Of a stretch of 64,000 nt of DNA, positions 1 through 64,000 are shown piece after piece. The stretch comes from an uncultured delta proteobacterium. Lineage in GTDB: Bacteria > Desulfobacterota > Binatia > DP-6. Below the pieces are notes generated by a model. That model saw only the letters and a program-made list of their open reading frames with translations, made no database searches and was not told where the DNA came from. Location: assembly GCA_963815115.1 (NCBI GenBank), contig CAWFFN010000007.1, positions 896,001 to 960,000 on the forward strand, given 5' to 3'. Numbering within the stretch: the stretch's first letter is position 1; each line of letters begins with the position of its first letter. A program made the position numbers and the translations under genes.

Positions 1-346
1 TCGCGGCCTTCCCCGGGGTGAGCGACGCGACCGCGTCCGACGGGAGATGGCGAACACCGATCCGGCGACCGTGATGCAGGCGACTCGAGCCGTGATTCGC
101 TTCTCGTCTCATGACTGGGCGGCCGGCATCGACGTTCCGACTGCGGTCGTGATCACGACCGAAGATCAGCTCGTCCCACCGAGCCGTCAGTACCGCCTCG
201 CGGCTTCAATCCCGGGGGCAAAGATCTTCGAGGTGGCCGCCGACCACCTGGCGTGCGTGCGGGCGGCGGACCGATTCGTGCCGGTACTCCTGGCAGCCTG
301 CGAGTACGTCGACGCCCACGCCGCGACGCGCCCGCAGCCCGCGTGA
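1..346 (+). CDS. Alpha/beta hydrolase, C-terminal part (5' end outside window)
   Basis: IDVPTAVVITTEDQLVPP...IPGA...ADHLA resembles the acid and His region of AB hydrolases. Confidence 0.65.
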   Translation, partial: RGLPRGERRDRVRREMANTDPATVMQATRAVIRFSSHDWAAGIDVPTAVVITTEDQLVPPSRQYRLAASIPGAKIFEVAADHLACVRAADRFVPVLLAACEYVDAHAATRPQPA

Positions 347-396
347 ACACTCCCCCGGCCGCTCAGGACGAGACGACCGTGGTGGGTGCCGCCATC

Positions 397-417
397 GGTT
401 CAAGTCCCCTCCTCGCA
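397..417 (+). repeat. tRNA-Leu-like 3' fragment (att-like scar), copy 1
   Basis: GGTTCAAGTCCCCTCCTCGCA is a T-loop plus acceptor 3' strand, nearly identical to 4052-4073; no D or anticodon arm upstream. Confidence 0.55.
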
Positions 418-584
418 TGCGATTTCGCAGCCGAATTTCGACGTTGGGTCCACATCCGCGATTTGGGGCCAGGTCAGTCCTTCCCGAAGGGCACCGACCT
501 TCAGGGGAACGTGAGGGTATTCGCCCTGCGCCCCTACCAGCCCGCCGCGCTTCCGTAACGGGAACCAGGCCCACGCAGCCCAGC

Positions 585-1757
585 CTACCTCACGATCGTC
601 GCGACGATCTGCGCCAGAAGCCGGTTCACCACGATCGCTGTGTCGATCGACCGGTAGTCGCCTGCGGTCGTCACGACGCCGACGTCGAGTTCGGGCACGA
701 CGAAGATGCGCTGGCCGCCGTTTCCCAATGCGCCGCTCCAGGCGACCTCGCGGCCACGCCACGGGAAGCGTCCGGTCCACCATTGGTAGCCGTAGCCCGC
801 GCCGTCGGGCGCGACGCCCGCCAGCTCGACGCCCGTCGCGACGTGCGGCCGCAGGGCGTCCGCGACCCATCCTTCGGGCACGACGGGACGATCCCGCCAG
901 CGGCCGCGACCGAGCACGAGCCGGCCGAGCTTCAGCATGTCGCGCGGCCGCATGCGCAGGCCGGCGTGGGCCAGCGGACGGCCGCGGACGTCCGTGGCCC
1001 ACACCCAGTCCGTGATCCCGAGCGGCGCGAAGAGCTCTTCCCGGGCCAGGTCGGGCAGGGCCCTGCCGGTTGCGCGGGTCAGCAGGGTGGCCAACGCCAC
1101 GGTGCCGCCGCCGTTGTAGTTGAAGCGCGTGCCGGGAACCGCAGCCTGCGGACGGTCGAAAAGGAAGCGGACGGGATCGCGCTTCCAGAGCAGGCGCGTC
1201 TCGTCGCTGGTGAGCGGCGTGGCGTCCCACTCGTTCCATTCGAGCCCGCTGGTCATCGTCAACAGCTGCTCGACCGTGATCGCAGCCCGCTCGCCGGTGC
1301 GCAGATCGGCGAGCTCGGGGAAAGCGTCGAGTGCCGGGGCGGACAGGCTCGCGATGTGGCCGTCATGCAGCGCGATGCCGATCAACAGTCCGACGACGCT
1401 CTTGCTGATCGAACGCAGGTCGTGGCGCACGTCCGCCGCGAAGCGGACGTCGCCGCCGAACGGGTTCGCGATGCCGTAGAGCACGTCGATTGGACGGTCC
1501 GGCCCGGTGCGGTACAGCTCCGCGACGAGCCGGCCGTGCCGCTCGACCAGGACGGCATGCACGTTCGGCTTCCCGGTCGCGACGCCCTGGAGCAGCGCGC
1601 ACAGCGCGCTCGCATCGAAGCCGGCCTCGTCGGGCGTCGCGACCAACCAGTCCGCGTCCGCCGCCGGACCCGCGCAGCCCGTCGGCGCGTCGGCGAGGGC
1701 GACGCGGAAGGTCGCGGCCAAGATCGCCGCCAGGATGAAAAACGCGGATCGTCGCAT
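585..1757 (-). CDS. Secreted serine hydrolase, beta-lactamase class C / 6-aminohexanoate-dimer hydrolase family
   Basis: Signal peptide; SxxK (SISK), FNYNGG, GYGYQWW, GNGGQRIFVVP. Confidence 0.9.
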   Translation of the reverse strand: MRRSAFFILAAILAATFRVALADAPTGCAGPAADADWLVATPDEAGFDASALCALLQGVATGKPNVHAVLVERHGRLVAELYRTGPDRPIDVLYGIANPFGGDVRFAADVRHDLRSISKSVVGLLIGIALHDGHIASLSAPALDAFPELADLRTGERAAITVEQLLTMTSGLEWNEWDATPLTSDETRLLWKRDPVRFLFDRPQAAVPGTRFNYNGGGTVALATLLTRATGRALPDLAREELFAPLGITDWVWATDVRGRPLAHAGLRMRPRDMLKLGRLVLGRGRWRDRPVVPEGWVADALRPHVATGVELAGVAPDGAGYGYQWWTGRFPWRGREVAWSGALGNGGQRIFVVPELDVGVVTTAGDYRSIDTAIVVNRLLAQIVATIVR

Positions 1758-1805
1758 TGGCTTGGCAGCCCGAGGGGCGGAATATAGCTGAGCCAGCTTT
1801 CCCGG

Positions 1806-1900
1806 ACACCTTCGGTGCGACCTCGGCCGCCAGGTTCCGCGTCATCACGTCGAGCGCCGCCTTCGCGGCGCCGTACGCAAAGGAGCTCGGCTACACCATG
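1806..1900 (-). pseudogene. Short-chain dehydrogenase fragment
   Basis: Minus strand reads MV*PSSFAYGAAKAALDVMTRNLAAEVAPKV (YxxxK motif); rest of the gene is absent. Confidence 0.55.
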
Positions 1901-2052
1901 TCGCTCGTGCGCCACTGCCGGCCATCTCGACCCGTAAGGCGGAGATTGCATGGGTCAGGCACGGACACCTCGACCAGCCCGCCTTCATGGGTGTCGTAAC
2001 GTCCCGAAGTCGGACGCAGGCCCACCACGCGCGCGGCGCGGACGGAGCGCCT

Positions 2053-2799
2053 TCAGAAGGCCGACCGCACCGGCCGGGCGTGTGCCGCCACGCTCGGCGA
2101 GCCGACGCCCAGGGCCCCGTTCTGGAAGTTCACGAGGAATCCGGTGGTGCCGTCGTCCGTCGTCGACGCCCAGTAGAACGCGGGGAGCGTCAGCCCGAAG
2201 ACCGGATCGATGCAGGGTCCGCCCATCTGGCAGGCGACCGTGGTCGTGTCCACGATCGTCAGCAACTCGATGATCGTCGGCGAGCGCCAGTCGCTGTGCG
2301 AGCCGCCCCCGGGCACCGGGGTGAGGGTCGTACCGTTGGTGCTGGTGCCGGTGAGGGACGCGGCCGCCCCCGCCGCACCGTCCAGCGTGAACGTGTTGTC
2401 GGCATCGAGAACGTCGAACACATTGGTGAAGCCGTCGAGCGCATCCTGCTTGGCCCACATGAGCCCCGTGTCGAAGTCCGTGACCGTGTTGTCCCCGTTG
2501 TCGCGATAGCGGCAGGGGATCGCGGACGCGGCCGCCTGGGCACGGATCGCGTCCATGACCGTCGCGAAGCGCTCCTGGCACGCGGCGCGATCTGCGCCCC
2601 GTCCCTGCGCGACCTTGGCCTCCGCGTTCCGCTGGCACTGCCGTAGATTGCCCCACGCCTTCAGCTTCTTCGCGAGGCAGTCCGGCGTCGTGATCGCTCG
2701 CGCCGGCGCGATGCCGCCGGCGAGCACCATCCAGGCAGCGACCGCGGCGACGACCGTGCCGCGGCCGCGCACCCCTCTCTCACCCGTGACCGTTCGCAT
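2053..2799 (-). CDS. Secreted DUF1566 (Lcl C-terminal, CLec-fold) protein, paralog A
   Basis: Signal peptide; RYRDNGDNTVTDFDTGLMW, DWRSPTIIEL, YWASTT, RPVRSAF. Confidence 0.85.
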   Translation of the reverse strand: MRTVTGERGVRGRGTVVAAVAAWMVLAGGIAPARAITTPDCLAKKLKAWGNLRQCQRNAEAKVAQGRGADRAACQERFATVMDAIRAQAAASAIPCRYRDNGDNTVTDFDTGLMWAKQDALDGFTNVFDVLDADNTFTLDGAAGAAASLTGTSTNGTTLTPVPGGGSHSDWRSPTIIELLTIVDTTTVACQMGGPCIDPVFGLTLPAFYWASTTDDGTTGFLVNFQNGALGVGSPSVAAHARPVRSAF

Positions 2800-2826
2800 G
2801 ATGTCCTCCTTGGCGGAGCGCGCTCG

Positions 2827-3573
2827 TCAGAAGGCCGAGCGCACCTCGCGAAAGTGTAGATCGCCGAGCGGGTTGCTGAACTCGATGACGCCGTTGAAGA
2901 AGTCCACGAACGCCGCGGGGCTCGGGCCGTTCTGGGCCCTGGTGGCGGACCAGTAATCGTGCGGCGACGTGCCGCCGAAGAGCGGATCGATGCACGCGCC
3001 ACCCATCCGGCAGCCGGGCGCGGCGGGGTCCACGATGCCCTCGAGCTCGACGATCGTGGGCAAGCGCCAGTCGGTGTACGACCCGTTTCCGGGCACGGGG
3101 ATGATGGTCGTGCCCGACGCGCTCGTCCCCGCCAGCTTGGCGGCGGTCTCGGCGGCCGTCTGCCACGGGAACGCGTTGTCGGCGTCGAGGATGAACGGGC
3201 TCGGGTTCCCGTCGAACGCGACCTGCCGCACCCACATGAGGCCGGTATCGAAGTCGGTGACGGTGTTGTCACCGTTGTCGCGATAGCGGCACGGGACCGC
3301 GGAGGCGGCGGCCTCGGCCCGGAGCATCTCGGCCTTCCTGTCGAACGCCGCCTGACACTTCGCGGGGTCCGCCGACCTCCCCTGGATGGTCTTCGCCTCC
3401 TCCTGCCGCTGGCACTTCCGCAGGCTGCCCCACGCCTTGAGCCGCTGGGAGAAGCAGCCCGCAGACGTGATCGCCGTCGCCGGGACGGCGCTCCCTGCCA
3501 GCACCATCGCTGCCGCGACCGCGGCGACGACCGCGGGGCCCCGCCTGCCTGCTTCACGCATTCCGGTCCGCAT
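2827..3573 (-). CDS. Secreted DUF1566 protein, paralog B
   Basis: GGAGGAGG RBS before ATG 3573; same motifs (DNGDNTVTDFDTGLMW, DWRLPTIVEL, YWSAT, REVRSAF). Confidence 0.85.
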   Translation of the reverse strand: MRTGMREAGRRGPAVVAAVAAAMVLAGSAVPATAITSAGCFSQRLKAWGSLRKCQRQEEAKTIQGRSADPAKCQAAFDRKAEMLRAEAAASAVPCRYRDNGDNTVTDFDTGLMWVRQVAFDGNPSPFILDADNAFPWQTAAETAAKLAGTSASGTTIIPVPGNGSYTDWRLPTIVELEGIVDPAAPGCRMGGACIDPLFGGTSPHDYWSATRAQNGPSPAAFVDFFNGVIEFSNPLGDLHFREVRSAF

Positions 3574-3947
3574 GACGTCCTCCTCCGAAGGTGATCCCTC
3601 TGCCCGGAGGGGCGCGAAATGTACGCGCCTCACCGGCACACGCTGGTGCGCCCGAAGATCGCGGACGCGAGGGGTGCCCTTCGGATCGATGACGCTACTT
3701 CTCGGGTAGCGGGCCGCTACCTTCGGAGTTCGGCCGCCTGCGCGGGAAGCAGATGGACGGGACGATGGGGCTATTCGTCCTTCGTCCCGTACCCGCCCTC
3801 TGCCCGGCGCCTATCGGGGTCACCTGGGGGCACCGGACAAGGACGCGGAGCCGCGCGCGAATAGCCGGCCTCATCGGCGGGCTCCCGATAGCCCCTACGC
3901 CATCGGCCTCTCCGTTGCCGCGGTTCACATCACGATCGCCATCGCGC

Positions 3948-4010
3948 AGAGGTGGACCCCCGGGGTCCACCTCTTGCCCGTTCTCGCCCGTTCTCGCCCG
4001 TTCTCGCCCG
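3948..4010. repeat. 13-bp perfect inverted repeat followed by 3x TTCTCGCCCG tandem repeat
   Basis: AGAGGTGGACCCC-C-GGGGTCCACCTCT at 3948-3974; 10-mers at 3981-4010; lies just upstream of a tRNA 3' fragment. Confidence 0.8.
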
Positions 4011-4047
4011 CGCTGCCGCGAGAATCCTGGGATTTTTCAGGAAGACC

Positions 4048-4074
4048 GGGGGGTTCAAGTCCCCCTCCTCGCAC
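4048..4074 (+). repeat. tRNA-Leu-like 3' fragment (att-like scar), copy 2
   Basis: GGGGG-TTCAAGT-CCCCC T-arm plus TCCTCGC-A acceptor strand; 5' half missing. Confidence 0.7.
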
Positions 4075-4137
4075 TGATCCTGCGTTGCGCGTCGCGTCCT
4101 CTTGCCGGGTGAACGCGCGCGGGGTACTCGCCCCGGG

Positions 4138-5925
4138 ATGCCGACCGCATCCGAAGCGTCCACGGTGGCCGAAGCCTTTCGCCGCACGGTCGCGGCGACG
4201 CCCGATCGCGTCGCCGTCCGCACCCTCGACGATGCCGTCTCCCTCACGTGGGCAGCCCTGGCCCAGCGCGTCGACGCCGTCGCCGGCGGTCTCGCCAAGC
4301 TCGGGGTCCGTCGCGGCGATACGGTGGCGCTGCTGATTGGCAACCGGCCGGAGTTTCACCTGGTCGATCTCGCGGTCACCACGATCGGCGCGACGCCGTT
4401 CTCCATCTACCAGACGCTGCCCCCCGAGCAGATCGCGTACGTCGTGAGGGACGCCGGCGCGCGTCTCGCCATCGCCGAGACGGCACTGCTCCCGAACTTG
4501 CTCGCCGCCCGCCGCGAGCTGCCCGGCCTCGAGCGCGTCGTCGTGATCGGTGCCGGCGAGACGGGCACGATTCCGCTCGGCGAGGTCGAAGGATCCAACC
4601 CGGGCTTCGACGTCGAGGCGGCATGGCGCGCCGTCACGCCCGAGGACGTCCTCACGCTGATCTACACGTCGGGGACGACGGGCCCGCCGAAAGGCGTCCA
4701 GCTCGTGCACCGCAACATCATGGCGACCGCGCGCGTGCTGCGGCAGGTGATCCCCGTTCCGGAGGGCGGCCGGGTGATCTCGTGGCTGCCGTCGGCGCAC
4801 ATCGCCGAGCGTGCCGCCCACCACTACCTGCCGCTGATCTTCGGGCTCACGATCACCACCTGCCCCAATCCGAAGGAGCTCCTGACGTACCTGTCGGCGG
4901 TGCGGCCGCACTGGTTCTTCGCCGTGCCGCGGATCTGGGAGAAGATGAAGGCCGGCCTCGAGGCGCGGCTGGCCGGACTCCCCGACGAGCAGCGCGGACG
5001 GTTCGAGGCGGCATTCGCGGCCTCGCTCGAGAAGGTCCGCCTCGAGCAGGCGGGCTCGCCGGTGCCCGCCGCACTCGCCGCCCGGGTGGCGGAGGCCGAT
5101 GCCGGCATCTTTGCCATGCTGCGCTCCATACTGGGGCTCGACGTAGCGGTATCCGTGAACGTCGGCGCAGCGCCGACGCCGCGCGAGGTGCTCGAGTTCT
5201 TTCACGCCCTGGGCATTCGTGTCGGGGAGCTGTGGGGGATGTCCGAGACCACGGGCGCCGGCACCGTCAACCCGCCCGAGCGCATGAAGCTCGGTACGGT
5301 CGGCAAACCGGTCCCGGGCGTGGAGATCAAGCTCGCCGCGGACGGCGAAGTCCTCATTCGCGGCGACGTCGTGATGATCGGCTACCGGAACATGCCGGAG
5401 AAGACGGCCGAGGTGCTCGATCCCGATGGCTGGCTCGCCACCGGCGACGTGGGCGAGATCGACGCCGACGGCTACCTCCGGATCATCGATCGCAAGAAGG
5501 AGCTCATCATCAACTCGGCGGGCAAGAACATGTCGCCCGCCAACATCGAGAGCGCCCTCAAGGGCGCCAGTTCGTTGATCGGTCAGGTGTGCGTGATCGG
5601 CGACGCCCGGCCCTACAACACGGCGCTCGTCGTGCTCGATCCCGATTACGCGGCTACATGGGCGGCGCAGCGGAGCATTGCGGACACATCGCCCGCCGAC
5701 CTGGCGCGCGACGCCCGCATGCAGGCCGCCGTCCAGGAGGCCGTGAACAGGGCCAATGCGCGGCTGTCGAGAGTCGAGCAGATCAAGCAGTTCCATCTCG
5801 TGCCCGGTGACTGGATGCCGGGTGGCGACGAGCTCACGCCCACGATGAAGCTCAAGCGCAAGCCGATCTCGGAGAAGTACGCCCGCGAGATCGAGGCGAT
5901 GTACGCCGGTCGTGCCGAGGGGTGA
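4138..5925 (+). CDS. Long-chain fatty-acid--CoA ligase (FadD11/15-like)
   Basis: YTSGTTGPPKG, ELWGMSE, GWLATGD, DRKKELII, LTPTMKLKR. Confidence 0.92.
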   Translation: MPTASEASTVAEAFRRTVAATPDRVAVRTLDDAVSLTWAALAQRVDAVAGGLAKLGVRRGDTVALLIGNRPEFHLVDLAVTTIGATPFSIYQTLPPEQIAYVVRDAGARLAIAETALLPNLLAARRELPGLERVVVIGAGETGTIPLGEVEGSNPGFDVEAAWRAVTPEDVLTLIYTSGTTGPPKGVQLVHRNIMATARVLRQVIPVPEGGRVISWLPSAHIAERAAHHYLPLIFGLTITTCPNPKELLTYLSAVRPHWFFAVPRIWEKMKAGLEARLAGLPDEQRGRFEAAFAASLEKVRLEQAGSPVPAALAARVAEADAGIFAMLRSILGLDVAVSVNVGAAPTPREVLEFFHALGIRVGELWGMSETTGAGTVNPPERMKLGTVGKPVPGVEIKLAADGEVLIRGDVVMIGYRNMPEKTAEVLDPDGWLATGDVGEIDADGYLRIIDRKKELIINSAGKNMSPANIESALKGASSLIGQVCVIGDARPYNTALVVLDPDYAATWAAQRSIADTSPADLARDARMQAAVQEAVNRANARLSRVEQIKQFHLVPGDWMPGGDELTPTMKLKRKPISEKYAREIEAMYAGRAEG

Positions 5926-5945
5926 GCGGTCCTGGCGAGGGGGGC

Positions 5946-6944
5946 CTACCTGCCGACCGGGCGGGCACGGCGCAACACCCACAGGCGCACGCGCCCGAGA
6001 CCGCGCAGGTTGACCGGCCGCAGGTGGCGCAGCTCGAAGCGCGGGTGGTCGACCAGCTGTTGCCCGAGCTCTTCGGAGATCAGCACCGTGTTCGGCCTGG
6101 CGAGGTTCACGAGACGACTCGCCAGATTGACCGTCGGCCCATACAGGTCGCCTTCCCAGGCAAGCGTCGGCCCGCTCGCAAGGCCGACCCGGACCTCCGG
6201 CACGTCGGCGTCGTGGGCATAGGCCTCGGCGAGCGCGATCGCGATGTCGGCACCCCGACCGACGTCGTCGGCCACGAACATGACCTCGTCGCCGATCATC
6301 TTCACCACGCGACCGCCGCGTTCGGGGATGTGCTCGTAGGCGAGCGCCTCGAAGCGGTCCACCATCGTCGCGAGCTCGTGGGGTGCCAGCGCGAGGCTCA
6401 GGGTCGTGAACCCGACGAGATCCGCGAACCCCACGGCGAGCGACCTGTCGGCGCTCGATGGCTTGGCCGCCCAGCGCCGGAGGGCAGCGAGCAGATGCCG
6501 GCGCCACACGTAGCCGAGGAACTGCTCGAGGCTCGGGGCAAGCGCTTCCATCCGGCCGATGACCGCTTCGACGGCCGCGTCGTCGGACGGCGCTTCGTCA
6601 TGGAGACGCCCCAGGCGCCCCGCGGCGGCGGTCACCTGGGCGTCGGCAACGCGCGCCAGCGACTGCCCGATGACCCGGGAGAGCTGCAGCAGATCATCGC
6701 GGTTCGCGCTTTGCACCTCGACGAGCGCGCGCACGGCGCGCACGATCTCGATGTCCGCATGCGTGAAGACGTGATCGCCCTCCGGGACGGGCGGAAAGCC
6801 GAGAGCAAGCCACAGGCGCCGCGCTTCCGCGGGGTCGACACCTGCCTGCCGGGAGACATCGAGGGACGTGAACGCGAGCGTGCCCAGCAAGGCTTCGGTG
6901 AGACGGCCCCACGGGTCGGACGTGTCCATGCTCGAATCCCCCAT
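5946..6944 (-). CDS. Class III adenylate cyclase with N-terminal regulatory domain (Rv2212-like)
   Basis: FADLVGFT, VKMIGDEVM, DLYGPTVNLASRL. Confidence 0.88.
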   Translation of the reverse strand: MGDSSMDTSDPWGRLTEALLGTLAFTSLDVSRQAGVDPAEARRLWLALGFPPVPEGDHVFTHADIEIVRAVRALVEVQSANRDDLLQLSRVIGQSLARVADAQVTAAAGRLGRLHDEAPSDDAAVEAVIGRMEALAPSLEQFLGYVWRRHLLAALRRWAAKPSSADRSLAVGFADLVGFTTLSLALAPHELATMVDRFEALAYEHIPERGGRVVKMIGDEVMFVADDVGRGADIAIALAEAYAHDADVPEVRVGLASGPTLAWEGDLYGPTVNLASRLVNLARPNTVLISEELGQQLVDHPRFELRHLRPVNLRGLGRVRLWVLRRARPVGR

Positions 6945-6999
6945 ACACCGGGCGTTTCCGCCGCGATATGGCGGGCAAGGAGCCGACCCCGATCGGCGA

Positions 7000-7836
7000 T
7001 CACGCTCGCGTGCGGGCCCGGCGCCCGAATCGATCGATCATGCGGGGCAGCAGCGCGCGGTCTGGGTCCCGCTCGCGTTCCACCAGGAGCGCAGTGATGC
7101 CCGCCTCGATGGCGAGGCGCACCCGCTCCCGCAGCGCGAAACAGACCTGCTCGTCGCCCGCCTGGCCGGCGAGCGGCTCCGTCTCGATGGCGGGTGCGAA
7201 GCGAAAGTAGAAGCGCTCCGGCCGCGGCAGCATGGTCGGGCCGATCCCGCGCACGACCGGCGCGACGACATCGGCTCGAGGTGTGAGCTGACGGATGAGC
7301 GGCCCGACCGGCGACGCCAGGAGTTCGTCCGCGTCGATCAGGATGTCGAACGCGTCCTCGGCTCCGACGGCGGAGAACGGCACGATCGAGTAGCCGTGCT
7401 CGATCGCCAGGTGCGCGAACCCCGTGCGCTTGCCCCAGAGAAGCCGGTACTGCTCGCCCTTGCGCTTGAAGACCTCCCGGGCGCCGCCCGGGAAGACCAG
7501 AATCGATTCCCGCTCGGCCATGAGCGCGTGCACGACTTCGGGTGTACCGTCGACGACGCCGAAGCGCGCGAGGAGGTCGCGCCAGACCGGAACCCGGAAA
7601 TGCAGATGATCGCCGAGGGCTCGTACGAATACCCCGCGGCGCTCGTGGAGCCCGAGCACCATGAGCGGGGCGTCGAGAACGCCCATGAGCGTGTGGTTCC
7701 CTGCGAGGAGGAAGGGCCGATCGGCGGGAACGTGCTCGAGCCCCTCGAAGCACGGCGCCGTCATCCAGCGCCACGGCGCGAGGACGAGGCGGGCCGCCTC
7801 GATCTCGGCTCGAGTCGGTCGGTGCCCGACGGTCAT
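7000..7836 (-). CDS. Lysophospholipid/diacylglycerol acyltransferase family protein
   Basis: GNHTLMGVLD, VFPGGARE, GFAHLA. Confidence 0.85.
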   Translation of the reverse strand: MTVGHRPTRAEIEAARLVLAPWRWMTAPCFEGLEHVPADRPFLLAGNHTLMGVLDAPLMVLGLHERRGVFVRALGDHLHFRVPVWRDLLARFGVVDGTPEVVHALMAERESILVFPGGAREVFKRKGEQYRLLWGKRTGFAHLAIEHGYSIVPFSAVGAEDAFDILIDADELLASPVGPLIRQLTPRADVVAPVVRGIGPTMLPRPERFYFRFAPAIETEPLAGQAGDEQVCFALRERVRLAIEAGITALLVERERDPDRALLPRMIDRFGRRARTRA

Positions 7837-8118
7837 TGTACCGCTCTCAGTGACGCTGCAATCGGTGCGGCGTGTGTGCGTTCACGAGGGCGCCGAGACA
7901 CGAGCGGGCGAGGCGAGGAGCGCCACGCCGGCACGAGCGCGAGATCGGGGCGTCACCCTGCCCATCCGAGCCTGAAATCAGCCCGACGACGTATGCTTGT
8001 CAACGACGCTGCCGGCCGGTGGCCCGACTCGCCCCCCCGGCATCCATCCGCACACGTGGCGAACGGCACCAGGCGCGATGCCGTGCAAAGTGACCTGCAT
8101 CGTTGCTAGGATGGACGT

Positions 8119-8385
8119 ATGAGCGGACACCTCCTCCTCGCCGTCGTCTCCGTCGCTGCAGCCGCGGTCACCATGGCGGCTGGCGCGGTCGGGGCAGCGA
8201 TCGGCGAGAGCCGCATCGCCTCGGCGGCCATGGACGCCCTCGCCCGGCAGCCGGACGAGGCTTCGTCCATCACCCGCACGCTGTTCGTGAGCCTCGCCAT
8301 GGTGGAGTCGACCGCGATCTTCTGCCTCGTGGTCGCGCTCATCCTGCTCTTTGCCAATCCGTTCGTGAGCATCACGGGCGGCTGA
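8119..8385 (+). CDS. atpE: N-type ATPase subunit c
   Basis: Two hydrophobic helices, ARQP loop, ITRTLFVSLAMVESTAIF, ANPF. Confidence 0.93.
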   Translation: MSGHLLLAVVSVAAAAVTMAAGAVGAAIGESRIASAAMDALARQPDEASSITRTLFVSLAMVESTAIFCLVVALILLFANPFVSITGG

Positions 8386-8393
8386 CGGAGCCC

Positions 8394-9117
8394 GTGTCGC
8401 CGAGCCTCACGACGTTCCTGTTCGAGGCTGCCAACTTTCTCCTGCTGGCGGTGGTGCTGGGGTGGGCCTTCTTCCGGCCGGTCCAGGATGCGATCGAGCG
8501 TCGCCGGGCCGCCCTCGAGGCGGAGCGCCGCGACTGCGAACGGACCCGTGCGGCCGCGGAGCAGCAGCTGGCGCAGGCCGAGGCCCGGCGGCGCGAGGTG
8601 GAGGCGTCACTCGCCCCCCTGCGAGCCGACGCCCGCCGGGAGGCGGATCGGCAGGCGGCGGCGATCCTCGAGAACGCCCGCTCCCAGGCCGCCGAGGAGC
8701 TCGGCCGCCTCGAGGCCGACCTCGCGGCACTGCGGCGCGAGAACGCCCGGACGCTCGCCCGCGACGCCGCCGAGGCGGCCGGGACGATCGTCGCGCGGCT
8801 CCTGGCGGAGATCGATGGTCCCGACCTCGATGCCGCGCTTGCGCGCGCGGCCTGCGACCGCCTCAAGGCCCTCCCCGATGCCAAGCGGGCAGGCCCCGTG
8901 GACGTCGAGACGGCGCGCCCGCTGGACGTCGAGACGCGCGCCCGGCTGGCGGAGGCGCTGGGTCCCGGGGTGACCGTGCACGACCACGTCGTCCCCGAGC
9001 TGGGTGCCGGCCTGCGGATCGTCACGCATGCTGGGCTCGTGGAGGCGTCCGCATCCGGCCTCGCCGCCTGGGCGGAGCGAGAGCTGCTCGCACGCATCGC
9101 GCCCGAGGACGAAGGCG

Positions 9118-9125
<8 letters not shown>
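8394..9125 (+). CDS. atpF: N-type ATPase subunit b (extended, delta-like C-terminus)
   Basis: TFLFEAANFLLLAVVL..FFRPV membrane anchor, coiled coil, PELGAGLRI C-terminal domain; GTG start inferred. Confidence 0.85.
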
Positions 9126-12840
<3,715 letters not shown>

Positions 12841-12841
12841 C

Positions 12842-13249
12842 GTGATGGATCGGCCCTGCCTGCACCTCGTCGTTCGCACGCCGCACGAAGTCGTCGCAGA
12901 TCTGACCGTGCTCTCGCTCCGAGTGCCCGCGGACACGGGGCAGGTGGGGATCCGGCCACGGGGAGAGGCGACCGTCACGCCGGTCGAACCGGGGTTGGTC
13001 CTGATCCGCACGGCGGACGGGATGCGCTTCCTCGGCACGGCGGGCGGGCTCCTCCGGACGGCGGCGCGAGAGGCCGTGCTGCTCACACCCGTCGCCGTCC
13101 TCGGCGACGACGCGGCGGCGGTCCTGGCGGCGGTCGACGCCGCGCTGGCTGGCCCCGATCCCGAACGCGAGCTGCGTCAGGCGATCGAGCGCCTCGAGGC
13201 GGGGCTCCTGCACGAGGTGCACGGGGGAGACCGTGGCGAGCGGCGGTGA
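12842..13249 (+). CDS. atpC: F1 ATPase subunit epsilon
   Basis: LHLVVRTP...VPADTGQVGIRP beta-sandwich pattern; follows atpD. Confidence 0.8.
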   Translation: MMDRPCLHLVVRTPHEVVADLTVLSLRVPADTGQVGIRPRGEATVTPVEPGLVLIRTADGMRFLGTAGGLLRTAAREAVLLTPVAVLGDDAAAVLAAVDAALAGPDPERELRQAIERLEAGLLHEVHGGDRGERR

Positions 13250-13526
13250 CGGTGGCGAGCGGCCCGACATGCGCCGCTCGATCGAGCGCGACGCGCGCCG
13301 GCACGCACGCCGCGAGCCGACGGCGGCGACCTTCTGGCGATCCCTCTCGGTGCTGGGCACGGTGGGCTGGTCGATCGCCCTCCCCGCGGCGGGCGGCGCG
13401 CTTCTCGGGCATCATCTGGACACCCGACTCGGTACCGGTGTGCGCTTGACGTTGATCCTGCTCACAGCCGGCGTGCTGGTCGGCGGCGTGCTCGCCTGGC
13501 ACGCACTGGGACGCGACCGGGAGTGA
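13233..13526 (+). CDS. atpQ: N-ATPase AtpQ (AtpZ/AtpI-like) membrane protein
   Basis: LGTVGWSIALP..GALLGHHLD, two TM helices; start may be ATG 13269. Confidence 0.8.
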   Translation: MASGGDGGERPDMRRSIERDARRHARREPTAATFWRSLSVLGTVGWSIALPAAGGALLGHHLDTRLGTGVRLTLILLTAGVLVGGVLAWHALGRDRE

Positions 13527-14203
13527 GCGGCATGGACGTGCGGGTCTTCGGGGAGTCGGTCCCCTTCCACCTGGGCACCGTTCCGGTGACGACGACGATG
13601 CTCACCACGCTCGGCGTGTCGGCGGTTCTGGTTGCCGCGGCGCTGGCGCTGCGGCACGCGGTGGCGCGGCGGCCGGAGAGCGGGCTCTCGGCCCTCGCTT
13701 TCCTCACCGTCGAGTGGCTCGACGGCATGGTGCGGGAGATCGCCGGGCGCCCCGAGCCTCGGCTCGTCACGCTCGCCGGCACCCTGTTCCTGTACATCGC
13801 CGGCGCGAACCTCTCGGGCCTTCTGCCCGGCGTCCGTCGGCCGACGGCGAGCCTCGCCGCCACCTCGGCGCTCGCGGCGGTGGTCTTCGCGGCGGTGCCG
13901 CTGGCGGGCATCGCGGCACGCGGCGTCCGCGGCTATCTCGCGCACTACCTCCGGCCGAACCCGCTCCTCCTGCCGCTCCACCTCATCTCCGAGGTGTCGC
14001 GCACCGTCGCCCTGTCGATGCGGCTGTTCGGGAACATGATGTCGGGGCAGCTCGTCGTGGCGCTCCTCGTCGCGCTCACGGGTTTGCTCGTCCCGATGCC
14101 GCTCATGGCGCTGGACCTGCTGATCGGCCTGCTCCAGGCCTACATCTTCGCCGTCCTGGCCACGGTTTACGTTGGCGCGGCCATCCGCGCGGCGGAGGGG
14201 TGA
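13523..14203 (+). CDS. atpB: Fo ATPase subunit a
   Basis: SEVSRTVALSMRLFGN (essential Arg), LQAYIFAVLATVY. Confidence 0.93.
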   Translation: MSGMDVRVFGESVPFHLGTVPVTTTMLTTLGVSAVLVAAALALRHAVARRPESGLSALAFLTVEWLDGMVREIAGRPEPRLVTLAGTLFLYIAGANLSGLLPGVRRPTASLAATSALAAVVFAAVPLAGIAARGVRGYLAHYLRPNPLLLPLHLISEVSRTVALSMRLFGNMMSGQLVVALLVALTGLLVPMPLMALDLLIGLLQAYIFAVLATVYVGAAIRAAEG

Positions 14204-14414
14204 GGCTGCCGCGCCACCTGCAGCGCCGCGGCTTCCGCGCCCAGGCCCCTCCTCGCCTCGCTGCTCGCTGGCATTGTCACCAGTGGTGCTTTTGCAAAAG
14301 CTCGGACCACGGATTCCCGCCGCTGGGAAAGAACGCCGAGGGCCGAGGCCGCCGACGGTTGGCAGCGCCATTGCAAGGATCCCCGATGCAGGCCGCCAGA
14401 AAGGCAGTGTGGTC

Positions 14415-15530
14415 ATGAAGGATGCCCGCGGAGTCGAGCACTGGATGCTCGTCGAGGGGGACAAGGCCGTTCGCCCGGACATCCCCTACGCGGCCCGCTT
14501 CGAGAGTCTCGGCCTGAAGCTGCCGGAGAAGCGCCTCACGACCCGCGAGCTGCTCGAGAGCGCGGCGCATCATCCCCACATCGACCTCGAAGCGCTGACG
14601 GGGATCCGCGAGCGGCGCGTCTGCTCCGACGGCGAGGACTCCTTCACGCTCGCCGTCGCAGCGGCACGCGATTGCCTGGCACACTCGCGGCATCAGCCTC
14701 AGGACGTGGAGATGCTCATCTCGGCGAGCATCACCAAGTACAAGGGCGGCCTTCGCCAGCAGTTCGAGCCGCCGCTGAGCCTCGCCATCAAACGAGAGAT
14801 CGGGGCCGACGCGGCCAGGAGCTTCGACCTGTCGAACGCGTGCGCGGGCATGCTCACGGGGGTGTTCGTCCTGAACGACTTCATCCGCCGCGGGGTCATC
14901 CGCTGCGGCATGGTCGTCAGCGGCGAGTACATCTCGAGCCTGGACAGGAATGCGGCGCGGCAGATTCGCTTCATCCTGAGCAAGCAGCTGGCCTCGCTCA
15001 CACTGGGCGACGCAGGCGTCGCGGCGATCTTGGAGCGCGCCCCGGAGGGCAATCCCGGGATCACGTTCGCGGGATTCACGACACTCGCGGAGCACAGCCG
15101 CCTGTGCATCGGGATCCCGGCGAAGATCGGGCCGGGCGCGGCGATGTTCACCGAGGCACGCACGATCCACCGGGTCGCGATCGAGGACTCCCCGCCGCTG
15201 CTGGCCGATGCCCTCGAGGAGACGGGTCTCAGCTTTGCGGACGTCGACTACCTCGTTCCGCACCAGACCTCTTCGCGGGCGATCCGAAAGGCCTCCCGCG
15301 AGTTCACCGCCCGTCTGGGCATGTCGCCGAAGAACTTCGTCGACAACGTCGCCGAGCGCGGCAACACCGCATCGACGACGCACTTCGTCGCACTGTACGA
15401 GTACCTCGAGGCAGAGCGGTTCAAGAAGGGCGACGAGATCCTGCTCCTCTCGCTCGCGTCGGGACTCGAGGTGGGTATCGTCATCTTCCGGATGGACGAG
15501 CTGGTGGATCACTATGGGCACGCGCATTGA
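14415..15530 (+). CDS. 3-oxoacyl-ACP synthase III family (OleA/FabH-like) condensing enzyme
   Basis: LTGIRERR; catalytic triad NACAG, VPHQTS, GNTAST. Confidence 0.88.
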   Translation: MKDARGVEHWMLVEGDKAVRPDIPYAARFESLGLKLPEKRLTTRELLESAAHHPHIDLEALTGIRERRVCSDGEDSFTLAVAAARDCLAHSRHQPQDVEMLISASITKYKGGLRQQFEPPLSLAIKREIGADAARSFDLSNACAGMLTGVFVLNDFIRRGVIRCGMVVSGEYISSLDRNAARQIRFILSKQLASLTLGDAGVAAILERAPEGNPGITFAGFTTLAEHSRLCIGIPAKIGPGAAMFTEARTIHRVAIEDSPPLLADALEETGLSFADVDYLVPHQTSSRAIRKASREFTARLGMSPKNFVDNVAERGNTASTTHFVALYEYLEAERFKKGDEILLLSLASGLEVGIVIFRMDELVDHYGHAH

Positions 15531-16425
15531 GGCTGTCGCCACGGCGCACGCCGGCCGCGGGCCGTTCCGGAAGGGAGCGCTGCAGCTCGCCGACGCGGCC
15601 GCGCGCGCGTGCCTCGCCCGTGCGCATCTGGAAGCGAGCGACATCGATCTGCTCCTCAACGCGGGGCTCTACCGCGAGGACAATCTCACCGAGCCCGCGC
15701 TCGCGGCGCTGATCCAGGAGGACATCGGCGCAAACCCGGGTCACCCCCCGCGCAAGGGCGCGCACGGCACCTTCTCCTTCGACGTTGCGAACGGTGGCTG
15801 CGGGGTGCTCACCGCGCTCGAGCTGCTCGACGGCTTCGTGCGCTCGGGCACGATCCGGACAGGCCTGGTCGTCGCGAGCGACTCGGAGCCCGACGACTCC
15901 GAGTCGTTCCCATTCCCGGCGGTGGGGGGCGCGGTGCTCGTGCGGCCGACGCGCGATGGCGAGGGCTTCGTCGACTTCGCATTCGAGACGTTCGACGAGG
16001 CCGCCGGGCACTTCGAGAGCGCCATCAGCTGGCACGACAAGGCCTGGCACCTCCCCCTGTCGAGGACGGGGACGAACGTGCTGACGGTCGTACAAGGGCA
16101 CGCATACGAGCTCCGGGCGATCGAGTGCGCCGAGGAAGCGACGCGCCGGTTCCTGGCGCGTCACGAGGTCGGCGCTCGATCCGTCGACCTCGCGATCCTC
16201 AGCCAGTCCCCAACGGGGTTCGCGGACGGCCTCGCGGCCCGCCTCGACCTTGCGCGAGGATGCGTCGCGCACGTCGCGGACGAACTCCTGGGCACGCACA
16301 CGGCGAGCCCCATCGCCGCACTCGACGCGGCGATCGAGTCGGGGAAGTTCGCCGAGGCGAGGACCATCCTCTTTGCGACCGTGGGCGCGGGCATCGTCGT
16401 GGGGCTCGCGCTGTATCGGAAGTGA
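15514..16425 (+). CDS. Degenerate KAS III-fold partner protein
   Basis: Overlaps previous gene; EPALAALIQ, FSFDVANGGCG, VGAGIVVG; canonical His and Asn motifs absent. Confidence 0.75.
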   Translation: MGTRIEAVATAHAGRGPFRKGALQLADAAARACLARAHLEASDIDLLLNAGLYREDNLTEPALAALIQEDIGANPGHPPRKGAHGTFSFDVANGGCGVLTALELLDGFVRSGTIRTGLVVASDSEPDDSESFPFPAVGGAVLVRPTRDGEGFVDFAFETFDEAAGHFESAISWHDKAWHLPLSRTGTNVLTVVQGHAYELRAIECAEEATRRFLARHEVGARSVDLAILSQSPTGFADGLAARLDLARGCVAHVADELLGTHTASPIAALDAAIESGKFAEARTILFATVGAGIVVGLALYRK

Positions 16426-16580
16426 TCAGCCCTACGGTGCGGGCGGTCACGTCCAGCGTGAGGGCGGCACGAAGGGCCGCCATTCCCCTCGGCCTGCGCG
16501 AGACCGTCGGCGATGGTTCCCCGAGGTGACGCGTCCAGGCCGGGTCTCTACGCTCTTTCGATCGTGGTACGCTCCCGCTC

Positions 16581-18341
16581 ATGGGCAAGGACTTCTACCA
16601 CCCCGACATGCAGCTGTTCGTCGATCAGCGCGTCGACTGGGCCCGCTACGTCAGGCTCATGCGCGGGTCGGCGGCGAATCCCGGTGAAGAGGTCGCGACG
16701 TACCGAGCCATTCTCCTGAGCATCGGCGAGGTTTGCGAGGCGATCGAATCGGACTCGCACGGGCACTGGTACGACGAGGTCCGGCTCGAGGAGGGCACCG
16801 TCGTCGTCCCACCGCATATCGCAGCCGGGTACAAGAAGCTCCAGGACGCGGGGCTGCTCTGCCTGACGTTGAGCCCGGAGTTCGGCGGCTATGGGCTCCC
16901 GCTCCTGCTCAACTGCTTCTATCTCGAGATGATCGCGCGGGCGGACGCGAGCCTCATGACCATCATCGGTCTCCAGGGCGGCGTGGCACAGGACATCGAG
17001 AAGTACGGGACGGACGAGCTCCGGCGGCGCTATCTCCCCGGCTTCCTATCGGGCGAGCTGCAGGGGGCCATGGACCTGACCGAGCCGCAGGCCGGCTCCG
17101 ATCTTGGCGGCATCACCACCCGCGTGACCGAGGAGCACGGTCGCTTCGTGATCGATGGGGAGAAGATATTCATCACCAACGGCGGCGCCCCCGTCCACCT
17201 CGTCCTTGCCCGGGATGTCGCGACCTACGACCAGTCGAAAGGAACGACGGGCGGCCTCTCGCTCATGCTCTGCCCACGCTCCCTTCCCGATGGACGCCCC
17301 AACGGCGTCAACGTTGTCCGTGTGGAGAAGAAGCTCGGCATCCACGGCTCGCCCACCTGCGTGATCGACTTCGACCATGCCGAGGCGTCCCTGCTCGGCA
17401 CCCGCGGCCAGGGCTTCCGGGCGATGCTCGATCTCATGAACAACGCGCGGCTCGGCGTCGCCGCGCAGGCGATAGGGATCGCCGAGTCCGCGTTTCGCGA
17501 GGCGTTCGAGTTCGCTCAGACACGGGTGCAGTTCGACCAGCCCATCGTGCGCCAGCCCCTCGTCAAATCCATGCTCGGCCACATGAGGTTGAACATCCAG
17601 GCTGCGCGGGCCCTACTCTACCGCACCTGTGCGCTGGTCGACATGACCGACGCGCTGCGCGGCTACCTCGCCACGGACCGCGGGCAGGCCGATCCGCAGC
17701 GCACCGACCTCCAGGCCGAGGCGGACCACAACCTGCAGCTCGTGCGCTTCTTCACCCCGCTCTGCAAGTACTATGCGACCGAGCTCTCGAACCACGTCAC
17801 CCGCCAGGCGATCCAGGTGCACGGCGGCATCGGCTACATGGCCGAGACCGTGCTGGGACATCGTCACGCCGACTCCATCATCACCACCATCTACGAGGGG
17901 ACATCCGAGATCCAGGCGAGCTTCGCGCTGAAGGAGATGAGCAAGGGGGCCCTGTTCACCGCGCTGGAGGACGTTCGCGCCGAGCTCCTGCCCTTGCTCG
18001 AGCGCCACGAGCAACCGGTGCAGCTCGTGTTCACCGGCATCGGCTGGATCAACAGCTGCCTCGGGGCGCTCACCGGCGACCCGCAATACGCGCTGCTCAA
18101 TGCCAAGCGCCTCTGCGAGATGGTCATCGACGTCGTGGTCGCGGCCGAACTGCTGCGCCAGGGCGACGTGGGCGACGAGAGCCGCCGCCAGGTTGCCCGG
18201 TCCTTCGTGAGTCTGAACATCCCGGCGGTGGAGCTGAACGCCCGCCGGATCGCTGCCGGTGACTCGTCCCGCCTCGAGGACTACGATCGCATCCTGGGGC
18301 TCGGCCAGTGCGCGCGAGCGGGCGCACCGGGGGATCGATAG
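16581..18341 (+). CDS. Acyl-CoA dehydrogenase (long type)
   Basis: MDLTEPQAGSDL, GEKIFITNG, KLGIHGSPT, IQVHGGIGY, IYEGTSEIQ. Confidence 0.92.
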   Translation: MGKDFYHPDMQLFVDQRVDWARYVRLMRGSAANPGEEVATYRAILLSIGEVCEAIESDSHGHWYDEVRLEEGTVVVPPHIAAGYKKLQDAGLLCLTLSPEFGGYGLPLLLNCFYLEMIARADASLMTIIGLQGGVAQDIEKYGTDELRRRYLPGFLSGELQGAMDLTEPQAGSDLGGITTRVTEEHGRFVIDGEKIFITNGGAPVHLVLARDVATYDQSKGTTGGLSLMLCPRSLPDGRPNGVNVVRVEKKLGIHGSPTCVIDFDHAEASLLGTRGQGFRAMLDLMNNARLGVAAQAIGIAESAFREAFEFAQTRVQFDQPIVRQPLVKSMLGHMRLNIQAARALLYRTCALVDMTDALRGYLATDRGQADPQRTDLQAEADHNLQLVRFFTPLCKYYATELSNHVTRQAIQVHGGIGYMAETVLGHRHADSIITTIYEGTSEIQASFALKEMSKGALFTALEDVRAELLPLLERHEQPVQLVFTGIGWINSCLGALTGDPQYALLNAKRLCEMVIDVVVAAELLRQGDVGDESRRQVARSFVSLNIPAVELNARRIAAGDSSRLEDYDRILGLGQCARAGAPGDR

Positions 18342-18563
18342 CCATCCGGCCTGGGCGACCGTGGGCGAGTCCGGCATCGTGGGTGGCGACGCGCTCGAAC
18401 CGCGCGCCGACTGTCATTCCAGGAGGGTCGCGTCCCCTCCTCGCATCCAGGCCTCGTCCGGGCGCGCGTGCCCCTTGCGGGCCGCAAAGAGATAGGCCCC
18501 AAATGGGGCCCGTCCTGGATAACCAATATCCTGGCGGACGACTCGCCCCGAGAACTCACGAAC

Positions 18564-18614
18564 TTCCGAGCGCGCCCGCCCCGACTCGAACGGGGGACCT
18601 GCAGGTTCGAAGCC
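18564..18614 (-). repeat. Distal att site (displaced tRNA-Arg 3' half)
   Basis: 48/51 identical to 30183-30233. Confidence 0.92.
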
Positions 18615-18743
18615 GGATCCAGACGAGTGAGGCCCTGCCCCGCCAGGTATGGGTTTCCATGCCTCTCGCCTGTCTTTTCAGCGTCCTGACTGCGAGCGCG
18701 AATTCGTTAGCCTTCGCTGGGGTTCGATCGAGTTCGACCGGCT

Positions 18744-18765
18744 ACTGACACCAGAACTGACACCG
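18744..18765 (+). repeat. Putative integrase arm-type site (left)
   Basis: ACTGACACCAGAACTGACACCG, identical to 30100-30121; internal direct repeat ACTGACACC. Confidence 0.75.
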
Positions 18766-18817
18766 GGCCCGCTCGAGGTAGGGTCTCGAAGTTTACTCCG
18801 CACCCCACCCGGCTCGA

Positions 18818-19309
18818 TCATGCGAACAGACTCGCGATACAGGCGGTCGGCTCCAGCAGGGTCGCGTCGTACGTCTCTGTGGTCAGGCTCGTCATCGTGA
18901 CCTGCACGCCGCCCCTGCGCTGTCCCCTCTGCGACGGGTCCCCCGGAGGTGCCGTGGCCGCCCGACGGTCGTACCTGAGCGATCCTCCGAGTATCCCATC
19001 GACCTCGTCGGCGACCCCGGAGAGGCGCGCGTACCCGCCGTGCGAGAGTAACCCGAGCCGCTGCGACAGCCGCAGCGTGATGCGGAGTGCGTCGAGCCGC
19101 CCGCTCGCCTCGGCCAGCGTCTCGCCCTTCTCGGTGCGGCGGTTCGCGACGGTGAGGAGCACCATCATCTGGAGCGCGTCCTCCAGGATGACGCACCCGA
19201 GGAGTGTGCGCTGTGCGCGTGGGAAGCGGTTCACATGTTCGTACAGACCGGCGCAGAGATCGTAAGACCGTTGCACGACGGGAATCAGGTTCTCCTGACG
19301 GTGGGTTAT
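18818..19309 (-). pseudogene. avd: Degenerate DGR accessory protein Avd (four-helix bundle)
   Basis: IPVVQRSYDL..VNRFPRAQRTLLG..LDALRITLRLSQRLGLLSHGGY..DEVDGILGG; GGAGG RBS followed by ATA (19309) where ATG is expected; in-frame GTG at 19276. Confidence 0.72.
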
Positions 19310-19327
19310 CGCGCTCCCTCCGCCGGA

Positions 19328-19402
19328 CCCTCCTCGGGCGGCACGGGCTCACGCCCGCCCCTCCGAGGAGGGCCAAGGGTCAAAGAACCAAAGAGCCAAA
19401 GC
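19328..19402 (-). other. IMH-like 8-nt repeats plus GC-rich hairpin downstream of the CLec gene
   Basis: Minus strand CTTTGGCT-CTTTGGTT-CTTTGACC-CTTGG, then 10-bp stem CCCTCCTCGG/CCGAGGAGGG (19328-37/19363-72) with inner CGGGC-N4-GCCCG. Confidence 0.6.
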
Positions 19403-19413
19403 CCGGGGACGAC

Positions 19414-20298
19414 TCAGCGAGCACACCGGAAGCCGACGGCGGCTTGTATATTGCTATCGCCGTTGGCAGTCACCTTGAAGACTCCGTCATTACCCGCGCC
19501 ACCGCTGAAAAAGCCTCCGCGAGACAACGGGCCCGGAAGCTGGTGGAAAAAGAGGGTGCCTCCGTTGCCAGGAAACGTAGTGGGGCTACCGTCCCCCCCC
19601 ACGCAACTCGTGTCGTGACCTGCGATCCCGGTCTGGTGCGTCCAGTCGGCGCAGGGACCACTCGAATTGTCCACCCAGTCCGCCACCCACTCGTCCACGT
19701 TCCCCACCAGGTCGAACACGCCCCAGCTCGACTTGCAGCTGCTGCGGGAGCCTGCGTTCACGAGCCCGGGTGAATTGACGGCACAGTCCGTTGTCCGGTT
19801 GTCCGAGCCCGGATTGGGCGTTCCGGCGGCCGCCCCCTGCCACTCGCTGTTCCTCAGCAGCCTCTTGCCCGAGAGCAGGCATGCCTGGTTCGCCTGGAAC
19901 CAGGTCATGCACCCGTTCGGCAGCACTCCCGGGATCGAGACGGCGTAAACCCCCGGCGACGGCGGGTGCGACCCCTGGACCGGCGTCCAGTTCCCGTCGG
20001 GGGGGAAGTTCTTCGGGGAGTCGGCGGCTATCACCCCGATGCACACGAAGGTTGAATTGAGCTGCGTCGCCCCGCCGGCCGTGAGATCGGCGAGCGTGGC
20101 TTTCCCTTGCTGCACCTTCTTCACGAGCGACGTGTTCGAGGGCGGGATCTTCCACACGCTCGCCTCGTAGAGGTCAACGCAGACGGTGCCGACCTTCACC
20201 GAGTCGGGCGGGCACTTGGACGCCCCCGCGCCGGGCGACAGGGCGGCCAGCCAGACGGCCGTGCAAACAACGATTGAGCACCTGCGAAGGCCCTTCAT
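19414..20298 (-). CDS. Secreted FGE-sulfatase/CLec-fold protein (DGR-target-like), paralog 1
   Basis: Signal peptide; CVDLYEAS, GKRLLRNSEW, GVFDLVGNVDEWV, RGG...GFRCAR. Confidence 0.88.
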   Translation of the reverse strand: MKGLRRCSIVVCTAVWLAALSPGAGASKCPPDSVKVGTVCVDLYEASVWKIPPSNTSLVKKVQQGKATLADLTAGGATQLNSTFVCIGVIAADSPKNFPPDGNWTPVQGSHPPSPGVYAVSIPGVLPNGCMTWFQANQACLLSGKRLLRNSEWQGAAAGTPNPGSDNRTTDCAVNSPGLVNAGSRSSCKSSWGVFDLVGNVDEWVADWVDNSSGPCADWTHQTGIAGHDTSCVGGDGSPTTFPGNGGTLFFHQLPGPLSRGGFFSGGAGNDGVFKVTANGDSNIQAAVGFRCAR

Positions 20299-20317
20299 GA
20301 TGTCACCCGACGACTAG

Positions 20318-21172
20318 CTAGTGCGCACAGCGGAACCCCGTGCCGCCGACGCCGTTCGACAGGACGTTGTCCGGTTCGTCGGCATTCGCCGCGAAGACTC
20401 CGGCGTCCGTGCTAAGTGGGAAGAAGCCGCCGCGAAGCAAACCACCCGGAATCTGGCCGTAGAATCCGCTGCCGTTGACTCCCCCGAAGCAGCTGCGATC
20501 GTGACCAGGGATTCCCACCTGGTTCGTCCAGTCGGTGCACGCCGCGCTCAGGTCCTCCCATTCAGCCACCCACTCATCCACGTTCCCCACCATGTCGAAC
20601 ACGCCCCAGCTCGACTTACAGCTCGACCGGGAGCCCGTGTTCACGGTGTCCTTTACGAACGAGATGTTGCAGTCCGTCGTCCCGTTGTCCGTCCCCGGGT
20701 CCGACGTGCCCGCTGCTGCGGCTTGCCACTCCCGGTTCGTCAGCAGTCGCTTGCCCGAGAGCAGGCACGCCTGGTTCGCTTGGAACCAGCTGGTGCCGAC
20801 GGTCGGCTGCACCCCGGGGATGGACACCGCATAGACCCCCGGCGACGGCGGGTTCGATCCGGGAACGGGTGTCCAGTTGCCGTCTTGCGGGAAGTTAGCG
20901 GGGAAGTCCGTACTGCACGACGGCGAGGAGCACAGCTGCGTCGCCCCGCCCCCGATCAGGTCAGCGCGCGTCGCCTTGCCCGCCTGCACCTTCTTCACGA
21001 GCGACGTGTTCGAAGGCGGGATCTGCCACACGCTCGCCTCGTAGAGGTCAACGCAGACGTTGCCGACCTTCACCGAGTCGGGCGGGCACTTGGACGCCCC
21101 CGCGCCGGCCGACAGGGCGGCCAGCCAGACGGCCGTGCAAACAACGATTGAGCACCTGCGAAGGCCCTTCAT
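20318..21172 (-). CDS. Secreted FGE-sulfatase/CLec-fold protein, paralog 2
   Basis: 5' end almost identical in DNA to paralog 1; GVFDMVGNVDEW, RGG..AGVF..GFRCAH. Confidence 0.88.
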   Translation of the reverse strand: MKGLRRCSIVVCTAVWLAALSAGAGASKCPPDSVKVGNVCVDLYEASVWQIPPSNTSLVKKVQAGKATRADLIGGGATQLCSSPSCSTDFPANFPQDGNWTPVPGSNPPSPGVYAVSIPGVQPTVGTSWFQANQACLLSGKRLLTNREWQAAAAGTSDPGTDNGTTDCNISFVKDTVNTGSRSSCKSSWGVFDMVGNVDEWVAEWEDLSAACTDWTNQVGIPGHDRSCFGGVNGSGFYGQIPGGLLRGGFFPLSTDAGVFAANADEPDNVLSNGVGGTGFRCAH

Positions 21173-21187
21173 GATGTCACCCGACGC

Positions 21188-22090
21188 CTAGCGAGCACAC
21201 CGGAAGCCGCGACGGGGGGCCGAGAACGAGGGGTCGTTCCGGGCATCCACATCGAAGACTCCCGCATTCGTGCCGGCGCTGAAGCCGCCGCCGCGAGCCA
21301 GCGCGGCCGGTAACTGGTTGGCAGCACCGACGCCGTCCCCCCCGAAGCAGCTCCTGTCGTTACCAGGGATTCCAGTCTGGCTCGTCCAGTCGGTGCAGCC
21401 GACATTGGCACGGTCGGCCCAGTCCCCCACCCACTCCTCCACGTTCCCCACCATGTCGAACACGCCCCAGCTCGACTTGCAGGTCGCCCGCGAGCCCGTC
21501 TTCACCACGCCGGAGGAGATGGCGCAGTCCGTCGTCCCGTTGTCCGTTCCGGGGTCGGGCGTGCCCGCCGCCGCCCCCTGCCACTCGACGTTCGTCAGCA
21601 GGTGTTTGCCCGACAGCTGACACGCCTGGTTCGCCTGGAACCAGGTGATGCACGTACTGGGCTCCACCCCCGGGAGGGATAGGGCGTAGACACCCGGCGA
21701 CGGCGGGTTGGACTCCACGAAGCCGCCGCCTGGTTTGACCATCAGCACCGGCAACCAGTTGCCATCCGGCGGGAAGATCTGCGGGTAGGACGGCACACAC
21801 GACGACGCCGGGCTCAACAGAATCCCTTTGGGACTCGAAGGGTTGTTCACGGTCCCGAGCCCCCCCCTCAGGTCGGCGAGCGTCGCTTTGCCGGCCTGCA
21901 CCTTCGTCACGAGCGACGCATTCGCTATCGGGTCGATCTGCCACACGCTCGCCTCGTAGAGGTCGACGCAGACGGTACCGACCTTCACCGAGTCGGGCGG
22001 GCACTTGGACGCCCCCGCGCCGGCCGGCACCGCCGCCACGAGGCAGACGGCCGTGTAGCCAAGGACGGTGTACCTGCGAAATCCCTTCAT
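21188..22090 (-). CDS. Secreted FGE-sulfatase/CLec-fold protein, paralog 3
   Basis: GGAGAAGGA RBS; GVFDMVGNVEEW, RGGGFSAGTNAGVFDVDARNDPSFSAPRRGFRCAR. Confidence 0.88.
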   Translation of the reverse strand: MKGFRRYTVLGYTAVCLVAAVPAGAGASKCPPDSVKVGTVCVDLYEASVWQIDPIANASLVTKVQAGKATLADLRGGLGTVNNPSSPKGILLSPASSCVPSYPQIFPPDGNWLPVLMVKPGGGFVESNPPSPGVYALSLPGVEPSTCITWFQANQACQLSGKHLLTNVEWQGAAAGTPDPGTDNGTTDCAISSGVVKTGSRATCKSSWGVFDMVGNVEEWVGDWADRANVGCTDWTSQTGIPGNDRSCFGGDGVGAANQLPAALARGGGFSAGTNAGVFDVDARNDPSFSAPRRGFRCAR

Positions 22091-22502
22091 GGTCCTTCTC
22101 CCTCCCCGCGATCCGGCTTCCCGGAGTTGGGCCGCAGAGCGAGCGGCGTCCGTTGCACGGCACCTCGCGCGCTCTTCGCGAGGCGAGCGACGAGCATACT
22201 CCCGTCACTCACTACTGTCATGGTACTTGTGCAGTCTGGTACCGAACTCGTCCATGGCTCACCCGCCATGTTCCGCAGACACCGTCCGTCCGTGCAGGCC
22301 ACGTTTACGGGCGGTGCCCCATCTGGAGAGCGTTATCCTTGCCGGCTAGCCTGGCGGACGCTTCAGGCAGTCATGCAGATATCCACGAGAGGATGCCCGC
22401 CGTTCGCGCCACGGTATGCCCTCCTTCATGGCCAGAGATCAAAGACGCCATCGCCCCAGCAGCGCCCGACGATTCAGGTTGGACGTGTACGATAGCATCC
22501 AC

Positions 22503-22820
22503 ATGGCCCAGAGACGGACACGGATCCAGGTCGAGCAGCTGGTAGCCTTCCTCGACGTCAGTCAGGTAGCCCTGCTCTGCGACTTCGCTGGCGGGCGGCG
22601 CATCCCGAAGCGGGAGCAGTTCGAGGCGTGGAAGCGGCGAGTGCTCCTGCTCGGCGACTGGCTGCACCGAGGATACGGGGTCCGTGGGCTCGCTGCGAAG
22701 TACGGCCTGACGGAGAGCGCGGTGAAGCGGTTGCTGACGATTGCCCGGAGAAAGATACGGCTCGACAAGCTGCGAGCCGAGACCGAGGCGGGGATCGGGA
22801 CTCGTGGGGGCACGCGATGA
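22503..22820 (+). CDS. Small basic protein, possible HTH DNA-binding domain
   Basis: GYGVRGLAAKYGLTESAVKRLL resembles an HTH; ATGA-coupled to next ORF. Confidence 0.5.
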   Translation: MAQRRTRIQVEQLVAFLDVSQVALLCDFAGGRRIPKREQFEAWKRRVLLLGDWLHRGYGVRGLAAKYGLTESAVKRLLTIARRKIRLDKLRAETEAGIGTRGGTR

Positions 22821-23392
22821 CGATGGCCGAGGAGCTTGCCGCAAGGCGGCGGGCGCGTTGCTGGGCCCCGAACGCCACCTTCGCCGCTCGACTGGCTGGC
22901 TTTGAGCGAGACCTTCAGGCCGTACTGGACCGCGTCCCGAACCTCACGGGTCGGCCCCGCACCCCCGCCACCCTACGCCTGACCCTCGACGACCTGGCCG
23001 CTCTTCTGCCGCCAGCCGAGGCGCGGCTGTTGGAGCACCTCCGTGCTCGACGGCCGCTCAAGGCCCTCGATGGCACGCCAGGATTCAGGACGAGGAGTCG
23101 GCGCAATGAGCGGCTCCAGCGGCTCCTGTCGCGCGTGACGGCGTACTGCGGGTCGACGGTGCGGTACGACGTGATGCAGCCGTACGACCGTCCCGGGCAT
23201 CGGCACCGGTCCCGACGCGGGCCCCGGCGTCGGATTAGGTCCGCTCCACGGACTCGCCCTGTCTGCGTGTGGGTGCCAGGGTACTTCCTCGCCGCCAACC
23301 GCGACTGGCTGAAACCGACCAGGAGGGTCGGGCGGAGGAGGTGGCTCCCGCCCTATGCTGCGGTTCTGCCCCCCGCTGAACGGGCTGCATGA
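22817..23392 (+). CDS. Hypothetical Arg-rich protein
   Basis: ATGA overlap with upstream ORF; no recognised motif. Confidence 0.45.
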   Translation: MTMAEELAARRRARCWAPNATFAARLAGFERDLQAVLDRVPNLTGRPRTPATLRLTLDDLAALLPPAEARLLEHLRARRPLKALDGTPGFRTRSRRNERLQRLLSRVTAYCGSTVRYDVMQPYDRPGHRHRSRRGPRRRIRSAPRTRPVCVWVPGYFLAANRDWLKPTRRVGRRRWLPPYAAVLPPAERAA

Positions 23393-23862
23393 ACGCCGCC
23401 ATGCCGCAGGCGGACGTCAGCGTTGTGGCGTCGGTCGCCCGAAGCAGAAACGTCGCATCGGCGGGCGTTTTTCGCGAGCTGTAGGGTCGCCCGTTCCTCT
23501 GTTCGAGGGGGAGGGGCGGGTGTCCAGGGGTAGGACTCCCGGTCGTGGCGGGGGGCGGTCAGCTTCGACCGGCTGTCGCGGTGCGCGCCGGCCGAGTGAC
23601 ACGAGTGACGTGCTACTAGTAACACCATGATCTAGCTGATCGACTAGCGGAAGTGGCCTGGGGCCCGCCACTCGCGTCACTCCCCCAGCCAGCCAGCTTC
23701 ACGCGGTCGGACGCCCAGAACCCCCTCCACGCCCTCGCATCGCCCGAGATCGCCGCTGCTGCAGCCGGCACGCCCGCGATCGACCAATAACTCACGATGG
23801 AACTGTAGACTGCGTTCGCACGCTGCGGGATCAACCCGCTCTCGCGCAGAAAGGTCATCATC

Positions 23863-24066
23863 GTGAACGAACCCCGAACCCCCACGGGCACCCGGCGCGT
23901 GTCGGTGAAGGAGGCCGCCGACCTGCTCGGCGTCTCGCGCCACACGTTGCGCCGCTGGCTGGCGCTCCGCCTGATCCCGTACCACCACTGCGGCCGCAGG
24001 GTCGTTCTCGACCCCCGCGATCTGGAGCACTTCCTCCAGGCCAACCGCGTCGAGGCGATCCGATGA
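23863..24066 (+). CDS. Excisionase-like HTH_17 protein
   Basis: VSVKEAADLLGVSRHTLRRW..IPYHHCGRRV; ATGA-coupled to the primase. Confidence 0.8.
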   Translation: MNEPRTPTGTRRVSVKEAADLLGVSRHTLRRWLALRLIPYHHCGRRVVLDPRDLEHFLQANRVEAIR

Positions 24067-26279
24067 CGCCGACCCAGAACACGTCTGTCGTCGAAGCGGC
24101 CTTGAACTTCAAGGCACGGGGCTAGAGCCCTGTCCCGCTGCCCATCGGCGAGAAGAAGCCCATCGGCTCCGCCTGGCAGAAGCAGCGCCTCACCGCAGAG
24201 CAGCTCCCGTCGTACTTCAACAACGGCACCCACAACGTCGGCGTACTGCTCGGCGAGCCCTCGAACAACCTGGTGGACATCGACCTCGACGTTTTCGAAG
24301 CCGTCCACCTGGCCGACGCCTTCCTTCCTGCGACCAGCTTCGTCTTCGGCCGGAAGAGCAACCCCCGGTCGCACCGGTTCTACCGGACGACGGCCCCCTG
24401 GAAGTCGCGGCAGTTCAAGGCCCCCGACGGCACGATGCTTGTCGAGTTGCGCTCGACCGGGATGCAGACCGTCGTGCCGCCGAGCATCCACCCGAGCGGC
24501 GAGCGCATCGAATTCGAACGGGACGGCGAGCCCGCCGAGGTCATGGGCGAGGACCTGGAACGGTCCGTATCGCGGGTGGCCGCCGCCAGCCTGATCGCGA
24601 GGCAATGGCCGAAGCAAGGGAGCCGGCACCAGGCCGCTCTCGCACTGGCTGGGGGACTGCTGCGTGCCGGGTGGACCGTCGAGGAGACGGTGGCCTTCGT
24701 GCGCGCCGTCGTCCAAGCAGCGGGAGACGAAGAGGTCGAGGATCGCGTCGAGGCGGTGATCTCGACGAGCACCCGCCTCGAAGAGGGCGGAGATGCTACC
24801 GGTTGGCCCCAGCTCGTCGAGCTGATCGGCACCCGCGTCGTGGACTGCGTCGCGAAGTGGTTGGGCATTCGACCGCGCACCCAGGCTTCATCACAGGTTA
24901 CGGGGGCCGACGGCGGCCAAGAAGGCGAGGCCCGAAGCGACTACGGCAACGCCCAACGGCTCGTCAGGCGGCACGGAGAGGATCTCCGCTACTGCCACGG
25001 GCGCGGGTGGTTCGTCTGGAACGGGAAGCGGTGGGTCGTGGATGACAGCGGCGAAGTCGTGCGGCGCGCCAAGGATACCGTCAAGGCGATGGTTGTCGAG
25101 GCTGCCGACCTCGGTGACGACGAGCGCATCCGGCTCCAGGAAGCACGCACTGGCATCCGAGGCCGCCGCCCGGATCAAGGCGATGATCTCGCTGGCCGAG
25201 TCGGAGGCGGCCGTGTCCGTGATCCCGGCCCAATTCGACGCCGATCCCTTCCTGTTCAACGCGATGAACGGCTCCATTGACCTCCGAGACAGGCGAACTG
25301 CGTCCACACCGCCGCGAGGACCTCGTCACGAAGCTCGCCCCCGTTGAGTACGACCCGGACGCGACGTGCCCCGAGTGGGAGTCGTTCCTCGTGACCGCCA
25401 CTGGAGGCGACCAGGAACTCATGGCGTACCTTCAGCGCGGCGTCGGCTACTGCCTGACCGGCGACACGTCGTGAGGAGAAGTTCTTCTTCGTCCACGGGC
25501 CCGGAGCGACCGGGAAAACGACTCTCGCCGAGGCCGTGAAGGCGATGATGGGCGACTACGCGATGACAGCAGACTTCGAGGCGTTTCTCGCCCGCCCCAA
25601 CCCGAGTGGTGCCCGCAACGACATCGCCCGGCTCCAGGGTGCACGTCTGGTCACGGCCGCCGAGGTGGAGGATGGCAGGGAACTCTCGCACAGCCTCATC
25701 AAGCAGATGACGGGGCGCGACAAGGTGACCGCACGGTATCTCTACCGCGAGCACTTCGAATTCGTGCCGCAGTGCAAGATCCTCCTCGTCGCGAACCACG
25801 CGCCCCGCGTCCAGGCCAGCGACGCTGCGATGTGGCGGCGCATCGCGCGCGTCCCGTTCCTGCAGGTCCTGGCCCCGACCGAACGGGATCCCCACCTGAA
25901 GGAGGTGCTGTGCGATCCGGCGCGCGGCGGCCCTGCCGTGCTGGCGTGGGCCGTGAAGGGGTGCATCGCCTGGCAGGCGACCGGCCTCACGAGCTGCGCC
26001 GCCGTAGACGAGGCGACGGCCGGCTATCGCGCCGAGATGGATACGGTCCAGCGGTTCATCGACGACTGCTGCGTTGTCGAGCCGAGGGCGAGGGTCCCCT
26101 TCGGCGCGCTGTACCTGCGCTACACGCGGTGGTGCGACGACGAGGGAGTGGCTCCCCTCGGCAAGGGCAAGTTCGCCGCCGACCTTGAAACTCGCGGGTT
26201 CGAGTCGGCGGTGGGAACAGGCGGTGTGAAGTATCGGCGGGGCATCGGCCTTCGCGCAGCTCAGTCGGAGGTTGCGTAG
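24063..26279 (+). pseudogene. Prim-Pol plus P4/D5-type primase-helicase, disrupted
   Basis: NVGVLLG..LVDIDLD, QTVVPPSIHPSG, SDYGNAQRL, GPGATGKTT, DDCC; TAG at 24123 and frame changes near 25140, 25285 and 25472. Confidence 0.85.
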
Positions 26280-26594
26280 TGACGCTGACCAAGGACCAGA
26301 CGCTGCCGAGCGGCCACTACCGACACGACGACCTGCACACCGGCCGAGAGTCATGCGCGGCCGGCGAGGCCGTGCCCAGAGAGACGCATCGACCCGACTC
26401 TCGCAACCTCCGCCGTGCTCCCTGCTCCATCTGCGGGCACGAGAACTCACCGGATGCCCGGCCGGCGTCTGCCAGGTCTGCGACGCGCCCCGGCATCGGC
26501 ACGGCTACGACACCTGGGACGAGTACCAGTTGGACTTGGAACCAAGGGATCGGGGATCGTCGCAGCCGCCCACCGGAGCGGGCGCTCGGACAAC

Positions 26595-27077
26595 ATGACA
26601 AATCCCCCCGCCCAGATATCGAGCCCGCAATCCGACTGTGCAGCCTCCGAAGGCCGCCAGCCCGACATCGTGCTCGCCGCCGAGAGCTTCCCGATCGAGG
26701 GCACGGAGGTCTTGCATGCCGTCAGCCGGGAAAACGAGAGCGCCGACCATGGGACCCGTCCCACGCGACGGAGAACCTGTCGTGGCCGCACCTCGAAGAC
26801 AAAGAACGCCAAGAGAAGGGCCGCTTGCGGGGCCAGCACCCATCAAGGCCGTCAACGCGACGCCGTCGATGACGGCACACCTGGTGGAACGCTCGACCCG
26901 CTACTCGATGTGTACCAGGTGGCCGCACTCCTCGGCGTACAGCCCACGACTGTCTATCAGTGGGCGTACCAGCGACGGATCGCCAAGGTGAAGATCGGGG
27001 CGCTGCTCCGCTTCCGCCAGAGCACCATCCGCCGTCTCATCGACGACGGCGAACGACCGGCCCTCAAGCCGGCTTGA
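26595..27077 (+). CDS. Protein with C-terminal excisionase-like HTH
   Basis: LLDVYQVAALLGVQPTTVYQW..KVKIGALLRF; true start uncertain. Confidence 0.65.
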   Translation: MTNPPAQISSPQSDCAASEGRQPDIVLAAESFPIEGTEVLHAVSRENESADHGTRPTRRRTCRGRTSKTKNAKRRAACGASTHQGRQRDAVDDGTPGGTLDPLLDVYQVAALLGVQPTTVYQWAYQRRIAKVKIGALLRFRQSTIRRLIDDGERPALKPA

Positions 27078-27307
27078 CCGGCTGATAACGTAATGGTTAT
27101 CATCCGAGCAAGCGATGAACTCGATCAAGGAGGTGCGAAGACGGCTCGGCCTGAGCCTGGCGGACGTGGCGGCGCGGTGCGGTCTTCACCGGGAAGCGGT
27201 CGCCAGAGCAGAGCGAGAGGGAACAGATGTTCGAGCCTCGACACTCCTCGCCATTGCGAAGGCGCTAGCGGCGCGTGTCAATGAGATGAGAGAGGGGCAT
27301 GGTGAAA

Positions 27308-28450
27308 TTACTGTCCCGCCGCGACGTCGAGCTCCGCGAGCAGGAGGTCGTCCGCAGCCACGAGCATCGAGACTGGGGGGGTACCTGGACCTTGGACCGG
27401 CTCCGTTGCGGGCGTCTGCGGGGCTCTGAGCGCGACGTTTCTTCGCGATCGCGGGCTCGGAACGCCATTGCGGTCGAGGGCCGGCGGATTGATCCACACT
27501 TCCGTCGGGGGCTGTTGCACCCGCGGTGTCTTCCCCTTGAAGCGTTCGGGATGAGCCGCGAATGCCGCCGCGAGCGTTTCCCCCCGTCGTGCCACGATCG
27601 CCAGGGCCGTCCCGCTGTGCACGCTCACCGGCGTCAGGAACCCGATCCCGCTGTGCCGATGCTCTTCGTTGTACCAGGGGAAGAATCGCCGCAGGAATCC
27701 CAGGGCGTCCTGCTGCGACCCGAATCGCTCGGGAAACTCCGGACGCGACTTCAACGTGCGAAACTGCGACTCCGAAAACGGATTGTCGTTGCTGGTGTAC
27801 GGTCGCGTCAGGCTCCGCGTGATCGACAGGTCGGCCAACAGCTGGCCCACCGTCTTCGACGTCATCGCCGGCCCGCGGTCGGAGTGCAGCGTCAGGACCG
27901 CCTCCGCGATCCCCTCCTTCTCGCAGCTCTCCTTGATCAAGCGGCGCGCCAACGTCGCCGACTCTCGATCCGCCAAGAGCCACCCCACCACGTAGCGGCT
28001 GAAGATGTCGAGCAGCACGTAGAGGTAGAAGTACGTCCACTTCGCCGGCCCCTTGAGCTTCGTGATGTCCCACGACCACACCTGGTTCGGTCCCGTCGCC
28101 AGGAGCTCGGGCCGCGTCGCCACCGGGTGGCGCAGCTGGTTGCGCCGCTCGCGGACTTCCCCGTGCCGATCGAGAATCCGGTACATCGTCCGCAGCGAGC
28201 AGTGGTAGGTTCCCTCCTCGAGCAACGTCGCGTACACCTCCGCCGGAGCCTGGTCGATGAACCGTTCCGAATGCAGCACGTCGAGAACGGCAGCCTCCTC
28301 GACCTCGGACAATGCCAGCGGCGGCCGCGATCGAACCGCCGTCTCCGAACATGGTCGCCGCCACCGGTAAAAACTTGCCGGGGCCACGCCCAACGCCCCA
28401 CAGGCGGCCTGGACCCCCACGGCGTCGGCCAACGTCTGCGCCGTCGCCAT
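27308..28450 (-). CDS. IS3-family transposase OrfB (rve DDE)
   Basis: PNQVWSWDIT, LDIFSRYVVGW, LHSDRG, DNPFSESQFRTLK, WYNEEHRHS. Confidence 0.92.
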   Translation of the reverse strand: MATAQTLADAVGVQAACGALGVAPASFYRWRRPCSETAVRSRPPLALSEVEEAAVLDVLHSERFIDQAPAEVYATLLEEGTYHCSLRTMYRILDRHGEVRERRNQLRHPVATRPELLATGPNQVWSWDITKLKGPAKWTYFYLYVLLDIFSRYVVGWLLADRESATLARRLIKESCEKEGIAEAVLTLHSDRGPAMTSKTVGQLLADLSITRSLTRPYTSNDNPFSESQFRTLKSRPEFPERFGSQQDALGFLRRFFPWYNEEHRHSGIGFLTPVSVHSGTALAIVARRGETLAAAFAAHPERFKGKTPRVQQPPTEVWINPPALDRNGVPSPRSRRNVALRAPQTPATEPVQGPGTPPVSMLVAADDLLLAELDVAAGQ

Positions 28451-28929
28451 CAGCTCCCGACCTCCTCGTCGCTCGGCGGCAGCCCCAGCAACTGTGAGAC
28501 TTTTTTTTGAACGTCGATGATCACGTGCGCCTTGCGCAGCTCCTCCCGCAGCCGCGCGTTCTCCCGCTCCATCCCGGCGAGTCGCTTCGCCAACGGATGC
28601 GCCACCGCCTTGCGCCCGCGCGCGTGCCCCGCCAGCCCGACCAACGCCCCCGCCTCGCGCTGCTGACGCCACACGCTCAGATGCGACGTGTAGAGCCCCT
28701 CGCGTCGCAGCAGCGCCCCGATCTCCCCCGGCTCGCGACACCCGTCGGCCTCGGCCAGGAGCTGTCGCTTGTACTCGGCCGTGAACCGGCGCCGCTGCGC
28801 CTTCGCCGGAACCTCCGGATCCTTGCGGCCCGTCGGCGCCGGCGCGCCCGCAACTTCAGTCGCCCTACGGGCTCCTTCCGTTCCGGGCGCGCTTCCTGAT
28901 CCCCCGCCATCCCTCACCTTCACTCCCAC
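28450..28929 (-). CDS. IS3-family OrfA (HTH)
   Basis: RRRFTAEYK..IGALLRREGLY..IIDVQKKV; A8G run at 28500-28508 is a candidate -1 frameshift site. Confidence 0.85.
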   Translation of the reverse strand: MGVKVRDGGGSGSAPGTEGARRATEVAGAPAPTGRKDPEVPAKAQRRRFTAEYKRQLLAEADGCREPGEIGALLRREGLYTSHLSVWRQQREAGALVGLAGHARGRKAVAHPLAKRLAGMERENARLREELRKAHVIIDVQKKVSQLLGLPPSDEEVGS

Positions 28930-29046
28930 CTCGCTCGCCTTCCTCCGTCCCCTCGTACACTAAATTCGGATCGCCTCCTCTCTCACGTTCATTGGCACAG
29001 GGGGTAGGCGTGCCCGTGTGCGAATTGTACGGAGAAGCGGGACGAC

Positions 29047-30252
29047 ATGAGCGACGAGAAGCGAAGCGATCGCACCGCTAAGCGGGAGCGGGGCATCTAC
29101 GAGCGCGAGCCGGGTTCGGGCGTTTGGTCGATCCGCTACGCCGACGAGAACGGCACCATCCACCGGGAGGTGGTCGGTCCGAAGGGCCTGGCCCGGAAGG
29201 TCTACCAGAAGCGCAAGAACGAGGTGCACGAGCGTCGCTTCTTCCCCGAGCGCATCGGCCGTCGCGACGTCCTCTTCGCCGTGATGGTCGATGACTACCT
29301 CAGCCGCGTGAAAGGCCGCCTACGCTGCTACCGGGAGTACGAGCGGTACGGCCGCTACTGGAAGGCCGCCCTACCCGGCCGCAGCCTGCGACAGATCCTC
29401 CCCGGCGACATCGAGCGATATGTCGCTCAGCGCGCCCGCGACGTCGCCCCCGCCACTGTCAACCGAGAGCTGCAGTTCCTGAAGCACCTCTTCAACGTCG
29501 CCATCGCCGACGGTAAGGCAGAAACGAACCCCGTCAAGGCCGTCAAGCTCTTCAGGGAGAACAACCAGCGGGTGCGCTTCCTCACAGACGACGAGGAGAG
29601 CGCCCTCCGTCAAGCCATCGGTGAGGTCGAGTGGCCGATGGTGGCCTTGGCCATCCATACCGGCCTGCGCCAAGCCGAGCAGTTCAAACTCCGCTGGGAT
29701 CATGTGGACTTCAAAACCGGCATCATCACGATCCCTCGTTCGAAACATGGCGAGGCAAGGCGCGTTCCCATGAACGACACGGTCCGGGATATCCTCCGAT
29801 CCCGCCAGAGCCGCCTGAAGAGTCCCTATGTGTTCCCCAGCGCCACTGGCGAGACACCCCTCGACGCACGCAACTACATGAACCGAGTCTTCAACAAGGC
29901 GCTGAAGCGCGCGAAGGTCGAGAACTTCACCTGGCACTGCCTGCGGCACACCTTCGCAAGCCGCCTGGTCATGAAGGGCGTCGATCTCCGCACGGTGCAG
30001 GAGCTGACGGGCCACAAGACGATGACCATGACGCTCCGTTACTCGCACCTGTCGCCCGGGCACCAGCTCGACGCCGTCCAGCGCCTGAACGCAGCACCAA
30101 CTGACACCAGAACTGACACCGACGTGCAGCCCATGCAGGCGGTCGGCGGACCGAAGGCAGAAATCGTAGACGGGCCGTGGATTTCCGAGCGCGCCCGGCC
30201 CGATTCGAACGGGCGACCTGCAGGTTCGAAGCCTGACGCTCTATCCAGCTGA
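29047..30252 (+). CDS. Tyrosine integrase
   Basis: PATVNREL, HTGLR, SKHG, HCLRHTFASRL, LTGH, RYSH; adjacent to tRNA att. Confidence 0.93.
   Translation: MSDEKRSDRTAKRERGIYEREPGSGVWSIRYADENGTIHREVVGPKGLARKVYQKRKNEVHERRFFPERIGRRDVLFAVMVDDYLSRVKGRLRCYREYERYGRYWKAALPGRSLRQILPGDIERYVAQRARDVAPATVNRELQFLKHLFNVAIADGKAETNPVKAVKLFRENNQRVRFLTDDEESALRQAIGEVEWPMVALAIHTGLRQAEQFKLRWDHVDFKTGIITIPRSKHGEARRVPMNDTVRDILRSRQSRLKSPYVFPSATGETPLDARNYMNRVFNKALKRAKVENFTWHCLRHTFASRLVMKGVDLRTVQELTGHKTMTMTLRYSHLSPGHQLDAVQRLNAAPTDTRTDTDVQPMQAVGGPKAEIVDGPWISERARPDSNGRPAGSKPDALSS
30100..30121 (+). repeat. Putative integrase arm-type site (right)
   Basis: Identical 22-mer to 18744-18765. Confidence 0.75.
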
Positions 30253-30263
30253 GCTACGGGCGC
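30190..30263 (-). tRNA. tRNA-Arg (anticodon UCG), CCA not encoded
   Basis: Cloverleaf GCGCCCG-TA-GCTC..GAGC-G-TCAGG-CTTCGAA-CCTGC-AGGTC-GCCCG-TTCGAAT-CGGGC-CGGGCGC-G; one anticodon-stem mismatch. Confidence 0.93.
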
Positions 30264-30510
30264 AGTGAAGCCGGACGCGGACTTAGCTCGACGCGCCGTC
30301 GCTCGCAACTGCCGCTGTGCAGGAAGCCCTCACCCCCCGCCATCGGCTGCGTCCAGCCATGAGATGGTCGCCGTCTTCCATGCTTCCAAGGTCGATCCAC
30401 CCCTCCGTGGCCTTCGGACCGCGGTCGTCCGGATGGCGTCAACCTGGAGGGGAAGCATGAAGGAACACGCAACCCCCGGCCCTTCGCCTTACCGGGATTC
30501 CCTTCGTGCT

Positions 30511-31089
30511 CTACTCGGCACTCGCGCTCAAGTAATTGCGAACCAATTTAATGTAGAAGTGCAACGACTGAATTGTCACCGTTCCTGATGCTGCCGTATC
30601 AGGCAATGGATCGTCGAGGAAGCCCGAGAAGGACCCGCGTACCCAGTCACCTTCGATCGATTCGATGTGTACGGTGACACTAGGTGGACTCGTCAGTGCA
30701 AGACTCGCGTTCCATATTTTCCTCGGGGGCTTGCTCTCGCTGTAGCTCGCCAGCCCGCACGCGAGGTCCTGTGGGGGATGCAGCGGCTGTCCGTTGAAAT
30801 CCGTGCAGCCGAAGAAGAAGAGCTTGAAGTTATGCTTCGCATGACGATGCCTGCTCGGCCCGACTGCTTCGCCGATCAAACCGGTGAAGTCGAAGTCGAG
30901 CCCCGGCGACGGCCCGAGCAAGTCCACGTCCACGTAGTGGTCGATACCATCTGGCGAAGGCACCTGCGGTGCATTGAACTTCTTCCCATTGATGACACCG
31001 AACATTCCTGCTCGTTGACCTCGCTGAGGCTTGGCCGCCGAAGGTCCAACCAGAACACAGAGTACGAACAGGGCACTCAGGTATCGCAT
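30511..31089 (-). CDS. Secreted hypothetical protein
   Basis: Signal peptide MRYLSALFVLCVLVGPSAA; lower GC than flanks. Confidence 0.6.
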   Translation of the reverse strand: MRYLSALFVLCVLVGPSAAKPQRGQRAGMFGVINGKKFNAPQVPSPDGIDHYVDVDLLGPSPGLDFDFTGLIGEAVGPSRHRHAKHNFKLFFFGCTDFNGQPLHPPQDLACGLASYSESKPPRKIWNASLALTSPPSVTVHIESIEGDWVRGSFSGFLDDPLPDTAASGTVTIQSLHFYIKLVRNYLSASAE

Positions 31090-31466
31090 TACACTCCTCG
31101 GTTGCTGTGACCTAGTAGAGGACTCACGCATCGCGGGCTGCCGAGGCTGCTGATCCACGTATCTCGTCCGCGCTAGCCGAGTCCTCCCCAGCCTGTCATC
31201 TTTCACGGCTGACTAGACTCATCCCATACGGCCGGACCTGCAGTCAAGGAAAGCTGACGCCCGAGGCGAGGACGAGCGTCGCGCAGGGTCCCTGGTGTGA
31301 GCGTCCTGTGGAAGCCTCCGCCCAGGCCCCCCGACCCCGCAGGACCGCGAGGGGCGAGCGAGGATGAGGCATGAGCGCGTGACCTGCTGGCTCATCGACC
31401 GCCCCCTCGTGGACTCGCCCTCGCGATCCTGGCAACGCTCGAGTTCTGGATGCGACGCGGCTCGTG

Positions 31467-32006
31467 ATGAAGGTGCTCGCAGTCTCGGGGAGCCCGAGGG
31501 CCGGGTCCTCGAATGCAGCCCTCCTGCGCGCCGCAGCAGCCCTCGCGCCCGCGGGCACGGACGTCACCTTCTATGACGATCGGCTGGGCGCCCTGCCCAT
31601 GTTCACGCCCGACCTCGACGGCGAGGGCGCCGTCCCACCACCGGCCGTCGCGGAGCTGCGCGCGCTCCTGCGTGCCGCAGATGGCATCATCATCTCCAGC
31701 CCGGAGTACGCACACGGCGTGCCCGGTGCACTGAAGAACGCGCTCGACTGGATCGTCTCGAGCGGCGAGCTCGAGGGCAAGCCGGTCGTGCTGGTCGTGG
31801 CATCACCGAGCGGCGGGCAGTGGGCGCAATCGTCGCTCACCCCGACGCTCGAGGTGATGGGAGCGAGGCTCGTCGTCAACCTCGCCGTGACGTTCACGCG
31901 CGCGCAGATCGACGCCGCAGGCACCCTGCTGGACCGCGACCTGGCGGAGACCCTGCGGACGAGTCTCCAGGCGCTCGCCGCAGCGATCGGCCCTGCCGGA
32001 GCGTGA
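31467..32006 (+). CDS. NADPH-dependent FMN reductase
   Basis: SGSPRAGSSN, SPEYAHGVPGALKNALDW. Confidence 0.9.
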   Translation: MKVLAVSGSPRAGSSNAALLRAAAALAPAGTDVTFYDDRLGALPMFTPDLDGEGAVPPPAVAELRALLRAADGIIISSPEYAHGVPGALKNALDWIVSSGELEGKPVVLVVASPSGGQWAQSSLTPTLEVMGARLVVNLAVTFTRAQIDAAGTLLDRDLAETLRTSLQALAAAIGPAGA

Positions 32007-32101
32007 TCCAGGGGACCCCGTGCTGGGGTCCAGAGACGCAATCCGTTTCACCCGGCGCGGGGTAGAGCTTTTCGACGGCTCTCTGCCGCACGGAGGTGAC
32101 G

Positions 32102-32656
32102 ATGAAACGACTCTGGACCTGGCTCCTCGACCCGCCGCTGACCGCGCCGCCCGCGACCATCCTGATCCGCCTGATGGCGGGCGGGGTCTTCCTCTGGGAG
32201 GGCGTGCTGAAGTTCGTCTACGCCAATCAAGGCGTCGGACGGTTCACCAAGCTCGCGATGCCGTTTCCGGCCTTCACGGCGACGTTCGTGGGCGGCCTCG
32301 AGATCGTCGGCGGCATCCTGTTGATCCTCGGCCTCGGCACCCGGCTCATCACGATCCCGTTCGTGCTCGAGATGATCGTCGCCATGCTCTCCACCAAGCC
32401 CGGTCTCTTCCAGGCCACGTCACCGCTACCCCTGCCCCCCTCGCCGCCGCAGATCGGGATCTGGGCCGTCCTGCACGAGATCCGATCGGAGTATGCGCAA
32501 CTGATGAGCTGTCTGTTCCTTCTCGTCGCGGGCCCCGGCCGATGGTCGCTCGACGCGCGGCTGCGCACCGCCTCGTGGCGTGCGCCGGTAGGGACAGCGC
32601 GCGTGGAGGACGCGAGCGAACGCACCGCCGCCCGACCCCGGGCGGTCGGGCAGTGA
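32102..32656 (+). CDS. DoxX family membrane protein
   Basis: IRLMAGGVFLWEG, EIVGGILLILGLGTR, GPGRWSLD. Confidence 0.88.
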   Translation: MKRLWTWLLDPPLTAPPATILIRLMAGGVFLWEGVLKFVYANQGVGRFTKLAMPFPAFTATFVGGLEIVGGILLILGLGTRLITIPFVLEMIVAMLSTKPGLFQATSPLPLPPSPPQIGIWAVLHEIRSEYAQLMSCLFLLVAGPGRWSLDARLRTASWRAPVGTARVEDASERTAARPRAVGQ

Positions 32657-32684
32657 GTGCGAACCTCGATCGGATCCCGGCAAC

Positions 32685-33824
32685 TCACGTCATCGACGGC
32701 GCACCCGCGCCGTCGATGAGGTATGTCGCCGCGATCTCGCGGTGGTGCGTGGGGCTGCCCAGCATCACCTCCGAGGACTTCGCACGGCGGTAGTACAGGT
32801 GCGCGTCGTGCTCCCAGGTGAAGCCGATGCCGCCGTGCACCTGGATGTTCTCGGCGGCGACGTGGAAGTAGGCCTCGGAGCAGTAGGATTTTGCCAGGCT
32901 CGCGACCAGTGGCAGCTCGGCCGAGTCGTCGGCCGCCGCCCAGGCGGCGTAGTACGCGGCCGACTTCGCCGACTCCACCTCGAGGAGCATGTCGGCACAC
33001 TTGTGCTTGATCGCCTGGAAGCTCCCGATCGGCCGCCCGAACTGCACCCGCAGCTTCGCGTACTCGACGCTCATGTCGAGGCATCGTTGCGCCCCGCCCA
33101 CCTGCTCGGCGGCGAGTGCGACGATCGCGAGCTGCAGCGTCTTCTCCACGATGCTCCCGGCCGCGCCCTCGGACCCGACGAGTCGCGCCGGTACCCCGTC
33201 GAACACCAGGGCCGCCTGCTTCCGGGTCATGTCGATCGTGTGGAGCGACCGCCGGGTGAGGTGCGGGTGGTGACCATCGACCGCGAACAACGTGGGGCCC
33301 TCGCCGGCCTGGGCCACCACGAGGACGAGGTCGGCGGTGGCGCCGTCCAGAACGAACGACTTGTGGCCGTCGAGCACGTAGGCCTTGCCGGATCGGCGGG
33401 CCCTGGTCTGCAGGCCGTCCGTCGTCCAGCGACCGTCTTCCTCGGGCACCGCGAGCGTCGCGATGGTGTTGCCGGCCGCGATGCCCGGCAGCAGCTCCCC
33501 TTGCGCCGCCGCGTCACCGCTCGCTCGCAAGGCGTTCACCGCGAGGACGGCAGTGCCGAAGTACGGTGCACAGAGAAGGACGCGGCCCATCTCCTCGAGC
33601 ACGATGAGCTGCTCGACGGGGCCGCCGCCCGCGCCGCCGTACTCCTCGGGAACCGTCAACCCCTGGAGCCCGAGCTGCTGCGCCATCTGCGACCAGACGG
33701 CCCTGTCGTATCCCTCATCGGTCTCCATCAACTGCCTGACCTGACGCGAAGGCGACTTCTCTTCGAGGAACCGGCGCAGGCCACGCCGCAGCTCCTGCTG
33801 CTCGTCAGTGAACGCGAACGTCAT
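32685..33824 (-). CDS. Acyl-CoA dehydrogenase (FadE27-like subunit)
   Basis: RVQFGRPIGSFQAIKH, IQVHGGIGFTWEH; coupled to upstream ACAD. Confidence 0.9.
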   Translation of the reverse strand: MTFAFTDEQQELRRGLRRFLEEKSPSRQVRQLMETDEGYDRAVWSQMAQQLGLQGLTVPEEYGGAGGGPVEQLIVLEEMGRVLLCAPYFGTAVLAVNALRASGDAAAQGELLPGIAAGNTIATLAVPEEDGRWTTDGLQTRARRSGKAYVLDGHKSFVLDGATADLVLVVAQAGEGPTLFAVDGHHPHLTRRSLHTIDMTRKQAALVFDGVPARLVGSEGAAGSIVEKTLQLAIVALAAEQVGGAQRCLDMSVEYAKLRVQFGRPIGSFQAIKHKCADMLLEVESAKSAAYYAAWAAADDSAELPLVASLAKSYCSEAYFHVAAENIQVHGGIGFTWEHDAHLYYRRAKSSEVMLGSPTHHREIAATYLIDGAGAPSMT

Positions 33825-35125
33825 GACCCTTCGTTCCCCTCTCGCGCCTGTGTGCCGACCTTGAGCTGGCGGAACGGCACCTCCTTCGAGAAGTCCGGTT
33901 CGGCCGGCAGTCCGAGCACGCGCTCGCCGATGATCGAGCGCTGGATCTGATCGGTACCGCCGTAGATGGCCGGAGCCGGCGTCGCCAGCATCTGCACGGC
34001 CATCGCTCCGTCGAGCGGTCCGTCGGAACCTGCGAGCATGCCATGCGCTCCGCCGATCTCGGACGCGGTGTCGCGCCACTGGCGCGCGATGTGTGACACC
34101 ATCAGCTTGCCGATCGACATCTCGCCGCCGGCTTTGGCCCCGGCCTGGACGGACGCGCGGCCGCGCAGTCCGTTCCACGCGTTCAGACGGCCGAGCGTGT
34201 AGAGCCGGACGAGCTGCTGTCTGACCGCGGCGTCGCGGTCGCGGCCGAGCCGCCTGGCCAGCTCGACCAGGGGAGCGACTCCGCGGCCGATCATCGCGGC
34301 GCCTCCGGCACCGCTCCAGGTTCTCCGCTTCTGCGTGGCGTCGATGAAGTCCCCCACGGAGACCTCGAGCTGCGACCGGAACCGCGATCCACCCGGCGCC
34401 GGCACCCGGGCATCGATGCCGGAGCCGGCACCGAGGCCGAGCCGCTCGAACGCCAGCGTCGCGACGGCGACTCGCCACCCCTGGTCGAGCTCGCCGATGA
34501 CGTTCCGTGCCGGAACGCGTACGTCCGTCAGGAACACCTCGGCGAAGGAGGAGTCTCCGGTGATCTGCCGCAGCGGCCGGACGTCGATGCCGGGCTGCTG
34601 CATCTCGAGCGCGAAGTACGTGATGCCCCGATGCTTCGGTGCGTCCGGGTCGGTGCGGGCAAGCAACATGCCGTAGTCCGCGATCTGCGCCCCCGAGGTC
34701 CATACCTTCTGTCCGTTGACGACGAAGTCGTCGCCGTGGCGCTCGGCGCGGGCCTGCAGGCCCGCCAGGTCCGATCCCGCCCCCGGCTCGCTGAACAGCT
34801 GGCACCAGGCATGATCGCCGACGAGGATGGCGCGAACGAGCCGCCGTTTCAGGTCGTCGCTGGCGTGCGCGATCATCGTCGGGGCGGCGAGCATGGGGCC
34901 GAGGCCGGCGGGCGGGCCGGGGGCTCCGGCCTTCGCGAGCTCGGCGTACGCGACCGCCGCCAGGTCGGTCGGGAGGTCCTTGCCGAACCAGTCCGCCGGC
35001 CAGGTCGGCTTGGCCCACCCCGAATCCGCGAGCAGCTCGAGCCACGCGCGCAGGGACAGGTTCCTGTCGAAGTGCCGGTCGATCCAGGCGCGGACTGCCC
35101 GTCGAACCGCGTCGCCGTCGCTCAT
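33821..35125 (-). CDS. Acyl-CoA dehydrogenase (FadE26/34-like subunit)
   Basis: WCQLFSEPGAGSDLA, NGQKVWTS, IYGGTDQIQR, ERVLGLP; start uncertain. Confidence 0.9.
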   Translation of the reverse strand: MSDGDAVRRAVRAWIDRHFDRNLSLRAWLELLADSGWAKPTWPADWFGKDLPTDLAAVAYAELAKAGAPGPPAGLGPMLAAPTMIAHASDDLKRRLVRAILVGDHAWCQLFSEPGAGSDLAGLQARAERHGDDFVVNGQKVWTSGAQIADYGMLLARTDPDAPKHRGITYFALEMQQPGIDVRPLRQITGDSSFAEVFLTDVRVPARNVIGELDQGWRVAVATLAFERLGLGAGSGIDARVPAPGGSRFRSQLEVSVGDFIDATQKRRTWSGAGGAAMIGRGVAPLVELARRLGRDRDAAVRQQLVRLYTLGRLNAWNGLRGRASVQAGAKAGGEMSIGKLMVSHIARQWRDTASEIGGAHGMLAGSDGPLDGAMAVQMLATPAPAIYGGTDQIQRSIIGERVLGLPAEPDFSKEVPFRQLKVGTQAREGNEGS

Positions 35126-35207
35126 GGTGCCGCCGTCGTCGGGCACGGCGGCCGTGGGTGTCGTCACGAGTCTGGCTCCTTTCCAGCTTCGGCCCGCCCG
35201 TGTTATA

Positions 35208-35225
35208 TTCGACATGGATGTCGAA
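35208..35225. promoter_or_regulatory. Palindromic operator overlapping the TetR start
   Basis: TTCGACAT-GG-ATGTCGAA perfect IR next to a -10-like TATATT, between divergent genes. Confidence 0.65.
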
Positions 35226-35949
35226 ACGCAACGCGCGCATCCGACCCGGGAAGAAGCGGCGGCGGACGCGAGGGGGCTGGACGCCGGCCGGAACCGCCGC
35301 GGCGCGGCGCGCGGGGCACGACGAGCGGGCCACGGCGAAGGGGCTCCGCACCCGGGACGAGCTGCTCGACGCGGCCCGTCGGGTCTTCGAGCGTGACGGC
35401 TATCTCGACACCCGGGTCGCCGACATCGCCGCCGCGGCGGGGCTCGCGCACGGTAGCTTCTACACGTACTTCTCGTCCAAGCAGGACGTCTTCCTGGCCA
35501 TCGTGCGGGACGTCGGACGGCAGATCCGCGACGCCGTGGCGCCGTCGCCGGCCACCGCCGAGCTCGACGCCTACGAGGCGCTCGACCGCTCGAACCGGCG
35601 CTACCTCGACGTCTACCGGGCCAACAGCGTCATCTGGGCCCTGGTCGAGCAGGTCGCGACGATCGACCCGGAGATCCATCACATCAGGCTGACGGGACGG
35701 CGCCGGCACGTCGAGCGCGTCGCGAAGACGATCCAGCGCTGGCAGGACCGCGGTCTCGCCGATCGCGGCGTCGATCCCCGTACGACGGCCGGCGCCCTGG
35801 TCTCGATGTTGTCCAACTTCGCGTACTGGTGGCTCGCCGGTGGCGACAGCTATGATGCCGCTGCCGCCGAGCACACCCTGACCGACATCTGGGCGCGCGC
35901 CGTCGGAATGCCCCGCCGCGCACGGCTGCGCCGGGTGGGTGTCCACTGA
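35218..35949 (+). CDS. TetR-family regulator
   Basis: TRDELLDAARRVF..TRVADIAAAAGLAHGSFYTYFSSK. Confidence 0.92.
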   Translation: MSKRNARIRPGKKRRRTRGGWTPAGTAAARRAGHDERATAKGLRTRDELLDAARRVFERDGYLDTRVADIAAAAGLAHGSFYTYFSSKQDVFLAIVRDVGRQIRDAVAPSPATAELDAYEALDRSNRRYLDVYRANSVIWALVEQVATIDPEIHHIRLTGRRRHVERVAKTIQRWQDRGLADRGVDPRTTAGALVSMLSNFAYWWLAGGDSYDAAAAEHTLTDIWARAVGMPRRARLRRVGVH

Positions 35950-35989
35950 GCGATCCGCAAGGGCCGCCGGCATACGGATGGGAGGCATC

Positions 35990-36760
35990 ATGAACCAGCG
36001 CTTCGGCGACGTCAGCGTCACGGCCGACGATGACTTCGTGGCCACGATCGAGCTCCACCGCCCGCCGAACAACTTCTTCGACCTCGACCTCATCCGATCG
36101 CTGGGCGACGCGTACGACGCGGTCGACGGGCGCCCGGATTGCCGGGCCATCGTCCTCTGCTCGGAGGGTCGCCACTTCTGCGCCGGTGTGGACTTCGTTC
36201 GGCCATCTCCGCAGGTGGCGGCCACCGCCGACCTGTACGGCGAGGCCGAGCGTCTGTTCCGGGCCCAGACGCCAGTCGTCGCCGCCGTCCACGGCGCCGC
36301 CATCGGAGGCGGCCTCGGACTGGCATGCTCGGCCGACTTCCGCATCGCGTGCCCCGAGGCACGATTCTCGGCCAACTTCTCCCGGCTCGGCTTCCATCAT
36401 GGCTTCGCGCTCTCGGCGACGTTGCCCGCCATCGTTGGCCAGCAGCACGCGCTCGACCTGCTGTACACCGGGCGGCGCCTCTCCGGAGACGACGCTGCCC
36501 GGATCGGCCTGTGCGATCGGCTGGTGGACCCCGGCGAGGTCCGCACCGCTGCTCACGCGCTCGCCGCGGACATCGCCGCGTCGGCGCCGCTCGCCGTCCG
36601 CTCCATCCGCTGCACGATGCGCGGCGGGCTCGCCGATCGTGCCCGCGCCGCGATGGCACGAGAGGCCGAGGAGCAGGAGCGTCTGCGACGGACGAAGGAC
36701 TGGTCCGAAGGCATCCGCGCAGCGGCCGAGCGCCGCACCCCGCACTTCGAGGGCCGATGA
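35990..36760 (+). CDS. Enoyl-CoA hydratase/isomerase
   Basis: FCAGVD, VHGAAIGGGLGLA, APLAV, FEGR. Confidence 0.9.
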   Translation: MNQRFGDVSVTADDDFVATIELHRPPNNFFDLDLIRSLGDAYDAVDGRPDCRAIVLCSEGRHFCAGVDFVRPSPQVAATADLYGEAERLFRAQTPVVAAVHGAAIGGGLGLACSADFRIACPEARFSANFSRLGFHHGFALSATLPAIVGQQHALDLLYTGRRLSGDDAARIGLCDRLVDPGEVRTAAHALAADIAASAPLAVRSIRCTMRGGLADRARAAMAREAEEQERLRRTKDWSEGIRAAAERRTPHFEGR

Positions 36761-38010
36761 CGCCGGCGTCGGTCGACCCGGAAGAGATCCGCGCTCAGCT
36801 CCGGCGATGGATCGAGGCGGAGTGGAACCCCGAGCTCAGCCTCCTCGACTGGCGGCGGCGTCTCGTCGATGGCGGCTGGGCCTGTCCGACGTGGCCTCGC
36901 GAGTGGGGAGGCCGCTCGCTGCCCGCAGCGTTCGCGGAGATCGTGGCCGACGAGCTGGCGAACGCCGGCGTTCCGGGACCGCCCGACGGCGTCGGCATGC
37001 ATCTGGCAGCACCGACGGTCCTGGAGCACGGCTCCGATGACCTGAAGCGCCGGCTCCTCGGGCCGATCGCGACGGGCGAGATCGTCTGGTGCCAGCTCTT
37101 CAGCGAGCCGGGCGCGGGATCCGATCTCGCCGGGCTGACGACGCGCGCCGAGCGCGACGGCGACGCGTGGGTCGTCACCGGGCAGAAGGTGTGGAACACC
37201 GGCGCCGCCCACGCCGACCTCGGCTTGCTGCTGGCACGCACCGACTGGGAGGTGCCCAAGCATCGCGGCATCACCTACTTCGCCTTTCCCATGCGCCAGC
37301 CGGGTGTCGAGGTCCGACCGCTGCGGCAGATGAACGGTCATGCGTCGTTCAACGAGGTGTTCCTCGACAACGCCCGGGTCCCCGCCGCCAACGCCATCGG
37401 CGACGTCGGCAGCGGCTGGAAGGTGGCCCTGACCACCCTGGCCCACGAACGTCGTCTCGCTCCGGCGCGACGTGCGGCATCCCGACGAAGCCTGGCAGGA
37501 CGCGCCTGGCAGGAAGCGATCGCCGAGCGCGCCGCCGCATCGGAGCCCCACAAGTGGTATCCGCAACGCGCTGGCCGGCCCGACCTCGTCGTCGAGCGAG
37601 CCATCGCCGCCGGCAGATGCGCCGACCCGGTCGTTCGCCAGGAGATCGTCAAGCTCGTGGCGCTCGCGTGGTCGGCGAAGTGGACGGCCCAGCGCGCCGC
37701 GGCGACGCGCGCCCTCGGGCATCCGCCCGGACCGGAGGGCTCGATCGGCAAGCTCGCCAGCAGCACGATCGCGCGCGCGGCGGCGAGAGTGCACGCGCTC
37801 ATCGCCGACGCGTCGGGCATGCTCGCGGGTTCCGACTCGCCGCTCGGGGGAACCATCGCGGAGATATTGCTGTCCGTCCCGGCCATCTCGATCGCCGGTG
37901 GAACGGACGAGATCCAGCACAACATCCTCGCGGAGCGGATACTCGGTCTGCCGAGAGAGCCGGAGACCGATCGGGACCGGCCGTTCAGCCGGGTGCGCAG
38001 GAACGACTGA
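36757..38010 (+). CDS. Acyl-CoA dehydrogenase
   Basis: WCQLFSEPGAGSDLA, FNEVFLD, IAGGTDEIQHN. Confidence 0.9.
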   Translation: MTPASVDPEEIRAQLRRWIEAEWNPELSLLDWRRRLVDGGWACPTWPREWGGRSLPAAFAEIVADELANAGVPGPPDGVGMHLAAPTVLEHGSDDLKRRLLGPIATGEIVWCQLFSEPGAGSDLAGLTTRAERDGDAWVVTGQKVWNTGAAHADLGLLLARTDWEVPKHRGITYFAFPMRQPGVEVRPLRQMNGHASFNEVFLDNARVPAANAIGDVGSGWKVALTTLAHERRLAPARRAASRRSLAGRAWQEAIAERAAASEPHKWYPQRAGRPDLVVERAIAAGRCADPVVRQEIVKLVALAWSAKWTAQRAAATRALGHPPGPEGSIGKLASSTIARAAARVHALIADASGMLAGSDSPLGGTIAEILLSVPAISIAGGTDEIQHNILAERILGLPREPETDRDRPFSRVRRND

Positions 38011-38016
38011 GGCGAC

Positions 38017-38781
38017 GTGGCCTACCTCGAGCGCGACGGCGTCACCCTCTACTACGAGCTGCACGGAACGGCGGCCGGCCGGACCCCGCTGCTGCTCACG
38101 CACGGCTACTCGGCCAGCAGCGCGATGTGGAAGCCGAACCTCCCCGCGCTGGCCGCGAAGCGCCAGGTGATCGCCTGGGACATCCGAGGCCACGGCCGCA
38201 GCGCCTCGCCCTCCGATCCGGCGCGCTACTCGGAGGAGGCCAGCGTCGCCGACATGGCCGCCATTCTCGATGCCTGCGCCATCGGCCGCGCGGCCGTGGG
38301 CGGGCTGTCCCTCGGCGGGTATCTTTCGCTCGCGTTCCACCTGGCTCACCCGGCACGGGTCGCGGCTCTGCTCCTGTGCGACACCGGGCCCGGCTTCAGA
38401 CAGGTCGACGCCCGCGAACGCTGGAACGCGTATGCGGTGGCGAGAGCCGAGGCGCTCGAGCGGCAGGGGCTGGCTGCGCTCTCCACCAGTCCCGAGGTCG
38501 GAGCGGGACCGCATGACCCGACGGGGCTGGCCCTCGCTGCGCGGGGAGTCCTGACCCAGCACGACTCCCGCGTCCTCGACTCGCTCCCGTCGATTCGCGT
38601 TCCGACGCTGATTCTCGTCGGCGAGCACGATGCGCCGTTCCGAGCCGCGACCGACTACATGGCAGCGAAGATTCCCGGCGCGACGAAGTGCGTGCTCTCC
38701 GCTGCGGGGCACGCCGCCAACATCGACCAGCCCGGCGCGTTCGACGCCGCGGCGACGGCCTTCCTCGAGCGACTCGACTGA
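38017..38781 (+). CDS. Alpha/beta hydrolase
   Basis: THGY, DIRGHGRS, GLSLGG, VGEHD, AGH. Confidence 0.9.
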   Translation: MAYLERDGVTLYYELHGTAAGRTPLLLTHGYSASSAMWKPNLPALAAKRQVIAWDIRGHGRSASPSDPARYSEEASVADMAAILDACAIGRAAVGGLSLGGYLSLAFHLAHPARVAALLLCDTGPGFRQVDARERWNAYAVARAEALERQGLAALSTSPEVGAGPHDPTGLALAARGVLTQHDSRVLDSLPSIRVPTLILVGEHDAPFRAATDYMAAKIPGATKCVLSAAGHAANIDQPGAFDAAATAFLERLD

Positions 38782-38852
38782 GGTGTGCGGAAGCGCCGAG
38801 AGGTCGGTTGGCGTTGTCGCCCGGCGACCGCGCATGGTAGTGCGCGCGGGTC

Positions 38853-39770
38853 GTGCCCTCCCGCTGCCGGACGCTCCTGGGCCACCTGCTGCTGGCGGCG
38901 GGCAGCGCGGCGGGCTTCGTGCTGCTCATCGAGCTCGTCGCGAAGGTCGCTGGACTTCCCCTCGGTGCGCCGCTGTTGCCCGACTCGCGCAACTGTCTGC
39001 AACGGAGCTCGCTCCTGAGCATGGAATTCCGCCCGCACTGCCACGGCGCTCTGGGCACCGTTTTCGACACCAACGACCTCGGCTTCCGCGGCCCCGAAGT
39101 ACGCGACGACGGATCGCGCCGCATTCTCGCCATCGGGGACTCGTGCACATGGGGATGGGGGGTCCCGCAGGACGCGTCGTATCCGGCGGTCCTCCAGCGG
39201 CTGCTGGATCAGCGACCGGACGGGGCACGTTACCAAGTCATCAACGCCGGGATACCAGGCTACACGAGCTATCATGGACTGCTGTACCTGCGGGAGCGCG
39301 GTCTGGCTCTGCACCCCTCGATCCTCATCCTCGGCTACGGGTTCAACGACGCGACGGCTGCCGGAGACGTCGAGGAGCAGCTGGCGGGGGAACGGCGCCT
39401 CCTGCCGCTCATGCTCCTGGACGACTTTCTCTTCCAGCACTCGCGCGTCTATGGCTTCGTCCGCCGCCACAGCGTGGCAGCCCGTCGAGATCCGCGTCAG
39501 CGCGTGGACCCGACACGCTTCGCGCAGCATCTCGAGGAGATGGTGACGCTCGCCCGGGCGGACGGCGTCCACACGATGGCGCTCAGCTTCTCGGCCACGC
39601 AGCGCGGACCGTACCGCGACGCGCTGGCGTCGGTCGCCACGCGGCTCGCGGTCCCGGTGGTGACGTATCGGGGTCCGTTGTTCGACATCGTGCATCCGAC
39701 GGCGGAGGGGTACGGCGTTCTCGCCGCGCTCGTGCTCCAGCAACTCGAACAGGAGGGCTGGGTCGACTAG
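38853..39770 (+). CDS. Membrane-anchored SGNH/GDSL hydrolase
   Basis: GDSCTWG, NAGIPGY, GFND, DIVHP. Confidence 0.85.
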   Translation: MPSRCRTLLGHLLLAAGSAAGFVLLIELVAKVAGLPLGAPLLPDSRNCLQRSSLLSMEFRPHCHGALGTVFDTNDLGFRGPEVRDDGSRRILAIGDSCTWGWGVPQDASYPAVLQRLLDQRPDGARYQVINAGIPGYTSYHGLLYLRERGLALHPSILILGYGFNDATAAGDVEEQLAGERRLLPLMLLDDFLFQHSRVYGFVRRHSVAARRDPRQRVDPTRFAQHLEEMVTLARADGVHTMALSFSATQRGPYRDALASVATRLAVPVVTYRGPLFDIVHPTAEGYGVLAALVLQQLEQEGWVD

Positions 39771-39883
39771 ACCACCGGGGTCCAGGGTGGCCATCCAGCG
39801 GCGCCGAGTCCCCGGTGCCCGCGCACGCCGCATCCTCCAAGGTCTTGACGTGCGCGCGGCGACGGCCTCATCGTGCGTGCGCC

Positions 39884-41068
39884 ATGGAGCTGAACCCCTT
39901 CTCCCACGAGTTCCACGCCGACCCCTATCCCAGCTACCGGTGGCTGCGGGACAACGCCCCGCTCTATCGCAACGACGCGCTCGATTTCTGGGCCCTGTCA
40001 CGCTACCGCGACGTTCGCGACGCCTCGGTCGACTGGCAGACGTACAGCTCGGCACAGGGGACGCAGCTCGAGCGCCTCGATCCGCGCCTCTTCGAGACGC
40101 GGCCGATGATGATCTTCCTCGACCCGCCCAGGCACGATCGCCTGCGCAAGCTGGTCAGCCGGGTCTTCACGGCACGCCGGCTGGCCGGGCTCGAGCCGTT
40201 CGTCCGGACCGCGGTCACGCGGCTCCTGGACGGACTGGCGGCGCGGGGCGGCGGAGACTTCGTGAAGGAGCTCTCCATGCCGCTGCCGATGGAGGTGATC
40301 TTCACGCTGCTCGGCGTTCCCGAGAGCGACCGCCACACGCTGCGCGAATGGATGGACCTGTCCCTGGAGCGGGACCGGGACACGCCGGTGATTCCCGAGC
40401 GCGCCATGGTCGCGATGGCGCAGATGATGCAGCACTGGATCGAGTTCGTGGAGCAGCTGCGCCGCCGACCCAACGACGGCCTCGTCGCGGCGCTGCTCGA
40501 CGCCGAGGTCGAGGGCGACGACGGCTCGCCGACGCGGCTCACCGACGGGGAGATCGTCGGCTTCTGCTCGCTCCTGGGTGCGGCGGGAAACGAGACCGTC
40601 ACCAAGCTGCTGGCCAATGCGTGCGTCCTCTTCGCGCGCCATCCCGAGCAGTATGCCAAGATCCGTGCCGACGACGGACTCATCCCCGACGCCGTCGAGG
40701 AGATCCTGCGCCACACCTCGCCGTCGCAGTACCAGGGACGCGTCACCACGCGCGACGTCGAGTGGTACGGGCGCACCGTCCCGGCCGGCGCGCGCATCCT
40801 CCTGCTGACCGGCTCGGCGAACCGCGACGAGCGCGAGTTCCCCGACCCCGACCGCTTCGACGTGACGCGGCGTCCTGACCAGCACCTCGCGCTCGGCTAC
40901 GGCGTCCATTTCTGCCTGGGCGCCGCGCTCGCCCGGCTCGAGAGTCGTGTCACCCTGGAGGAGTTCGTGCGTCGTTTTCCGCGCATCCACGTCGACGAGT
41001 CCCGCTGCGTCCGCGTCCACATGTCGAACGTCCACGGCTACGAGAGCGTGCCTTTCGCCGCCGTCTGA
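39884..41068 (+). CDS. Cytochrome P450
   Basis: DPPRHDRLR, AGNET, EEILR, GYGVHFCLG. Confidence 0.93.
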   Translation: MELNPFSHEFHADPYPSYRWLRDNAPLYRNDALDFWALSRYRDVRDASVDWQTYSSAQGTQLERLDPRLFETRPMMIFLDPPRHDRLRKLVSRVFTARRLAGLEPFVRTAVTRLLDGLAARGGGDFVKELSMPLPMEVIFTLLGVPESDRHTLREWMDLSLERDRDTPVIPERAMVAMAQMMQHWIEFVEQLRRRPNDGLVAALLDAEVEGDDGSPTRLTDGEIVGFCSLLGAAGNETVTKLLANACVLFARHPEQYAKIRADDGLIPDAVEEILRHTSPSQYQGRVTTRDVEWYGRTVPAGARILLLTGSANRDEREFPDPDRFDVTRRPDQHLALGYGVHFCLGAALARLESRVTLEEFVRRFPRIHVDESRCVRVHMSNVHGYESVPFAAV

Positions 41069-41132
41069 GCTCACCTGGATCGCGGACCGAGACGATGCGG
41101 ATGATCCCGCTTGCATCCGTCGGTGTCATCCG

Positions 41133-41160
41133 TGATGATGGACGCAGGCGTCCATTATCA
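41133..41160. promoter_or_regulatory. Inverted-repeat operator upstream of the XRE-cupin regulator
   Basis: TGATGATGGACGC-AG-GCGTCCATTATCA (1 mismatch) abutting the ATG. Confidence 0.55.
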
Positions 41161-41759
41161 TGGACAGCACGACACCCGACCTGAACCAGCGCATCGCCGA
41201 GCGCGTGCGCGACCTGCGCGCCGGACGCGGTCTCTCGCTCGATGCGCTGGCCGGCAAGAGCGGCGTGAGCCGCTCGATGATCTCCCTCATCGAGCGTGGG
41301 GAGAGCAGCCCGACGGCCGTGGTGCTGGAGAAGCTGGCCGCGGGCCTTGGCGTGATGCTGGCCACGCTGTTCGACGAGCCGGCCAGCACGGCTCGACGGC
41401 CCGCTGGCCCGGTGGCTCGGCGTACCGAGCAGCCGCAGTGGCAGGATCCGGCCTCGGGCTACCTCCGGCGCAACGTGTCCCCACCGGGCGTGCCCCAGCC
41501 GATGCAGATCGTCGAGGTGCAGTTCCCGCCCGGCGGGCGTGTCGCCTTCGAGAACGCCGCTCGCGACATGCGCGTGCACCAGCAGGTGTGGATCCTCGAA
41601 GGGGCAATCGACGTGACGCTCGGCGCGGAGCGCCACCGGCTGCGCGCGGGCGATTGCCTGGCCATGCAGCTCGACCGGCCGACGATGTTCCACAACCCCA
41701 CGCGAAAGCCGGCGCGGTATGCCGTGGTGATCGCGTCCGAACCCGGCGCGAGACGATGA
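41160..41759 (+). CDS. XRE-family regulator with cupin domain
   Basis: SLDALAGKSGVSRSMISLIERGESSPT; C-terminal cupin. Confidence 0.9.
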   Translation: MDSTTPDLNQRIAERVRDLRAGRGLSLDALAGKSGVSRSMISLIERGESSPTAVVLEKLAAGLGVMLATLFDEPASTARRPAGPVARRTEQPQWQDPASGYLRRNVSPPGVPQPMQIVEVQFPPGGRVAFENAARDMRVHQQVWILEGAIDVTLGAERHRLRAGDCLAMQLDRPTMFHNPTRKPARYAVVIASEPGARR

Positions 41760-42316
41760 GCGCGGCTCCCTGGTCCCTGCGGCGCCTGCACGAGCTCGAC
41801 GACGGGCAGATCGACGGGCTCGCCGACGTCTTGATCGACTGCGTCGAGGGTGGCGCGTCGGTGAGCTTCATGCACCCGCTGAGGCGCGACCGCGCCGTGG
41901 CGTTCTGGCGGCGCGTGGCGCGGGGCGTGTCGACCGGCGAGCGCGCGCTGCTGATCGCGGAAGATGCAGGGGGTCTGTGCGGCACCGTCCAGCTGGTGCT
42001 CGATCAGCCCGAGAACCAGCCGCACCGTGCCGACCTGTCGAAGCTGCTGGTGCATCGCCGCGCCCGCCGTCGGGGGCTGGGAGCGGCACTCACCCGAGCG
42101 GCTGAAGCCACTGCGCGAGAATGCGGCAAGACCCTCCTGGTGCTCGATACGGCCAGCGGCGACGCCGAACGGGTGTACGAGCGCCTGGGTTGGATGCGTG
42201 TGGGCGTGATCCCCGGGTATGCCCTGCTGCCGCGAGGGACGCCGTGCGATACTACGGTGTACTATCGACAGCTAGGCGAGAGCTGGGCGGCCACCCGCCT
42301 CCGGGAGGAACGATGA
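41756..42316 (+). CDS. GNAT acetyltransferase (tabtoxin-resistance-like)
   Basis: GGASVSF, ENQPHRA, LLVHRRARRRGLG, LLVLDT. Confidence 0.88.
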   Translation: MSAAPWSLRRLHELDDGQIDGLADVLIDCVEGGASVSFMHPLRRDRAVAFWRRVARGVSTGERALLIAEDAGGLCGTVQLVLDQPENQPHRADLSKLLVHRRARRRGLGAALTRAAEATARECGKTLLVLDTASGDAERVYERLGWMRVGVIPGYALLPRGTPCDTTVYYRQLGESWAATRLREER

Positions 42317-42738
42317 CCGAGTTTGCGTCCGATGAGGTCGCCGCCGCTGCCAAGGAACCGACCATAGCCGCCGCCCTTGCCGCAAGGGCGCGACTGGATG
42401 CCGCCTTTGCCGCTCAGGACGTGGACGGCGTCCTGGCGGTCTCGGCAACGGATCTCGTGGTCAATACGCCGGCGAACAGGGTCGCGCGTCTCGAGACCGT
42501 GATCGGATTCTTCAAGGCCGGCCGCATGAACTACGAGTCCGTCGACGTGATGATCGAAGGCCTGGACGCACGCCAGGGTCACGTGGTCATCATGGGCGAG
42601 GAAGTCGTCACGCCGAAGGAATCGGCACCCAACGCCGGCAAGACCGTCCGGCGGCGGTTCACGGACGTCTGGCGGAAGGAGTCCGACGGGGAGTGGCGGC
42701 TGACCATCCGGCACGCGACGATCACCTCGGTGGAGTAA
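42313..42738 (+). CDS. NTF2-like/DUF4440 protein
   Basis: RRRFTDVW..WRLTIRHAT C-terminus. Confidence 0.75.
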   Translation: MTEFASDEVAAAAKEPTIAAALAARARLDAAFAAQDVDGVLAVSATDLVVNTPANRVARLETVIGFFKAGRMNYESVDVMIEGLDARQGHVVIMGEEVVTPKESAPNAGKTVRRRFTDVWRKESDGEWRLTIRHATITSVE

Positions 42739-43028
42739 CCTTCGGCCGACGCGAATCACGTCGCGCGTGGCGAGGCCGGCAGCTGCGGGAGCCGGTGCCG
42801 TCGGAGTGTATTTCTCATCTGACGCACGGATGGCGGTCGCGATTGCGGGTCGAGACCGACGGCGAGACCGCAGGGTGCACGCTGCGCAGCGGCACAACCG
42901 TAACCGCCGCGGTCACGCCCACCGGATACCGCGACTCCGAACGACCGATCCCCGCACCAGCAGCCAGCCGGCGCGCGGCACGTCACCGGTTCACCGAGCG
43001 TTCGGGAAACTCGTCCGAGAGGTGAAGG

Positions 43029-44663
43029 ATGTCCAGGTTTTGCGCTCGTCAGTTGACCAGAGCCGTACGGCCAGCGGCCTTCGCCAGGTACCGCCGCGCC
43101 CTCGGGCTCGCCGTATGCGCGAGCGGCGCGTTCCTGGCCACGGCCGCCCGCGCCCAGCTCATCGACTGCTCGCAGGCCCCCAACGCCCTCGGGGAGGGGA
43201 TCGACAAGTCGTTGGCCGAGGAGATCGGAGCGGGCCGGGGCGATCTCGCGACACCGGGTTCGTCGCTGTTCATCGTCCGCCGCGATCCTTTCCGGGCGAT
43301 TCGCCGCGGGCGCCAGCTGTTTCAGCGGAAGTTCACCCACGCCCAGGGACAGGGGCCACGGGTCGATGACGGCGTGGGTGACGTGGCCACGACGCTGGCC
43401 ATCGGCGCGGGGCTCTCCGACAGCTGCGCTTCCTGCCATGGCCGCCCGCGCGGCTCGGCGGGCGTCGGGGGCGACGTCGTCACGAGGCCCGACAGCCGGG
43501 ATGCGCCACATCTGTTCGGGCTGGGCCTGAAGGAGATGCTCGCCGACGAGATCACGACGGACTTGAGGGCGATCGAGGCCGGAGCACTTGCCGAGGCGGG
43601 GACGAGCCACGCGTCCGTCACCCGCGACCTCACGAGCAAGGGCATCTCCTACGGCACCATCACTGCATTGCCGGACGGCTCGGTCGTCACCTCGGACGTG
43701 CACGGCGTCGATCCCGACCTGCGCGTCCGTCCATTCTTCGCCCATGGCGGCACGATCTCCATCCGCGAGTTCATCGCCGGCGCACTGAACAACGAGATGG
43801 GTCTCCAGGCCGTCGATCCCGACCTGGCCAGCGCCAGCGCCGGCGCCCGGGTGATCACACCCGCGGGCATGGTGCTCGACGGGTCACTCGACGCGATCGA
43901 GGCCCCGGCCACTGCCGATCCGACCGCCGATCCCGACGGCGACGGGGTGACGGACGAGGTGCCCGAGAGCCTCGTCGATTACATGGAGTTCTACCTCCTG
44001 AACTACTTCCGGCCCGCCGAGTACCAGCAGACCAGGCAGACGGTCCGCGGTCGACGGGTCTTCGCCCGCCTGGGCTGCGACGGCTGTCACGTCCCGGACC
44101 TCGAGGTCGAGCACGATCGGCGCGTGGCCGACGTCGACACCCAGTACGATCCTGCCCGCGGCGGATTCAACACGCTCTTCGCGACCGCGACACCGCTCCA
44201 CGACGTGGTGGACGACCTGAGCGGCTTCCCATCGCTCGAGCCGCCGCAGGGCGGCCGGTTCCTGGTGCGCGACATCTTCACTGACCTGAAGCGCCACGAC
44301 CTGGGGCCGGCCTTTCACGAGCGCAACTACGACGGCTCGCTACGTACCCAGTTCATGACCCTGCCGCTGTGGGGAATCGCGAGCACGGCTCCCTACGGCC
44401 ACGACGGCCGCAGCATCAATCTCACGGAGGTGATCCTGCGCCACGGCGGCGAGGCGCAGAAATCCCGCGACGGCTTCGCCCGGCTCGGCCGCGTCGGCCG
44501 CGCGGCGTTGATGGAGCTCCTCGGCTCGCTGGTGCTCTTCCCGCCCGACGACACCGCGTCGAATCTCGATCCCGGCAACCCGACCACCGTGGGGTTCCCG
44601 CAGGTCGCCCACGGCAGCATCAAGCTGGGCGCCCTCTTCAACGACCCGACCGACCGCGAATAG
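43029..44663 (+). CDS. Di-heme oxidoreductase (DHOR) family secreted protein
   Basis: Two CxxCH (CASCH, CDGCH), PHLFGLG, FTDLKRHDLG, PLWG..PYGHDGR, HGGEA. Confidence 0.85.
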   Translation: MSRFCARQLTRAVRPAAFARYRRALGLAVCASGAFLATAARAQLIDCSQAPNALGEGIDKSLAEEIGAGRGDLATPGSSLFIVRRDPFRAIRRGRQLFQRKFTHAQGQGPRVDDGVGDVATTLAIGAGLSDSCASCHGRPRGSAGVGGDVVTRPDSRDAPHLFGLGLKEMLADEITTDLRAIEAGALAEAGTSHASVTRDLTSKGISYGTITALPDGSVVTSDVHGVDPDLRVRPFFAHGGTISIREFIAGALNNEMGLQAVDPDLASASAGARVITPAGMVLDGSLDAIEAPATADPTADPDGDGVTDEVPESLVDYMEFYLLNYFRPAEYQQTRQTVRGRRVFARLGCDGCHVPDLEVEHDRRVADVDTQYDPARGGFNTLFATATPLHDVVDDLSGFPSLEPPQGGRFLVRDIFTDLKRHDLGPAFHERNYDGSLRTQFMTLPLWGIASTAPYGHDGRSINLTEVILRHGGEAQKSRDGFARLGRVGRAALMELLGSLVLFPPDDTASNLDPGNPTTVGFPQVAHGSIKLGALFNDPTDRE

Positions 44664-45129
44664 ACCCGAGGGCGAGCCCGAGCAGGGCCAGCCCGATGCC
44701 GGACTGCGCGGCCGGACGGTCGGGAAGCCACGAGAGCGGCAGCGCGCGCGCCGCGAGCGCCCAGGCCGCCCCGACGACGAGAACCAGACCGATGGCCACC
44801 AGAAGGAGGGCGACGAGGGTCTGCGGTCCCCGCCAGCCATCCTCCCCGCCTCGCCCCCGGTTGGCACGGCTGCCAACCGCGGCGGGTGGAGTCGGCCCTC
44901 CGATCGCCCGTAGGGAGCCACCGATGAAGGTATCTTCCAGGATCTGCCGTCTGCTCGACTGCATGACCGTCTCTCCTCGTCCGGGTGGGGCGGGATGCCC
45001 TCCCCTCCTGGAGCAAGACCGGGGCCACCGTCTGGCGGGCCCCTGCATGAGCGCCGCCCAGCGGGCGAGCGTGCGCGGCTTGCACCCCTCATCCCGACCT
45101 GCTCCCATGCCCGCCACGGGAGGACCTCC

Positions 45130-45753
45130 ATGCTCACAGTCCATCATCTCAACAACTCGCGTTCCCAGCGCATCCTCTGGCTGCTGGAAGAGCTGGGCAC
45201 GCCGTACGAGATCGTGAAGTACCAGCGCATGAGCCCGATGCCGCTCGCTCCGCCGGAGCTGAAGGAGGTGCATCCGCTCGGCAAGTCGCCGGTCATCACC
45301 GACGGCGGGAAGACGATCGCGGAGTCGGGCGCCATCGTCGAGTACCTCATCGACAAGTACGGCAACGGCCGGTTCAGGCCGAAGCCCAGCAGCGACGACT
45401 ACTGGCGTTACGTCGAGTGGATGCACTACGCGGAGGGTTCGGCGATGCTGCCGCTGCTCCTCGCGCTCTATGCGGGACTCCTCGGCGACGGCGCGGCGCT
45501 GCTGCGACCGCGCATCGACGGCGAGATCGCCAACAACCTCTCCTACATGGAGACGGCTCTCGGCGAGCGCGAGTTCTTCGTCGGCTCCGATCTCACCGGC
45601 GCCGACGTCCAGCTGCTCTTCGTTCTCGAGGCCGCGGGTGAGCGCCTCCAGCCGTATCCGGCACTCGTCGCCTATCGCGACCGCATGCACGCGCGGCCGG
45701 CGTACCAGCGCGGCATCGAAAAGGGCGGACCGTATCAGCTGATGAGCCGGTAG
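45130..45753 (+). CDS. Glutathione S-transferase
   Basis: HHLNNSRSQRILWLLEELG, HPLGKSPV, ESGAI. Confidence 0.92.
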   Translation: MLTVHHLNNSRSQRILWLLEELGTPYEIVKYQRMSPMPLAPPELKEVHPLGKSPVITDGGKTIAESGAIVEYLIDKYGNGRFRPKPSSDDYWRYVEWMHYAEGSAMLPLLLALYAGLLGDGAALLRPRIDGEIANNLSYMETALGEREFFVGSDLTGADVQLLFVLEAAGERLQPYPALVAYRDRMHARPAYQRGIEKGGPYQLMSR

Positions 45754-45919
45754 GCCCGAGCAGCCGATCCACGCCTCGCACAACCCTCGGGAAGTCGCGC
45801 ATCTAGCGTGACCGCGCGCGAAGTTATCAACATTCAGCCGCTGCTTCGCTACAGAACTCCCTTGACCCAGGCCGGGCTTCCGGCATACCCCAGGGGCGTC
45901 TTGGGGAAGGGGCTGACGC

Positions 45920-46189
45920 ATGGACGAGTTGGCCAGGACGAAGGTCGAGGAGGAGCGTGACGAGGTGGTGGCGTTGCTCCGCGCGATCGCCGACCGTCTG
46001 CACGCTCTCGCGCCGTCCGAGGCTCGCAGATCCCTCGCACGGCTAGCGTCCCCTGTCGCCCTGCTCGCGCACGAGGCCGAGCCGATCGTCGGCCCGCTGC
46101 CGGTGGTGGCGCACATGGATTCGGATCCCGACCCACCGCCCTGGCACACGGTCGTCTTCGTCCGACGGGGGCTCGGCCTCGGCGCTTGA
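45920..46189 (+). CDS. Hypothetical protein
   Basis: RBS-like GAAGGG plus ATG; co-oriented upstream of the UGSC gene. Confidence 0.4.
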   Translation: MDELARTKVEEERDEVVALLRAIADRLHALAPSEARRSLARLASPVALLAHEAEPIVGPLPVVAHMDSDPDPPPWHTVVFVRRGLGLGA

Positions 46190-46221
46190 CGGCGGCGGGT
46201 GCTTCGCGGCACCTGGCAGCC

Positions 46222-46764
46222 ATGGGCGCCATCGACATCCTCTCTCCCGTTGCTCTCGGACCGTCCGAGTGCAAGCCGCTCGCACCGCGGCTGCCCGCGC
46301 TCGCCGGAAAGGTCCTGGGCATCCGCATCGATCGTGCGTGGCGGTCGTGGTGGCAGGCGGCGGACGAGATCGAGCGGCTCGCGCGTGCCGAGCTCGGCGT
46401 GCGCGACGTCGTCGTCTTCGATCCCGAATCGCGCATCGGCCGGCCCGAGGACGAGAGCGCCAAGGTCGACGCTTTCGCGCGCACGGTCGACGCCGCGATC
46501 GTCGGTCTCGGCACGTGAGGGTCGTGCACGTCGTGGAGTGTCCACGACACGCTGGTGTGTGAGGGCGCGGGAGTTCCCGCGGTCGTGGTCGTGACCGAGG
46601 TCTTCGAGAACCTCGCGCGGACGGCGGCGCGGGCCCAGGGGTATCCGGACCTGCGCGTCCTGGTGCTGCCGCATCCGATGGAGTCCCGCCCCGAACCCGA
46701 CGTGCGCGCGATCGCCCGCGCCCGGTTCCGCGAGCTGATCGGGCTGCTCCTCGAGAGGCCGTGA
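46222..46764 (+). CDS. UGSC-family selenoprotein (UGA at 46516-46518 read as Sec)
   Basis: GLGT-TGA-GSCTSWSVHD continues in frame into GVPAVVVVTEVF..VLPHP; hairpin 11 nt after the UGA. Confidence 0.85.
46530..46548 (+). promoter_or_regulatory. Putative bacterial SECIS hairpin
   Basis: GTCGTGGA-GTG-TCCACGAC with a G in the apical loop. Confidence 0.6.
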
Positions 46765-47904
46765 ATGGCGCGCGGCACCCTGAGCTCCGAGCTGCGCTCG
46801 ATCCCCGATGATCCCGAGGCCGTCCTGGCGTACGTCGAGACGCAAGGCTGGGGCGACGGCCTGCCGGTGATCCCGCCGACCGAGGCGCGCGTGCAGGCGA
46901 TGCTGGAGGCGACGCCGCTGGCGCCGGCGCACGTCGTCGGCGTGGTCGAGCCGCGACGCGGCGAGGCCACGGTGGAGAAGATCGCCGTCAACGCCGTCCT
47001 CGCGGGCTGCCGGCCGGATTGCTTCCCCGCCGTCCTGGCCGCCGTCGAGGCCGTGTGCGAGCCGCGGTTCAACCTCTATGCCCTCAACACCACCACCTGC
47101 TGCGCCACCCCGGCGCTGATGCTGAACGGCCCCGCCCGCCGCACCCTCGGTGTCGAGTGCGGGTACTCGTGCCTCGGCCACAACGGCCGCGCCAACGCCA
47201 CCATCGGACGCGCGCTCCGCCTCGTCATGCGCAACATCGGCGGGGCGATCCCGGGCGCCGTCTCGAAATCGGTCTTCGGCCAGCCCGGCCGCGTGTCGCT
47301 GTGCTTCGGCGAATGGGAGGAGAAGAGCCCGTGGGAGCCCTTCCACGTGCGCCGCGGATTCCGCCCCGAGGAGAACGTCGTCACCGCGGTGTGCGCCACG
47401 GGGACGCAGGACATCGCGGACATCTTCGCCGAGAGCGGCGAGGAGCTCGTCTGGGTCCTGGCCCACTCGATCGACTGGATCGGGAACAACAAGGTCCTGG
47501 TCGCACAGGACAAGGGGGACATGCTGCTCCTGCTCTGCCCCGACTTCGCTCACAAGATCGCCCGCGATGGCATCACCGTCCCGCGGATGCAGGAGATGCT
47601 GCTCGAGTGGACGCGCACCCCGATCGAGCGCTGGCACCGGAGCCACTGGCCGAAGCTCGAGAAGCTGGGCTACGTCGAGGACGGCGTCGTGCCGCTGGCG
47701 GCCACTCCCGGGCAGTTTCTCATCGGCGTCGCCGGGGGCGAATCCGGTCACCACGCGGTCTACTTCTGCACGTTCGGGCTCACCTGGTCGGTGAGCAAGA
47801 CCTTCGAGGTCGGCGTGGAATACCGGGGCGGCGAGACATGCGAGTTGCCCTCCGCACCGGCGACGCCCACGACACCCTTGCGCCGGCGAGGCACGACGCG
47901 GTAG
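46765..47904 (+). CDS. Conserved UGSC-associated protein of unknown function
   Basis: GWGDGLPVIPPTE, TVEKIAVNAVLAGC, RANATIGRALRL, SPWEPFH, VAGG; abuts the UGSC stop. Confidence 0.8.
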   Translation: MARGTLSSELRSIPDDPEAVLAYVETQGWGDGLPVIPPTEARVQAMLEATPLAPAHVVGVVEPRRGEATVEKIAVNAVLAGCRPDCFPAVLAAVEAVCEPRFNLYALNTTTCCATPALMLNGPARRTLGVECGYSCLGHNGRANATIGRALRLVMRNIGGAIPGAVSKSVFGQPGRVSLCFGEWEEKSPWEPFHVRRGFRPEENVVTAVCATGTQDIADIFAESGEELVWVLAHSIDWIGNNKVLVAQDKGDMLLLLCPDFAHKIARDGITVPRMQEMLLEWTRTPIERWHRSHWPKLEKLGYVEDGVVPLAATPGQFLIGVAGGESGHHAVYFCTFGLTWSVSKTFEVGVEYRGGETCELPSAPATPTTPLRRRGTTR

Positions 47905-47952
47905 GGAGATGTCCGACATGATCCCCGGGCAGCCCCGGCCTCACCGTATCTC

Positions 47953-48657
47953 GTGCGCTCCGTCGTGGCCGGCCTGAACGCGTTTCGACAGCACGTTTCG
48001 ACGGTGCTCGGGGTAGCGACGGCAGCCGCGCTGCTCTCGACCGCCGCCAGCGCACAGCTCGCGGCCTGCAGTCCCGACGCCGATGCCGCCGCGATCGGCA
48101 TGGCCCTGGGCGCCATCCGGCACAGCGCCGATCCGTGCGGCGAGTCAGCGGAGCTGCACGCCATGCTCGCCGCGATCGAGCACTGCGCGAGCGGACCGTC
48201 CCGGATCTGCACCGATCTCACCATCCACCGGAACCTCTTCGATCGTCAGACGCCCGCCGACCCCCGGACCATCACCTGGAACCCCGAGCTGCGGTCGGTC
48301 CTCGAGCCCACGTGCGCCGACGAGCCGGACGGACCGCTCGTACGCGACCCGACGGCCTCCCTGGTACACGAGCTGGCCCACGCCGCGCAGGACTGCGAGG
48401 GTCTCGACCCCGGCGAGCACGAGCTCGAGGCGGTCCGGCTCGAGAACATCTACCGCCGTGCCGCGGGTCTCTACCAGCGTCGTGGATACGGCGACGATCC
48501 CCTGCCGTCGGAGATGCTCAGGACCTGCACGCCGACGCGATGTTCGTGCGCCACGCCGGTCGAGATCGCCACGGCCACGTCACAGCCGGCAGCTCGTGCG
48601 GCGACCAACGAGGTCAGCTCGAGCGGCGACTCGCTTCCGCTCTGCGCGGATCGTTGA
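47953..48657 (+). CDS. Secreted HExxH zincin-like protein
   Basis: ITWNP, SLVHELAHA, ELEAVRLENIYR. Confidence 0.6.
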   Translation: MRSVVAGLNAFRQHVSTVLGVATAAALLSTAASAQLAACSPDADAAAIGMALGAIRHSADPCGESAELHAMLAAIEHCASGPSRICTDLTIHRNLFDRQTPADPRTITWNPELRSVLEPTCADEPDGPLVRDPTASLVHELAHAAQDCEGLDPGEHELEAVRLENIYRRAAGLYQRRGYGDDPLPSEMLRTCTPTRCSCATPVEIATATSQPAARAATNEVSSSGDSLPLCADR

Positions 48658-48711
48658 CGGGGACGGCAGGCTTGCCGCCTGCCGTCCCCACGTTCGCTCT
48701 CGAGCGCTAGG

Positions 48712-49206
48712 CTAGCGGCACTGCGTGCCGAGGTTGACCCACTCGCCGTTGCTGCACAGGAAGGTGCTCCCCGCCTTGCAGATCGTCGAGTTGCTGCCGA
48801 CGGTGGCACCCTCGTACATGCAGGTCCTGTCACCCTGCGCCGGGCGAACCGGGGCGTCTCCGACGGTGCACGGAACGGCCAGGCTGCTCCACCTGCCGTC
48901 CTCACAGCGGTACTGCGTGCCGTTCTGACAGCTTGCGGCGCCGGTCGAGTAGCCGATGCCCCCGAAGTCGCACGGCCGGGAGGTGGCCACCTTCTCCTCC
49001 GGCGTGCAATCGGAGCCGGTCGCCTTCCAGTCACCGTCCCTGCAGCGGAACTGTGCGCCCGTCTGGCACGACATCGCGCCGTCCGAGTACATCGTCCCCT
49101 TGTAGAAGCAGTGATCGTTCGCTGCCTGAGCCGTACCGACGCACGCCACAGCGCCAACCAGCGCCGCGCCCAGCGGCAGCGTCAGCCTACGCAACATCCT
49201 CTTCAT
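48712..49206 (-). CDS. Secreted Cys-rich protein with three DUF1496-like repeats
   Basis: Three C-x-(Y/F)-x-G...C..G..(F/Y)xCxxGxW units; GGAGG RBS; signal peptide. Confidence 0.75.
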   Translation of the reverse strand: MKRMLRRLTLPLGAALVGAVACVGTAQAANDHCFYKGTMYSDGAMSCQTGAQFRCRDGDWKATGSDCTPEEKVATSRPCDFGGIGYSTGAASCQNGTQYRCEDGRWSSLAVPCTVGDAPVRPAQGDRTCMYEGATVGSNSTICKAGSTFLCSNGEWVNLGTQCR

Positions 49207-49443
49207 GGTTCGCCTCCTTGTCTTCCGGTACCATTCACTTCTGGGGCGATCAGGTAGCAGCCGTCATGCCAATGCCGCGGATGCTCGGGGGCTGATCGTT
49301 GTGCGGGAACCACGTTGTAGCGGCGTGCTCGACGGTAGGCCTTACATGGAGATGTAAGAGTTTCGACCGCTCCGAGGGCCGCGATGGCGGGCCAATGCTT
49401 TGCTTGCACGCCCCAGGCGTCTCCAACTACCCTGCGCCGCGCC

Positions 49444-51408
49444 ATGACCGACCCCAGAGGCCAAGCCACCATCGAGTCGGTGCTGCGCGAGGAGCGCACC
49501 TTCGCCCCACCGCCGCTCTTCGCGGAGGCCGCGACCGTGAAGAGCCGCGCCGCATACGACGCGCTCTACCAGCGTGCGCTCGACGATCCGGAGGGATTCT
49601 GGGCCGACCTCGCCCGCGGGCTCCGCTGGAGCACGCCGTGGCAGCGCGTCCTCGACTGGCAGCCGCCCTTCGCGAAGTGGTTCGTCGGCGGCACGCTGAA
49701 CGTGGCGGACAACTGCCTCGATCGCCACCTCGCCGGACCGCGACGCAACAAGGCGGCGCTGATCTGGGTCGGCGAGCCGGAGGGTGAGACGCGCGTGCTC
49801 ACCTACCAGGCCCTGCACCGCGAGGTGTGTCGCTTCGCGAACGTGCTGCGCGGGCTCGGCGTGCGCAAGGGCGACCGCGTGGGGATCTATCTCCCCATGA
49901 TCCCCGAGGCAGCGATCGCCATGCTCGCGTGTGCCCGCATCGGCGCCACCCATAGCGTGGTCTTCGGCGGCTTCTCGTCGGAAGCGCTGCGCGATCGCAT
50001 GAACGACGCGCAGGCGAGCGTGGTGGTGACCGCGGACGGTGGCTGGCGGCGTGGTGCGATCGTCCCGCTCAAGGCGAACGTCGACGGGGCAGTGGTCGAG
50101 GCACCGTCGGTGAAGGACGTCGTGGTCGTTCGCCGGACCGCCGAGAACGTGCCCATGCACCCCGGACGCGACCACTGGTACCACGAGCTCATGGAGGCCG
50201 CGTCGGCCGACTGTCTCGCGGAACCTCTCGACAGCGAGCATCCGCTGTTCATCCTCTACACCAGCGGGACCACCGGGAAGCCGAAGGGCGTCGTCCACAC
50301 GACGGGCGGGTATCTCCTGCATGCGGCATGCAGCGTGCAGTGGGTGTTCGACCTGAAGGAGGAGGACACCTTCTGGTGCACCGCCGACATCGGGTGGGTG
50401 ACCGGCCACAGCTACGTCGTCTATGGCCTGCTGGCGAACGGGGCGACCTCGGTGATGTACGAAGGCGCGCCCAACCACCCCCGGCCCGACCGTCTCTGGC
50501 GCATCATCGACGAGCTCGGCGTCAGCGTCTTCTACACGGCGCCGACGGCGATCCGCGCCTTCGTCAAGTGGGGCGAGGAATGGCCGCGCAAGCACGACCT
50601 CTCGTCGCTCCGCCTGCTCGGAACGGTCGGCGAGCCCATCAATCCCGAAGCCTGGATGTGGTATCACCGCGTCATCGGCAAGGAGCGCTGCCCTATCGTC
50701 GACACCTGGTGGCAGACGGAGACCGGCGGCATCATGATCGCACCCCTGCCGGGCGCCATCTCCACCAAGCCCGGCTCCGCGACGCTGCCGCTGCCCGGGA
50801 TCGTTCCGGAGGTGCGCAGCCGCGACGGCGCGAGGCTGCCCCCGAATCAGGGCGGCTATCTCGTCATCACGCGACCGTGGCCGGGCATGCTGCGGACGGT
50901 CTACGGAGACCCGGAGCGCTACACCGACCAGTACTGGAGTCAGATGCCCGGCATCTACTTCACCGGCGACGGCGCCCGGTGCGACCCCGACGGCTACTTC
51001 TGGGTCATGGGCCGCATCGACGACGTGGTGAACGTCGCCGGTCACCGCCTCGGCACCATGGAGGTGGAGAGCGCGCTGGTCAGCCATCCGTCGGTGGCGG
51101 AAGCGGCGGTGGTCGGGCGGCCGGACGAGCTGAAGGGCCAGGCGATCGCCGCGTTCGTCACTCTCGAGTCGGGCCAGCCGGGATCCGACGCGCTCAAGAA
51201 GGCGCTGAAGGAGCACGTCGCGAAGGAGATCGGCGCTTTTGCTCGTCCCGACGACATCCGGTTCACCGACGCCCTGCCGAAGACGCGCAGCGGGAAGATC
51301 ATGCGGCGTCTCCTGCGCGACATCGCGGCGGGCAAGGAAACGGCCGGGGACACGACGACCCTGGAGGACTACTCGGTGCTGGCACGGCTGCGCGAGGACG
51401 AGGAGTAG
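49444..51408 (+). CDS. acs: Acetate--CoA ligase
   Basis: [32 protein letters not shown]. Confidence 0.95.
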
Positions 51409-51414
51409 CAGGGC

Positions 51415-52848
51415 GTGGGACTCGTCCTCACCAACACTCTCAGCGGCCGCAAGGAGCCGCTGGTGCCCCGCATCGCGGGACGGGTCGGCATCTACTGGTG
51501 CGGGGTGACCACGTACTCGCGATCCCACATCGGGCACGCCCGCTTCATGATCGCCTCCGACGTGCTGCACCGGTACCTGCGCGCGCGCGGGGTCGCCGTC
51601 ACCTTCGTGCGCAACATCACCGACGTCGAGGACAAGATCATCAGGCGCGCGGCCGAGGAAGGCATCGAGACCGCGGCGCTGGTCGAGCGCGAGATCGCGA
51701 CCTTCGCCGAGGACGCCGGGTGGCTCGGCTGCCTGCGCCCGACCCACGAGCCTCGCGCCACCGCGCACATCGACGACATGATCGCCCTGATCGAGCGCCT
51801 GGAGGCGAAGGGCTACGCCTATCGCGTGTGCGACAACAGCGTCTACTTCCGCGTCAGGCAGTTCGCCGACTACGGCAAGCTCTCCCACCAGCGTCTCGCG
51901 GACATGGCGCCGGGCGAGGAGATCGACCCCGACAAGGAGGACGTGCACGACTTCGCGCTCTGGAAGGGTGCGAAGCCCGGGGAGCCGTGCTGGCCGAGCC
52001 CCTGGGGACCCGGACGGCCGGGCTGGCACATCGAGTGCTCCGCGATGGCGCTGCGCTATCTGGGGGACGGGCTCGACGTCCACGGTGGCGGCAGCGACCT
52101 GATCTTTCCGCATCACGAGAACGAGATCGCACAATCCGAGGCCGACACCGGCACGCCGTTCGCCAGCCTCTGGATCCACAACGGCATGCTCACGTCGGGC
52201 AGCGAGAAGATGTCGAAGTCGCTTGGCAACATCCTGTCCATCACCGAGGTGGCGCGGCGCGCGCCCGCCGAGGCAGTGCGCCTCCTCTATCTCGGCACGC
52301 ACTACCGCGCCCCGCTCGACTTCTCCTCGGGCCGCCTGGACGAGGCCCAGGGCGCCCTCCTGCGGTTGTACGAAACGTTGGCGCGGGCGGACGAGGCCGC
52401 GGGCACCGCACTGCCACCCGCCGCCGTCGACGGCGCGCTGGCGGGGACGCCGACCCCCTTCGCGGCCGCGTTCTGCGAGGCCATGGACGACGATCTCAAC
52501 GCCGCGAAGGCGGTCGGCCTGGTCTTCGACCGCGTTCGCGATCTGAACCGCGCCCTCGACGCCGGCGATCACGCCGAGGCGGGGGTCATGCGTGCCGAGC
52601 TGGCTCGCGTCGGCGCCGCCATCGGCATCATGACGTCCGAGCCCGCCGAGCTGCTCGCCGATCTGCGCGCGCGCGGTCGGGAGCGCGCGGGGCTGAGCGA
52701 GGCGGAGATCGAGGACGCGATCGCCGACCGCAACGCGGCCCGCAAGCGCCGCGACTTCAAGGAGGCCGACGCGATCCGCGCTCGTCTCGCCGAGCAGGGC
52801 ATCGTGCTCGAGGACGGCCCCGGAGGAACGACCTGGAAGGCGAGCTGA
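51415..52848 (+). CDS. cysS: Cysteine--tRNA ligase
   Basis: CG..HIGH, GRPGWHIECSAM, FPHHENE, KMSKS. Confidence 0.96.
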   Translation: MGLVLTNTLSGRKEPLVPRIAGRVGIYWCGVTTYSRSHIGHARFMIASDVLHRYLRARGVAVTFVRNITDVEDKIIRRAAEEGIETAALVEREIATFAEDAGWLGCLRPTHEPRATAHIDDMIALIERLEAKGYAYRVCDNSVYFRVRQFADYGKLSHQRLADMAPGEEIDPDKEDVHDFALWKGAKPGEPCWPSPWGPGRPGWHIECSAMALRYLGDGLDVHGGGSDLIFPHHENEIAQSEADTGTPFASLWIHNGMLTSGSEKMSKSLGNILSITEVARRAPAEAVRLLYLGTHYRAPLDFSSGRLDEAQGALLRLYETLARADEAAGTALPPAAVDGALAGTPTPFAAAFCEAMDDDLNAAKAVGLVFDRVRDLNRALDAGDHAEAGVMRAELARVGAAIGIMTSEPAELLADLRARGRERAGLSEAEIEDAIADRNAARKRRDFKEADAIRARLAEQGIVLEDGPGGTTWKAS

Positions 52849-52868
52849 TCCGGGGCGGGGAGGAACAC

Positions 52869-53294
52869 ATGCGCTGGGTTCGGTGGGGCACTGCACGGCC
52901 GCTCGTCATCGCACTTCTCGCCACGACGCTGCTGGGCATGGGATCGCTGGGCGGAGGCGGCGGCCCGGGCGCGCCGGTGCGTGATTTTCACGCCACCTTC
53001 ACCGACGTCGACGGCACCCAGGTGTCGGCCGATCACGTGAGCTGCGGCGGCGGCACCACGCTCGAGGGCGACCTCGGCCGCGGCCGCCTGCGGGTCCCGT
53101 TCGAGAACATCTCGCGCATCCGGCTCGTGCCCGACGGCTCCGATCGGGATAGCCTGCGCGCCGAGGTCACCCTGCGCGAGGGCTCGCCGGTGACACTCAC
53201 GTTGCGCAGCTCCACCACCTTCTACGGACAGATCCCCAGCGGGGCATACCAGATCCGTGCCCGCGACCTGCGCAGCGTCGACTTCTCGCTGTAG
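52869..53294 (+). CDS. Exported hypothetical protein
   Basis: GAGGA RBS; hydrophobic N-terminus; beta-rich body. Confidence 0.65.
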   Translation: MRWVRWGTARPLVIALLATTLLGMGSLGGGGGPGAPVRDFHATFTDVDGTQVSADHVSCGGGTTLEGDLGRGRLRVPFENISRIRLVPDGSDRDSLRAEVTLREGSPVTLTLRSSTTFYGQIPSGAYQIRARDLRSVDFSL

Positions 53295-54651
53295 CCGGAC
53301 TCGGTCGCACGCGGGTCGCCTCGTCCTGCTCGTCCTGGCGGCGCTCGCGGCCGGTCCGATCCGGCCGGCGGCCGCGCTGGACATCAAGCTGTGGCCGTTC
53401 TTCCGCTACGCTCGCAACGACGAGCGCGGCGAGCTGCGCTGGTCCGCCCTGGGCCCGCTCATCGAGTACGTGCGCACGCCCGGGCTGCGCGATCTCCGCA
53501 TCCGTCCCCTCCTCTGGCTGACACGCCGGCTCGGCTCCGACCGCGACGAGCGCATGGAGATACTCTCGCCCCTGTTGTCGGCACGCCGGCAGGGCGACGA
53601 CGAGTCGCTTCGCTTTCTCCTCTTCTCCCGCCACTGGACCGCGCCGCGTTCGGGCGCTGCCCGGGGGACGTCCTCGTTCACCTTCTTCCCGTTCGTCTTC
53701 TACCGCTCCGACGCCGAGCACGGCACGCACCTCGGCGTCCTGCCCTTCTACCTCGACCTGAACGATGTCTTCGGCTACGAACGGGTCCGTACCGTGCTCT
53801 TTCCCGCCTACCTCGAGCTCGACGAGCCGCGGGTCGAACGGCGGTTCTACGGCTTTCCCTTCGTGTCCACGGTCGGTGGCGAGGACGGCAGCGGGTGGCG
53901 CGTCTGGCCGTTCTACGGCTCGACCGCGATCGCGGGACGGGAGCGGACCCGCTACGTGCTGTGGCCGTTCTACGTCGACAGCGCGCGCCTGGTGCCCGAG
54001 TACGGCTGGGAGCACCGGCTGCTCGTCCTCCCGGCGTACGCGGCGCTCGACGCGGACGAGCGGACGAGCCGCGGCTATGGCGTCCTCGCCTACACGCACA
54101 CGATCGACCAGCGCCAGGGCTACGAGGCCATCGGCTCACCCTGGCCGGTGGTCTTTCGCGATCGCCGGCTCGGCGAGGAAGGCTACCGGGTCTGGCGCCT
54201 GGCGCCGGTCTATGGCCGGAGCGACCGCGACGGGATCCGCTCCCGTTTCATCCTGTGGCCGCTCTATCGCGAGACCGACCAGGAGGACGGCGAGTTCCGC
54301 TTTCATCGTCGCGACGGCTTGCTGGTCGTGTGGCGCCACCAGCGCGAGCGCGATCCGGCCACCGGGCACTCGCGCGCGCTCGACACCCTGCTCGGCGTCC
54401 TGCGCAGCGACGCGACCGATGGCCGGCCCGCGGGCCAGGTGCCCGCTCTCATGGACAGCCTGGTGCCGGCAAATCGCGGCGTCCTGGCGATGTGGGCGCC
54501 GCTCTGGGGGCTGTTCCGCTGGGACACGAGCCCGGGTGGCCATCTCGACTGGAGCCTGCTGTGGGGGCTCGCGTCGCGCGAGCGCGGTCACCTGCGGCCG
54601 CCCTGGTTCGTCGACACGGCACCGGCGACGGAGGACGGCGATGGCAGCTGA
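53257..54651 (+). CDS. Aromatic-rich repeat protein, probably envelope/outer membrane
   Basis: Signal-like segment; repeated (L/W)PF(F/Y) motifs; overlaps mlaE; start uncertain. Confidence 0.7.
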   Translation: MPATCAASTSRCSRTRSHAGRLVLLVLAALAAGPIRPAAALDIKLWPFFRYARNDERGELRWSALGPLIEYVRTPGLRDLRIRPLLWLTRRLGSDRDERMEILSPLLSARRQGDDESLRFLLFSRHWTAPRSGAARGTSSFTFFPFVFYRSDAEHGTHLGVLPFYLDLNDVFGYERVRTVLFPAYLELDEPRVERRFYGFPFVSTVGGEDGSGWRVWPFYGSTAIAGRERTRYVLWPFYVDSARLVPEYGWEHRLLVLPAYAALDADERTSRGYGVLAYTHTIDQRQGYEAIGSPWPVVFRDRRLGEEGYRVWRLAPVYGRSDRDGIRSRFILWPLYRETDQEDGEFRFHRRDGLLVVWRHQRERDPATGHSRALDTLLGVLRSDATDGRPAGQVPALMDSLVPANRGVLAMWAPLWGLFRWDTSPGGHLDWSLLWGLASRERGHLRPPWFVDTAPATEDGDGS

Positions 54652-55444
54652 CGCGGACGCGCTCACCACGGGCATCACGGCACGGACCGGGAGCGCCGTG
54701 CTCTCCACGCTCCAGCTCATCGGCGAGGGCACGCTGCTGTTCGCCGCCGCGTGCAGCAAGCTGCGCTTCGGAGCAAGGGACCGGGCCCGCATCGTCGCCC
54801 AGCTGGTCCGCGTCGGCACCGACACGGTGCCGATCGCCGCCACCCTGTCGCTCTTCGTCGGCATGGTGCTGGTCGTGCAATCGGCCGACCAGCTGCGCAA
54901 CGTCAGCCAGAGCGTCCTCGGCCCGATCGTCGGGCTGGCCATGACCAAGGAGATGGGACCCGTGATGATGGGCTTCCTCCTCGCCGGGCGCACGGGCTCG
55001 TCGATCGCCGCCGAGCTCGGCTCCATGACCGTCTACGACGAGATCAGCGCGCTCCGCACCATGGACATCGATCCGGTGCGCTTCCTGGTCGTCCCCCGGC
55101 TCGTCGCCGCCGCCGTCGCCCTCCCGATCCTCGTGCTCTACGCCGACTTCGTCGGCGTGCTGGGCGGAGCGGCGGTGGTCGCGGTCGATCCCGCCATGCA
55201 GCTCTCCGTCCCCGAGTACTTCGCTCGCATGTTCGAATGGGTGAAGCTGAGCGACGTCCTGGTGGGCCTCGTGAAGGGCTTCTGCTTCGGCGTGGTGGCC
55301 GCGATCGTGCCGTGCACCTTCGGGCTGCGCACCCGCGGCGGCGCCGAGGGCATCGCGGCGTCCACGACCGCCGCGGTCGTGTGGAGCTTCGTGTGGATCC
55401 TCATCCTCGACTTCCTCATCGTCCGCCTGAGCTTCGCCCTGTGA
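54641..55444 (+). CDS. mlaE: MlaE-family ABC permease
   Basis: KEMGPV..AGRTGSSIAAELGSM, DPVRFLVVPR. Confidence 0.9.
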   Translation: MAADADALTTGITARTGSAVLSTLQLIGEGTLLFAAACSKLRFGARDRARIVAQLVRVGTDTVPIAATLSLFVGMVLVVQSADQLRNVSQSVLGPIVGLAMTKEMGPVMMGFLLAGRTGSSIAAELGSMTVYDEISALRTMDIDPVRFLVVPRLVAAAVALPILVLYADFVGVLGGAAVVAVDPAMQLSVPEYFARMFEWVKLSDVLVGLVKGFCFGVVAAIVPCTFGLRTRGGAEGIAASTTAAVVWSFVWILILDFLIVRLSFAL

Positions 55445-56202
55445 CCGGCCGCGGCAGACACGGGGTCGCCGTCGTTCTCGACGGTGTCCGCAAGCGCTAC
55501 GGCGCGCAGGAGGTACTCGCGGGTGTGGATCTCGAGGCGCGAGCGGGCGAGCTGCTCGCGATCGTCGGCCAGAGCGGCCAGGGCAAATCCGTCCTGCTGC
55601 GCCAGATCGTCGGCCTGGAGCGTCCGGATGCCGGCCGCATCGTCGTCGGCGACCTCCCGCTCGAACGCTACCTGGCACTGCCCGCGGACGAGAAGCCCTT
55701 CCGGATCGCCATGGTCTTCCAGGGCTCCGCCCTGCTCGGCTCGCTCACCGTGGGCGAGAACGTCGCCCTGCGCCTCCGCGAGCACCCCCAGGGGGCGCCG
55801 GCCGACGTCGCGGCCACGGTGCGCCGTGTCCTCGAGCAGGTGGAGCTCGGCGACGCCGCGGCCAGCTTGCCATCGGAGATCTCGGGCGGCATGCGCAAGC
55901 GCGCCGCGATCGCCCGCGCGCTCGCCATCGACCCGGAGCTGATCCTCTACGACGAGCCCACCGCCGACCTGGACCCCATCCTCACCGAGCAGATCGGCAC
56001 GCTGATCGCTCGCATCCGGACGGCGCGCGGCAGCACGCAGGTGATCGTCACCCACAACCTCGGCCTGGCCCGCGCCATCGCCGACCGCATCGCGGTCCTC
56101 GACGGCGGGCGCATCGTCGAGTGCACGCCGGCGGCGGAGCTGTCGGCGAGCACGCACCCGCTCACGCGGGAGTTCCTGCGCGCCGCCGGACTGGGCTGTT
56201 AG
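55441..56202 (+). CDS. mlaF: MlaF-family ABC ATPase
   Basis: GQSGQGKS, ISGGMRKR, LYDEPT. Confidence 0.9.
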   Translation: MTGRGRHGVAVVLDGVRKRYGAQEVLAGVDLEARAGELLAIVGQSGQGKSVLLRQIVGLERPDAGRIVVGDLPLERYLALPADEKPFRIAMVFQGSALLGSLTVGENVALRLREHPQGAPADVAATVRRVLEQVELGDAAASLPSEISGGMRKRAAIARALAIDPELILYDEPTADLDPILTEQIGTLIARIRTARGSTQVIVTHNLGLARAIADRIAVLDGGRIVECTPAAELSASTHPLTREFLRAAGLGC

Positions 56203-56374
56203 TCCACTCGGTCGCCGATGACCACCCTCGCGGCCGATGGGGGCTGGCACACGCTAGCGCCGGGCGGGACCTTCTCGACGGTGTCCGTGACGGGCGGCGT
56301 ACCCCGGACCGGCCCGTCGAGCACTAGTTTTTTTCGTCGAGGCGGAGGGAGGAGCCCTCCGCCCGGGATCAGGG

Positions 56375-57796
56375 CTAGGGCAGAGTCGATGGCACGCAGA
56401 GCTCGTCGTACTGCGTGATGAAGGGCTGGCTCGTGAACTGCGTCGTCGAGGGCCCGAACTGGTTGTTGAGGAAGACGTTGAGGGTCCCGAAACCCGTCTG
56501 CTCGGTGGTGTGGAAGCAGAGCAGGAAGTTGGGATCCGTCAGCGCGTCGGGGTCGCCGCCGTTCTTGCTGACCGGCGCGCAGAGCTTCGTCGCGTTGAGA
56601 TTCCCCACGCTCACGGTCGTGGCGGCGAACTGGCTTTCCACCGAGATGCCGGCCGGCCTCGGACCCACGACCCCCTCGAGGTTGTGGCACAGGAAGTGGC
56701 GGATGCCGGACGGAATCTGCGCGGGCGGCGGCGGCACCAGGCTCTTGGCCGTCGGCACGAACAACCGCACGGGGTTGCGGACGTCGACCGTGTAGGTGCC
56801 GAACTGGTTGACAACCTGAACGTCGTTCGGCTCCGGAAGGTTGGGGACCACCTTCACGAAGTCGTAGCCGGTCAGGTGCTCCGGCCGTTGTGGCGCGATC
56901 GGGTCCTCGCCGTTCTTGTTCGTGGGCGCGCAGAGCCGGTGCCCGCGGTCCAAGGTCGCCGTGTACATCCCGAAGACGTCCTCGAGGTTCACCACGGGCT
57001 TGGGCTGCGGCAGGTTGGCGCCGCGCATCTGGTAGCAGTCGAAGTGCAGGGTCACGACGGGGGGGCCGGTCGTCGTGGTGGTCGACGTCGTGGTGGTCGT
57101 CGTCGAGCTGGTCGTGGTCGACGTGGTGGTGGTGGTGGTGGTGGTGGTCGTCGTCGAGGTGGTGGTGCTCGTCGAGGTGGTGGTGCTCGTCGAGGTGGTG
57201 GTGGTCGTCGAGGTGGTGGTGGTCGAGGTGGTGGTGGTCGTCGTCGTGGTCGTCGGACAGACGCAGCTGTCGATCACCTGCCCTTGGCTGTCGACGAACG
57301 CGAACCCCGCCGCGCTGTTCGGGGAGCCGTTGTCGACGCCGTCATTGACGATGTCGTTGTTCGAATTGTTCCCGTTCGTCTTGTAGGCGACGATGCTCGT
57401 CTGGCAGGCGCACACCGTTGGCCCGTTCGGCGCCGCATACGTGAAGGTGATGGTGCACCCTGCTCCTGGACACGAGGACAAGCTGCCGCAAACGGTCTCA
57501 TTGCCGAACTGGCTGCTCTTGATGATGACATCGACGCCAGCGGGACCGCTCGAGCACGTCTCGGTGCCGAGCACGTCCGTCGCCCCGATGATCTTCGAGG
57601 TGATCGTCACCCCGGGCATGAGGGCGTAGTGAGTGGGGTTGAAGCCAGGAAGCGAGGTCGCGCCCGTGCAGCCGCTCACCGCCGGCGTGTTGCACAGCGA
57701 GCCAGCTGCGTTGGCGGCGGTTGCCGCCCTCGGTGCCGCTGCGATCGAAAGCAACGCGAACAGAGCAGCCTCGACCGCGACGATCGTCCGAACCAT
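56375..57796 (-). CDS. Secreted Cys-rich protein with Thr/Ser linker and repeated C-terminal domain
   Basis: Signal peptide; long T/S tract; repeats HF.C..(N/S)QF..LC.P..KN. Confidence 0.8.
   Translation of the reverse strand: MVRTIVAVEAALFALLSIAAAPRAATAANAAGSLCNTPAVSGCTGATSLPGFNPTHYALMPGVTITSKIIGATDVLGTETCSSGPAGVDVIIKSSQFGNETVCGSLSSCPGAGCTITFTYAAPNGPTVCACQTSIVAYKTNGNNSNNDIVNDGVDNGSPNSAAGFAFVDSQGQVIDSCVCPTTTTTTTTTSTTTTSTTTTTSTSTTTSTSTTTSTTTTTTTTTTTSTTTSSTTTTTTSTTTTTGPPVVTLHFDCYQMRGANLPQPKPVVNLEDVFGMYTATLDRGHRLCAPTNKNGEDPIAPQRPEHLTGYDFVKVVPNLPEPNDVQVVNQFGTYTVDVRNPVRLFVPTAKSLVPPPPAQIPSGIRHFLCHNLEGVVGPRPAGISVESQFAATTVSVGNLNATKLCAPVSKNGGDPDALTDPNFLLCFHTTEQTGFGTLNVFLNNQFGPSTTQFTSQPFITQYDELCVPSTLP
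57070..57255 (-). repeat. Low-complexity ACC/ACG/TCG codon repeat (Thr/Ser linker)
   Basis: (GGT)n and GTCGAG runs on the plus strand. Confidence 0.9.
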
Positions 57797-58165
57797 CTCG
57801 TGTGCCTCCCTGAGTGCGACCTGGCGGCAGTTCGTGTGGTCCAGACCCAAATCACCACAAGTTGGCCTTCGCTGTCAACGGGACCATCGGGTCGCGCAGG
57901 TCATCTCGGCTACGCCGCGTCACCCTCACCAGGCGCGCGACCTCACGTCGGCCCGGCCCTTCCATAGGAGCGGCCGGGTCCCGATGACATCACGTCGATC
58001 CACCGCCGCGAGCCGTGCGTGCCGTCCACGCAGCAGTGGCGGCGTGGCGCTTCCGGAAGGCATGTCGGCGGCGGTGACCCCTCCGCCGCTCCTTGCGGCG
58101 CACGTCCGGGCCGTGATTATGGCCCTGGCGCGGGTCGTGCCGCGTGAGTCGTTCCGGAGGTTGCC

Positions 58166-59131
58166 ATGAGCAGCGAGCAGCGCATCGGCCTCTTCTTCCT
58201 CGCCGGCCTCGTCCTGCTGGCGGTCGCGGTGGAGCTGACGCTCGGCCTCGGCCTCTTCCGCCGGCGCTACCAGCTGCACGCCGACTTCACCGACGTCCAG
58301 GGGCTCGATCGCGGCGCCGACGTCCGCCTCGCCGGGCTGCGCGCCGGCCGCGTCGAGGATCTCCGGCTCGAGGGCGATCACGTGCGCGTGACGATGGCCA
58401 TCGACGGCAACTTGACCGTGCGGCGCGACGCGGTGGCGAAGCTCGACTTCCGGGCGCTCAGCGGCGAGCGCTTCGTGTCGCTCACCCTGGGAACGCCGAC
58501 GGCGCCTCCTGCCGGTCCCGACGATGTCCTCACCGGGGAGACGCCGGCCGGCATCGCCGACGCCGTCGATCAGCTGGCGCGCGTCGCGCAGACGGTCGAT
58601 CAGCTGGCGAGCACGCTCGACGCGGAGGCCGGCCGTCTGCTGGTCTCGCTGGCCGACGTCGTGGAGGAGAACCGGACCGCGCTCAACGACGTCGCGTCGC
58701 ACGTCGCGTCGATCAGCCAGAAGCTGGACCGCGGCACCGGCACCCTGGGCAAGCTCCTCAACGATCCCGCGCTCTACGACCGCATCAACGGGACCGTGGG
58801 GGACGTGCGGCAGTCGGTACAGGACATCGGGGCGGTCGCCCAGAATCTGCGCTCGGGCCAGGGCACGCTCGGAAAGCTCCTGGCAAAGGACGACGCCCTC
58901 TACGACCAGGTGCAGGACACCATCGACAATCTGGCCAGCGCCGCGCGCAACGCCCAGGAGATCACCGACGGGCTGCGGGCCGGCGAGGGCACGCTCGGTA
59001 AGGCCCTGGTCGACAACTCGCTCTACGACCAGTCGCTCGACACGCTGCGCACGGCGAACCGCGCCGCGCAGTCGGTCGAGGATCAGGCGCCGATCAGCAT
59101 CCTCGGGACGATCGTGACGAGCCTGTTCTGA
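58166..59131 (+). CDS. mlaD: MlaD/MCE protein with helical extension
   Basis: IGLFFL TM, GLDRGADVRLAG..GRV, GTLGKL repeats. Confidence 0.88.
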   Translation: MSSEQRIGLFFLAGLVLLAVAVELTLGLGLFRRRYQLHADFTDVQGLDRGADVRLAGLRAGRVEDLRLEGDHVRVTMAIDGNLTVRRDAVAKLDFRALSGERFVSLTLGTPTAPPAGPDDVLTGETPAGIADAVDQLARVAQTVDQLASTLDAEAGRLLVSLADVVEENRTALNDVASHVASISQKLDRGTGTLGKLLNDPALYDRINGTVGDVRQSVQDIGAVAQNLRSGQGTLGKLLAKDDALYDQVQDTIDNLASAARNAQEITDGLRAGEGTLGKALVDNSLYDQSLDTLRTANRAAQSVEDQAPISILGTIVTSLF

Positions 59132-59137
59132 CGGAGC

Positions 59138-59887
59138 TCACCCCTGCATGGTGAGGCCGCCGGACACGCTCAGCACCTGCCCCGTGACGTACGCCGCCCC
59201 GTCCGAGAGCAGGTAGACCACCGCCGGGGCGATGTCCTCGGGACGTCCGAGGCGCCCCAACGGAACCGCACGCCGCATGCCCGCCAGCACCTTCTGTCCC
59301 TGCTCGCCCGCCATCACCGACTCGAGGAGTGCGGTCTCGGTCGGTCCCGGGCAGACGCAGTTCACGGTGATGCCGTGGCGGGCGACCTCGCGGGCCAGCG
59401 CCTTGGAGAAGCCGATCACGCCCGCCTTGCAGCCCGAGTAGACCGCCTCGCCCGAGCTGCCGACGCGGCCGGCATCGGACGAGATGCTGACGATGCGTCC
59501 CGCGCCGCGCTCGATCATCCGCGGCAGCACCGCGTAGGTCGCGTTCAGCGGGCCCCTCAGGTTCACGTTGATGACGCGATCCCACAGGTCGGGAGGACCG
59601 TCCGCAAAGCGGGCGAGCGTGTCCCAGCCCGCATTGTTGACCAATGCCGCGACCGGCCCCAGCTCCCGCTCCACCGCATCGCACGCCGCCGACGTGGCGG
59701 GCAGATCGGTGACGTCGGCTGCCAGCCCCACGGCCTTGCCTCCCCCCGAGACGATCTCCTGCGCGACCGCGGCCGCGGAGTCGCCGACGAGGTCGAGCAC
59801 GCCCACGGCCCAGCCGTCGTGCGCCAGGGCGAGGGCGATGGCTCGGCCGATGCCCCGGCCGCCGCCGGTCACGACCGCGACGCGCAC
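59138..59887 (-). CDS. SDR oxidoreductase (BadH/FabG-like)
   Basis: TGGGRGIG, NNAGWD, SDAGRVGS, YSGCK. Confidence 0.9.
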   Translation of the reverse strand: MRVAVVTGGGRGIGRAIALALAHDGWAVGVLDLVGDSAAAVAQEIVSGGGKAVGLAADVTDLPATSAACDAVERELGPVAALVNNAGWDTLARFADGPPDLWDRVINVNLRGPLNATYAVLPRMIERGAGRIVSISSDAGRVGSSGEAVYSGCKAGVIGFSKALAREVARHGITVNCVCPGPTETALLESVMAGEQGQKVLAGMRRAVPLGRLGRPEDIAPAVVYLLSDGAAYVTGQVLSVSGGLTMQG

Positions 59888-59890
59888 CGG

Positions 59891-60307
59891 CTACGCGCCC
59901 CCAGGGACGGCCGCCGTGAAGCTGCCCGTCACGGCCGTCTCGCCCTTCTGATTGGTCGCCACGCACTCGCCGTCGATGCGGGCCTCGCCGGCCTCCTCGT
60001 AGCGTCGCGTGACCGTCCCGGTGCAGGTGATCGTGTCGCCCGGCCACACCCGGGTCGCGAAGCGCACCTTGTAGCGGCGCAGGTTCCCGGCGCCGACGAA
60101 GTCGGTCAGGCACCGCGCGACGAAGCCCGCCGTCAGCATGCCGTGCCCGAACACCGTGGGGTTGCCGGCAGCGCGGGCGAACGTCTCGTCGTGGTGGATC
60201 GGGTTGAAGTCCCCCGACGCGCCCGCGTAGCGCACCAGATCGGTGCGCGTGAGGTTCTCGACCACGACGGGTGGGATGGTGGCGCTCTCGACGAACCGGT
60301 CGCCCAT
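59891..60307 (-). CDS. MaoC-like dehydratase
   Basis: YAGASGDFNPIHHD, GHGM. Confidence 0.9.
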   Translation of the reverse strand: MGDRFVESATIPPVVVENLTRTDLVRYAGASGDFNPIHHDETFARAAGNPTVFGHGMLTAGFVARCLTDFVGAGNLRRYKVRFATRVWPGDTITCTGTVTRRYEEAGEARIDGECVATNQKGETAVTGSFTAAVPGGA

Positions 60308-60311
60308 GACG

Positions 60312-60758
60312 TCACTCCTTGACGGCGTCGGCGGTCTCGATCGCGGTGTTGCGCGTGTAGGCGACCACCTCGCCGTGCTGGTTGCGGTACTCGGTCTCGC
60401 CGATGATGAAGGTCATGGTGCCGCCGCGCCGGCCCTGCTTCTCGAACACGTCCTTGGTGCGCGAGCGGAAGGTGAGGACGTCGCCGGCGCGGATCGGCTT
60501 CACGTACTCGAACTCCTGCTCGCCGTGGAGGAGGCGCCGGTAGTCGAGCTTCACCGCGCTGCGCGTCTCGCCCAGGTCGCGGATCCAGTGCGCGATGGTC
60601 ATCAGGAACGTGGGCGGGGCGAGTGCCCCGTCGTCGGCGAGCCATGCCGGGTTGTGGTCCTTCACCGCGCGGGCGAACTCCCGGATCTTGCCGGTCTCGA
60701 CCCGCATGGTGCTCTCGGGACCCCAGACGCCGAGCAGGCTGCGGTCGATCTCTGCCAT
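60312..60758 (-). CDS. MaoC N-terminal-type (hotdog) dehydratase partner
   Basis: IREFARAV, APPTF, LLHGEQEFEY. Confidence 0.88.
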   Translation of the reverse strand: MAEIDRSLLGVWGPESTMRVETGKIREFARAVKDHNPAWLADDGALAPPTFLMTIAHWIRDLGETRSAVKLDYRRLLHGEQEFEYVKPIRAGDVLTFRSRTKDVFEKQGRRGGTMTFIIGETEYRNQHGEVVAYTRNTAIETADAVKE

Positions 60759-60768
60759 CGTCCCGTGC

Positions 60769-61902
60769 CTAGAGATCGATGTGCTGTGCCACCAGCTCGC
60801 GGTTCCAGGTGGCGTCGCCGAAGGTGACCTCGGAGCTCTTGGCACGCTTGAAGTAGATGTGCATGTCGTGCTCCCAGGTGAACCCGATCCCGCCGTGGAT
60901 CTGGATGCCCTCGCCGGCGGTGTGGCGGTAGGCATCGGAGCAGTACGCCTTCGCCATGGCGGCGGCCAGCGGCGCCTCGGCGACGTCGTTCGCCACCGCC
61001 CACGCGGCGTAGTAGGTGACCGACTTCGAGCTCTCGACCTCCACCAGCATGTTGGCGCACTTGTGCTGGATCGCCTGGAAGCTTCCGATGGGCTTGCCGA
61101 ACTGCTCGCGGACCTTGGCGTACTCGACGCTCATCTCGAGCACCCGCTGCGCTCCGCCGCACATCTCGGCGCACAGGCCGACCTTGCCGCCGTCGCCGAT
61201 GCGATCGAGCAGCTTCCAGCCCTCCCCCGGCGCGCCGAGGACGCGGTCGGCGGGCACCCGCACGTCCTTCAGCACCACCTCGGCCAGCTTGCGCGTCTGA
61301 TCCATCGTCTTGAGCTGGGTCGTCGTGATGCCCGGCGCCTTGGCGTCGACCAGGAAAAGCGTGAGGCCGTCCGCGCCCTTCGAGCCAGGCGCCCGCGCCG
61401 CCACCACCATCAGGTCGGCGGTGTGCGCGTCGGGAACGAAGAGCTTCGTGCCCGAGAGCACGTAGGCGCTGCCGTCCTTCCGGGCCGCGAGCTGGATGCC
61501 GTCGGCGTCCCAGCGCCCGGACGGCTCGAGGTGAGCGAGCGTGACCTTCAGGTCGCCGGTGGCGAGCTTCGGCAGGTAGGCCTGGCGGATCGCGTCGCCA
61601 CCCGCGAGGAGCGCGACGCCCCCGAGCACCACCGTCGAGAAGAACGGCCCGGGAAGCACGACGCGGCCCATCTCCTCGAGCACCACCACCAGGTCGACGA
61701 AGTCGAGCCCGGCCCCGCCGTACTGCTCGGGCAGGATCAGCCCCATCCAGCCGAGGTCGGCCATTCGCTTCCACAGCTCGTCGGTGAAGCCGACCTCGTC
61801 CTCCATCATCTTGCGGACGAAGGTCATGGGCGCTTCCTTCGCGAGGAAATCACGCGCCGAGCTGCGCAGCATCTCCTGCTCTTCGCTGAAGCCGAAGTCC
61901 AT
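60769..61902 (-). CDS. Acyl-CoA dehydrogenase
   Basis: REQFGKPIGSFQAIQH, IQIHGGIGFTWEH. Confidence 0.92.
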   Translation of the reverse strand: MDFGFSEEQEMLRSSARDFLAKEAPMTFVRKMMEDEVGFTDELWKRMADLGWMGLILPEQYGGAGLDFVDLVVVLEEMGRVVLPGPFFSTVVLGGVALLAGGDAIRQAYLPKLATGDLKVTLAHLEPSGRWDADGIQLAARKDGSAYVLSGTKLFVPDAHTADLMVVAARAPGSKGADGLTLFLVDAKAPGITTTQLKTMDQTRKLAEVVLKDVRVPADRVLGAPGEGWKLLDRIGDGGKVGLCAEMCGGAQRVLEMSVEYAKVREQFGKPIGSFQAIQHKCANMLVEVESSKSVTYYAAWAVANDVAEAPLAAAMAKAYCSDAYRHTAGEGIQIHGGIGFTWEHDMHIYFKRAKSSEVTFGDATWNRELVAQHIDL

Positions 61903-61928
61903 AGCGGGGTTCCTCTTCTCTGGACGGG

Positions 61929-63317
61929 TTACGCGGGCCGTGCCTTCCAGAAGTAGTTGTTGAAGCCGCCACCCTCGTGGATGCGGCGGAACGTGAGCTC
62001 GAGCGGCATCTCGATCGCGACGCGCTCGGCGTCGCAGTCGGTGAGCTGGAGGTAGAGGCGCCCGCCGCCGTCGAGGTCGACGACGGCATGCGTGGTCGGG
62101 GGATCCGGGCTCTCGAACATGTGGTCGTTGGTGTACGTGAAGAGGACGCCACGGCGCGCGAGCCTGGTGTCTTCGAGGCCGCCGTCATGCCCGCACTCGA
62201 TGCACACGCGGTGCTTCGGGAACTGGACCGTGCCGCACGCCGGGCATCTGCCGCCGGACAGCGGCAGGAGCTCCTTGCGGTCGCGGAAGGCGATCACCGG
62301 CGAGGACTGATCGGGCGCGCCGGATTCCTTGCGCACGAGGCGGCGGAAACGCGCGTAGCGCCCGTAGGAGGGCAGCGTGCGCTTCACCTCGATCTGCTGG
62401 GCGACGCTCGCGCCGGCTGCGGCTCGTGCTCCTGTGGCGCGCAGGAGGATGGCGTCGGCGCCATCGCCGTACCCGCAGACCAGGATCAGGTCGCCGGCCT
62501 GGGCACGCTCGACCGCTGCGGCGAGCATGACCAGGGGCTGGGCGGCACCGCTGTCGCCCACCGTCATCCACAGCCCGTCCGCCAGCTGCGTCTTGGCGTC
62601 CAGGCCGAGCGCCCGGGCGACGCCCAGCGGGGCACGCGGGTTCGGCGTCGGCAGGACCGCGGTGGCGAGCGCGCCGGGAGCCACGTCGGCCTTCCTGAGC
62701 ACGCCCTGCGCGGCCTCCACGAGCACGCGCGAGTATCCGAACTTGCCCTCGAACGCACCCGGCACGCCGCGGGTGAACTCCTGGCCGCGCGTGCGCCAGG
62801 ACCCGAGAAACTCGTCCGCCACCGTGTGCGTCGCCACGATCTCGGCGACGCCGGGCCCGGCGCCGACCAGCAGGGCAGCGCCCGCGTCGCCGAAGCTCTG
62901 CTCCGCCGCGGACTCGGGCTCGCCGAGGCGGCAGTCCGCGGCCGTCACGAGAACGCACCTCGCGCTCCCGCTGGCGACCGCGTCCACGGCGGTGAGCACC
63001 GCCGACGTTCCGGCACGCAGGCTCGAGGTGAGGTCGAGCGTGCGAGCGGTCGCGGGCAGGTCCAGCACCGTGGCAATCGTCGCCGCGCCCTGCTTCTCCG
63101 CATAGGGCGACGAGGTGGTGGCGAAGAGCACGGCGTCGGGCGTGACCGCCGGCTCGAGGGCGAGGGCGGCGTTGACCGCCAGGGTGAGGCTGTCCTCGTC
63201 GTGGTTGGCGACGGCCTTCTCGCCACCGCCCGTCATGCCGCCCCATTGCGCCGCGATCACCTGGCGCGGCAGGCGGTAGCGGGGGATGGAGGCGGCGGCC
63301 GCCAGGATACCTGCCAT
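61929..63317 (-). CDS. HMG-CoA-synthase-fold protein fused to DUF35 Zn-ribbon/OB-fold
   Basis: DEDSLTLA, GDAGAA, YGDGAD; CPAC/CIEC; FNNYFWKARP. Confidence 0.85.
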   Translation of the reverse strand: MAGILAAAASIPRYRLPRQVIAAQWGGMTGGGEKAVANHDEDSLTLAVNAALALEPAVTPDAVLFATTSSPYAEKQGAATIATVLDLPATARTLDLTSSLRAGTSAVLTAVDAVASGSARCVLVTAADCRLGEPESAAEQSFGDAGAALLVGAGPGVAEIVATHTVADEFLGSWRTRGQEFTRGVPGAFEGKFGYSRVLVEAAQGVLRKADVAPGALATAVLPTPNPRAPLGVARALGLDAKTQLADGLWMTVGDSGAAQPLVMLAAAVERAQAGDLILVCGYGDGADAILLRATGARAAAGASVAQQIEVKRTLPSYGRYARFRRLVRKESGAPDQSSPVIAFRDRKELLPLSGGRCPACGTVQFPKHRVCIECGHDGGLEDTRLARRGVLFTYTNDHMFESPDPPTTHAVVDLDGGGRLYLQLTDCDAERVAIEMPLELTFRRIHEGGGFNNYFWKARPA

Positions 63318-63338
63318 GAGCGCGCCGACCCCTGGCGC

Positions 63339-64000
63339 TCAGACCACCCTGCGGGTCCGCAGGTCCACGATCTGTTCGGCCGAATAGCCGAGCGCCTCGA
63401 GCACGGCGTCGGTGTGCTCGCCCAGCTCCGGCGGCGGGAGGCGGATCGCGGGCGGGGTGGCGGAGAGCTTGATCGGATTGCCGAGCGTGTGCCGCCGCAC
63501 GCCCTTGCGATCGGCGATCTCGAGCACCATCTCGCGATGGCGGACCTGCGGGTCGTCCAGCATCTCGGAGACGGTCGCGACCGGTCCGAAGCAGATGTCC
63601 TGGTCGGCGAGCTGGGCGACCCACTCGGCCATCGTCTTCTCGCGGAACCTCTCGCGAAACTCCGCCAGCATCGCCTCGCGCTCGGCGCCTTCCGCGAACT
63701 GCTTGCCGGCGAAGTCCGGCAGCTCGAGCTGGGTACACAGGTTGCGCCAGAAGTGCGGCTCGAGGGCGCCGACCGTGACGTGGCGCCCGTCGGCCGTCTC
63801 GTACACCGCGTAGCACGGGTAGCGGCCGGTGAGCATGGTCGCGCCACGCCGGGGCTCGATGCCCTGCCCCAGCAGGCTCATGACGTTGACCACCTGCCAG
63901 GCGACGGCACCGTCCATCATGCCGATGTCGACCATCTGGCCGGTGCCGGTCTGCTCGCGCGCGAGCAGCGCCGCGAGGATGCCGGCGACGGCCATGAGCG
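63339..64000 (-). CDS. CaiB/BaiF family CoA-transferase, C-terminal part
   Basis: GQMVDIGM, YETADGR, EPHFW, PPELGEHT. Confidence 0.88.
   Translation of the reverse strand, partial: LMAVAGILAALLAREQTGTGQMVDIGMMDGAVAWQVVNVMSLLGQGIEPRRGATMLTGRYPCYAVYETADGRHVTVGALEPHFWRNLCTQLELPDFAGKQFAEGAEREAMLAEFRERFREKTMAEWVAQLADQDICFGPVATVSEMLDDPQVRHREMVLEIADRKGVRRHTLGNPIKLSATPPAIRLPPPELGEHTDAVLEALGYSAEQIVDLRTRRVV

What the first reader, a model, noticed from the sequence alone, without database searches (positions are those of the whole stretch)
18818..22090. Orphaned DGR cassette: three secreted CLec paralogs, IMH-like hairpin and Avd, with no RT or TR
Seen: three tandem signal-peptide proteins with conserved cores (GVFD(M/L)VGNVxEW) and divergent C-termini between RGG and GFRC. 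Paralogs 1 and 3 share the last 20 nt (CGGCTTCCGGTGTGCTCGCT). The paralog 3 tail (RGG-GF-SA-GTNAGVF-D-V-D-A-RND-PS-F-S-APRR-GFRC) has mostly NNC/NNT codons at variable positions. After paralog 1 come 8-nt CTTTGG repeats, a GC hairpin and an Avd-like gene. Known: BPP-1-type DGRs have a CLec target with a C-terminal VR, an IMH plus hairpin, Avd, an AAC-rich TR and an RT. Inference: either a DGR lost its RT/TR and left a fixed repertoire of lectin-like binders expanded by duplication, or this is a target cassette diversified in trans. Secreted multi-copy targets on a capsid-less tRNA island are unusual.
Basis: partly seen in the sequence, partly recalled or inferred. Interest (0 to 1): 0.88.

Follow-up and report, generated by a model that had tools for sequence, protein, structure and literature searches.

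The report
Decayed diversity-generating retroelement with frozen lectin genes
This is the wreck of a bacterial "targeted mutation machine" (a diversity-generating retroelement): three binding-protein genes and its docking signals survive on a small mobile island, but the enzyme and template that rewrote them are gone.

Summary
Window 18818-22090 (minus strand) holds three tandem CLec/FGE-sulfatase paralogs. Behind paralog 1 lie a conserved VR-end motif, TTTG-type repeats, a strong GC hairpin and an Avd-like ORF. Neither the window nor the 6.9-Mb genome has a reverse transcriptase or template repeat.

Relatives settle what it was. Metagenome loci carry the full cassette CLec(VR)-repeats-hairpin-avd::MutS_I-TR-RT, with almost purely adenine-specific TR/VR mismatches. 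A same-family genome keeps the same Avd fused to MutS_I and the C-terminal half of the RT.

In the window the avd::MSL gene has lost its ATG (now ATA). It breaks off about 19 residues into the MutS_I part, about 230 nt before the island's tRNA-Arg repeat.

All three tails carry a fossil DGR signature. At the 12 AAY codons of the closest TR, 11 of 12 codons end in C/T in each paralog. Changes are enriched at TR adenines. The tails also differ from one another at non-adenine sites as much as the gene bodies do, so no shared TR has rewritten them recently.

Verdict: a decayed MSL-type DGR with frozen targets, a new member of a known kind. Such relics are common in this family (23 of 42 metagenome loci).

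The parts
21188..22090 (-). CLec/FGE-sulfatase paralog 3 (300 aa), signal-like N-terminus; fossil VR about 21188-21312
   Evidence: PF03781 53.8 bits. The tail aligns without gaps to the L026 TR: 19 of 29 A sites changed against 22 of 96 non-A sites, p 7e-5. 11 of 12 codons at TR-AAY positions end in C/T.
20318..21172 (-). CLec/FGE-sulfatase paralog 2 (284 aa); fossil VR about 20318-20451 with a 9-nt insertion relative to the TR
   Evidence: PF03781 46.1 bits. 17 of 29 A sites changed against 22 of 96 non-A sites, p 5e-4. 11 of 12 NNY codons. Only a short IMH-like stub (TAGTCGTCGGG) follows the stop; there are no repeats and no hairpin.
19414..20298 (-). CLec/FGE-sulfatase paralog 1 (294 aa); fossil VR about 19417-19540 with indels relative to the TR
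   Evidence: PF03781 35.1 bits. 16 of 26 A sites changed against 25 of 94 non-A sites, p 0.002. 11 of 12 NNY codons.
19417..19436 (-). Conserved VR 3' end (IMH-like), CGGCTTCCGGTGTGCTCGCT, shared with paralog 3
   Evidence: the same GGNTTYCGNTGYGNNCGNT motif ends the VR and the TR in relatives.
19376..19402 (-). Three to four TTTG/CTTGG-type cores spaced 7-8 nt, between the VR end and the hairpin
   Evidence: Present on the VR side of the relatives listed, and absent from the TR-side sequences printed.
19324..19375 (-). GC-rich hairpin (21 pairs, GTGA loop) with GCGGGCG...GCCCG core
   Evidence: DNA fold -28 kcal/mol, z -3.2. 19 of 19 VR-side sequences of the family form a 14-26-pair hairpin here. 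The outer stem sequence differs between loci while pairing is kept.
18818..19309 (-). Truncated avd::MSL pseudogene: Avd four-helix part plus the first ~19 residues of the MutS_I-like part. The native ATG is ATA (19307-19309); the first usable start is GTG at 19276. Homology to relatives ends near 18851.
   Evidence: bAvd E 8.8e-9, 36.3 bits, under the cut-off. 68-72% identical to full Avd::MutS_I proteins (L026 residues 4-166 of 231). ATG is present in L022, L026, L054 and L065.
18564..18617 (.). Direct repeat of the 3' part of tRNA-Arg (far end of the island)
   Evidence: blastn: 54 nt, 92.6% identical to 30183-30236.
22416..27429 (+). Island backbone: weak Mor-like ORF, two HTH_17 (excisionase-like) ORFs, a Prim-Pol/D5_N/DUF5906/Pox_D5 primase-helicase split over three ORFs, and an HTH_3 regulator
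   Evidence: Pfam.
27308..28929 (-). IS3-family insertion sequence (rve transposase) inside the island
   Evidence: PF00665 85.4 bits. Its end is 96-100% identical to stretches on contigs C8, C9 and C5.
29047..30252 (+). Tyrosine integrase next to the tRNA
   Evidence: PF00589 111.8 bits.
30189..30263 (-). tRNA-Arg(tcg), integration site
   Evidence: ARAGORN.

Best explanation
The locus is the remnant of a diversity-generating retroelement of the MSL (MutS-like accessory) type. The complete form of this DGR is: secreted CLec target with C-terminal VR, VR-end motif, TTTG repeats, GC hairpin, avd fused to a MutS_I domain, TR, spacer, RT. In this genome a deletion removed everything from about residue 19 of the MutS_I part onward, including TR and RT. 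The avd start codon has also mutated. Mutagenic retrohoming therefore cannot occur from this cassette (shown). The three CLec genes are intact ORFs. Their tails still carry the codon pattern left by adenine mutagenesis, but they have since drifted like ordinary DNA (shown). They now most likely act as three fixed-specificity, exported ligand-binding proteins carried on an 11.6-kb tRNA-Arg integrative island that is itself decaying (inferred). The avd stub is most likely a pseudogene (inferred from start loss, truncation and sub-threshold HMM score).
For: (1) A same-family genome (L003/L022) has the same CLec tail, repeats and hairpin. Its Avd is 72% identical (bAvd 55.5 bits) and fused to MutS_I (37.9 bits), followed by the C-terminal half of an RT (RVT_1 profile positions 111-203). 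(2) Of 42 metagenome loci found with the Avd alignment, 9 have an Avd::MSL match spanning its full length plus an RT match spanning at least residues 14-342. (3) All 7 loci tested have TR/VR pairs with adenine-specific mismatches: L030 17 of 17, L033 18 of 18, L026 18 of 21, L037 16 of 17, L035 14 of 15, L038 21 of 25, L044 20 of 22. (4) Against the closest TR (L026), the window tails change preferentially at adenines: par3 19/29 vs 22/96, par2 17/29 vs 22/96, par1 16/26 vs 25/94. (5) At the 12 TR-AAY codons, 11 of 12 codons end in C/T in each paralog. Counting only four-fold codon families, 15 of 17 do, against a background of 0.415 (p 9e-5). (6) The own genome has no RT by Pfam or by a family-specific tblastn (best E 0.14), and no TR or spacer. 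(7) Avd matches L026 residues 4-166 of 231 only. The native ATG reads ATA, while four relatives have ATG. (8) A profile of the CLec family finds the DGR variable protein TvpA (2Y3C, E 2.2e-9) as the best solved relative, and also Mtd. Foldseek finds FGE, Mtd and TaqVP.
Against: The genome looks like a metagenome-assembled genome in 12 contigs, so an RT on an unbinned mobile element cannot be excluded. The A-site and NNY signals were measured against a TR from a relative (Avd 68% identical), not the lost TR of this element. Adenine-rich TR codons also coincide with ligand-binding positions that would vary under ordinary diversifying selection, although the four-fold-codon control speaks against that. 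Non-adenine divergence from the L026 TR is high (about 23-27%), and paralogs 1 and 2 need indels to align, so the time of the last homing, and whether all three were targets of one element, are unknown. The cis region behind paralog 1 is intact and well conserved (80-90% identical to relatives, against 72-75% for the CLec body), which would also fit a still-competent target. No expression data exist for any of the genes.
Confidence: 0.85

Rival explanations
1. The cassette is still a live target set. An RT plus TR elsewhere (an unassembled plasmid, a phage or another cell's element) diversifies one or more of the tails in trans, using the intact VR-end motif, repeats and hairpin behind paralog 1.
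For: The cis elements behind paralog 1 are complete and more conserved than the flanking coding DNA. The genome is in 12 contigs, and mobile DNA may be missing from it. Remote targets served by a distant RT are documented (PMC3521204, passage read).
Against: No RT and no TR or spacer were found in the genome. No RT of this type was found in the 5 genomes of the genus, and no full-length one in the 25 genomes of the family. The tails differ from one another at 23-29 of 94-96 TR non-adenine columns, as much as or more than the gene bodies, so no single TR has homogenised them. Paralogs 2 and 3 lack the repeats and hairpin. The local avd is truncated and has no start codon.
Confidence: 0.05
2. 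Only paralog 1 was ever a DGR target. Paralogs 2 and 3 are ordinary duplicated CLec genes, and their variable tails arose by normal mutation and diversifying selection.
For: Paralogs 2 and 3 are followed directly by the next gene, without repeats or hairpin. Paralog 2 needs a 9-nt insertion to align to the TR. Genomes with DGRs usually also hold non-VR paralogs of the target (PMC3521204, passage read).
Against: Paralog 3 gives the cleanest signal of the three: a gap-free alignment to the TR, with 19/29 A sites changed against 22/96 non-A (p 7e-5). Both paralogs show 11 of 12 C/T-ending codons at TR-AAY positions, and 5 of 6 each among four-fold codon families, where amino-acid choice cannot explain the third base. 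Both keep the VR-end motif and a stub of the post-stop IMH-like sequence.
Confidence: 0.08
3. The Avd-like ORF is not a dead remnant. It is kept as a stand-alone four-helix-bundle protein with a new role, translated from the GTG at 19276.
For: The frame is open for 152-176 codons. The Avd part is 68-72% identical to functional-looking relatives.
Against: The native ATG is lost. The C-terminus runs into unrelated sequence. The HMM score falls below the family cut-off. In a genome with 68-70% G+C, long open frames arise by chance; one search lists 106 ORFs of at least 50 aa in 13 kb. In relatives, Avd stubs of every length (23 to 153 residues) occur, as expected of random deletion.
Confidence: 0.07

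Closest known systems
MSL-type DGRs (architecture D of Wu et al. 2018, PMC5758913; passages read), which include the Legionella DGR
   Same: Relatives of the window cassette combine avd, a MutS_I-like accessory domain, TR and RT with a C-terminal VR target. The paper states that MSL-containing DGRs always also contain avd.
   Different: Here Avd and the MutS_I domain are one 231-aa reading frame. The passages I read describe MSL as small separate proteins of 112-283 aa and do not mention a fusion; I could not see the supplements. The window copy itself lacks most of MSL, the TR and the RT.
Bordetella phage BPP-1 DGR (mtd-avd-TR-brt), as summarised in the introduction of PMC5758913
   Same: [quoted passage not shown] Mtd is found by the CLec profile (E 5e-5) and by Foldseek.
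   Different: This one is chromosomal, on an island without capsid genes, rather than in a phage tail-fibre locus. It has three target paralogs and extra 7-8-nt periodic TTTG repeats between the VR end and the hairpin. It has no RT or TR.
Treponema denticola variable protein TvpA (PDB 2Y3C)
   Same: It is the best solved-structure relative of the CLec family profile (E 2.2e-9, profile positions 92-255 against chain residues 133-291). It is a bacterial DGR variable protein with the FGE-type CLec fold.
   Different: Sequence similarity is distant, and the N-terminal region differs. TvpA belongs to a complete DGR (the last point is recalled, not tested here).
Degraded or orphaned DGR components reported in cyanobacteria (PMC7517822, passages read) and 'no longer functional' DGRs (PMC3521204, passage read)
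   Same: A target paralog keeps remnant VR features with no RT nearby. The authors propose that the diversification machinery is removed once a good variant is fixed.
   Different: Here the decay path can be read directly. The breakpoint inside avd::MSL is mapped, three frozen targets sit in tandem on a mobile island, and the same family shows many independent deletions.

Membership tests
Diversity-generating retroelement (complete, active) | DGR-clade reverse transcriptase | tested here: not met
   PF00078 gives 0 matches in the own genome. tblastn with the 353-aa RT of L026 gives a best E of 0.14. Relatives do have it.
Diversity-generating retroelement (complete, active) | Template repeat matching the VR except at adenines | tested here: not met
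   The tails, and TR+spacer of three relatives, hit only CLec tails in the own genome. The feature is met in all 7 relatives tested.
Diversity-generating retroelement (complete, active) | Target gene with a C-terminal variable region showing adenine-templated codon variation | tested here: met
   Met as a fossil signature only: A-site enrichment and NNY codons, 11 of 12 in each paralog.
Diversity-generating retroelement (complete, active) | IMH-like VR end followed by a GC-rich inverted repeat on the VR side only | tested here: met
   Met behind paralog 1 only. The TR sides of relatives continue into a different sequence.
bAvd (Pfam PF22296) | Score at or above the curated cut-off over the four-helix-bundle domain | tested here: not met
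   36.3 bits (hmmscan) and 38.1 bits (genome search), against a cut-off of 40. The 72%-identical orthologue scores 55.5 bits, so homology is clear but the copy is degraded.
MSL accessory protein / MutS_I domain (PF01624) | MutS domain I match | tested here: not met
   There is no Pfam hit in the window ORF. Only about 19 residues align to the start of the domain in L003, where the domain scores 37.9 bits.
FGE-sulfatase / CLec-fold variable proteins | PF03781 match above the cut-off, and relatedness to solved DGR variable proteins | tested here: met
   35.1, 46.1 and 53.8 bits against a cut-off of 23.3. The profile finds TvpA at E 2.2e-9 and Mtd at E 5e-5. Foldseek finds FGE, Mtd and TaqVP at probability 0.99-1.00, but with TM scores of only 0.3-0.4, because the model is of modest confidence (pLDDT 65.7).
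tRNA-integrated genomic island | Tyrosine integrase next to a tRNA gene, with a direct repeat of the tRNA 3' part at the far end | tested here: met
   An empty site in relatives could not be shown, because the flanks are not syntenic in the genus.

The most novel reading that the evidence does not exclude
RT-less genomes of this bacterial family keep homing-competent 'docking' targets. The VR-end motif, TTTG repeats and hairpin stay more conserved than the neighbouring coding DNA even in relics. A related DGR core (avd::MSL-TR-RT) arriving on a mobile element could therefore re-diversify resident CLec genes in trans. The many relics would then be a standby repertoire rather than junk.
Probability: 0.06. 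Interest if true: 0.75.

Novelty: new member of a known kind. Interest (0 to 1): 0.36.

Why it matters
The locus gives a clean, mapped example of how a DGR dies: targets and cis signals are kept while the core is deleted. It also shows that the adenine-mutagenesis codon signature can still be read in genes that no longer have a DGR. At least seven CLec genes of this RT-less genome carry that signature. In this DGR family, relics outnumber complete elements among the loci sampled. That fits the published idea that diversification is switched off once useful variants are fixed, and it cautions against inferring hypervariation from target-like genes alone. It does not reveal a new mechanism.

Tried and rejected
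A viral-contig scan with the Avd alignment found no relative.

Sequencing runs: 8 soil or other metagenome runs were listed, all held as contigs, and no RNA holder was listed. I laid 4 runs. In the best holder, X1, the pieces covering parts of all three tails were identical to the window, but at depth 2-4. A 257-nt piece from X3 over the paralog-3 tail had 8 differences that were not adenine-specific. Contigs drop rare variants, so this says nothing about hypervariation.

Empty-site test: the left flank (acyl-CoA dehydrogenase) and the right flank (tRNA-Arg) lie on different contigs in the three same-genus genomes that matched both flanks, and the left flank is only 71-74% identical to them. 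No empty site could be shown.

RNAalifold on a MAFFT alignment of 17 VR-side sequences recovered only the inner 6 pairs, because the outer stems were misaligned. Per-sequence folding replaced it. A first version of that script crashed.

A short regular expression for the TR-side spacer was too degenerate to be useful (first part). The blastn in the same call replaced it.

The structure model of paralog 3 is only of modest confidence (pLDDT 65.7), so the fold matches have low TM scores.

The search of earlier findings returned nothing for this place.

I considered and rejected the reading that the hairpin is an intrinsic terminator, because no T-run follows it.

I did not compute dN/dS for the avd stub, because time before and time after the truncation cannot be separated.
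Full report
**What is in the window**

On the minus strand of 18818-22090 lie three tandem ORFs of 294, 284 and 300 aa. Paralogs 2 and 3 are 72% and 66% identical to paralog 1, and all three share the WGVFD(L/M)VGNV(D/E)EW core. All three pass Pfam FGE-sulfatase PF03781. Each begins with a basic-hydrophobic, signal-like segment; I read this from the sequence and ran no predictor.

Paralogs 1 and 3 share the 20 nt before the stop codon. Behind paralog 1 come three to four TTTG/CTTGG cores spaced 7-8 nt, and then a 21-pair GC hairpin with a GTGA loop. The hairpin folds at -28 kcal/mol as DNA (z -3.2; 0 of 200 shuffles as stable).

Next comes an ORF that matches bAvd at E 8.8e-9. Its 36.3 bits are below the 40-bit cut-off.

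The region sits at the far end of an 11.6-kb island. The island is bounded by tRNA-Arg(tcg) at 30189-30263 and a 54-nt, 92.6% repeat of the tRNA's 3' part at 18564-18617. It holds:
- a tyrosine integrase;
- an IS3-family insertion;
- an HTH_3 ORF and two HTH_17 ORFs;
- a Prim-Pol/D5-type primase-helicase broken into three ORFs.

None of the 10 island ORFs I scanned matched a capsid or tail family. The scan was not exhaustive.

**No reverse transcriptase and no template**

PF00078 finds nothing in the 6.9-Mb genome (12 contigs, 100% complete by markers), while the control genomes respond. tblastn with a full-length RT of this very DGR family gives a best E of 0.14. blastn with the three tails, and with TR plus spacer from three relatives, hits only the tails of CLec genes.

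**What it used to be**

A genome of the same family (G008, locus L003, also recovered as L022) carries the same CLec tail, repeats and hairpin. Its Avd is 72% identical and passes the Pfam cut-off (55.5 bits). That Avd runs on in the same frame into a MutS domain I (37.9 bits). It is followed by the C-terminal half of an RT (RVT_1 positions 111-203, with IGNLTSQ and YMDD visible). That copy is itself deleted between mid-MutS_I and mid-RT.

A metagenome scan with the Avd alignment returned 42 loci. I classified them from the tblastn table, made with the 231-aa Avd::MSL and the 353-aa RT of L026. The rule was that a match ending well before the protein's end, with more than about 150 nt of contig left, counts as internal truncation. 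The result:
- 9 of 42 have an Avd::MSL match spanning its whole length plus an RT match covering at least residues 14-342. In two of these, L038 and L044, the avd is rearranged or frame-shifted.
- 10 of 42 are cut by contig ends and cannot be judged.
- 23 of 42 are truncated internally. Examples are L047 (Avd residues 2-58 joined to RT 238-349), L058, L061, and L028 (TR present, RT gone).

Several loci are near-duplicates (L024/L025, L030/L031), so these are not 42 independent events.

All seven RT-bearing loci tested have TR/VR pairs with adenine-specific mismatches:

| Locus | Mismatches at TR adenines |
|---|---|
| L030 | 17 of 17 |
| L033 | 18 of 18 |
| L026 | 18 of 21 |
| L037 | 16 of 17 |
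| L035 | 14 of 15 |
| L038 | 21 of 25 |
| L044 | 20 of 22 |

The full architecture is therefore CLec(VR), repeats, hairpin, avd::MutS_I, TR, spacer, RT. This corresponds to the MSL-containing architecture D of Wu et al. (PMC5758913, passages read).

**Where the window copy is broken**

The window ORF aligns to residues 4-166 of the 231-residue L026 protein. Alignment with L003 shows homology ending about 19 residues into the MutS_I part, near 18851. After that the frame runs into unrelated sequence and stops at 18818.

At the native start position (19307-19309) the window reads ATA, where L022, L026, L054 and L065 read ATG. About 230 nt further on lies the island's terminal tRNA repeat. The TR and RT were thus deleted from inside the island, and the avd::MSL gene is most likely dead.

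**Are the tails fossil variable regions?**

Against the closest available TR (L026), changes are enriched at TR adenines:

| Tail | A sites changed | Non-A sites changed | p | Alignment |
|---|---|---|---|---|
| Paralog 3 | 19 of 29 | 22 of 96 | 7e-5 | no gap |
| Paralog 2 | 17 of 29 | 22 of 96 | 5e-4 | one 9-nt insertion |
| Paralog 1 | 16 of 26 | 25 of 94 | 0.002 | indels |
| L003 | 16 of 29 | 7 of 96 | 1e-7 | no gap |
| L023 | 21 of 26 | 8 of 95 | 1e-12 | 4 gap columns |

L003 and L023 are themselves truncated relatives whose tails lie closer to the L026 TR.

Adenine-rich TR codons coincide with binding-site positions, so I added a test that ordinary selection does not predict. DGR mutagenesis of AAC/AAT changes the first two bases and leaves the third. 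At the 12 TR-AAY codons, 11 of 12 codons end in C/T in each paralog, against 0.49-0.52 in the gene bodies. Among four-fold codon families only, the pooled count is 15 of 17 against 0.415 (p 9e-5).

The same signature appears in other CLec genes of the genome:
- C8:680057: 12 of 12, and it also has the repeats and hairpin downstream;
- C2:16963: 11 of 12;
- C2:17975: 10 of 12;
- C5:1323304: 10 of 12;
- C5:938138: 7 of 12, so no signal there.

**Not recently rewritten**

The three tails differ from each other at 23-29 of 94-96 TR non-adenine columns (24-31%). That is as much as or more than their gene bodies, which are 79-82% identical. A shared TR would have homogenised those columns. Paralogs 2 and 3 also lack the repeats and hairpin; the next gene starts 15-19 nt after their stop codons.

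**Protein family**

A profile of 18 family members finds the DGR variable protein TvpA (2Y3C) as the best solved relative (E 2.2e-9). It also finds FGE enzymes and Mtd. An AlphaFold model of paralog 3 (pLDDT 65.7, pTM 0.71) matches FGE, Mtd and TaqVP by Foldseek at probability 0.99-1.00, with low TM scores.

**Distribution**

- The CLec family is found in 15 of 24 other genomes of the bacterial family, often in tandem arrays.
- The Avd is found in 4 of 60 related genomes, of which only G008 has a copy close to the window's.
- RT matches of this type (70-84% identical) in the 25 family genomes are all partial. The longest covers residues 116-349. None was found in the 5 genomes of the genus.
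- Relics with the VR end and repeats but no Avd occur in the same genus (L019) and in G020 (L012).

**Comparison with what is known, and verdict**

The cis layout is an IMH-like VR end followed by a GC inverted repeat that is absent from the TR side. This matches the description of the Bordetella phage element in PMC5758913. Non-functional or degraded DGRs, and target paralogs with remnant VR features but no RT, have been reported (PMC3521204; PMC7517822; passages read).

This locus is therefore a new, well-resolved member of a known kind. The 'in trans' alternative is not supported, though it cannot be excluded for a metagenome-derived genome.

Two features may be new for DGRs. I did not find either in the passages I read, and I could not see the supplements. 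One is the fusion of Avd and the MutS_I domain in one frame. The other is the set of 7-8-nt periodic TTTG repeats between the VR end and the hairpin. This non-coding segment is 80-90% identical between the window and six relatives, against 72-75% for the CLec body.

Noticed in passing
L024-L065 (metagenome loci) and family genomes: In this DGR family, relics outnumber complete elements. 23 of 42 metagenome loci are internally truncated, 9 of 42 have a full Avd::MSL plus RT, and 10 cannot be judged. No full-length RT of this type was found in the 25 genomes of the bacterial family. Deletion end points differ from locus to locus.
   Followed up: partly
window 19376-19402; VR sides of L022, L023, L026, L030, L035 and others: TTTG/CTTGG-type cores spaced 7-8 nt lie between the VR end and the hairpin on the VR sides of the loci listed, but not on the TR sides. 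The whole stop-to-avd segment is 80-90% identical between the window and six relatives, more than the coding flanks. Their role is unknown; they may be a binding array for Avd::MSL or a host factor.
   Followed up: partly
own genome contig C8:680051-680860 (outside the window): Another CLec gene has the strongest fossil VR signature: 12 of 12 NNY codons, with tail DDFFFPSDFDFF. It has the repeats and a 15-pair hairpin downstream, but no Avd. Three further copies (C2:16963, C2:17975, C5:1323304) also show the NNY bias.
   Followed up: partly
window 24273-26279: The island's Prim-Pol/D5_N/DUF5906/Pox_D5 primase-helicase is split over three ORFs, and parts of the profiles are missing. The island's replication gene looks like a pseudogene.
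   Followed up: no
window about 27270-28950: An IS3-family element is inserted next to or into the HTH_3 gene. The last 52 residues of that ORF are 96-100% identical to stretches on contigs C8, C9 and C5, so the IS has several copies.
   Followed up: no
window 18744-18765 and 30100-30121: An exact 22-nt direct repeat lies just inside both ends of the island. These may be integrase arm sites.
   Followed up: no
window 20100-20298 and 20975-21172: The first ~200 nt of paralogs 1 and 2 differ at only about 7 positions, while their gene bodies are about 81% identical overall. This suggests recent gene conversion at the 5' ends.
   Followed up: no
L026:2024-2836: In L026, a locus with complete avd::MSL, TR and RT, the target VR carries an in-frame TGA where the TR has TGG. 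That target copy is interrupted.
   Followed up: no
L038:4150-4429: This locus has two TR copies in tandem and a partial duplicate of avd.
   Followed up: no
L012 (G020:C253) 1381-1692: A CLec relic with repeats and hairpin is followed about 100 nt later by a fragment 76% identical to residues 304-340 of the window island's integrase. The link between this cassette and this kind of island may therefore not be unique to the window.
   Followed up: no
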